Positions 1 through 64,000 of a stretch of DNA of 64,000 nucleotides are shown one piece after another. Position numbers and translations under genes: made by a program. How positions within the stretch are numbered: the first letter of the stretch is position 1; every line of letters starts with the position of its first letter. The notes below the pieces were generated by a model, which saw nothing but the letters and a program-made list of their open reading frames with translations, did not search any database and was not told the DNA's origin. Source of the DNA: Narcine bancroftii (taxonomy: Eukaryota); assembly GCF_036971445.1 (NCBI RefSeq), contig NC_091471.1, positions 250,232,001-250,296,000 on the forward strand, given 5' to 3'.

Positions 1-2303
1 TTCAATATGAGTTGACCAAAGTAATTTTTGGAATGGCAGTTATTAAAGCCCTTGAACGTGATTCTGGTAACTTCTGATCTTCAGTAACTTGATTCAACAC
101 TTCTCCAAATACATTAGAGACATCATCATAAAAAAAAATTATAAAATTCCATCATCCCCTGGGGACTTTCCATTAGGCATTTCCTGAATAGCTTCCTTCA
201 TTTCAAAATCCATAAATGAAGATTCCAATTCCTGAACCTCATTTCCATCTAATACCTGTAACTTTAATTTAGATAAGTAAGAATCAATAGAACCATTATC
301 CTGTTTCCCCTCAGAAGTATATAATTTTTAATAAAATTTATAAAACTGGTCATTAACTGGTCATTAATTTCTAAGTAATAAGTAACTTTTGAATTCTTCT
401 CAACAACATTAATAATCTGAGATGTCTATTCAGCTTTCAATTCCCAAGCAAGTACCTTATGAGCTCTCTCCCCTCAACTCATAATAACGTTGTTTAGATC
501 GATTAATTAAGCGCTCAAACTGATAAGTTTGTAAAGTATTATAATGTAATTTCAACCTCGTTAATGTGACTTTTTAATCTTTTGTTACATCTTTCTGAAA
601 ATCTTTCTCTAACTCAGCAATCTTATTTTCTAACTCTAAACTTTCTGCTATATATTGTTTCTTAACTTTCATAGAATAACTAATAATCTTCCCCCCTCAA
701 ATAAGCTTTTAAAGCATCCCATATTACAAAATGACTATCCACAGAATTAACGTTCTCGGTCAAAAATAAAGAAATATGCTCTTTAAAAAAAGTAACAAAC
801 TCTTTTTTTCAATAACATGATCATTCTCAAAGAATTGAGATTGAAAATTTCCATAAAAAACGTTCAAAATTGCAGGATAACGAAAAGCAAACTTGTAGCC
901 TTTTTGCCACAAAACATCTTTGGCCATATTAAATTCTCGTCGTCTTCTAATAACCTCTTGGCTCAAATCGGCATAAAAGAACACTCTCTTGTTTTGAACC
1001 ATTAATGGAGACTGATTCTGCTGTGCTTTCTGTACTGCCATACGTAAAATCATTTCTCTATCTTGGTATTTTAAACAATGAACCAAGACTGCTCTCTGAT
1101 TGTCCTGGAAGTGGTTTTCTTCTCAAATCTCTGTGAGCCCTATCCAGTTCCAAGCCTTTAGGAAAAAGCTCTTTACCCAGCACCTCTGGGATCCAGTGCT
1201 TAAATTTTTTAATAGGATCAGCACCTTCAATGTCCTCTGGAAGACCAACTATTTTCACATTATTCCTTCGGCTTTGATTTTCCAACGTATCAATCTTCTT
1301 CATTAAATCTCTTTTTTGAATCGTCCAATCTACAAAAGAACCTTCCACTTTTTCCATTTTTTCTCTATTACGTTCTACCTGATTTTGAAACTCAGAAAAG
1401 GCTGTTTCAATTTTCTTAAAATTATCTTGCACAATATCAACTGATTTTATACATCTATTAAGATCACTCTTAACTATAGTCATTTCCTGTTTCACAGTTG
1501 ACATTTCAACACACAGGGTATTCATTTTTATTTTCATCTCCAGAAATCTTTGATTCACTTGAGTTGATATTTGTTTTGTCATATTTTGCATTTGACAAGT
1601 AATCCCTTCCAAAACAGTAAACACTGAATCCATTCCAGATTCCACTTCCACTTTGAGATCTACCTCCTTTAACTACATGTTCCTCCTCCTGGCCAAATTC
1701 CAATAAGGTAAGTTCCTTTTCTTCCTCAGTCATGAACAGCTGTGGGTCTGGACATCCGATGCCACACCCTGACCTCTTCGGGATGCCAGTGTCCGTGCTC
1801 CCCCACAGCCCATACTTTATCCAGCAATTCTCGGACCTAGGATGTCCCACACAGGCCAGGCAAAGCCGTTGGACGTGCATGAGCGTCCTCCGATGCTACA
1901 CTGCGTGCCACCGGTCTGCCCAGTGGGTTTGCGGGTCCTTTTCTTGGCCATGCCGCCCGCGCGCACGACTTCATGTGAACGCGGGTCGGCAATGGCCGAG
2001 CTCACCAAGGTGTCGGCGCCATTTTGCGGAGTCAAACTCGAACGGGCTGGAGTCCTCAGGCTTGGAGACTCCCAATGACGATTCTGTGGATTCAGCTATG
2101 CAGGTAGGCCTCAATTCTTCCACAGTTTTGTATGGTAATTTTTTCTGAAGTTAAATTTTTTCACATTAGATGACATCATAAATCACTGTTATTTAAACAA
2201 CTGTAAATATTATTTTTAACCAGTTTTATGCTTTTTAAAAACCCAGTGATCCAACTGGGGAAAGGTGGAATACACGTCTTCTACACCATCTTGCCATGCC
2301 CCC
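1..2303 (-). mobile_element. Degenerate L1-clade LINE (5' UTR, frameshifted ORF1, internally deleted ORF2), runs off window start
   Basis: Minus-strand ORFs 1058-1651 and 760-1086 give L1 ORF1 motifs (RRNNVKIVGLPE, LELDRAHR, FFYADLS, FRYPA). ORF2 motif MPNGKSPGDDG near 150-180. 5' end GGGGGCATGGCAAGATGG at ~2303. Confidence 0.85.
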
Positions 2304-2499
2304 AAGGCAGCAAGGACTTGTCGGAAAGTTTGGGACGTGTTCCAACATGAAGCATCCTTGAAATCATTCACTTCTCACTACATCCTCCTCTGTTCTATAC
2401 TGGCCTGGGGAGTATTTGATGGCGAACTGGCTGCTCAAAACAGGAAGTATATTAGTCCTCGTCATCAAGAGCTTGGATGCAGTGAAGGCTAATGTCAGA

Positions 2500-3659
<1,160 letters not shown>

Positions 3660-4221
3660 TAATGATCTGATGCTGGCTAACCTGGTATTGAAGTAAGATT
3701 GTTTTATCATTTTCTAACATGGGAGAAACTCCCAATTATCTGAAGCACCTTTGAAAGAGTTTTCAGAGTGGCATTGATGCCTTGAGGTCTCGTGGTCCAC
3801 TTGAGTTGAAAATGCAACAGAAAGCTGCAAGTTTCTCCCAGAAGGACAAGTTTACTGTGGGTGACAGCAGACCGTAAGCCACGATCAAACCAAAAAAGGA
3901 AAGACGTGGCTGAATTAATTGGTCAGCAATATCTATGTCCCTGTTTTCAGGGACTACCAACAAACGCATTTATTCTGTGTTCCTATTTTACGGGACTGGT
4001 TTTATACCCAACCACCAGCTGGTTCATACTGATGTTTGTTCTGGAGTTCACCATGGACCCAGTCTGGAGTATATAAAATGAAAGGTTAAAAATGGCCAGA
4101 GTCCAAAGGGTCTCAGGTTAGACTCTGGGCACCATCTCTGTGTATTCTGGGCAAAAGGTAGATGGGAGCCTTGCTTAGGTATGAGATTCAACTGATGAGG
4201 CACGATGCATGTTTGATTTAG

Positions 4222-4398
<177 letters not shown>

Positions 4399-4505
4399 TA
4401 AGTGCAGCAGTGAGGTGGATGGGCTCTATCGATTTGTCAGGCCCAGTGTTTTCCTGCTTGACTGAATGGGCCGATACTACTAGTCTGGATGAGGCCTGCA
4501 ATGTA

Positions 4506-4687
4506 CAGTAAAACCCCTGTTATCCGGAATACAGGCAACAACAAAAAACGCAGAAAATAAATAGGTAAAGAATATGGAAGTTTAAAATTGGTGCACCTCG
4601 CCGTTAGTTCACCAATCGCACAACCTCAAGCAACCAGAAAATTCACTTATCCAGCATCTTTCAATCCCCATACCAGGGGCTTTACTG
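4506..4687. mobile_element. Tc1/mariner (pogo/Tigger-like) MITE
   Basis: TIRs CAGTAAAACCCCTG / CAGGGGCTTTACTG flanked by TA on both sides. Confidence 0.75.
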
Positions 4688-5261
4688 TAGTAACATCATT
4701 TCTATCTCTCTCTCTGGTGCTGTTATAAAGTCAGTTTATGAATCAAACAATTCACTGAACAAGTTAATGCTGCTGTTTCTTCCCATCTATAAGTACTGAT
4801 AAGTTACATGTTTGAGTACTGGCCCTGTAATCTGATTTTAACAGAGGAAGGTTGTTTAATGGCTGGGACTTTTCTTTTGGGATCTGAATATTTTAGGCAC
4901 TTAATAGCTCACTCCTAATTGTCTTAGCTTGTTAATTTAGGAGTCAACACTCTGGAGGATCTGAAGGTTTGTATTTGCCAGGATAGGTAAAGAAGGTCCA
5001 TAGAAACAAGTTCAAATGCCAAAGCAGCAATGTGTGAACTAATCTGAAATTTAAATAAAAACTTTTATCATTAAACATGATTGTGAGACCACTGGGTGAT
5101 TGCTGAGACCCATCTGCTTCATCAATCCACAAAGGAGGGCAATTTAATTTAAAGTACTGGAGCATACTTTGTAGCAAAGATAAAGACTCATAACCAGTGT
5201 TTCAGGCCTGAGCCCTTCATCAATGTATGAGGGGGAAAAAAGCAGGCAGCCATCTGAATAA

Positions 5262-5685
5262 AATGGTGGGGGGTGGGTGGGGAAGGTCAGGGGGGGGGGG
5301 GAAGTACCAGACCACAGGTCATAGGTGAATATAGGTGGGAGGGCACGAGATAAAAGCTGAGATGTGATGGGGAGGGGAAAGCTCTGAATGGAGAATGGTA
5401 GAGAAATTTAGAGAGGGAGGTGGAGGGTGGGGAAATTCAGAGGGGGAGGAGGGGTTCAGGAGAGGGGGAGGCTGGGGGGTCTGGGGAGGGTGGATCAGGG
5501 TTAGGGGGTGGTGGAGGGTGGGGGTCAGGGAAAAGTCGAGGTTAGGGGTGTGAGAGGGTTGGGGTGGTTAGAGGGTTGTAGGAGTGGGGAGCTTAGAGGG
5601 GAGTTGAGGGTGGTGAGTTGGTTGGGAGGGGGAGGAGATGAAAAATTTTGAGGGTTAGAGAAGTGGGAAGAGAGAGCTCGGAGGG
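5262..5685. repeat. G-rich low-complexity tract (G-quadruplex potential)
   Basis: Dense GGG-GGGGGG runs, purine-rich on + strand, following a Penelope-type terminal motif. Confidence 0.6.
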
Positions 5686-6079
5686 CAGTTCCCCTTTATC
5701 CAGTCTGTGAGTTACTTCAAACCTGCTCACATTTTTGACTTTGAAACTCCCTCTAAAATATCAAAGCATTTGGTTTGAAGGCAATTGGAATGAACAAGAA
5801 ATGCACCCCTGGCCAGGAACGCCCACATGCCATGAATTAACAGAAACCTTCCCAACCGATTGTGATCTTTGGAGTGATGTGTTGGCAGTGCAGATGAGAT
5901 ATTTAAGGAAAGCCCTTTTTCCTGTTTGACTGGATATTGAGGATGAAGAGATGGACAAGCCTTTGTATGTTAACTGGTCCCAATCAGCAGTGGAACAAGT
6001 TTTGTTGCTGGTTACAAGATCATGCTGTTGCAAAATAACTGCTTTGTTTATGCAAATGATTGACTGCTTTTCCAAATGA

Positions 6080-6474
<395 letters not shown>

Positions 6475-6756
6475 TAGTTGGCCATATTGACTCCGTCAGA
6501 GGAAGGAGTGTTATCAAAACCTCATTGTGACAATAGGAGAAAGTGTGAAAGAACAAGACAGCATAAGACTTAACCCAGCTGCAACATTATTGCAATTGAT
6601 TCCTTGATTGTCCTTGATAGTGCATGGTTTGAATAGCGAGTTGTACTGTTCTGTTTATATTGTGAGCAGTACAGTACCTTAGATTGTACAGTGGGTGATG
6701 AAAATCCTGGATTATGTACAGCGTGCACAGCGAATGTAGCATTGGTGTGGATTATG

Positions 6757-6877
6757 TACTCTGTGGACTGTCGGTGGTGGCGGCCACATTGAAGGTGTGT
6801 TGTTTGCAAACAAATAATGGTCTAGCACCACGCAGTACACCTTCCTCGATGTGCCGCCACCGACAGTCCACAGAGTA
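6757..6877. repeat. Inverted repeat / long hairpin in intron 9
   Basis: TACTCTGTGGACTGTCGGTGG (6757-6777) is the exact reverse complement of 6857-6877; inner arms GAAGGTGT/ACACCTTC also pair. Confidence 0.85.
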
Positions 6878-7282
6878 GCTAGTAGATTTGTGTACAGAAG
6901 TATCCTGGATTGTGTAATATTTGCATGGGATGCTGATGTGCCCCTTGAACAAACACTGTGTGCTCACTGAGTGGATTGTATTTTCACAATGAGTGGCATT
7001 GCATTATGAGTCGTGCTGTTTCCTGGCATCTGGTCTGTGATGTGGTTGTGCTGTTTGAACGGAACACTCCCTTTAAAGCGCCAGGTTCAGGGTGGAGGAT
7101 ATGCTTGTGGTGAAATTAGTCACGTGCTCGTTATCAGGCAAGTTTAATTAAATCCTTCAGGTCAAATCTTCAGCAATAAAAGTGTTGGTGTGGCACTTTT
7201 GGAAACAATGGAAGTGGGTCATGTGATTTGCAGATAAGGCTGCTGGAATCTTTTATAAAAGCTCAACCAGGGGATTAATGGA

Positions 7283-8930
7283 CAATAGGTACAGGAGTAG
7301 GCTGTTTGGTCCTTCATGTCAGCATTGCCATTCACTGTGATCATGGCTGACCATCCACAATCAGTTCCCCGTTCCTGCCTTCTCCCCATACCCCTTGACT
7401 CTGCTATCTTTAAGAGCTCTATCTAAACTCTTTCTTGGAAGCTTTGAGAGAATTGGCCTCCACTGCCTTCTGAGGCAGAGCATTCTGCAGATCCACAACT
7501 CTCTCTGGGTGAAAAAGTTTTCCCTCAACTCTGTTCTAAATGGCCTACCCCTTATTCTTAAACTGTGGCCTCTAGTTCTGGGCTTCCTCAACATCAGGAA
7601 CATGTTTCCTGCCTATAGCGCGTCCAATCCCTTAATAATCTTGTATGTTTCAATCAGATCCCCTTTCATCCTTCTAAACTCCAGTGTATATGTCCAGTCG
7701 CTCCAATCTTTCAACATATGATAGTCTCGCCATCCCAGGAATTAGCCTCGAGAACCTACGCTGCACTCCCTCAATACCAAGAAGGCCCTTCCTCAAACTT
7801 GGAGACCAAAACTGAACACAGTGCTCCAGGTGTGGTCTCACCAGGGTGGAGAATATCCTTTTTACTCCTATACTCAACTCCCCTTGTTATGAAGGCCAAC
7901 ATGCCATTAGCTTTCTTCACTCCCTGCTGTACCTGCATGTTTACTTTCAGTGACTGATGAACAAGGACACCTTTTCCTAACTTCACTCCATTCGGAGAGT
8001 AATCTGCCTTCCTGTTCTTGCCACCAAAGTGGATAACCTCATATTAAACTGCATCTGCCCCCTCACCCAACCTGTCCAATTCACCCTGCTTTCTCATAAC
8101 CTCCTCCTTACATTTCACACTGCCACCCAGCTTTGTGTCATCTGCAAATTTGCTAATGCAACTTTTAAATCTTTCATCTAAATCATTAATGTATATTGTA
8201 AATAGGTGCGGTCCCAGCCCCGAGCCTTGTGATACCCAGTAGTCACTGCCTGTCATTCTGAAAGGGACACATTTATCCCTACTCTTTGTTTCCTGTCTGC
8301 CAACCAATTTTCTCTCCATGTCAGTCCCCTACCCTCAATACCATGTGCTTTAATTTTGCCCAATGATCTCCTATGTGGGACCTTATCAAAAGCTTTCCGA
8401 AAGTCCAGGTACACTACATCCATTGGCTCTCCCTTGTCTATTTTCATAGTTACATTCTCAAAATTCTAGACAAGTCAAGCATGATCTCCCTTTGTAAATC
8501 CATGCTGACTTGGACCGATCCTGTTACTGCTATCCAAATGTCCCACCATTTCATCTTTTATAATTGACTCCAGCCTCTTCCCCACCACTGATGTCAGGTT
8601 AACTGGTGTATAATTCCCTGTTTTCTCTCTCCCTCCTTTCTTAAAAAGTGGGATAACATTAGCTACCATCCAATCTGCAGGAATTAATCCTGATTCTATA
8701 GAACATTGGAAAATGATTACCCATGCAGCCACGGTTTCTAGAGCCACCTCCTTCAGTACCCTGGGATGCAGATCATCAGGCCCTGTGGATTTATCAGCCT
8801 TCAGTCCCATCAGTCTACCCAACACCATTTTTTTGCCTAATGTGAACTTCCTTCAGTTCCTCTGTTACCCCAGGTCCTCTGTCCACTATTACACTTGGGA
8901 GATTGTGTCTTCCCGAGTGAAGACCGATTG
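7283..8930 (-). mobile_element. CR1 LINE fragment (RT region and 3' end), degenerate
   Basis: Minus ORFs with VYLDFRKAFDKVPH, SKFADDTKLGG, LVRPHLEHCVQFWSP, RTRGHSLRI. Confidence 0.9.
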
Positions 8931-9897
8931 GAGATGAAAAAGGTAGCATATCTGGAATAAAATCAGCAAATGCTAGAAATATTCAGTCAATCAACCAACA
9001 AGAAGTAAAAATAGTGTTTCAAGCCAGCAGTTTTTCTCCATCAATGGTGAAAATTCTGATGGGAGGTCATTGTCCTGGCACATGAAATCTGTTTCAATCT
9101 CCTGAGATACTGCCTAACCTGCTGAGTATTTTCTGTCATTTAAGGTGTGAAACATGTTCCTTACCCACAAGGTAACCTCGCAGTTGACCTGCTGAGTTTT
9201 TCCTGCATTGCGTTTTTACTAGCTAACCTCTCAGATGTGTTTGGGTAAAACATGTAGATATTCTTTTCAAAATCATCTTCCCATTCTGCAGTTTTTCTAC
9301 ATCCATTATTTGCGTGAAATTTGTTTAATTGTATTTTTGGTATAATTCAGGGAATCAGTAGCAGGGGTGAAAGTGGACACACCAAAATGTCCGGGGACTG
9401 AGGGTTTACAATTTTGCGGGCAGACTGCAGGTGCATGGCGAGCATGAGGCTCTTCTAGAAATGCACGTGGATAGTTTTAAGATTAGCTTAGTTTGCTGAC
9501 AATCAGTTAGAGAGAGGCTGCATTGTCTGACTTCCTGAATAGACAGACAATCTTAACTCTCACTCATGGAACTGCCAGACCTTGCATTACCAAGCCTGAA
9601 AGATTGGGAAGGTCTTCATCAGGCATCGTGCAGTTAAAGGGTCTGGCCAACCTGGATTATGCTGCTCCAGACGTGAATGCTGCAGTGGCATATCAGCCCT
9701 GTTGGAGAGCCCGCTGGCCAGGTGAGCTCCTGAAGACACCATGACAAGGGGCTGCCATCTCATGGAAACAACAACCCTCAGGCAGCTTTGGGACCATGCA
9801 GCCTGATGGAAGATCCTGCTCTCTCTGAGCTGGGCTCCCAATTTCCCTTCTTGTCTTTGACTTTTTGTTTTGTTTCTTTCTCCTTCCCTGGCTGTAG

Positions 9898-10036
9898 AAC
9901 GGGGCTGTTCACCCCGGACTTGGCGTTTGAAGCAATTGTGAAAAAGCAGGTGGTGAAGCTGAAAGCTCCGTGCTTGAAGTGTGTGGACATGGTTATCCAG
10001 GAGCTGGTAAACACGGTCAGACAGTGCACTCTGAAG
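9898..10036 (+). CDS. DNM2: Dynamin-2 exon 10a (mutually exclusive), 139 nt
   Basis: gtag|A..AAG|gtatcc; [46 protein letters not shown]. Confidence 0.95.
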
Positions 10037-10091
10037 GTATCCCCTGCCCTGGCGGCTCACGTGCACTGGCATCTTGGTCTGTGTAGTTATG

Positions 10092-10127
10092 TGCATGATC
10101 TAACATGTAAATTGCCTGCTGTGCATG
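10092..10127 (+). promoter_or_regulatory. Candidate splicing regulatory cluster: two TGCATG (RBFOX) motifs and a CTAAC motif downstream of exon 10a
   Basis: TGCATG at 10092 and 10122 and CTAAC at 10100, 55-90 nt after the 10a donor. Confidence 0.5.
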
Positions 10128-10214
10128 AGCAACAATGGGCATAAGGGGGACTGCAGAGACCCAAGACATCTGCAAAACTCCTGGTAGAAAGTATCTGTTG
10201 TAGATTGTACAGGG

Positions 10215-10380
10215 CAGTGGTTCTCGACCTTTTTCTTTCCACTTGCGTACCACCTTGAGTAGTCGCTTATTAATCACAGAGCACCTATGGCAGAGGATAC
10301 CATAGGTGCTCTGTGGTTGGTAAGAGATTACTTAAGGTGAAATGTGAGGGGGGGGGTGGGGGGAAGGTTGAGAACTACTG
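10215..10380. mobile_element. hAT (Charlie-like) fold-back MITE
   Basis: CAGTGGTTCTC...GAGAACTACTG termini; internal perfect stem CACAGAGCACCTATGG/CCATAGGTGCTCTGTG; same family as 24927-25301. Confidence 0.75.
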
Positions 10381-11074
10381 ATAAAGGGCAATGTTTGCAG
10401 CATGTTGCTAGTGGAGGGAGATGTAGCCATTCTGTCAACTTGCATTGTTCCTGTGTAGTTTTGTGCCTGCTCTCCATGACCCTTTTATGAACAACTGGGG
10501 CAATGCACATGGCTCTCATCAGTGCCCTGGAATCCTGTCCTCCTCCAAGTGTTTGGAGACTCAAAACAGTTTAAATGTGATTTACTGTTGATGCACAGAC
10601 CAGGTTGTGGAGGGGAAGCTTCCTGACTGGTGACGGCCACTGTGTTTCTCTGTTGAGGGGTGATGACGATTTGATACATTTATTGTTTGGCCTCCTCCCA
10701 CGTGTTGAAGTCTTGATGTTGATGTCTGAACTGCTGAACAAACAGTAGTGCATTAGACTTGCTGCCATGTTCCTTCAGCCGTGCAAGCCCCACAGAATCC
10801 TTCTCCTCTGCTGGAACGGATGAGGCCGGGTTGAAGATTGAGGCGTGGTGTCATTTTATACTGTTTAGCTGTATTAAAGTGAATGTATTCAATTGGCAAA
10901 TGTGTTTTGGAAAAGAATGTTGGAGGATGTACCAGATAAGCATCACTTCTGGCACCACTCCCTCTCTCTCCTTGGTGTCCCTCATTCCAAGAGCATGTGG
11001 CTGTCCTCAGCCTTATCCATCTATAATTCTGATATGTGGCTCAAAATTCAAATCAAAGAAAACTTGGGTAATGT

Positions 11075-12850
11075 TCTTTTTCAATCTTATTAACATTTCA
11101 TAATATACACAGCATAAGGAGAATAGAAATAACACAATTAAAATGGGATGTGCAAGTCTTCACAGTATAAGTATCATGTATAAATTCCAGAGTGAAAATG
11201 TGACATATTAGAAACAATACTCTTAACAAAGAAAGCAGATAAAGAAATAATTATAATATATATATAAAACTAATCTATGAAAAAAAATTATAAAAAAAAC
11301 ACCTGAGCAGCCTATCCTGAGGATCTGTCAAATAGTTTAAAGCATTGTTACACCTACAGGTGCAAAAACAGTATGAATTACATTATGCAAAAACAGTATG
11401 AATTACATTATGCCTGGAAAGGAAGAGTTAATTAATAGAATTTCCTCCCCTCCCTCTCTCCCCCCCCCCCCCCGTCACTCTCTCTTCTCCCCCCCCCCCC
11501 CCCCCCCCCCCCCACCATACCAGCACCAGGAAAAGAAATTGCCAGTTATTTGGAGCTTCTCAGATTTTGCATGTCCACGGGTAGTTGTATTTAAAGTACA
11601 ACTTCTGATTTTTTTTCTCTCTAAGAAAGAGACAACCATTTAAATAATGTAGGAGAATCAGAGACTTTCCATTTAAGTAAAATAGCTCTTCTAACTGATA
11701 GTGTAAAAAAGCTATAACTCAATATCAGAACCAGCTACATTTGTAATTCCAAAAAGAGCAGTTAACGGGTTAGATTATAATAGAATAACCAGTACCATTT
11801 AAAAATATCTTTCCAAAACTTTTCTAACATGGGACATGAGCAAAACATGTGAGTCAATGAACTCACATCAGTATTGCATCTATCACAAGTAGAACTCGTA
11901 TTAGGGAAGATGTGAGCTAGTTTATCTTTCGATATATAAGCTCCAATAACTATTTTAAACTGTATTAAAGAATCACGTGCACAAAGTGAAGAAGTATTAA
12001 CTAGTCTAGTAATCCCCATGTTTCAAGAGATAATGTTAGTTGAAGTTCCGATTCCCATGTTTGTCGAATCTTATCCATGATCTCAAATTTAATGAGTATA
12101 AATAGTGTAACAACTAAACGCTTCTGAAAGGGTTTTAACCGGAAGTGAGTGTCAAGTCAATCTGGTTGTTGTAATGTTGGATAATTAGACATCACCATAT
12201 TCAGGACATGTCTAATTCGTAGATATCTTTTAAAAAAAAAAAATGTGTGTATGGTAAATTATATTTGGTAAAAAGTTGTTCAACAGACATCAAACCACCA
12301 TCAGGAAATAAATCTACAAAAGAGATAATTCCTTTAATCATACAAATAAGGAAGGGACAGTCAAGAGTAGGTAAATAAAAAATTAAGGTATATAATTGTG
12401 GCCAATGCAAAAATTTTTTAGTTCAAAATCCTTCGAAATTGAAACCAAATACATAATGAGTATTTAATAATTGGATTGGAAATATGCTTACTGATCTTCG
12501 ATCGTCTAAAAGGTAATGCTGTTCCTAAAAAAGAGGCTAACGAATAATTCTGGACGGATTTCAATTCCAAATCTACTCAGATCAAAGTAATAAATCTAAA
12601 AAATAATATAGTGAATATTAAATGCCCAATAGTAAAATCTCAAATTCAGTAAGGCCATAACCACCATCCTTCTTAAGTGAAGCTTTCTCAATCTGACCCC
12701 CTTAACATTCCAAATATAAGATGAAATCTTAGAATCAATATTGTCAAAATAAGATTTCAGAATAAAAATTTAGGTAATATTATCATTTTAACAGCATTAA
12801 TACGTCCAACCAAAGATAAAGTCAATAGGACTGTCTTGGGTAATGTTCTA
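11075..12850 (-). mobile_element. L1-clade LINE 3' fragment (ORF2 C-terminus and 3' UTR), degenerate
   Basis: Minus ORFs LSLVGRINAVKMIILPKFLF and CDRC..HMFCSC (C-terminal zinc knuckle); AT-rich; 25-bp tandem duplication at 11361-11413. Confidence 0.75.
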
Positions 12851-13044
12851 TTGTCTTTGCCACATTTTCTAAACCCAGAGTGGCCCACTGACTGTTGTGT
12901 TGATCTGTTCTCAATATCTAGCTTAGAAGGTTTCCTATTCTTTGTGGATTTATTGAGTTCTTTGGTTTGCTCCAATGTCAATGGGTGAAAGGTATCAGGA
13001 CGCCATTTTCTAGTGTAGTACCATTCCTTGTTTTATAAACTCTC

Positions 13045-13410
13045 ACCGTTCAAGATTCAATTTATTGTCATGTAATAAAGCCAGTGCAATATTACACAAA
13101 ATTTGTTTTCGGCAGACAGATTCACCATTGGCAGAAATTGCCTCTTTCAGAGAAAGAGAAGCAAAAGAGAGTCCCCGCAGTCTCTCATGCGTCCATGGAT
13201 CCACCTGCAGCTACACAGTCTAGTCGAAACCATCAGCAGCCCGAGTTCTAGATCCAAACCTCACATCAGGAGCCCTTCAGCACCCTCTTGCATCCTAGTT
13301 CCGATCCCTGGTACCCCTTCAGCGTGTCTTGAAACAGCCTCCAGCAGTCCGCAGCCCGTGTGAATCCCTTGACCGCAGGCATCCGTAGCCCACAACCTAC
13401 AACCGTGTTG
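13045..13410 (-). mobile_element. Non-autonomous retroelement (SINE-like) with Rex/L2-type 3' tail
   Basis: 3' tail GGTGAATCTGTC..TGTAATAT..TTTATTA..GACAATAAA..TGAATCTTGAA resembles 53265-53335 and 3340-3420. Confidence 0.45.
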
Positions 13411-13489
13411 CCTGGTTAAGGATGTCTTCCTGCCCAATATATTGATGCACAATAAGTTCTGGAGGGGACCAAAACCTGCACACTCAAAC

Positions 13490-14270
13490 GTAAGAAATAG
13501 GAGCAGGAGTTGGCCATCCAGCCTGTTGAACCTACTCCACCATTCAATTAGATCATGGCTGATCAGATGATGGGTTTCCCCAGATCCCTTAATTCCCCTA
13601 CTTTGTTGAAATCCATCCAACCTTGTCTTGAATATATTTATATATGAGGTTGCCTCCACTGCTTCAATGGGCCGCGAATTCCACAGATTCACCCACCTCG
13701 GGGAAAAGAAGTTCCTCCTCATCTCCGTCCTAAATCTACTGCCCTGGATCTTGAGGCTATGTCCCCCCCCATCAATGGGAACAACTTGCCTATCTCCATC
13801 TTAACTATGCCTTTTATAATTATATACATTTGTACAGGATCCCCTCTCATTCTCCTAAATTCCAACGACTTTGGCCCCAGACGACTCAATCTCTCCTCAT
13901 AGGCTGATCCCCCTCATCTTTGGAATCAACCTGGTGAACCTCCTCTCCACCGCCTCCAAGCCAGCTCAAGTAAGGAGACCAGAACTGCAGGCAGCGCTCC
14001 AGGTGCGACCTCACCAGTACCTGGTACAGTTGTAGCATTACTTCCCTGCTCCTTAATTCAATCCCTTTTGCTATGAAGGCCAACATTCCACTTGCCTTCT
14101 TGATAACCTGCTGTACTTGCAAACCAACTTTTTGTAATTCATGCACCAGCTCTTCCAAGTCCTTCTGCATGGCAGCGTGCTGCAAACACTTGTCATTTGA
14201 ATAATACTCTGATTTTCCATTTTTCCTTCCAAACTGGATAACCTCACATTTACCAACATTGTACAGCTGC
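13490..14270 (-). mobile_element. CR1 LINE 3' fragment
   Basis: NVGKCEVIQFGRKN, LYQVLVRSHLE..QFWSP, RRNFFSPRWVNLWNS; CR1 3' UTR. Confidence 0.88.
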
Positions 14271-26864: not shown

Positions 26865-27510
26865 TCTACTTGCTTGAGTCTTTCAGATACACCACCTCAG
26901 GCACCCACTACTCTGTGTATAAAACAAAATACAAAAACAACAACATAAGTGACGTCTCCCCTAAGCTTTCCTCTCTTCACCTTCACCAGAAGTTCTCTGG
27001 AATTTGCTACTGTCACCCCGGGGAAAAGTTGACTGTGCACCCTTTCTATGTCTTGTAATCTTGTTGATTAAGTCATCTCTCATCCACCTTTGCTCCAAAG
27101 AGAAAAGTCCTAGCTCTGTTAACCTTGCCTCATAAGACGTGTGCTCCCATCCAGGCAACATCATGGTAAATCTCCTCTGGACCCTTTCCAAAGCTTCTAC
27201 ATCCATACTGTGATGAGGCAACCAGAACTGAACACAATATTCCAAGTGTGGTCTAAACAGAGTTTTATAGAGCTGCATCATTACCTCACTACGCTTGAAC
27301 TCAATCCCCCAATGAATGAAGGCCAGCCTTCTGAACTACCCTATCAACCTGTGAGATACTCTATCTTTACATTTGATCTTTCAAAATGCATCTCTCCACA
27401 CTTATCCAGATTGATCAACATCTGCCATTTCTCCACCCAACATCCTGTCTAAAACCTGTTGTAACCTATGACAAATATTCGATACTATTCACAGCACCTG
27501 TAACCTTCAT
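26865..27510 (-). mobile_element. CR1 LINE 3' fragment
   Basis: ORF 26961-27281 LYKTLFRPHLEYCVQFW..LERVQRRFT..SYEARLTELGLFSLE. Confidence 0.85.
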
Positions 27511-27727
27511 GAAATCTTGCCAGCTAGAAAGTACAGGGATGCGCTGCTTAATGTTCATGATATATTCTGTGAAATTGGGCATTATGTGATGTGGGTGCTG
27601 TGCGAACACCATATTAGCAAAGCTATGGATACTGTAGTGTACCTGTAAACTTTAATTTGTTATTAGGGACCAGTGTGGTAACTGACACAGGGTTATGGGC
27701 AGAGACCGGGGTTGTGGGATCAGTGGA

Positions 27728-30700
27728 GGGCCCGAGCCGGGGCTGTGGGGCCCGAGCCGGGGCTGTGGGGCCCGAGCCGGGGCTGTGGGGCCCGAGCCGG
27801 GGCTGTGGGGCCCGAGCCGGGGCTGTGGGGCCCGAGCCGGGGCTGTGGGGCCCGAGCCGGGGCTGTGGGGCCCGAGCCGGGGCTGTGGGGCCCGAGCCGG
27901 GGCTGTGGGGCCCGAGCCGGGGCTGTGGGGCCCGAGCCGGGGCTGTGGGGCCCGAGCCGGGGCTGTGGGGCCCGAGCCGGGGCTGTGGGGCCCGAGCCGG
28001 GGCTGTGGGGCCCGAGCCGGGGCTGTGGGGCCCGAGCCGGGGCTGTGGGGCCCGAGCCGGGGCTGTGGGGCCCGAGCCGGGGCTGTGGGGCCCGAGCCGG
28101 GGCTGTGGGGCCCGAGCCGGGGCTGTGGGGCCCGAGCCGGGGCTGTGGGGCCCGAGCCGGGGCTGTGGGGCCCGAGCCGGGGCTGTGGGGCCCGAGCCGG
28201 GGCTGTGGGGCCCGAGCCGGGGCTGTGGGGCCCGAGCCGGGGCTGTGGGGCCCGAGCCGGGGCTGTGGGGCCCGAGCCGGGGCTGTGGGGCCCGAGCCGG
28301 GGCTGTGGGGCCCGAGCCGGGGCTGTGGGGCCCGAGCCGGGGCTGTGGGGCCCGAGCCGGGGCTGTGGGGCCCGAGCCGGGGCTGTGGGGCCCGAGCCGG
28401 GGCTGTGGGGCCCGAGCCGGGGCTGTGGGGCCCGAGCCGGGGCTGTGGGGCCCGAGCCGGGGCTGTGGGGCCCGAGCCGGGGCTGTGGGGCCCGAGCCGG
28501 GGCTGTGGGGCCCGAGCCGGGGCTGTGGGGCCCGAGCCGGGGCTGTGGGGCCCGAGCCGGGGCTGTGGGGCCCGAGCCGGGGCTGTGGGGCCCGAGCCGG
28601 GGCTGTGGGGCCCGAGCCGGGGCTGTGGGGCCCGAGCCGGGGCTGTGGGGCCCGAGCCGGGGCTGTGGGGCCCGAGCCGGGGCTGTGGGGCCCGAGCCGG
28701 GGCTGTGGGGCCCGAGCCGGGGCTGTGGGGCCCGAGCCGGGGCTGTGGGGCCCGAGCCGGGGCTGTGGGGCCCGAGCCGGGGCTGTGGGGCCCGAGCCGG
28801 GGCTGTGGGGCCCGAGCCGGGGCTGTGGGGCCCGAGCCGGGGCTGTGGGGCCCGAGCCGGGGCTGTGGGGCCCGAGCCGGGGCTGTGGGGCCCGAGCCGG
28901 GGCTGTGGGGCCCGAGCCGGGGCTGTGGGGCCCGAGCCGGGGCTGTGGGGCCCGAGCCGGGGCTGTGGGGCCCGAGCCGGGGCTGTGGGGCCCGAGCCGG
29001 GGCTGTGGGGCCCGAGCCGGGGCTGTGGGGCCCGAGCCGGGGCTGTGGGGCCCGAGCCGGGGCTGTGGGGCCCGAGCCGGGGCTGTGGGGCCCGAGCCGG
29101 GGCTGTGGGGCCCGAGCCGGGGCTGTGGGGCCCGAGCCGGGGCTGTGGGGCCCGAGCCGGGGCTGTGGGGCCCGAGCCGGGGCTGTGGGGCCCGAGCCGG
29201 GGCTGTGGGGCCCGAGCCGGGGCTGTGGGGCCCGAGCCGGGGCTGTGGGGCCCGAGCCGGGGCTGTGGGGCCCGAGCCGGGGCTGTGGGGCCCGAGCCGG
29301 GGCTGTGGGGCCCGAGCCGGGGCTGTGGGGCCCGAGCCGGGGCTGTGGGGCCCGAGCCGGGGCTGTGGGGCCCGAGCCGGGGCTGTGGGGCCCGAGCCGG
29401 GGCTGTGGGGCCCGAGCCGGGGCTGTGGGGCCCGAGCCGGGGCTGTGGGGCCCGAGCCGGGGCTGTGGGGCCCGAGCCGGGGCTGTGGGGCCCGAGCCGG
29501 GGCTGTGGGGCCCGAGCCGGGGCTGTGGGGCCCGAGCCGGGGCTGTGGGGCCCGAGCCGGGGCTGTGGGGCCCGAGCCGGGGCTGTGGGGCCCGAGCCGG
29601 GGCTGTGGGGCCCGAGCCGGGGCTGTGGGGCCCGAGCCGGGGCTGTGGGGCCCGAGCCGGGGCTGTGGGGCCCGAGCCGGGGCTGTGGGGCCCGAGCCGG
29701 GGCTGTGGGGCCCGAGCCGGGGCTGTGGGGCCCGAGCCGGGGCTGTGGGGCCCGAGCCGGGGCTGTGGGGCCCGAGCCGGGGCTGTGGGGCCCGAGCCGG
29801 GGCTGTGGGGCCCGAGCCGGGGCTGTGGGGCCCGAGCCGGGGCTGTGGGGCCCGAGCCGGGGCTGTGGGGCCCGAGCCGGGGCTGTGGGGCCCGAGCCGG
29901 GGCTGTGGGGCCCGAGCCGGGGCTGTGGGGCCCGAGCCGGGGCTGTGGGGCCCGAGCCGGGGCTGTGGGGCCCGAGCCGGGGCTGTGGGGCCCGAGCCGG
30001 GGCTGTGGGGCCCGAGCCGGGGCTGTGGGGCCCGAGCCGGGGCTGTGGGGCCCGAGCCGGGGCTGTGGGGCCCGAGCCGGGGCTGTGGGGCCCGAGCCGG
30101 GGCTGTGGGGCCCGAGCCGGGGCTGTGGGGCCCGAGCCGGGGCTGTGGGGCCCGAGCCGGGGCTGTGGGGCCCGAGCCGGGGCTGTGGGGCCCGAGCCGG
30201 GGCTGTGGGGCCCGAGCCGGGGCTGTGGGGCCCGAGCCGGGGCTGTGGGGCCCGAGCCGGGGCTGTGGGGCCCGAGCCGGGGCTGTGGGGCCCGAGCCGG
30301 GGCTGTGGGGCCCGAGCCGGGGCTGTGGGGCCCGAGCCGGGGCTGTGGGGCCCGAGCCGGGGCTGTGGGGCCCGAGCCGGGGCTGTGGGGCCCGAGCCGG
30401 GGCTGTGGGGCCCGAGCCGGGGCTGTGGGGCCCGAGCCGGGGCTGTGGGGCCCGAGCCGGGGCTGTGGGGCCCGAGCCGGGGCTGTGGGGCCCGAGCCGG
30501 GGCTGTGGGGCCCGAGCCGGGGCTGTGGGGCCCGAGCCGGGGCTGTGGGGCCCGAGCCGGGGCTGTGGGGCCCGAGCCGGGGCTGTGGGGCCCGAGCCGG
30601 GGCTGTGGGGCCCGAGCCGGGGCTGTGGGGCCCGAGCCGGGGCTGTGGGGCCCGAGCCGGGGCTGTGGGGCCCGAGCCGGGGCTGTGGGGCCCGAGCCGG

Positions 30701-32050
30701 GGCTGTGGGGCCCGAGCCGGGGCTGTGGGGCCCGAGCCGGGGCTGTGGGGCCCGAGCCGGGGCTGTGGGGCCCGAGCCGGGGCTGTGGGGCCCGAGCCGG
30801 GGCTGTGGGGCCCGAGCCGGGGCTGTGGGGCCCGAGCCGGGGCTGTGGGGCCCGAGCCGGGGCTGTGGGGCCCGAGCCGGGGCTGTGGGGCCCGAGCCGG
30901 GGCTGTGGGGCCCGAGCCGGGGCTGTGGGGCCCGAGCCGGGGCTGTGGGGCCCGAGCCGGGGCTGTGGGGCCCGAGCCGGGGCTGTGGGGCCCGAGCCGG
31001 GGCTGTGGGGCCCGAGCCGGGGCTGTGGGGCCCGAGCCGGGGCTGTGGGGCCCGAGCCGGGGCTGTGGGGCCCGAGCCGGGGCTGTGGGGCCCGAGCCGG
31101 GGCTGTGGGGCCCGAGCCGGGGCTGTGGGGCCCGAGCCGGGGCTGTGGGGCCCGAGCCGGGGCTGTGGGGCCCGAGCCGGGGCTGTGGGGCCCGAGCCGG
31201 GGCTGTGGGGCCCGAGCCGGGGCTGTGGGGCCCGAGCCGGGGCTGTGGGGCCCGAGCCGGGGCTGTGGGGCCCGAGCCGGGGCTGTGGGGCCCGAGCCGG
31301 GGCTGTGGGGCCCGAGCCGGGGCTGTGGGGCCCGAGCCGGGGCTGTGGGGCCCGAGCCGGGGCTGTGGGGCCCGAGCCGGGGCTGTGGGGCCCGAGCCGG
31401 GGCTGTGGGGCCCGAGCCGGGGCTGTGGGGCCCGAGCCGGGGCTGTGGGGCCCGAGCCGGGGCTGTGGGGCCCGAGCCGGGGCTGTGGGGCCCGAGCCGG
31501 GGCTGTGGGGCCCGAGCCGGGGCTGTGGGGCCCGAGCCGGGGCTGTGGGGCCCGAGCCGGGGCTGTGGGGCCCGAGCCGGGGCTGTGGGGCCCGAGCCGG
31601 GGCTGTGGGGCCCGAGCCGGGGCTGTGGGGCCCGAGCCGGGGCTGTGGGGCCCGAGCCGGGGCTGTGGGGCCCGAGCCGGGGCTGTGGGGCCCGAGCCGG
31701 GGCTGTGGGGCCCGAGCCGGGGCTGTGGGGCCCGAGCCGGGGCTGTGGGGCCCGAGCCGGGGCTGTGGGGCCCGAGCCGGGGCTGTGGGGCCCGAGCCGG
31801 GGCTGTGGGGCCCGAGCCGGGGCTGTGGGGCCCGAGCCGGGGCTGTGGGGCCCGAGCCGGGGCTGTGGGGCCCGAGCCGGGGCTGTGGGGCCCGAGCCGG
31901 GGCTGTGGGGCCCGAGCCGGGGCTGTGGGGCCCGAGCCGGGGCTGTGGGGCCCGAGCCGGGGCTGTGGGGCCCGAGCCGGGGCTGTGGGGCCCGAGCCGG
32001 GGCTGTGGGGCCCGAGCCGGGGCTGTGGGGCCCGAGCCGGGGCTGTGGGG
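27728..32050. repeat. Homogeneous 20-bp minisatellite (GGGCCCGAGCCGGGGCTGTG)n, ~216 copies, in DNM2 intron 17
   Basis: Identical 60-nt lines from 27781 to 32040; no variant unit seen. Confidence 0.99.
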
Positions 32051-32395
32051 GTACAGAATATAATTTCCTATAGCTAGCAATCACTTTTTCTAAATTACTG
32101 TGGACTTGCTTGTGGTAACTGAATAATTACGGTAATTGGTAACTGAAAAAACTGAATAAATGCGGTTGGACTTTGCCCGAGCTGAAAATTGATGTGAGTC
32201 GGTGCTGTTGGGAGAGGACATCCTTCAGAAATACGGAGATGATGATGGGAGGCAGCTGGAGAGTTTCATGGGGGGCTTTGGAGTTGAGGTATTGATTGGG
32301 GGAGTGGTATCTGGATGCCTGCAGCATTGAGGGGAGAAACTGGAGATGATGTGGTGGAGATCAGGCACTTTTTAATTGCTGACAATGTTCCACAG

Positions 32396-32563
32396 GCAGA
32401 AAATGAAGAGAGTGGAAGCACCACCGACACATTTTCAATGGACCCTCAGCTGGAGAGGCAGGTGGAGACCATTCGCAACTTGGTGGATTCCTACATGAGC
32501 ATTGTCAACAAGTCAATTAGGGATCTGATGCCAAAGACCATCATGCACCTTATGATCAACAAT
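32396..32563 (+). CDS. DNM2: Dynamin-2 exon 18 (GED), 168 nt
   Basis: acag|GCA..AAT|gtaat; [56 protein letters not shown]. Confidence 0.96.
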
Positions 32564-32999
32564 GTAATTTGGTCGTGATCAATACTGGGGAAGGGAAGAA
32601 GGCTGGAATGAGGCGGTGGGATAAGGAGGAGGGGCGGTGGAATAAGGTGGTGGGAGAGTGTCTGTGTATATGAAGGGCTTGGGGAGTGGTTGAGTGCTTG
32701 CTGGTGGAGTGTCAGTGTGGGCAGATCGGGGTGAGAGGAATAGTGTGATGGGAAAGGGGAGTCAATGCAGTGAAGAGGGGGAATATGCAGGCTTTCCATG
32801 GTTAAAATACAGGGAAATAGGATGGGAGAGGGTGTGGCAAGCAGGAGAGTGGTTGAGGTGTTGGCGGTGGGCAAGGGGCTGGTCTCGCTGGCGAATGGGG
32901 AAGGGGATGAACCAGCTGAGGGGATATCGGGATGGTCAATAATGCTAGCATTGTTGGTGGGTCGAATGACATGCCTGAGCGTGCCCTTTCTTCCCGCAG

Positions 33000-33235
33000 A
33001 CCAAGGACTTCATCCACTCGGAACTGCTGGCTTTCCTTTACTCCTCCACGGACCAAAACAGCTTAATGGAGGAATCTGTTGAGCAGGCTCAGAGACGTGA
33101 TGAGATGCTGCGAATGTACCACGCCATCAAGGAAGCGCTCCACATCATCGGGGACATCAGCACCAGCACCATCAGCGCCCCCCTGCCCCCGCCAGTCGAT
33201 GACTCCTGGCTGTCCACTCAGTCAGGGGGACACAG
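33000..33235 (+). CDS. DNM2: Dynamin-2 exon 19 (GED/PRD), 236 nt
   Basis: gcag|ACC..AG|gtagg; [78 protein letters not shown]. Confidence 0.96.
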
Positions 33236-33478
33236 GTAGGCCAGTGGGCAAAGAGTCAGGGCTGACGATTTGTTGCTAGTCATGTGCCAGATTTCCTTTG
33301 GACCAGCAGGGGAAACCAAGTTCCCTGTGTGTGGGTCATTGACTGCCATTCCTTTAGGGGAGGCATTTTACTTTAGAGACAGCACAGTAACAAGCCCTTC
33401 CAGACCCAGGCGTCTTTAGATAGTGGGAAGAAACCTGAGTACCCGGAGGAAACCCACGCAAGACACAAGGAGAACGTA

Positions 33479-34094
33479 CAGTTACACAATCCTTTATCTG
33501 GACATCTAAAATCCGGAAAGCTCCAAAAATCGGCATTTTTTTCCTGGTGCTGGAGGGAGGGAGAGAGGCAGCAGCACAACTAGGTTGGGTTGGGGGGGGG
33601 GGGGGTGGGAGACGGCAACATAACTTAGGTGGGCGAGGGGGAGGAGAGAGATGGCAGCACGACTCAGGTGGGTGGGGGGGAGAGAGACGGCAGCGCGATT
33701 TGGGTGGGCGAGGGGGGGAGAGAGACGGCAGCGCAACTCAGGTGGGGGGAGAGAGAAGGCAGCACGACTTGGGCGGGGGTAAAGAGAAGGCAGTGCAACT
33801 CGGGCAGGGGGGAGAGAGCGAGACGGCAGCGCCACTCGGGCAGGGGAGGGGAGAGCAAGATGGCAGAACCACTCGGGAGGGGGAGAGAGAGTGAGACGGC
33901 AGAACCACTCGGGAGGGGGAGAGAGAGCGAGATGGCAGCACGTCTCGGGTGGCGAGGGGGAGAGAGACGCAAGCACAACAGCACAATTCGGGTGGGCTTA
34001 AACCTGGGGCAGCTGGGTTTTCTGAAATCGAGGAAAAATCCAAAATTTGGAAAACACTGTCCCCCGAGGTTCCAGATAAAGGATTGTGTACCTG
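33479..34094. mobile_element. Tc1/mariner-type MITE inserted into a SINE, with internal diverged G-rich tandem units
   Basis: TIRs CAGTTACACAATCCTTTATCTGGA / TCCAGATAAAGGATTGTGTACCTG; TA TSD; flanks rejoin as the SINE sequence GGAGAACG-TA-CAAAC. Confidence 0.85.
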
Positions 34095-34249
34095 TACAAA
34101 CCCCTCAAAGACAGCAGCAAATTCGATCCTGGGCCACCAGCGCTGTAACAGCCTTGTGCTAACCGCGCTACCCCTGTGGTACAGTGTTGTGAGTTACAGG
34201 AATTTATTGGGTGCCATGGAGGTGTGGGCGTCACAGTGATATTAAGTTT

Positions 34250-34450
34250 AAATTTAGACATACAGCACAGTAACAAGCCCTTTCAGCCCACGTGTCTGTG
34301 CCTCCCATGGTACATTTTGAATGGTGGGAGGAAACTGGAGCATTGGGGAAGCCCCACACAGACACAGGAAAAATGTACAGACAGAACAGGATTTGAACCC
34401 TTGGCACTATAGTAGCATTGCACTAACCACTATGCCATCTTTTCCGCCCC
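34250..34450 (-). mobile_element. tRNA-derived SINE
   Basis: B-box-like GGTTCAAATCC on the minus strand; same family as 33370-34170, 47735-47970 and 59130-59345. Confidence 0.7.
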
Positions 34451-34596
34451 ATGATATGAGGGGTCGCAGCCTTGTCCATACAGGGACTGGATGGAGAGTG
34501 TGATCAACAAGGGACTTGGGCCAATGCCCATCAAGGGGGAGAGTGCATTTGGGCTTGATGTTGGGATTATAACTGCAGCCTTCATTGCTCCCTCAG

Positions 34597-34821
34597 CCCG
34601 CGACCTCAGCGCCGGCCACACCCAGTAATGGGAATGCCCAGCAGACCACCCGGGGTGCGAGGGCCAACCCCGGGCCCCCCGTTGATTCCCACCCCGGTAC
34701 AGGGATTTGGAGCCCCTCCTATCCCGTCGAGGCCTGCTCCCATGAACGACGGTTTTGGAGCCCCACCTCAGATTCCCTCCCGGCCGGCACGGATTCCACC
34801 TGGACCCCCGGGACTGCCCAG
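34597..34821 (+). CDS. DNM2: Dynamin-2 exon 20 (proline-rich domain), 225 nt
   Basis: tcag|C..AG|gtaag; [53 protein letters not shown]. Confidence 0.95.
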
Positions 34822-37800
34822 GTAAGTGGAAGCCTAGGTCTCTGATCCTGTGCCTGTGGGCACATCTGGAGCAGGACCTGGTGTTTGCCGGCATTTGGGA
34901 ATCATCATTTTTGGAATTTTCACTACATCTTCATTCCACCTGCCAGGAAGGTACTCTGCTGTCTTCCAGTGTGTTAGAGGGTCCACACCACGAGTCCCCA
35001 CACCTGCTTGTCTCTCAGGGATGGGGACCCTCTTCTATTTGTCTCTGTGTGTCTCAGGGTTTTCTCCTCCCCTTGCATGTTGCCTTGGGGATAAGGTACC
35101 TCATCTGACTGTCTGGCTTTGGCAGGGTTTCTCATCCATCTGTTTGACCCTGTCATCCCATCTCTTTCTGTCGTGGGGGTTGGGGCGGGGGGGGTGGGGG
35201 AATAGGCCGGCGTGGGGGAGCCTTGTCCATATGTTTGCTTGGGAGTGCCTCACACTTTTTTGTATCTCTCAATTCCCTTTTTCAAGTTGTCTATGGCAGT
35301 TTGACTCTCCCTCACTGCCCCGTAACATGAAAGTTGGCCTCTCCCGATGGAAACGTAGCTGAGGGTTGACATCTTCCTTGAAATAATCACGTGACTGCCC
35401 AAATCTTCCATTACTTGCCTACCCAGACTGTCACAGTGATGGTGTTTAAAATCAGCCCGCACTGTAATAACAAATAGCAGAATCAATTAAGCATAAAACA
35501 GTTTACTTTATTCAACCTTGATCTTGCTAGTGGGAGAAGGGATACAAAATGAAAAAGTTCAGTAACACTTTCTCTACACTGAGCCCCAACTCAAAGCACA
35601 TGTTCATCGCACTTTTATACACCTTTAGGCGGGGGTCTGCGTGAGACCCTACAAGTTTCACATACGTTTCCTTGTGTCGATAGATGAAAGGAAAGACTGG
35701 ATAATTACATGGAGGGGAGGATTGGAGGGGTATGGACCAGGTGCTGGTCAGGAGGGTGGGGATCTGTTCCGGCATGGACTAGTAGGGCCAAACTGGCCTG
35801 TTCTGTGCTGTATATGGTTATATGGACTGGGAAATGTCAGGGCATCCTTTATTCAAGGTGTATTTACATTGTGTTACTAACTCATTTCAGCACAGGAAAG
35901 TCATGTTAGAAGGCAATTATGTTCCAACCATTTTACAGCCTCTACTATATGTACTTGCCTAATTCATTAGCCCTCTATTAAGCATATTCGTTAAACTTAT
36001 TCTTTCACAGTGTTGTGGTCCCATTAGCAGCTTATGGGTTAGCGTGTCTCCTTATTCTCTGATGTGTCCCTTTGAAATACTTCAGCTTCTATCTCATTTA
36101 AAAACCTCCTGGCGCACTCACTTGAGTCAGACAGCTTGTGGCTTGGGTCTGACTCCAGAGACTGGAACACAGTGCAGCATTGAGCTGTTCTGGTAATTCC
36201 ATTGTCATGAATCTGTTTCAATTTAATTTTTTTTAAATTTAGACTGACAGCCCGGTAACTGGCCCTTTTGGCCCATGAGCCTGTGCTGCCCCAATTACAA
36301 CCAACTGACCTACAACCCACCGTACGTTTTGAAGTTTAATAGCAGTTGTGGCCTTCCACATCGCAGAAGTCGCTACTTAATTAGCTGCACCGTGCTTTGG
36401 GATGGTCTGGATTGAAGAGAAATGAGATGTAGAAATGTGAGGCTCCTTTTTCAATTTCAACCTTCAAGTGGATCCTCCATTTCTTTCTTTTACATCTTCA
36501 CTGCCTTCCCCTGTATCGAATGAACTCTTCAGTTTGACCCAAATGCTCACCTTTGAATTCATTGCTGTGGTGTCTTTCATTGTCTTTAACGATTTTCTCC
36601 TGCCCTGCACCTTACCTGAAGCTCCTGCCAGGTTCGGGCTGCTACAACACAGAACCGATGACTTGTCACAATCACGAACATCCTGTGACCATTCTTCCTG
36701 AACTGATCCCAGTACAGTAAAATCCCCAGTGTCCAGCACGAATGGGGATTGTTAGATGTCGGATAAGTGGATTTCCCAGATGCTTGACACTGCATGTTGT
36801 GTGAATGAAGAATGTGGTTTTTTTTTTTACCCATTTACTTTCCGTTATTTTTTTTTTTGCCGGTTCCTTCCAGGGATTTTACTGTATATAACATTAACTA
36901 CACCATTCTCTAGTTACATTTCAGCTGCATGGCACAGTGTTTGTCTAGTTCCCTCCATTCCACTGCAATGGCTTCCTTCCCCAAACCCAGTTACTCTAGT
37001 ATTGTTGAAGGATCTATCCTTTGACCCCTTCCACATCCATGTTTTTTCCAGGTAATATCACTTGTGGTGGTGCTCCCAGCATTACTCACTTTCTCTTAAT
37101 TCTCAGACCATCCAGGACTTGAATGAGCAGAAATCTCCTTGGATTAAAACAGTTAGAAGGCAATCTCCCATGCCCATTGCAGCCAACTTCATCCCTCTTC
37201 TGGCAGAACCATTCTCCTTAATTTGGTTTTAGATGTGCCTTTATTGTCTGTTTCTATTTCAATAACATCACCTGGTTTTGTCCGGCTTGCTGTTGATTCC
37301 ATTCCTGTTTTCACCTCCACCCATAAATATTTCCAGTGCACTCCAGCAGCTTATACAAGAACATAAGAAATAGGACCAGGAGTCGGCCATCCGGCCCGTC
37401 AAGCCTGCTTCTCCATTCAGTGAGATCATGTCTAATCTGATGACAGACTCATCTCCATCTACCTGTCTTTTCCCCATATCCCTTAATTCCCCTACCGTGT
37501 TTAAAAAAACAACTACCTGGGTTTAAAGCTTGGACTTTTTGAGTGTGGTGCTTAATCTTTGGGAATCACTTTGAGTATGCAAAGTTCAACAGCGTGAGCT
37601 GCCTCTAATGGAGCATTTTGGCTTCTGTAGGTGATCTCCCAGTGCGTAATTTCCCCACCAATTGAAACCATCTTCTGCAGAGTCATCCTGCACACCTGGT
37701 TTCTGATTGATTCTGCATTCCCGCGAGCGTGCTACTTTTAAATAGATAACGGCAGAATATTTCACGAGTTTCACGTTACCTCAGTGTTGGGAGATTTTGT

Positions 37801-37846
37801 GAACCTAAGAAAATGTGAATCTGGCCCATCAAATCCCTCAGTGGAT

Positions 37847-39377
37847 CCCCCAGCCTGGAGTCGCTCTGCCCCCCAGCCTGGAGTCGCTCTGCCCCCCAGC
37901 CTGGAGTCGCTCTGCCCCCCAGCCTGGAGTCGCTCTGCCCCCCAGCCTGGAGTCGCTCTGCCCCCCAGCCTGGAGTCGCTCTGCCCCCCAGCCTGGAGTC
38001 GCTCTGCCCCCCAGCCTGGAGTCGCTCTGCCCCCCAGCCTGGAGTCGCTCTGCCCCCCAGCCTGGAGTCGCTCTGCCCCCCAGCCTGGAGTCGCTCTGCC
38101 CCCCAGCCTGGAGTCGCTCTGCCCCCCAGCCTGGAGTCGCTCTGCCCCCCAGCCTGGAGTCGCTCTGCCCCCCAGCCTGGAGTCGCTCTGCCCCCCAGCC
38201 TGGAGTCGCTCTGCCCCCCAGCCTGGAGTCGCTCTGCCCCCCAGCCTGGAGTCGCTCTGCCCCCCAGCCTGGAGTCGCTCTGCCCCCCAGCCTGGAGTCG
38301 CTCTGCCCCCCAGCCTGGAGTCGCTCTGCCCCCCAGCCTGGAGTCGCTCTGCCCCCCAGCCTGGAGTCGCTCTGCCCCCCAGCCTGGAGTCGCTCTGCCC
38401 CCCAGCCTGGAGTCGCTCTGCCCCCCAGCCTGGAGTCGCTCTGCCCCCCAGCCTGGAGTCGCTCTGCCCCCCAGCCTGGAGTCGCTCTGCCCCCCAGCCT
38501 GGAGTCGCTCTGCCCCCCAGCCTGGAGTCGCTCTGCCCCCCAGCCTGGAGTCGCTCTGCCCCCCAGCCTGGAGTCGCTCTGCCCCCCAGCCTGGAGTCGC
38601 TCTGCCCCCCAGCCTGGAGTCGCTCTGCCCCCCAGCCTGGAGTCGCTCTGCCCCCCAGCCTGGAGTCGCTCTGCCCCCCAGCCTGGAGTCGCTCTGCCCC
38701 CCAGCCTGGAGTCGCTCTGCCCCCCAGCCTGGAGTCGCTCTGCCCCCCAGCCTGGAGTCGCTCTGCCCCCCAGCCTGGAGTCGCTCTGCCCCCCAGCCTG
38801 GAGTCGCTCTGCCCCCCAGCCTGGAGTCGCTCTGCCCCCCAGCCTGGAGTCGCTCTGCCCCCCAGCCTGGAGTCGCTCTGCCCCCCAGCCTGGAGTCGCT
38901 CTGCCCCCCAGCCTGGAGTCGCTCTGCCCCCCAGCCTGGAGTCGCTCTGCCCCCCAGCCTGGAGTCGCTCTGCCCCCCAGCCTGGAGTCGCTCTGCCCCC
39001 CAGCCTGGAGTCGCTCTGCCCCCCAGCCTGGAGTCGCTCTGCCCCCCAGCCTGGAGTCGCTCTGCCCCCCAGCCTGGAGTCGCTCTGCCCCCCAGCCTGG
39101 AGTCGCTCTGCCCCCCAGCCTGGAGTCGCTCTGCCCCCCAGCCTGGAGTCGCTCTGCCCCCCAGCCTGGAGTCGCTCTGCCCCCCAGCCTGGAGTCGCTC
39201 TGCCCCCCAGCCTGGAGTCGCTCTGCCCCCCAGCCTGGAGTCGCTCTGCCCCCCAGCCTGGAGTCGCTCTGCCCCCCAGCCTGGAGTCGCTCTGCCCCCC
39301 AGCCTGGAGTCGCTCTGCCCCCCAGCCTGGAGTCGCTCTGCCCCCCAGCCTGGAGTCGCTCTGCCCCCCAGCCTGGA
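37847..39377. repeat. Homogeneous 23-bp minisatellite (CCCCCCAGCCTGGAGTCGCTCTG)n, ~66 copies, in DNM2 intron 20
   Basis: 23-nt period, no variant unit seen; GGATCC at both edges. Confidence 0.98.
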
Positions 39378-39513
39378 TCCAGGATAATCCTCCACACCTG
39401 ATCCATGTTGTGCGCACACCCTGGTGCTCTGTGTGACAGAGAGAAGTGCCCATGCAGGCAGCAGCTCTGTACTCCGGATGTGCCAGTGTTGTTGAAATGA
39501 ACCCTGATTTTTC

Positions 39514-39596
39514 TCCTACCTCTTCCTGTTATATTGACCCACGTTTTTGTTTTTTTTCCTACCTCTTCCTGTTATATTGACCCACGTTTTTGTTTT
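39514..39596. repeat. 43-bp-period tandem duplication in the branch point/pyrimidine region of the last intron
   Basis: TCCTACCTCTTCCTGTTATATTGACCCACGTTTTTGTTTT occurs at 39514 and 39557. Confidence 0.85.
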
Positions 39597-39607
39597 GTCT
39601 CCCTCAG

Positions 39608-39677
39608 CAGAAGACCACCTGCTGCTCCACACCGGCCCACAATTATCCGGACGGCTGAGCATTCCCTACTGGATTAA
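39608..39677 (+). CDS. DNM2: Dynamin-2 exon 21 (canonical last coding exon)
   Basis: ctcag|CAG|AAGA NAGNAG acceptor; (S)RRPPAAPHRPTIIRTAEHSLLD*, a DNM2-type C-terminus. Confidence 0.95.
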
Positions 39678-41835
39678 ACAGTGGGATTTATCCTGGGAAA
39701 CATTTTCTTGTAGGCTATAGTTGATTAGCCCTACCTTATTTTTGTGTATAAAACAGCTGAGGGCAGGAGCAGTGTGAAGCACAGGATCCACAGGGCTGCA
39801 CTTACTCACGTGTAATCCTGACATCTTGCCTTTTCACACAAGCTGGAAGCACTAAGATGATCTTAACTGAACTTTATTTAAACAAAGATTTACCTCTTGG
39901 TTTTGTTTCCCACCCCCCCATCCCCCCAATACCAGACTCTAGGAAATGGGATCTCTCACTCTCTGCCCCCTTTTGATCTGCTCTGTTGAGAAATGTTGCA
40001 CTTTGCCAAATAAGCAGCCAAAATTGCTTTCTGCCTTTTCCCGCACTCTGGGTCACAGCACCCTGAGCTGGTAACCACATGACGTTCCTGTCTCTGGGCA
40101 TCTTGCGCATTGCTTCTGCCTCCCAAACCCCAAACCAGTGCCTGAAGCCCCATCACTGTTTCACTGAGAGTAAAGGGACCCTTGCGGGGTCGAGGATCCC
40201 GGTGGAGATCTGTGGTATTTAATGATCCTTCAGAGCAGATCTGGGAACAAAAATACAAGGGCTCACGAGCAGGGAGTAGCGTAAGGAATTGACAGGATCA
40301 GCACCCTTATCCCTCGGACACGTGAGGCGTTGTAAAATAGGATGTTTCTGATGAGGGACACGGAGCGAGGGAGTGACGGTAAGGTATCAGTGAGGAACAG
40401 ATGCTGCAGGTGGGGTGAAGCCGGGGGGGAGGGGGGGGTAGAGAAAGCATGCAGGCAAAATGGCCAGATATGTGAGCTGCTGTCCACAGGCCCCTGGTGG
40501 GCTGCTGAGAATCATTAACAGTCGCGAGCGGAGGTTGATGAATGGCTCCGAGCATCTCTGCCAAGGAAATGCACAACCTGATTGCCGTTTGAATCTTAAA
40601 ATTCCAGTTATTTTAAAGAACCCAAGATTTGGTCAGGTGGAAGTGCAGAGTTACTTCTGCTTCCTTTGGGAGCTGCCTTTTGTGCCTCCTTTATCTCTGG
40701 TTACGTACTACCCAGAAAAGGGACTGGTAGACTGACCTGAACCCATCCTGTTAACTTCCCTTGTAGTTGTTGTAAGCAGGGCCAGGTTAGTGTTGCAAAC
40801 TGGGGGGGAAAAATGGTGGAAATACATTGATCACGGTGAAAATGGGACTGATTGAACTCTTCATACTAATTGAACTGCTTGGACCCAGTTTACTGGCACT
40901 GGATACCAAGCTGTAATCTGTTTATGATTAAACTATTTTCACATGATGTAAATAGCCTGTTCATTGATTGTATTAATATTCGGATCTGGGGGCTGTGTGG
41001 CCCAGGTGACTGTCCTTCCAGCTACTGCTAAATTAACCTTGTTCCCCCCCCCCCCGCAAAGAAATTTCCCCCATAATGAAATGGGCATTAACTTCTAATC
41101 TACAGCATTCTGTGTGCTAAGGAAGTTTACAGTGAGACGAGCAAAAATCAACGAGTACATGAGTGGAAATTCCTATGGTTTCTAATTAATTCTCCTTCTC
41201 CCCCCCCCCCCCCACCAAGCCCTGCTTGCCCACTCACCATTCCCACAAAACACCAAATTTATCTTTTTAAAAAAAAAAATCCAGGGTAAGGTTGTTCCAA
41301 AGCAGAATAGAACAGCATTTGAGAGTCCTCTGTAAATTCAATGGGAGTGGGTTAAAAGCGTTCACCTAGAAATCGATATCTCCAATATCCTAATGGTCTT
41401 GCTGTCCCGCTGTTGGTGGGAACAGTTTTATATAAAATATATATATTGAATCAAAACTAAGTTTCTCTCACTTTGAGAGGGAGTATCTCCTGGAGGCACT
41501 AATCCATACATCATCACTATTGCAGAGAATGCATCTTGTGCAATGGGTCAGGGTTTCAGGAGATTAGCACCTGTTGGTTTTTGTAATATAAGTGGCAAAG
41601 TCTGACCACCAATCTTTCCATAAGCTATAATTTCTAGATGAAAGAAAAAAAATAACAATTAACTGTTTTACAAGATAGTGACGGATCTTTTGCAATGATT
41701 ATTTCATCAAATGTTCAGAACTGGGTTCTGTTTCAACTAACAGAAACCTGAATGTTCTCTCTCCTGCTATGTGATTCTATTGATTGTTAACTGATTTGAA
41801 ATGAAGTGCCTGCATTCTGTATGGTGAAGAATTGA

Positions 41836-41841
41836 AATAAA
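41836..41841 (+). terminator. DNM2: Candidate poly(A) signal for the DNM2 exon-21 isoform
   Basis: AATAAA followed by a GT/T-rich stretch ~2.2 kb after the stop; a second AATAAA near 41908. Confidence 0.45.
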
Positions 41842-42261
41842 GGGATCGACTGTAGAAGGAGCTTCCCTGGTGTCTCTGTTTCCTTTTTCTGGCTTTGCGG
41901 TCTGGGAAATAAAATGGGAACCTTGCTGTTAGAGCTGGTGCAAGGGATGGTGAATTTTTAAAGAAAATGCTGGAAACGCACAGCATCTATAGGAGAAATA
42001 GTTTTATTTGTGTGGAAGGTTGGGAGTTGAGGTGAGGCATTTGTGCAACAGGAAAATGCTGTGAAGAAATATTCTGAATCCGGGTCTAGTGCTACTTACC
42101 TGGATGGGAATATTGAGGCTGTTGTGGACTGATCTTTTTCTAACTATCTCCACAATTACAACTTCCAGAAATGCATGGAAAATGTCAGTTATTACAGGAG
42201 TTATAAATATGTCTGGATCATCAGGCCATTGAGTCCATTGTGCCAGTGCTGCTATTTGTTA

Positions 42262-42580
42262 CCGTATATACGCGTGCAATCATCAATTTTGGGGGGGGGA
42301 CTTTTTACACAAGTCGTTCATTGCATCGGGGCCTCGGATGGCTGGTGCCCGGTGGTAAGTCGGGGCGCCAGGAGTTCGGATGGGTGGCAGCCTGGCAAGG
42401 GTCAGCAGCAGGGGTGTCGGGAGCTGTGGTGGGCGGCCAAGGCACTCGAGGCATCGGGAGCTCATATGGGAAATCTGGCCTTTTACACACATTAAACACC
42501 TGATTTTTTTGGGGGGGGGGACCCAAAATAGTGGGTTGTTGACTATTACACACTATTGACGACTACACGAGGATGTACGG
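42262..42580. mobile_element. Tc1/mariner (pogo-like) MITE
   Basis: TA-CCGTATATACGCGTG ... CACGAGGATGTACGG-TA imperfect TIRs with TA TSD. Confidence 0.65.
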
Positions 42581-43027
42581 TAAGCTTCCCTGGGTCTTTA
42601 TCTTGATCTATCCTGTGGTTTGAGAACATCCTGCCATTGAAAAGGTTTTCATTTGTTCAGTTAAGTCCCTGAAATACATTTACAGAGCAGGCTACAAGTG
42701 TCCTCTTTCTGATGAATGCAGCAGATATGAAAATTTCTCCTTTTCCAAACATCTTCATTCTTTGTTTAGTCTTAACATTTTACATATACAGTCAATGTAC
42801 AGGCTACACAAATTCAGAATCTGCTTGACATCAGTAAATATGAACGATTGCCCTGGCACTTGTGGGTTCAGCATCTTGGGAAGTACCTCCATTGTGGGAA
42901 GTGGCAGCTTTCTTTTCCGGCAATGAAAAGCGTTCTCTAGGTGCATCCTATGACTGTCATAGGTGTTTATTCCAAATCCAGAGTCCCTTCTGTTGTTATT
43001 AACATTCATCTTTTCTCTTGTGTCTAG

Positions 43028-43295
43028 GCGTCCACCTCCAGCAGTACCATCAAAATCTGGCTGTTTTATCTGTAATCATTGGTACTGTGAATACTTTAGC
43101 TCCAGATCCTCAGCTCCCTGCACACAATGCTTCAATGAGGCTGTTAACAAATATGCTCCAAGAATCCGGGGACATCTTTCTGATTGTGTCGTTGCTCTTT
43201 CATCTCATTTTAAAGGATTGGTTGGGTCAAATGTGATCTCAAACTGCAAATTTGATAGAATTGAACAATGGGGTTTGCCTGTACAATATTTATAG
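43028..43295 (+). CDS. DNM2: Candidate alternative terminal exon of dynamin-2 (RRPPPAVPSK...)
   Basis: Strong acceptor tcttttctcttgtgtctag|G in the phase that matches exon 20; reads (R)RPPPAVPSKSGC..., open to TAG at 43295; AATAAA at 44070. Confidence 0.6.
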
Positions 43296-44506
43296 ATCAA
43301 TCAACTTGGAACCGGGATCCATTTAGAAACTGAAGTGGATCTTCCTAGGACAGGTTGGTTGAAGGGTTCTAGAGTTCATGATTTTTCTTAATGGGGTTTT
43401 AATATAGAAAAAAAATCAATCAATGGATGGACAAATTAATTGTATCCTGGACATTTCCTTCTTCCAGCTGCTCACCCCTTCCTATCAGAGTGTATCTTCC
43501 TCAGCCTGCTACTACTACTTCCAATCACCTACCTTACTACTCCCCCAACCCATCACCTGCCATCTAGTATTCCTCCCCTCCACCCCTTTATTCAGGCTCC
43601 ATCAGGAACAGAACAAAAAGGCAGAAGGATTTCAGCCTGAAATGCTATCTTTTGCCTTCCATGGATGGTACCTGACCTGCTATTCCCCCAGTTTGAGGGC
43701 TGAGGCAGTTAAATCACTGTAAGGACATTTTTTAGCCAGGAAAGCATTCAGTTCACATCATTGAGCAGTGGTATTACAAACCAGTTGTTATTCTTGTGGA
43801 CATGAAAGATAGTTTTCTTTGCCCATCACTCCGCTCCCACCAGACTGAGGTTCACATCAGCTCCTGAACCTCGGCAGGAACAAAGCACAATTAAGATTTC
43901 CTCGCCCTCAAATGTCTTCTCCAGCCCTTGGGTAAATGGAAGTTATCCTCCACAATCTTCAAGCATGAGGCCACTGGGACCCTTTCGCCACTGGGCGCAC
44001 ATGAGTTTCACTCTCCTCCCCTCTGCCTGTGGCCTTGCCTTCTCTATATTTTGCTTGTAAAAGATCATGAATAAAATGTATATATGGGATGGTTTGTGAG
44101 AGAGACGTGTGCATTCCTTATCTTTTGATTTTGATGCAAAGTTTCAGGAACTGCAGCAAACTTTGTTCAATCTCTCTCTCTTAACTTCTATCCCTTGAAT
44201 GTTACTGTCCACCTCATTAAAACTGCCCTGCAGGTTTTGGACTGGGTTACAACATTTAAACTGCTATTTTCATGCAATTTAAAGGACACAGGGATATGAT
44301 AATAACCACGTATAGTTGTTATTTTCTTGACCCTCTTCCATTGGGCACTAGGTTAATTCCTGTTAAATTCTAACCACACTGGCTTTAAATATTTCAATCC
44401 ACTCCCCAGCTCCTTTCACTCAATTGCAGCATTACCTTAATTCCACATCCTCTGCATTGATAAAAATCTAATTCACTCCATTGCATTTCCTAAATCAAAT
44501 TAACTC

Positions 44507-44577
44507 TTTATTTAATGATACCCTGCACTTGCGTGGGATGAACTTCCTGACTTCCAGAATCTAATCCTGAGTTTATT
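44507..44577 (-). terminator. TMED1: Candidate poly(A) signals of TMED1
   Basis: TTTATT on the + strand at 44507 and 44572, 200-270 nt beyond the TMED1 stop. Confidence 0.45.
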
Positions 44578-44777
44578 AACCATAAACATGCAGATGTCAA
44601 AATACATACTTGGTATTCTGTGAAAGCATCCTTGTACAGTCAGTACATCCCTCTCACCTTAATCCTTCAATATCCCAACCAACCCCCAGAAAATCCATCA
44701 TACCCCAAACCAAGGGAATAGGCTGCATCTGGCCAGCCCGCCAGTTCTTGCCTCTGCTTCAACTTAAGTTTCTTAAA

Positions 44778-44996
44778 TTAGGTCTGTACTTTTCTCCGGT
44801 CATCAAAGAGGCTTTTCAACATGTAGACCTGGATAAACGACACCACCAACATCACCCCCAGATTGACAGCCGACCAAAAGTTCACTCGTCCCAAATTGCC
44901 CTCCTGCAGGTTCCGATCCCGTGCCTCGAAGGCTCGGAGAGTGGCCTGTATCTGCATGCTCTTTCCCAACTTGCTGTTCATGTTCCCAATCGCCTC
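44778..44996 (-). CDS. TMED1: TMED1 (p24 gamma family) last exon, 219 nt
   Basis: ctcag|GAG..; EAIGNMNSKLGKSMQIQATLRAFEARDRNLQEGNLGRVNFWSAVNLGVMLVVSFIQVYMLKSLFDDRRKVQT*; convergent with DNM2 as in mammals. Confidence 0.92.
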   Translation of the reverse strand, partial: EAIGNMNSKLGKSMQIQATLRAFEARDRNLQEGNLGRVNFWSAVNLGVMLVVSFIQVYMLKSLFDDRRKVQT

Positions 44997-45139
44997 CTGA
45001 GAAATGAGTGAGCGACAGTCAGGGTGAATGAGGGGTGGGAACTCTGCGCAGCAATCAATCTATTCCATTGTATTTCTCCCCCATTCGGCAGTGTGTGGGG
45101 AGAGTGGTAGGTGATCACAGGACAGGTGAAATTTCAACA

Positions 45140-45560
45140 ACTAAGATGAACTCAACAAATCTCTGGTGAGACCACACTTGGAGCGTTATGTTCAGTTTTG
45201 GTCACCTCATTACAGGAAGGATGTGGGAGCTACGGAGAGGGTGCAGAGATTTACCAGGATGTTGCCTGGATTGGAGGCCAGGTTAGCAGAGCTGGGACTT
45301 CTCTCTTTGGAACGTAGAAGGAGACTTAATAGAGGTCTATAAGATTATGAGGGATATAGATAAGGTGGACAGCCAGCACCCTTTTCCCAGGGCAGGAATA
45401 GCAACTCCAGAGGACATAAATACAAAGTTAAGGGAGGGACGTTTAGGGGAGACATCAGGAGTATTTTTTAAAGAGTTGTGGGTGCCAGGAATGTCTTGCC
45501 AGGGATGGTGGTGGAGGCAGAAACTAGGGGCAGTTAAGAGACAGGCACATGAATGAAAGA
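45140..45560 (+). mobile_element. CR1 LINE 3' fragment
   Basis: CTGGTGAGACCACACTTGGAG..CAGTTTTGGTCACC (LVRPHLE..QFWSP) and downstream CR1 sequence. Confidence 0.8.
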
Positions 45561-45860
45561 TAAAGATACTACCTCGTTACCCTCTAAGGAATATATGGGT
45601 AAGCACAAAATTAAGGGTCAAATGACCTGTAGTTTTTTATGTTCTATTAATTATTTTGGGGGGAGAAATCGGCCAAACCACTGGGAATATACACACACAC
45701 ACGTCATGAAATTGGGAGGCAAGCTAATAAAGCTAGAGTGATTAAACACAAGGGCAAGGAGAAAATAATAGTTTTAATTATGGTGTTGTGGTTCAACAGC
45801 CAACAGTGCACACAAGACAGTGGGGAAGGTTCTTCACATGTATAATGTCCTGAAAGATTA

Positions 45861-46446
45861 CACTGGGCAACGATTTTTCAAAATTAAAATAAAAGGTTTG
45901 CTTCCTGAAGAAAAATTGGAATGATGGACAACTTCAAGCTGTGCACAAAGAGAATTTCAGATTTGCTGGATCACGAAGGAATTTGGAGAAACGTTAAATT
46001 AACAGGTTTAATCAGATCACGATGGTTGCATTAGGTCAACTGTCCTAAAAATGTTTTGTTGCTGATTTTCGTTTCTACTCAGCATCTGATGCCTCTTGAG
46101 TCAGTGTCCAACAATAGTCGGCCAGCATTGAGGGATTCCAGTGGCCCTGATACCGCTTTTCCATGGTCCCAATGTTCTGGTGAAACCTTTCACCGTGTTC
46201 GTCACTGACGGCACCAAGATCAGCCGGGACAAAGTCCAAATGTGAATGTTGAAAATTTCCAATGACATGTTGCACTTCTGCTTGAAGTAGACTTAAAATA
46301 TGACAGGAAATCACAAAAATAGGTTATAGCTAAAAAAAATGGTATGTGATAGGAACATTTTAAGGTGACTTTCATGATTGGCAGTCTAAAATCCATTAAA
46401 GTACACTCAAAAGTATTCAGGAGGCAAGAATCTTCGTTGTCTAGTG
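45861..46446 (-). mobile_element. Internally deleted Chapaev3-like (CMC) DNA transposon
   Basis: Termini CACTGGGCAACGA / TCGTTGTCTAGTG; 3-bp TTA TSD; transposase C-terminal motif HSHLDF..LGAVSDEHGERFHQ..MEKRYQGHW..MLADYCW in ORF 46075-46314. Confidence 0.75.
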
Positions 46447-47281
46447 TTATTTTTCTTTTTGTAATGGCAATGTGGCATTTTTCAGCTTTCCCTTCCTGAT
46501 TTACCTGAGGATTTTAAAATACATGTTTGATTGCTCTAAAGATGCTGTGAAGTGTTAGTGCCATTACTGCTCTCATGAGTTTTAGGGGATAGGGTTCATC
46601 TAAAATTGTGCTCTCTCTCTTTCTCGCACCCCCCACCCCCTTTCCTTACTCGCGTTCTAATGTTCTTTTGCACTCAGGCAGCGCTGCTATCTGTTAATGT
46701 TAGCCTGAGACATTCTCCAATGTCGCAAAGAGGATGAGAAAAGATTTAATTGAGCGCAGGATCTGGCTGGTTTAGGTGGAGTAAATGGAGGGATGTGGTC
46801 TTCATTAGCAGACGGGCCATACAGACTGGGCAAAAGATTCAAGGGAGGTGAGTGAAATAATAAACCTTTCTTGTTAATAATGGTTGATATCATCTGGATC
46901 TTAAAGTCTAAGGCTGGGATTTGGATAGGCACATGGGGAATAATTTGTAGGGTTGGTGGAAAGAACAATGGAATGTAACAGATTGGGTTACTGTATCAGC
47001 ATCGACCTAATGGATCCATTGGTCTTTTCAATAATTCTTTTATTCTACTTGCATGGACACAGGATTAGAGCATTCAAGTCTGCAGAGACACCGTGATTGA
47101 AGTAAAATCACAACACTGGAGAAACTCAGCAGATCAAACAGTGTCCTTTATGTAACAAAGGTAAAGATACAAAACCGACGTTTTGGGCTTGAGCCCATCA
47201 TCGAGGTGTGGTGAATTAGAACATTCAGCATTGAGCAGAAATGCTGCAAATGGGTAGGGTCTGACACTGGCTCCAACTTAC

Positions 47282-47450
47282 CTTGATATCATCAATCTTA
47301 ATATCCAACAGCTCATCAGGTTCTACAATCTCTGACCAGTCCATCTGAGCGTCATCGAAAATCACCTCAAAGAAGATGAGCTTCTCAGAAATGGTGCTGA
47401 ACGAATTGTCGAAGCAGATTTTATAATCCCCATTCATTGTAGGCTCAATC
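47282..47450 (-). CDS. TMED1: TMED1 exon 3 (GOLD domain), 169 nt
   Basis: catag|G..AAG|gtaagt; [56 protein letters not shown]. Confidence 0.93.
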
Positions 47451-48730
47451 CTATGGACCAAGTAGAAAAAGCCTCAGTAAAACACCTCCCTTCTGGCCTG
47501 CCTTAGATCTCTAAAACAAGCAAATACAGTATTAATAAATAGCCTCCAACATATTACAGTAAGTCCCAGAGTGCTTCACAGGAGCAGGTGCCACGTCAAC
47601 CGAGAGGTACAAGAAGTTGGGCAGGTTCAGCCAAGGTGGGAGAAGGAATCAGAGTTTAAGATCAAACAGTAGAGCAGTGATTTAAATGAAGAAGGATGAC
47701 CAGAGGTGGAGGAGCATCAAAATCTGTGGATTTTAAATTTAGGCGTACGGCACAGCAACAGGCCTTTCCGGCCTGCAAGTCCATGCCAACTAATTACACC
47801 CAATTGACCTACAACCCCCAGTTTGTTTTGGAGGGTGGGAGGAAACCAGAGCACCCGGGGAAAACCCCACGCAGACATGGGGAGAATGTACAAACTCCTT
47901 ACAGCTAGTGAGCGATTCCAATCCCAGTCGCTGGTGGTGTTAACAGTGTTGCACTAACCTGTGTTGACCGGATTGCAAGGTGGAAGGGATGGGCTGATAT
48001 CACAATTTGGATACAATAAGCACTTCAAAAAAAGATAAGACATTTCCAGATCATATATGATTGTTAATCAAAAAGCAAAAAAAAAATTCCAAATGCTGGA
48101 AGTGCGAAATAAAGAGGGAAACTGATAGGTGCTCTGGACTGTGCCTGGCCTGCAAAGTGTTTCAACATTTCAGTCCTGTAATCACAGAACATCTGGAGCT
48201 GGCAGGTTGAATTTAGCTTCTGTTAATGTAGTTTCTTTTGTACAACAGGTCATCTACACCTCTATCCACTCTGATACAGAGAGGCATCAATCGTGCGGAT
48301 GGCCAGAGGCTTCTCCCCAGGGCTGAAATGGCTAGCACGTGGGGGCATAGTTTTAAGGTGCTTGGGAGTAAGTACAGGGGGTGGGGGGTGGGTGTAAGAG
48401 GTAAATTTATCACACATAGAGTGGTGGGTGAATGGAATGTTCTGCTGACAACAGTGGTGGAGGCAACTATGATTGGATTTTATTTTCAGAGATGATTACA
48501 TGGAACTGAGAAAAATGGAGAGTTATGCAGTAGGGAAATCTATGCCATAGCTGTTCTGAGGTTAGTAAGGGTTGTGAGAAAAAGGTTGAGAACCACTGTT
48601 CTAGGCAGTTGTTAGAGTAGGTTATTAGGCCAGCACAATAATGTGGACCGAAGGGTCTGTACTATGCCGCAGATTTCGATGTTGTATTTTAATTCTTAAT
48701 CAAACCCAAGCACAATTAATGTGCAACAGT

Positions 48731-51700
48731 TGCTAGGATGCCCTAAACAGAGTGACCCCACCATCGCCAAGTTCTCGGGACTTGAGCCATCAATCAATCA
48801 GTCATGTGCGTGAGGTGGCTCGCAAGAGTTCCCTTGGGACCAAGGGCATTGTAAATAGTTCTCTAATTGTAAATAAAAGGGTTCGTTCTTTGTATTTGTG
48901 TCGGTCGTTTTTCTCTGGGTCTAACGAGGTGGAAGCTTGTATTTCACACAACGTGTGCACAGCACAAACATTCGGCACATTGACAACATTTTGGTGGAGA
49001 TAATGTCAGTCGCAATGGAACAGCTGCAGGCCGTCCTCAAGCAGCAGCAGACAAGTTTTGAAGAAATACAAGCGAGGCTAATTGACCAGCTGGCAGAGAA
49101 AATGTCCGTTGGGGCTCCAGCCACTGTAGAAGGTGAGCCTGAAGTTAATTCCAATTTGGCAGATGCTTTAATGAGCTCTATCACTGAGTTCTCATTTGAC
49201 TCAGAGTCAAGCACATTTGAAACTTATTTGTAGTCGCTTTGCCAAGTTCAATGATGCATGGAAAATTAGGCTGTTGATGTGGAACATGAGCGCCAAACTT
49301 CATTCTGCCAAAACTTGCTCGTGAGCTCAGCTTCAGGGAAACACTTAACATGTTGGAAGAGATAATTGGTGAGCAAACATCACTGTTCGACATTCAGTAT
49401 CAGGGCCTCAAAATGACGAAGAAAGATACCGAAGATTTTGTGACATGATGGTGAATCGACAGTGTGAGCGTTTTGAACGCCCTACGCTGACTGAAGACCA
49501 GTTTAAGTGTCTAGTCCTTGTAGCGGGAATGCAGCTGCACCAAGATGCCAACTTCAGAACACGTTTGCTAGCAAAGATTGAGCACGAGTCGGATGTGACT
49601 CTTCAAAGATTAACAGCCGAATGTCAACACTTAATTAATCTGAAACATGACAGCAAAATGGTGGAAGCAGCTCCCCCATCCTCAAGCGGTTGTGTCCAGA
49701 CAGTCAAGTCAGCAGACTCCACTAGACAAAAGTGTGACCCACCCAGCCAAACTGCCCAGAGTCTGTTGGAACTACAGTGAGTGGCACTACGCTCATGACT
49801 GCCTGTACAGATGTCAATGCTGCAGTGAATGAAAGCACCTGGGGCATAAAACAAACTGCTGTAGAGGTGGAAGACGGAAAACACCTGATAAGTTTGCTTT
49901 ACCCTCAAAAGTGAAACTTATCACAGCGACTTTCAAGGTGGCTAACGCCAAATGCAAGAAATATGTGAAAGTGCTTCAAATTGATACAGGGTCTGATATT
50001 ACCCTAATATCAAAGAAAAGGTGGAAACTGATTGGTCAGCTAGAGGTGACTCCAACTGAAAACATGGCACAGCACGCTTACGGGGGAGGGGGGATCCTGG
50101 AGTTGTTAGGTTCAGTTGACCATTCCCTCAGCTTAAGCAGCGCAGAAGAAAATGGAACGTGTTACCTGGTAAAATGACCTAACCTCGATCTCATGGGCCT
50201 CAACTGGATTGAATGGTTGAACCTTCTGGACCAGCCACTCAACAATATTTACCACAAAGGTAGCTGGTGCAGCTAAAGCAATGCCATTCTCCGAAGGCTT
50301 CGGACGGTGCTCTAAAAGGAAGGCGAAATTCTGTCCTCTGTCAAGCCTGAAACTGACTTTCAAGCCAAAATGACCTGTCCTATATGCAGCACTGCAAGAA
50401 GTGGAGAAAGAGTTGGAACGGCTACAGCATGAAGGAGTAATTGAGCAGATCAACTACTCATCATGGGCTGCACCTATCGTGGTGGTGAAAAAAATCAAAT
50501 GGCTCCATACGTCCATGTGCCGATTTCTCAACTGGTCTGAATGCAGCATTGGACACCCATCAATACCCACTGCCACTGCCTGAGGACCTCTTCGCTGAGC
50601 TGAATGGTGGCAAATGCTTTGCAAAGATCAACTTAGCAGAGGCTTATCTATAGGTGGAGGTTGATGACGAATCCAAGGAATTACTAACCATCAACGTGCA
50701 CCGTGGACTGTCCGGATACACCCGTCTACCATTCGGAGTGAAGATTGGTCAGTTATCTTTCAACAGATCATAAGAACAATGGTGAAAGGTGTTCCGGGTG
50801 TTGCAGCGTACCTAGGTGATATCCTGGTCATGGGAGCACACTTTCGAGAATTGTTTGATCAGCTTGAGTGTGTTCTGCTCCGCATCAAAGTCTACGGTTT
50901 TCAAGTGCGTCCAGGAAAATGCACATTTTCATGAAGTCAGTGAAATACCTTGGCTTCATCATTGACCAACATGAACGACGGCCAGAGCCACAAAATGCTG
51001 ATGCTACTATAGATGTGACCACGCTACGTTCATTCCCAGGACTTCTTAGTCACTACTGTCCATTTCTGCTGGAGATGCATAAACTCCATGATCCACTCAA
51101 CAAGCTCCCTACCACGGGTAGCAAAAGGAAATGGACACATCAAAATCTCAAGAGTCATTCAATCAAGTTAAGACGATGCTAAACTCGAACCTTCTTTTGA
51201 TGCACTACAATCCAAACTTGAAGATTGTCATAGCTTCAGATGCATCGCAGTCTGGAGTGGGTGCAGTCATTTCTTACATGGGAATTCCCAGATGCGAATC
51301 AAAAGGTCGTAGCACACGCAACACTCTCTCTAACCACCACAGAGTGTAACTATTGACAGCTTGAAAAGGAAGCAGTGAAGAAATTCCACAAAATGCTCCA
51401 TGGACGGCAATTCACTCTTCTGACAGATCACAAGCCGCTCCGAGCAGTATATGGTTCAAAGAAAGGAATTCCAATTTACACAGTAAACCATCTACTTAAG
51501 GGGTTGCTTAAGGTGGTGTGTGGCTGGAAAGAAAAAGTTTGAAAACCACTGTTTAAATCGTACCTCATTGACTCGTTATGTGCACGGTTTCAGAACTCCA
51601 AAGGAAGTGGCCCAATGACAATTTTTCTCAAGCAAAATATTTCATAACAATTGGGTCTTGAGCAGCAGTTCTCAACCTTCCCTTCCCAGACTTTGGTGCT

Positions 51701-52703
51701 CGAAAGATAAATGTTTACCGCTCAGGAAGGTTCTTGTAGGGTTTGCAGAGAAAGATTTGTTGTTCCAGGATTTCCACAACTGAGGAACCACCATTAGTCA
51801 CCTCAATGTCTCCCTGATGAAACTTGCCCCATCAGGGTTTTCCAGATGGTAACCTCTTTCTTTCAGGCCACCACAGAGTTCTTTTCGTTCCTCTTATTCC
51901 AAGAGAAACATCAGACAGATAGCACTTCCAGCCGTCCACTGCTCTGGAGCTTTTCATCAGTTTCAACCAGCTCTTCCTGGCTTGTTCTGTTTAGCTGCTT
52001 TTTCATGTCACACACACTAGCTGGGAGAGCTTGTTAACTTGTCCCTCTCTCTCTCTCTCTCCAACTGAGACTCCAGAAAACCCATGTGACTCTCTCACTT
52101 GCAAAACCCCCACCTTCTTCATGCAAACACCAGGAGTTCTTCTCCTTGGTCAAGATGTTGTCTTAGATAAACAAAACCCAGGAGTGACCTTTCTGTGAGC
52201 ACATTGCAAGTACTTTTTAACAGCCAGTTTGTCTCCTACAAACAATGATCTTTCATTTCATGACATCATTTCAATTAGCACCTACTTGTGAAATATGCAT
52301 CACATTCTCCAGAGATCCTGCAATGTTACTGAATATGAATTGTTCAGTATTTCAAATAAGAACTGTTTTAAAATGTGTATGTAACCCACTAATCTTACCA
52401 AATTCCTCCCAATATTTATTCATTACACTAATCACAGAGCACCGATGGCATAGGGATTACTTAAAGTGGGATGCGAGTGGAAAGAAAAAGGTGGAGAACC
52501 ACTGAACTAATGCAATCACGTGTGTGAGAGGGCTCGCGAGAGTTCCCTATGGACTAAGGGCATTGTAAGTATTATACATAATTCTCTAATTGTAAATAAA
52601 AAGGTTTGTTCTTTGGATTTGTGTCGGTTGTTTCTCTTTGGGTCTAACGAGGTAGAAGCTCGTATTTCACACAACATGTGCACAGCACAAACATTCAGCA
52701 CAA
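48731..52703 (+). mobile_element. Degenerate Ty3/Gypsy LTR retrotransposon (gag-PR-RT-RNaseH; integrase deleted)
   Basis: Direct repeats ~48800-48980 and ~52514-52702; PBS TGGTGGAG at 48992; protease [24 protein letters not shown] and YLGD, RNaseH ASDASQSGVGAVIS; many stops and frameshifts; left boundary approximate. Confidence 0.9.
51496..52504. mobile_element. hAT element (inverse of the 24927-25301 family) nested in the Gypsy, interrupted by ~740 bp of other sequence
   Basis: 51496-51690 and 52425-52504 match the reverse complement of 24927-25301; ends GGAGAACCACTG. Confidence 0.7.
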
Positions 52704-55130
52704 TGAAAAGAGTAATCTGCCGTTGGCTCTGCCTGGGCTTTGAACGGCCCGTCGGGGGAGCCAAAAGTGGTTTTAGTTGAAATCCCGCTGTCTGCACCCC
52801 AAGATGGTGGCGCCTATTAATCAGTTGCAGCCCCTTGTGGCTGCAGACTCCAGGGAAGGAACGGACTGAAGCAGGGCACAGAGGATGGAAAAATCACCCG
52901 CCCCCCCCCCCCCCTGTCTGAGGAGGAGACGGCCTGCAGGGGACGGTGACCACGGCGGTGGACCAGTGATGGGGCTCTGTGGCTGAGGGACCAGGGTATG
53001 CGGCGGCTGCTGGCGACGCGAGGTGCAGAAGCTGTGGGCGGCTGGAGAGTGATGTCGCGAGTCTCGCGGACTGATGGAGGGGTACCAGGTGATGGAACTG
53101 GGATGCGAGGAGGTGCTGAGGGCCCGGCTCGCCAATGGTTTGGACTGGACTCTGTGTGGCTGTGGAAGAAATGGAGGTAAATGTACGGATACTCGGTGAC
53201 TCTGAGGGGACTCCCTTTTCCTTAACTCTAACTGTTTCTGACTGTAAGAGGTAATTCCTGCTGGTGGTGAATCTGTCCACCTTGCAGCAGGCAAAAAGGA
53301 ATTTCATGTAATATGACACTGTTTTATTATGATAATGCAAGCTGGGACGTCCCAGCTTGCTTGGCCATGGCACACGAACCATGGGTGTAAAGGGTGGAGC
53401 CAGTACTGCGCACACTGCACTCCACCTAAAAGCTCCTTTGCGCAGGTCCGAGGACATGTCCACGTCCTCCCCCTCAAAAGATGCTCACAAACTCAAGCTA
53501 TCATGCTGGAACATCAGAACCATGCTAGACAAGGCTGACACCCAACGACCTGAACGTCGGTCTGCCCTCTTCGCACATGAACTCCTCAGACTTGATATCG
53601 ACATAGCCGCTCTCAGTGAAGTCCGCCTTGCAGATGTAGGCAGCCTCCAAGAATGCGGCACGGGCTACACACTCTACTGGTCTGGCAAGCCTATGGATGA
53701 ACAACGCCTATCTGGTGTAGGCTTCATGGTCAAGAACTCCATTACCTCCAAACCCGAAAACCTCCCGACAGGCCACTCGGACCGGATCATGTCCATGCGA
53801 CTCCCCCTTCAAAACAAGCATCACACCACCCTCATCAGTGTCTATGCTCCGACCCTCCAGGCGGAACCAGAAGAAAAGGACAAGTTCTACACTGATCTGC
53901 GCAACCTCATTCAACGCACCCCTACAGCCAGCAAGGTTGTCATCCTTGGCGACTTCAACGCTCGCGTCCGCAAAGACTCAGAAACCTGGCCAGGAATCCT
54001 GGACAAGCATGGTGTCGGCAAGTGAAACGACAACGGGCACCTCCTGTTGGAGCTCTGCGCAGAACAGCGGCTTGTCATTACAAACACCCTTTTTCAGCAG
54101 AGGGACAGCCTGAAGACTACCTGGATGCATCCCCAATCCAAACACTGGCACCTCCTGGACTATGTCCTGGTGCCAGAAAGAGACAAACTAGATGTGCTCC
54201 ACACCAGGGTCATGGCCAGCGCGGAATGCCACACTGACCACCGGCTGGTTCGCTGCAAGCTCAACCTTCACTTCAAGCCAAAGTCCAGGAACAGTAAAGC
54301 CCCCAGAAAGAGGTTCAATGTTGGAAACTTGTAGTCAGACGAAGTGAGAGGAAACTTCCAAGGAATCTTCAAAGCAAAGCTCGAGGATGCAATCCGCCTC
54401 ATGGATTCGTCCCCTGAAACCCTCTGGGATCAGCTGAAGACTGCCATACTGCAATCCACTGAAGAGGTACTGGGCTTCTCCTCCAGGAAAAACAAGGACT
54501 GGTTTGACGAAAACAACCAGGAAATCCAGGAGCTGCTGGCAAAGAAGCGAGCTGCCACCAGGCTCACCTTGCAAAGCCGTCCTGGCCAGAGAAGAAACGA
54601 GCCTTCCGTCACGCATGGAGCCATCTTCAGCGCAAACTCCAGGAGATCCAAAATGAGTGGTGGACTAACCTCGCCAAACGAACCCAGCTCAGCGCGGACA
54701 TTGGCAACTTCGGGGGTTTTTACGAGGCTCTAAAGGCTGTGTACGGCCCCTCACCCCAAGTCCAAAGCCCGCTGCGCTGCTCAGACGGAAAAGTCCTCCT
54801 CAGCGACAAGATCTCCACCCTCAACCGATGGTCAGAACACTTCCAATCTCTTTTCAGTGCCAACCGCTCAGTCCAAGATTCCACCCTGCTCCAGCTCCCT
54901 CAACAGCCCCTAAGGCTAGAGCTGGATGAGGTCCTCACCCGGGAAGAAACATATAAGGCAATTGAACAACTGAAAAGTGGCAAAGCAGCAGGTATGGATG
55001 GAAACCCCCCCAGAGGTCTGGAAAGCTGGCGGCAAAACTCTGCATGCCAAACCATGAGTTTTTCAAGCTCTGCTGGGTCCAAGGAAAGCTGCCTCAGGAC
55101 CTTCATGATGCCATCAACATCACCCCGTAC

Positions 55131-57182
55131 GATGGGAGTCACGTGATGGAGTAGTGGCCGGACGGTGAACTCCAGCCCTCTCCAGAAAAGTCGGGAAAAA
55201 CAAGAGAAAACACAAAGGCACAGAAATAAAAGTTACAGAAAAGTGAGTATAAAGGTGGAAAGAAGATGGCGACAAAAAAAGAAAAGTCGAAAGCAACGGT
55301 AAGAAGAGAGGAAGAGAAGACAAAGGAGGAAAAAGGTGAAGGCCTTACCTGTCCGAAGAGGCCCGCTGCGGAGAGAGAAACCCGCTCCCTCAGGTCGGTA
55401 AATAATGGACTACAAAAATGGCTCGCAGAGCCGAACAAAAGTGCGCAACCGCGCATGCGCGAAACTTCGCGCATGCGCGATGCGAATGAAAAAAAACACA
55501 CCGACGGGAGGGGGGACCAGCTGGGGAGTCGATCTCCACAGCCGGCAACGACAGCTGCAGAACACCTGCAGCAAGAAGAGACCACAGAAGACAATAGAAA
55601 CAAGATAGAAGAGGAGGAAAGGGCAACAAAGAAACAACAGATGGTCAACCCAGAGGAAGAAGAAGAGGAAGAGTATGGTGAAATAGAAGAAGAAAAGAGA
55701 GGCAAGGTAAAGGATATACTTGCTCTTATTAGAGGATACATGGAATCATTTAAAGAATGGCAAACACAGGAATTTAAGGATTTAAGAAAAAGAATAAACA
55801 ACACAGAGGAGAAAATAATTAAAATGGAGATGACCTTAACAGAAATGGGAAAAAAAATGGACAAGATGGAAGAGCGGGCAGTAGCAGCAGAAATGGAGGT
55901 AGAAGACTTAAAAAAGAAATTGGAGAAATCTAATAAAAAAACTAAAGAGACACAAGAACTACTAGCTCAAAAAATAGATACAATGGAAAACCATAACAGA
56001 AGAAATAACATAAAGATAGTGGGCCTTAAGGAAGATGAAGAAGGCAAGAATATGAGGGAGTTTATAAAAGAGTGGATCCCTAAGACCCTAGGATGTCCAG
56101 AACTACAGCATGAAATGGAAATAGAAAGGGCACATAGAGTATTGGCCTCTAAACCACAACCACAACAAAAACCAAGATCTATTGTAGTAAAATTCCTAAG
56201 ATATACTACAAGAGAAAAGGTACTGGAGAAGACAATGGAAAAAGTAAAAGAGGGCAACAAACCACTGGAGTATAAAGGGCAAAAAATCTTCATTTATCCA
56301 GATATAAGTTTTGAACTCCTAAAGAAGAGAAAAGAGTTCAATACAGCAAAGGCGATTTTATGGAAGAAAGGGTATAAATTTATACTAAAGCATCCAGCGG
56401 TATTGAAAATATTTATTCCAGGACAGCAAAACAGACTATTCTCGGATCCAGAAGAAGCACGAAAATTTGCAGAACAATTACAAAAATAGACTGAGGGAGG
56501 AAGACGGGTAATGAGAGTTAAAATGATCACGACTGATATGTATGTGGGTAAAGACAAAAATAGACTGAGGGATGAAGACGGGTAATGAGAGTAAAAATGA
56601 TCACGATTGATATGTATGCAGGTAAAGAGGTATAAGAGTGAATAGAGACAATGAGCATACATGAATGTATCTGTACTTAGAGGAAAATATAGATAGTATA
56701 GACAAGAATTAATAAGGGAAGGTAATGGAATAGAGAGAATAAGGAGGGAATTAAAAGAGGGACCTTTGTGACATATGAAAAGTGAAATCTTTTCTGGGGG
56801 AGGCGGGGTGGGGGGAAATAGCGGTCACTGCACAATCAGTTGACGCTTGCGAGTGGATTCGCAAATCCAAATGGAGAGGGGAGATGTGGTTGTCCGACAA
56901 GGGATAAAGGACAACTCAGGAGGTGAAGGGGAGATTGGGGATAAATAAGATAGAAATAGGAGAATAAGGAAAATGTTAGATGTTGTAGGAATGTTGTCTT
57001 ATGAAGAGTTGAAAATAAGAAAACAGAAATGGAAAAGGAGGAAAGGTAATGATGGAAAAACGGAAAGAGAAGATAAACAAAATATAAAAGGGCTACGCTG
57101 AACTATATGTCTTTAAATATTAATGGAATACATAACCAAATTAAAAGGAAGAAACTACCAAAAAAAAAAAAAAAAAAAAAAA
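55131..57182 (+). mobile_element. ORF1-only L1 insertion with poly(A) tail and 15-bp TSD
   Basis: TSD AACATCACCCCGTAC at 55116-55130 and 57183-57197; poly(A) from 57160; only ~20 codons of ORF2 (TLNYMSLNINGIHNQIKRKKL) before the tail. Confidence 0.9.
55266..56489 (+). CDS. L1 ORF1p (coiled coil, RRM, CTD), uninterrupted 407 aa
   Basis: Coiled coil followed by RRNNIKIVGLKE, EIERAHR, PRSIVVKF, IFIYPDIS, KHPAVLKI. Confidence 0.88.
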   Translation: MATKKEKSKATVRREEEKTKEEKGEGLTCPKRPAAERETRSLRSVNNGLQKWLAEPNKSAQPRMRETSRMRDANEKKHTDGRGDQLGSRSPQPATTAAEHLQQEETTEDNRNKIEEEERATKKQQMVNPEEEEEEEYGEIEEEKRGKVKDILALIRGYMESFKEWQTQEFKDLRKRINNTEEKIIKMEMTLTEMGKKMDKMEERAVAAEMEVEDLKKKLEKSNKKTKETQELLAQKIDTMENHNRRNNIKIVGLKEDEEGKNMREFIKEWIPKTLGCPELQHEMEIERAHRVLASKPQPQQKPRSIVVKFLRYTTREKVLEKTMEKVKEGNKPLEYKGQKIFIYPDISFELLKKRKEFNTAKAILWKKGYKFILKHPAVLKIFIPGQQNRLFSDPEEARKFAEQLQK

Positions 57183-57855
57183 AACATCACCCCGTACAAA
57201 AACAAAGGCGAGAAATCAGACTGCTCAAGCTACAGGGGAATCACGCTGCTCTCCATTGCAGGCAAAATCTTCGCTAGGATTCTCCTAAATAGAATAATAC
57301 CTAGTGTCGCCGAAAATGTTCTCCCAGAATCACAGTGCGGCTTTCGCGCAGAGGAACTACTGACATGGTCTTTGCCCTCAGACAGCTCCAAGAAAAGTGC
57401 AGAGAACAAAACAAAGGACTCTACATCACCTTTGTTGACCTACGCAGACATTTGAAATGACTTCACGCTGCGTGCAAAAATCTGCCACTGTGGTCAACTG
57501 ATAAATGAGGGAGAACTCACTTCCTAGGGTATCATCTTCTGGTCTGGATGGATCCCAGGTTTACAATCTGTTGCATTAGTTGACCCCACCCAGGCCAAGG
57601 AAGCTAAAAATAACCTCTGCATCGTCTAGTCAGGAAAGGGAATAGAGACGGATGCCCAGGAAACCTGCCGGCTTTGTGAATGACGGCTGGCTGAGCTCGG
57701 GGTGGCAACGTGGTGCCCTGCAGTCAAGCAACCAACTAAAGTTCAGAGGTGAAGAACGGGCACGACCAGAATGCCGCTACTTTCAGCAGCGTCCCGTGGG
57801 CTGCAGGATGCCTCCCACATGCGCACCCAAAAACTGTCTGCGTGATTAAACTCAC

Positions 57856-57953
57856 GTATGGACGCCATCGTATTTTCTGGATTCGGCGATCAGCTTCTCG
57901 CCGTTCGGACTGATCACAGTGAAATCGACATCCAGGCCTGCGCCTCCAATCAC
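57856..57953 (-). CDS. TMED1: TMED1 exon 2 (GOLD domain), 98 nt
   Basis: tgcag|GTG..AC|gtgagt; [32 protein letters not shown](T); phase matches exon 3. Confidence 0.93.
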
Positions 57954-59129
57954 CTGCAGGGAAAGCATAAGCCCATTTCAGAGACACTCAATCCAGGGCT
58001 ACACACCCACGCCATCTGAATTTGGCAGCAAGCCAACACTACTCTTTAGTTTGTCCTCGAGGCAAGATTTAAGGTAAACAGGATTTAAAAGCTTAAACAA
58101 GACATTGTGCTGAAGGAAAGGCCATTTCCACTTAAAGCACAGCTGGGGCTGATGTTTTACTCCAGAAATAAGGCCATTCACTTCTAGAACGGGACAGCAC
58201 AGAGTAAGTGTTGCCTCTGCCATGGACTGGAATTATAATGGAAGGTGAGCATACCAAATCCGATTTACTGTGCCTCCCGTTAATTTTCTTTAAAACAAAA
58301 TAGAAATGTAAAACCTTTTTTTTTAAATGGCGACAGGCTAAATGGTGTTGGTGTGCATTAGAACTTCTTGTGCTTCCCACATTGCTAGAAAGGCCATCTT
58401 GCTGATCTGGAATGATGTTGTCCCTCCCACTCATACTCAGTGGGTGTCGGATGTGACGGCATGTCTGCCTCAAGAATAGAAATTAGGTTTCATTCTTTAT
58501 CTTTATGTTTAGATCTTGTTCCCACTTTTGTTTGGGTTTACAGCTTATTTCATTGTTCTCTTTTTCTTTGCTGGTTTGTGGGGTCCTCTGGACTCCGTAA
58601 CACCCTCCAGTGTCGCCTGTGGCCTGCAATGTGGAGTGGTGTTTAGGGCTGGTTCCAAAGGGGAAAGCGAGCCAGCTCACCCATGTGTCATGTTTTATAC
58701 TCAGAGGAAAACCAATTGGAATTTGTCTTTACCTGTGGTTGGTCTGACATTGATTTTCAAGGGGTGGTGACTTCCAGGTTGCAAGCACAAGGAAACTGAC
58801 CAGCTTCCTGTCCAAACCCTGTTTTACATTGTGATGCAGCAGATTGGTCCAAAACTCTCATTTAGAGTAATGATAAGTCACCTCATTGAAATTGACAAAA
58901 TTCTGCCTAGGCTCGACAGGTTAAGTGTGGAGCAGTTTCTCTTGTGGGGTTGGGGAGCGGGTGCCTAAATCCAAGGACACAGTCACAAAACAATGGATTG
59001 GGTATTCAGGACAAAGTTGGGGGAAAACACCTTCACCTTCGAGGGTAGCGAATCTTTGGAATTCTTGGCGCAAGAGGGATGCAGCGGCTCATTCGCTGTC
59101 GTCCCAAAGGAGAGATCAGACACTTTTGA

Positions 59130-59350
59130 GGCAGCTTGGTTAGCGGAATGCTGATACAGCGCCAGTGACCAGGGTTCAAATCTGGCACTGTCTGTCAGGA
59201 GTTGGTATTTTATCCCCATGCCTGTATGAGTTCTTTTCCCAGGTGCTCGGGTTTCCTCCCACCCTTCAAAATGTACCAGGGGTTGCAGGGGTGTTTGGGC
59301 GGCGTGGGCTTCCACTTAGCGTGCTGGATGTCTAAATTTAGTATTTTAAA
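59130..59350 (+). mobile_element. tRNA-derived SINE
   Basis: GGTTAGCG..GGGTTCAAATC pol III box-like motifs; GGTGCTCGGGTTTCCTCCCAC core; tail ATGTCTAAATTTA. Confidence 0.7.
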
Positions 59351-60444
59351 TTTTTTGATATTAAGGGAATTAGGTCAGTGCAGGAAAGTGGGTGCGATGT
59401 AAAAGATCGGCCGCAATCTTACTGAATGGTGCTGCAGATACAGCGGGGACATAGCTCATGTCCCCATTCAAACCCGGAGTCCACAAGCCTTCTGTGGTGA
59501 ATAAAGGGTAGAAGCCTCCGCCCACATTTTGTTTCCAATTCAATTGCGATCTGCCCAACACTTCCCCGCCCCCCCCCCCATCTTCCCCACAATTCCTCTG
59601 TGCACCAACCCATCATCCTTGAACATGCAGCTATTGACCAACTGCCCCTCTGGACAAAATCCCACAAATCTGCAATCTCCTGAACAACTACGTTCTTCCT
59701 CCTCTCAATCCCTTTAACTGAGGCAATGCTCCCTCGTTCCAAAGGCTCCATGGCTCAAGAAATTATTACCATCATTCCCTCCTAGAGTATTGGCTGTTTC
59801 AATAGGATCGCCAATACCCTGGACCCCACAATCGAACCTGGCACTGACTGGAAGGAGTTTATACGCTCCTCCCATCCTCCAAAGCCGTAATTGGTCATGC
59901 CAGTATATTTGTGTGGCACATACCATTTGGCATCTCTAAATGTAAAAAAAAATATAATCTTACTCAATCTCACCTTAATGATTAATATCAGGAATAAATC
60001 AACTGAACGAGCACGAGACCATCTGTAAGATAAAGTGGATGTGGAGAGCAAAACTGTGCTCAGTATTTGGTTAGTACAGATATGTTGGGCTGAATGACCT
60101 CCCTGTGCATTGTAAAGCTCTGTCTGGTCTTATCTGGTACATTAAGTGGCAGAAACTGAATGCCTGTTCCTACTGATTATTTTCTATACTGTCCATGGAA
60201 CAGGTGCAGATAAATGTTCTCTTTGCTGCTTTTGGAGCTTTCCCAGTTGTGAATTCTTTACTGTTAGAACCCAAACCTCCAGCCAATAGATCACCTGCCT
60301 CCTGTAATTGCTGCTCCCCATATTTCTGCATTTAAGGCAAAATACACAAATGCTTTCCACATCTGACTAATTAGGAGTGAAACAAGAAAGTCTGCATACC
60401 CTGTGATTGTAGTAAATACACAAAATTGCTGGAGGAACTCGGCA

Positions 60445-62360
60445 GGTTCAAGTTTATTAATGTAAAGTACAACTGGACGAAACAGCGGGATTTTTTTTGT
60501 CCTCAGTGTAAAAAGATGCCAACACGTATACAGACACGGCAGGCATATTTACAAATGTTGCTCATACGTAAAAATAAATAAATATTGTTAAATGTATAGT
60601 AGAGTCTCGAAAGGATTTGTACGGGCAACCCATCAGTCAATCAGTGTTCTCACTGCCCGTGAGAAGAAGCTGTACCTCGGCCTGGTGGTGCTGGCTCTGA
60701 TCTCCTGACGGGAGCAGCTGAAAGATGGATTGGTGATGGAGGTCCTTAAGGATTTTTCAAGCCCTTTTCAGACGACAATCCCAGTCGATCATGTCAGTGG
60801 AAGGGGTGGGGGGGACTGAGGGAGGAAGACACTATTGATCCTCTCTGCCGCCTTTATGGTCCTGTGGATTGACCTCCGATCCATTTCTCTGCAGCGACCG
60901 TACCACACTGTGATGCAGCCGGCCAGAACGCTCTCGATAGAGCTCCTGTAGAAGGTTGATATGATGGAGGCTGGTTACCTCGCCCGCTTCAGTCTTCTCA
61001 GCAAGTGCAGTCCCTGTTGTGCCTTCCCGACAAGCGAGGAGATGTGTTCCGGATAGGTCACTACTTAAGTGGACTCCAAGAAACTGGGTGCTCTCTACTC
61101 TAGAGTTGTTGATGTGTGGTGGAGGGTGGTCATTCCTAGACGTCCTGAAGTCCACGATCATCTCCTTTGTCTTGTCCACATTGAGACTCAGGCTGCTACT
61201 CTTGCACCATTTTACGAGATTTTCTCTGTAGTGCGACTCATTGTTGTGGTTGACGAGGTCACCTGTAAACTTGATTACTCTGCTGGAGCTGGGTAAGTCG
61301 CGTGAACAGGAGCGGGCTGAACACACAGCCATGAGATGCGCCGGTGCTTAGCGTGATGCAGCTCGCCATTCTGCTATTAACCCAGTCAAACTAGTCTTGC
61401 TGCTCGGAAGTCCAGGATCCAGTAACAGAGAGGGGTATTGAGTCCCACCGAGGACAGCCTCTCCACCAGCTTCTGTGGAACAAATGTATTAAATGCCAAG
61501 CTAAAGTCGATGAGCAGCATCCTGGCGTATGAGGCATTGTTCTCCAGGAGGGTCAGGATGGAGTGGAGGGACAAGGCTATGGCATCATCTGTCTGTAGGT
61601 GAACTGAAATGGATCCACCGTCTCGGGGATGTGTGCTTTGATGTGTTCCATCACCAGACACTCAAAGCATTTCATAATGAGGTCAGTGTCACAGGGTGGT
61701 CGTCATTGAGGCCCGTTATTGTCGCAATCTTTGGTACTGGTGGCTGTCTTGAAACCCAATGGGATGATGGACTACTGCAGTGATGTATTGAGGAAGTCCG
61801 CAAAGGACTCCCATCAGTTGTGAGCTCAGCCTTTCAGTATGTTGTCTGGTCCTGCTGCCTTGAGCGGGTTTACCTTGGATAGGATTCTCCTCACCTCAGC
61901 CATAGTTAGGCAGGGGATCCATTCATTGGGGGTACATGGTCAGCCATTCTTCTTGAACCATGGTTTCTGGTTAGCCCTGGTTGTAAAGCATTTGATCTTG
62001 ATGACATCCTCAGAGCACCTGCTGATATACTCCTCGATGTTTACGTGACCGTTGCAGGTGGCCACCTCCCTGAAACAGCTCCATTCTGTGGTCTCAAAGC
62101 AGTCCTGCAGCAACCCCCACCCCCCCTAACCTCCTGATCTCCTTACAAACTGACTTTGTTAATTTTCTAGTGGGCCTGTATGCTGGGGTTAGCAGGATTG
62201 ATATGTGATCGGAGTATCCAAGTTGGGGGGCAAGGGACAGAGATGCCTCCCCCCCCAAATCTAGGGCACTCTCTTCTCTGGTGGCGAAGCTGACGTGCTG
62301 TTGGAAGCTGTGCTTTCTGGTTGTTAGCAGGTCCCCAGCGTCCAAAAGAGGGAACCAATG
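60445..62360 (-). mobile_element. Rex1/Babar-like LINE fragment, degenerate
   Basis: [61 protein letters not shown]. Confidence 0.8.
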
Positions 62361-63094
62361 TGACACATTTGTATGGCTATGTATAACTAACCACGTTATA
62401 CATTTGCCTCCTCTGGAGGCTGTGGGACTTGTTGAGTTTCTTCAGCACTTTTGAGTATTTAGTTCAAATTAGAGAGCGTGGAATATTTGGCTCCATTTAA
62501 CAAGTACCTTGTTGAGGTGACGTTTAAAAGTTACGTTTTCTATACCTACGTAGATTCAGTAACATTTCACCACCACTGCCACCCCATCCACCATTCTACC
62601 CCACCTTAAAACTCTTTCAATGCACCTTGAGCAAGTGTCACAGACCTCTGGAAGGAAAAACTTTACCTCATCTCTGTCTTAAAACTGTCAAACCTCTCAC
62701 TTTTAAACAGTGACTTCTTTGAGATTATGACAATAGACCAGATAATGGGAAATAAAAACTGTAGATGAGGTGTGTTTACATTTTGATAAGGACACACACA
62801 CACACAATGTATGTCAACAAGTTAGAACATACTGAAGTGGAAGTCAAGACCTGAAACGGAGCCATAGCCGGTTGTCAGGCAGAAAGAAATCAATGGGAAT
62901 GAACACAACTTCTCAGGCGACAACTGATTGGATAGAGTAGGTCCCAGTGCATGAAACACAGGTATTCACAACTTAATTAAGGGGACCCAGTTCCATGCTT
63001 TCATGCTTGCTGTTGATACTTAATTGGTTGGGATTGTGAGAAGGGAGGTGGATGTAAGGAGTGGGCAGAACCATGGCAACTAAAATGTGTGACA

Positions 63095-64000
63095 GCCAGA
63101 ATACAGGAATCATTCCACAGTGGTCAGTATTGGGACCGCTTCATTTTATGTTGTATGTTAATAATTTGGTTGATGGAATAAATGGCTTTGTAGTCAAGTT
63201 GGCAGACGATATGAAGGTAGGTGGAGGAGCAGGTTGAGGAAACACAGAGGTTGCAGAAGGACTTAGATAAGGAGAATGGGTAGAGAGGTTGCAAATGAAA
63301 TACAATGTTGGAAAGTGTACAGACATGCACTTTCATAGAAAAAATATAAATAGGCAAACTTTTTTTTAAATGGGGAGAAAATTGAAAATACCCAGATGCA
63401 AAGGGACCTGGGAGTCCTCCTGCAGAATCGCCTGAAGGCAAACTTGCAGGTTGAGGCAGTGGTGAAGAAGCCGAATACAATGCTGGGATTTATTTCAAGA
63501 GGAACAGAATTCAAGATAAGGGATGTGATGCTTCATAAGGCCCTGGTGAGATCTCACAGAGTATTGCAAGCAGTTTTGGGCTCCTCATTTAAGAAAGGAT
63601 GTACTGACATTGGACACGGTTCACAGTAGGTTCACAAGGATGATTTCAGGAATTACAGTTCTTGGCATTTGACAGCTCTTGGCCTGTACTCGCTGGAATT
63701 TAGGAGAATGAGGGGGATCTCAATGAAACATTTTGATTGTTCAAAGAGTAGATGTAGAAAGGTTGTTCCCCATGGTGGGAGCATCTAGGACAAGAGGGCA
63801 CAACTTCAGGATCGAAGGGCGTCGGCTTAGAACAGAGACATAGAGAAATTTCTTCAGCTTGAGGATAGTAAATTGGTAGAATTTGTTGCAGGTGTGGCGG
63901 CCAAGTCATTGGGTGTATTTAAGGCAGAGATTGATAGGTTCTTGATCAGCCTGGTTATGGGGAATGAGTGGGGCTGAGTGGGAAAATGGATCATGATTAA
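63095..64000 (+). mobile_element. CR1 LINE fragment (RT end to 3' UTR)
   Basis: KLADDMKVGG, QRDLGVL, KALVRSH motifs; 3' UTR GTGGGGCTGAG..ATGGATCA. Confidence 0.85.

What the first reader, a model, noticed from the sequence alone, without database searches (positions are those of the whole stretch)
42995..44075. Candidate second terminal exon giving DNM2 a DNM3-like C-terminus
About 3.3 kb past the canonical stop and beyond its AATAAA signals, a strong acceptor in the correct phase yields ..GLP-RRPPPAVPSK. This resembles both exon 21 (RRPPAAP) and the alternative DNM3 tail as I recall it (RRPPPAVPGRPS). It has its own AATAAA at 44070. I know of no such exon in mammalian DNM2, so it may be an ancestral duplicated last exon retained here. 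The frame runs ~89 codons with a Cys-rich stretch (CFICNHWYC..CTQC), either a novel tail or the result of stop loss.
Basis: partly seen in the sequence, partly recalled or inferred. Interest (0 to 1): 0.7.

Follow-up and report, generated by a model that had tools for sequence, protein, structure and literature searches.

The report
Ancient dynamin-2 tail exon, stop lost
This is an old alternative ending of the dynamin-2 gene, also present in gene records of sharks, frogs, turtles and mammals; in this electric ray it lacks the usual stop codon, so if used it would add 76 extra, likely non-functional, residues.

Summary
The exon is real and old. An acceptor at 43026-27 joins exon 20 in phase and reads RRPPPAVPSKSGC, the best of 4233 AG sites against the shark DNM2 short tail RRPPPAVPSRPGY. 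36 of 224 DNM2-type records carry such a tail: 11 sharks/rays, 10 frogs, 3 turtles, 12 mammals. So the idea that mammals lack it is wrong. DNM3 of the same genome has the twin exon, RRPPPAVPGRPTS*, 3.5 kb behind a decayed long-tail exon; DNM2's spacing is 3.4 kb. Both exons therefore likely predate the DNM2/DNM3 split. All 36 relatives stop after 10-14 residues; here the frame runs 76 codons further. RNA-type contigs show the same letters, so it is no assembly slip. The run-on has no homologue, family or confident fold, although two CxxC pairs are uncommon (6 of 725 control frames). Splicing to it in this species was not shown. Verdict: a database-annotated, little-discussed DNM2 tail exon with a lineage-specific stop loss, most likely a neutral run-on.

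The parts
34597..34821 (+).
   Evidence: exon 20 plus exon 21 equal the end of RefSeq model XP_069783643.1
39608..39677 (+). Canonical long-tail last exon, coding part (S)RRPPAAPHRPTIIRTAEHSLLD*, NAGNAG acceptor 39608/39611
   Evidence: exon 20 letters joined to it in contigs of 4 of 4 runs
41836..41913 (+). Two AATAAA hexamers (41836, 41908), likely poly(A) signals of the long-tail mRNA
   Evidence: use not shown; the main contig of run X4 ends at 42183
42966..42971 (-). AATAAA on the minus strand, likely distal poly(A) signal of the convergent p24-family gene, whose long 3' UTR would cover the candidate exon antisense
   Evidence: a contig of run X4 starts at 42964 and runs on into the p24 exon; contigs give no strand
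42999..43027 (+). Branch-point-like motif, polypyrimidine tract and AG acceptor of the short-tail exon
43028..43064 (+). Conserved short-tail coding part, (R)RPPPAVPSKSGC; 10 of 13 residues match the shark tail and 10 of 13 the Mobula hypostoma tail
43065..43295 (+). Run-on of 76 codons plus TAG; codon 43065-67 (TTT) stands where relatives stop; CxxC-x15-CxxC spans residues 12-34 of the exon frame
   Evidence: letters confirmed by contigs
44070..44075 (+). AATAAA, candidate poly(A) signal of the short-tail exon
   Evidence: use not shown
44781..45059 (-). Open frame holding the last coding exon of a p24/EMP24_GP25L gene (TMED1 by synteny, inferred), tail to tail with DNM2
   Evidence: synteny in PMC3572173

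Best explanation
43028 begins the short-tail alternative last exon of DNM2, an exon recorded in sharks, rays, frogs, turtles and mammals and twinned in DNM3; in this electric ray it lacks the stop codon that relatives have, is likely still spliced as a minor form, and its 76-residue run-on is likely neutral former 3' UTR. Mechanism: exon 20 splices either to the near acceptor (39608/39611; 22-23-residue tail; junction shown) or, when transcription runs past the upstream poly(A) signals before cleavage, to the far acceptor at 43028, ending at 44070 (inferred from anatomy and from relatives' records). In relatives this swaps the long tail for a 10-14-residue one right beside the last SH3-binding motif, which by analogy with dynamin 1 tails would tune SH3-partner choice (inferred). 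Here the short form would instead end in 89 residues; the SH3-type motif is kept, the conserved aromatic end is no longer the C-terminus. Odds of the steps: ancient exon 0.97; extension due to stop loss 0.93; still spliced here about 0.7; run-on without selected function about 0.85.
For: Exon identity: best of 4233 AG sites against shark and Mobula tails (55, 56), 0 of 18,939 controls as high. 36 of 224 DNM2-type records have the short tail, all 10-14 residues; 11 of 74 shark/ray DNM2 records, from 8 named species, all 13 residues ending GY. A tree places five short-tail shark/ray proteins named 'dynamin-3' inside DNM2 (support 99/97 and 100/99). A degenerate pattern hits only 2 places in 3.3 Gb, this one by design and one in DNM3 (control 0). 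DNM3 has the same order long-then-short at 3503 bases against 3420 here. Still in use (indirect): acceptor intact and first 9 residues identical to sharks, whereas the dead-looking long exons of DNM3 and DNM1 in this genome carry stops and share 35 of 70 bases with exon 21; RefSeq numbering for this species (X7 = 898 aa, X8 = 895 aa, both long-tail with a 36-residue N-terminal extra) leaves at least three higher-numbered slots that a 965/961-residue run-on form would fill. Neutral run-on: a run of 76 codons or more follows 4.6% of random codons in 438,314 control positions; no scoring protein among 15 candidates; one repeat-protein hit at 32% identity among 1.84 billion; Pfam hits below cut-off; single copy in the genome; pLDDT 52.8; no PDB match at E <= 0.001.
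Against: Use in this species rests on relatives and on indirect hints; the six RefSeq models X1-X6 were not among the 15 of 76 cluster members listed, and X numbers are not strictly ordered by length in four other species. Contigs of 4 of 4 runs bridge the acceptor unspliced. Two of the last four conserved residues and the stop differ from the nearest relatives, as decay would also give. Against neutrality: two CxxC pairs occur in only 6 of 725 control open frames, 4 of 725 at a spacing of 10-25, and 7 or more Cys in 26 of 725; the feature was picked after the fact. No DNA of another ray was available, so the change that removed the stop and its age are unknown. No short-tail record was seen for skates (14 of 14 members long-tailed), teleosts (8 records) or humans in this sample.
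Confidence: 0.58

Rival explanations
1. The exon is dead in this lineage: the acceptor is no longer chosen, the stop was lost by drift, and the DNA is transcribed only as 3' UTR of DNM2 or, antisense, of the p24 neighbour. This would mirror DNM3, which kept the short exon and let the long one decay.
For: Stop loss plus two residue changes; decayed long-tail exons with stops in DNM3 (C11:68698070) and DNM1 (C1:190640402) show such decay in this genome; contigs of 4 of 4 runs bridge the acceptor unspliced, and the X4 contig starts 2 bases from a minus-strand AATAAA.
Against: Acceptor and the first 9 residues are intact, far better kept than the two decayed exons; short-tail forms are a minority of records in all relatives (36 of 224), so low abundance is expected; RefSeq numbering hint.
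Confidence: 0.25
2. The run-on has been co-opted: electric-ray DNM2 has a selected 89-residue tail whose CxxC-x15-CxxC binds zinc or is lipidated, giving a new targeting or interaction module.
For: Two CxxC pairs in 6 of 725 control frames; run-on length in the top 5%; AlphaFold2 draws a hairpin and helix over residues 11-42 with block pLDDT 57-70; weak B-box zinc-domain hit, E 0.12.
Against: Post-hoc feature; Pfam score 12.6 against a cut-off of 27; no homologue; no fold match; the other four of five models score under 48 pLDDT; absent from 11 of 11 shark/ray short-tail records.
Confidence: 0.11
3. The lost stop is an assembly error or a private allele, or the exon is internal and splices on before the run-on.
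For: The site sits in a short T run; the runs that confirm it come from one study and may be the genome's source.
Against: 0 differing letters in contigs of 3 of 3 covering runs (X5 did not cover it); no GT/GC site in 43028-43300 matched 6 or more of 9 donor-consensus letters.
Confidence: 0.06

Closest known systems
DNM2 short-tail isoforms in public records (shark RRPPPAVPSRPGY, e.g. XP_078387373.1, XP_067877476.1; mouse RRPPPLAPARPFF, AAH10233.1; frog RRPPPTAPAKPQFW)
   Same: Same gene, same junction after exon 20, same RRPPP-x-x-P start; 10 of 13 residues identical to sharks.
   Different: All 36 records stop after 10-14 residues, nearly all on an aromatic residue; here the frame runs 76 codons further.
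DNM3 short tail (human isoform f NP_001337135.1, RRPPPAVPGRPS; shark/ray RRPPPAVPGRPTS)
   Same: Paralogous exon, same phase, same place about 3.5 kb behind the long-tail exon in this genome.
   Different: In sharks and rays it is the main DNM3 ending (31 of 45 records short, 0 long, 14 other) and keeps its stop; in DNM2 it is the minor ending.
Dynamin 1 tail variants Dyn1xA / Dyn1xB (PMC11329700, passages read)
   Same: Alternative tails begin at the same point after the last proline-rich motif and change the SH3 site beside the junction.
   Different: Different tail sequences; function shown for Dyn1xA (endophilin A1 binding, ultrafast endocytosis), none found for the DNM2 short tail in my searches. 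In Drosophila either tail rescued (bioRxiv 10.64898/2026.08.24.746809, abstract).
Stop-loss C-terminal extensions into 3' UTR (recalled, no call)
   Same: Conserved end followed by unconserved, single-copy, compositionally random sequence.
   Different: Here on a minor alternative exon overlapped by a neighbour's likely antisense UTR; the run-on is not hydrophobic overall (GRAVY -0.1).

Membership tests
Alternative last exon | Own 3' splice site downstream of the canonical last exon | tested here: met
   AG 43026-27, 80% pyrimidines, 42 AG-free bases, branch-point-like motif
Alternative last exon | In frame with the shared upstream exon | tested here: met
   phase-2 join gives the conserved peptide
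Alternative last exon | Own poly(A) signal | tested here: inconclusive
   AATAAA at 44070; contigs cannot show an RNA end
Alternative last exon | Spliced transcript in this species | tested here: inconclusive
   no junction contig in X1-X4, but contigs drop rare forms and tissues are not on record
Alternative last exon | Spliced product recorded for the orthologous exon | tested here: met
   36 of 224 DNM2-type protein records, mostly RefSeq models, one from a mouse cDNA-type accession
DNM2/DNM3 short-tail exon | Host gene is a DNM2 orthologue | tested here: met
   tree; p24 neighbour
DNM2/DNM3 short-tail exon | RRPPP-x-x-P motif at the junction, downstream of the long-tail exon | tested here: met
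DNM2/DNM3 short-tail exon | Stop after 10-14 residues | tested here: not met
   89 residues; TTT at the expected stop. It descends from this exon but no longer encodes a short tail
Zinc-binding CxxC domain (zinc ribbon / B-box) | Two CxxC pairs at workable spacing | tested here: met
   CFIC and CTQC 15 residues apart
Zinc-binding CxxC domain (zinc ribbon / B-box) | Profile or fold match to a known family | tested here: not met
   Pfam 12.6 bits against cut-off 27; no PDB match, on a low-confidence model
Zinc-binding CxxC domain (zinc ribbon / B-box) | Cysteines conserved in relatives | tested here: inconclusive
   not coding in 8 shark/ray species with records; no other electric ray could be read (run X5 did not cover it)
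Zinc-binding CxxC domain (zinc ribbon / B-box) | Metal binding | not testable with these tools
   needs the expressed peptide

The most novel reading that the evidence does not exclude
Electric rays turned the ancient 13-residue dynamin-2 tail into an 89-residue one by losing a stop, recruiting 3' UTR that overlaps the neighbour's antisense UTR into a new CxxC-x15-CxxC zinc-binding or lipidated module: a de novo domain on a core endocytic GTPase, in the lineage with the electric organ.
Probability: 0.11. Interest if true: 0.65.

Novelty: new variant of a known kind. Interest (0 to 1): 0.33.

Why it matters
Three papers on DNM2 isoforms that I read in passages (PMC9652393, PMC8583656, PMC5056991) list only exons 10a/b, 12b and 13b as alternative, yet a second last exon is on record from sharks to mammals and is paralogous to the DNM3 short tail. 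Since tail choice sets partner binding in dynamin 1 (PMC11329700), this DNM2 tail is a testable, overlooked variable in a disease gene. The ray genome adds a picture of divided inheritance: DNM2 keeps the long tail, DNM3 the short one, and DNM1 and DNM3 carry decayed long-tail exons. The stop loss itself matters little unless the run-on proves conserved and translated.

Tried and rejected
RNA: no RNA holder listed (five runs guessed as RNA). Contigs of X1-X4 show exon 20 joined to exon 21 (4 of 4) and no loose end at 43028 (one row hidden, X1, X2, X4, none hidden); contigs drop rare forms, so this shows no absence. Run X5 (another organism) did not cover 42780-43480. Homologue searches with the 88-residue frame: none scored; one hit, a Thr-rich repeat protein, rejected as a repeat artefact. 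ESM Atlas gave no result. Locus L002 (C21) is not a dynamin exon (2 stops). Repeat origin of the run-on: single match in the genome. Internal donor: none at 6 of 9 or better. Three cluster look-ups did not list the RefSeq models X1-X6. Paper searches for the peptides found nothing relevant: 'RRPPPAVP' 0, 'RRPPPSAPARPFF' 0, 'PARPFF' 2 unrelated; term searches searches gave 0, searches gave 23, 9 and 19 papers. Cao et al. 1998 (PMC25532), the classic list of dynamin splice forms, is not held; I recall that it lists several C-terminal variants, so the tail may be in print there. Sequences in figures and supplements were not searched. Earlier findings of the scan: none.

Full report
Gene and setting. 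The window holds the 3' part of a dynamin gene whose exons 20-21 are identical to the end of RefSeq dynamin-2 model XP_069783643.1, named Narcine bancroftii, an electric ray. A tree of 22 proteins places it with shark and tetrapod DNM2 (support 99/97), apart from DNM3 and the one DNM1 row. A p24-family gene ends tail to tail at 44781; DNM2 is flanked by TMED1 in human and zebrafish (PMC3572173, passages), so the name TMED1 is inferred.

Observation. Confirmed as described: donor at 34821 in phase 2; canonical last exon from 39608 or 39611 to TAA 39677; AATAAA at 41836 and 41908; candidate acceptor AG 43026-27; frame of 89 residues with the junction codon, TAG at 43293-95; AATAAA at 44070. Scored against the shark tail, the site is the best of 4233 AG sites in the window (55; next 35, exon 21) and above all 18,939 control sites (maximum 31).

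It is a conserved DNM2 exon. A search with exon 20 and cluster look-ups returned DNM2 proteins whose tails were tallied. Of 224 records with a DNM2-type exon-20 end, 36 carry a short tail: 11 from sharks and rays (RRPPPAVPSRPGY in six shark species, RRPPPAAPSR(S/F)GY in two Mobula), 10 from frogs, 3 from turtles, 12 from mammals (RRPPPSAPARPFF and variants; mouse RRPPPLAPARPFF, including AAH10233.1, an accession type I recall as cDNA-derived). All are 10-14 residues. The sample is limited: only the best 120 of 812 hits and up to 15 members per cluster were listed. No short tail was seen in skates (14 of 14 cluster members long), in 8 teleost records or in the human and Old World monkey records shown. 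Several shark and ray proteins are named 'dynamin-3' by their source but fall inside DNM2 in the tree.

It is the twin of the DNM3 tail. A degenerate pattern for acceptor plus peptide hits two places in 3.3 Gb, with 0 for the reversed control: this locus, by design, and C11:68694547-570. That one reads RRPPPAVPGRPTS* and belongs to the gene whose records are named dynamin 3a. Scanning 60 kb of the DNM3 locus found no intact long-tail exon but a remnant with a stop 3503 bases upstream of the short exon (score 34; 0 of 18,939 controls as high; 35 of 70 bases shared with exon 21, the final TAA aligned); the DNM2 spacing is 3420. DNM1 (C1) has its RITISDP* exon and also a long-tail remnant with an early stop (score 47). 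Among 45 shark/ray DNM3 records 31 end short, 0 long, 14 otherwise. Inference: long and short last exons both existed before DNM2 and DNM3 diverged and were later shared out unevenly.

The extension. Residues 1-9 are identical to sharks; then SKSGC stands for SRPGY, and TTT (43065-67) stands where 11 of 11 shark/ray records end. Contigs of X1 and X2 (whole stretch) and X4 (from 42964) show no differing letter over 42780-43480, so it is not an assembly slip, though these runs are from one study and may be the genome's source. A run-on of 76 codons or more follows 4.6% of random codons in control DNA. The run-on is single-copy, finds no scoring protein among longer proteins, one repeat-protein artefact among 1.84 billion, two Pfam hits far below cut-off, a single-sequence model of mean pLDDT 52.8 and no PDB match. 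Against this reading, two CxxC pairs occur in only 6 of 725 control frames of 77 codons, and 7 or more Cys in 26 of 725. The feature was chosen after the fact, so I give a selected tail about one chance in ten.

Is it used here? Not shown. Four runs guessed to be RNA hold the region; their contigs carry exon 20 joined to exon 21 in 4 of 4 and bridge the 43028 acceptor unspliced in 4 of 4. Contigs drop rare forms and tissues are not on record, so this does not show absence. The unspliced cover has a likely second source: in X4 a contig starts at 42964, two bases from a minus-strand AATAAA (42966-71), and continues into the p24 exon, as a long TMED1 3' UTR would; DNM2 and TMED1 are listed as a human sense-antisense pair in PMC2949395 (passages). 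In favour of use: the acceptor and motif are much better kept than the two decayed long exons. An indirect hint: this species' models X7 (898 aa) and X8 (895 aa) are the usual 862 and 859 plus a 36-residue N-terminal extra; the usual exon choices give at most four models of 898 or more, leaving three slots that a run-on form (898 - 22 + 89 = 965) would fill. X1-X6 were not listed in three look-ups, and numbering is not strictly by length elsewhere, so the hint is weak.

Mechanism. Shown: two acceptors in the same phase behind one donor, each followed by poly(A) hexamers; the near junction in contigs; the far junction in relatives' records. Inferred: choice between them by competition of splicing with upstream cleavage; change of the SH3-binding site beside the junction, by analogy with Dyn1xA/xB (PMC11329700, passages; the BIN1 SH3 domain binds DNM2 residues 823-860, PMC11245310, passages); in this ray a minor product with a tolerated, unselected extension. 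As the new stop is in the last exon, junction-triggered decay is not expected (established knowledge, no call). A Drosophila preprint found tail identity dispensable (10.64898/2026.08.24.746809, abstract), which fits weak constraint.

Novelty. The exon is annotated in public protein records, so it is not new. Passages of PMC9652393, PMC8583656 and PMC5056991 name only exons 10a/b, 12b and 13b as alternative in DNM2; passages of PMC9653092 and of a 2026 preprint on the DNM2 proline-rich domain (10.64898/2026.03.20.713161, abstract and passages) did not mention it; PMC13478751 held only a reference. Peptide searches found no relevant paper, but Cao et al. 1998 could not be read and figures and supplements were not searched. 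What appears new is the stop loss in this lineage and the view of reciprocal tail-exon decay across the three paralogues. Verdict: new variant of a known kind, interest 0.33.

Noticed in passing
G000:C11:68698070 (minus strand; in L011): Decayed long-tail exon of DNM3 with an in-frame stop, 3.5 kb upstream of the intact short-tail exon; no shark/ray DNM3 record of 45 ends with the long tail.
   Followed up: partly
G000:C1:190640402 (minus strand; in L019): Long-tail exon remnant in DNM1 with a kept NAGNAG acceptor and a stop after 9 residues, 6 kb past the RITISDP* exon; dead, or a shortened tail.
   Followed up: partly
G000:C11, DNM3 exon 20 (ends 68728654): The proline-rich domain of ray DNM3 is strongly eroded (shorter, most PSRP-type motifs gone) compared with sharks and tetrapods; the branch to ray DNM3 is long in the tree.
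   Followed up: no
window 42964-44781: Likely tail-to-tail overlap of DNM2 and p24/TMED1 3' UTRs; minus-strand AATAAA at 42966, 43587, 44507, 44572.
   Followed up: partly
window 27728-32050 and 37847-39377: Two intronic minisatellites with 100% identical units: 20 bases x 216 and 23 bases x 67; the second ends 230 bases before the exon 21 acceptor.
   Followed up: no
window 39508-39602: A 43-base tandem duplication covers the branch-point region of exon 21's acceptor; short contigs of 73 bases lie on it in 4 runs.
   Followed up: no
proteins P0001, P0003, P0005, P0007-P0010 and cluster members: Many shark and ray RefSeq proteins named 'dynamin-3' carry DNM2-type tails, and the five tested group with DNM2; some true DNM3 are named 'dynamin-2-like'.
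   Followed up: partly
proteins P0162, P0171: This species' DNM2 models start 36 residues upstream of the conserved MGNRG start (seen for P0162); the start lies outside the window.
   Followed up: no
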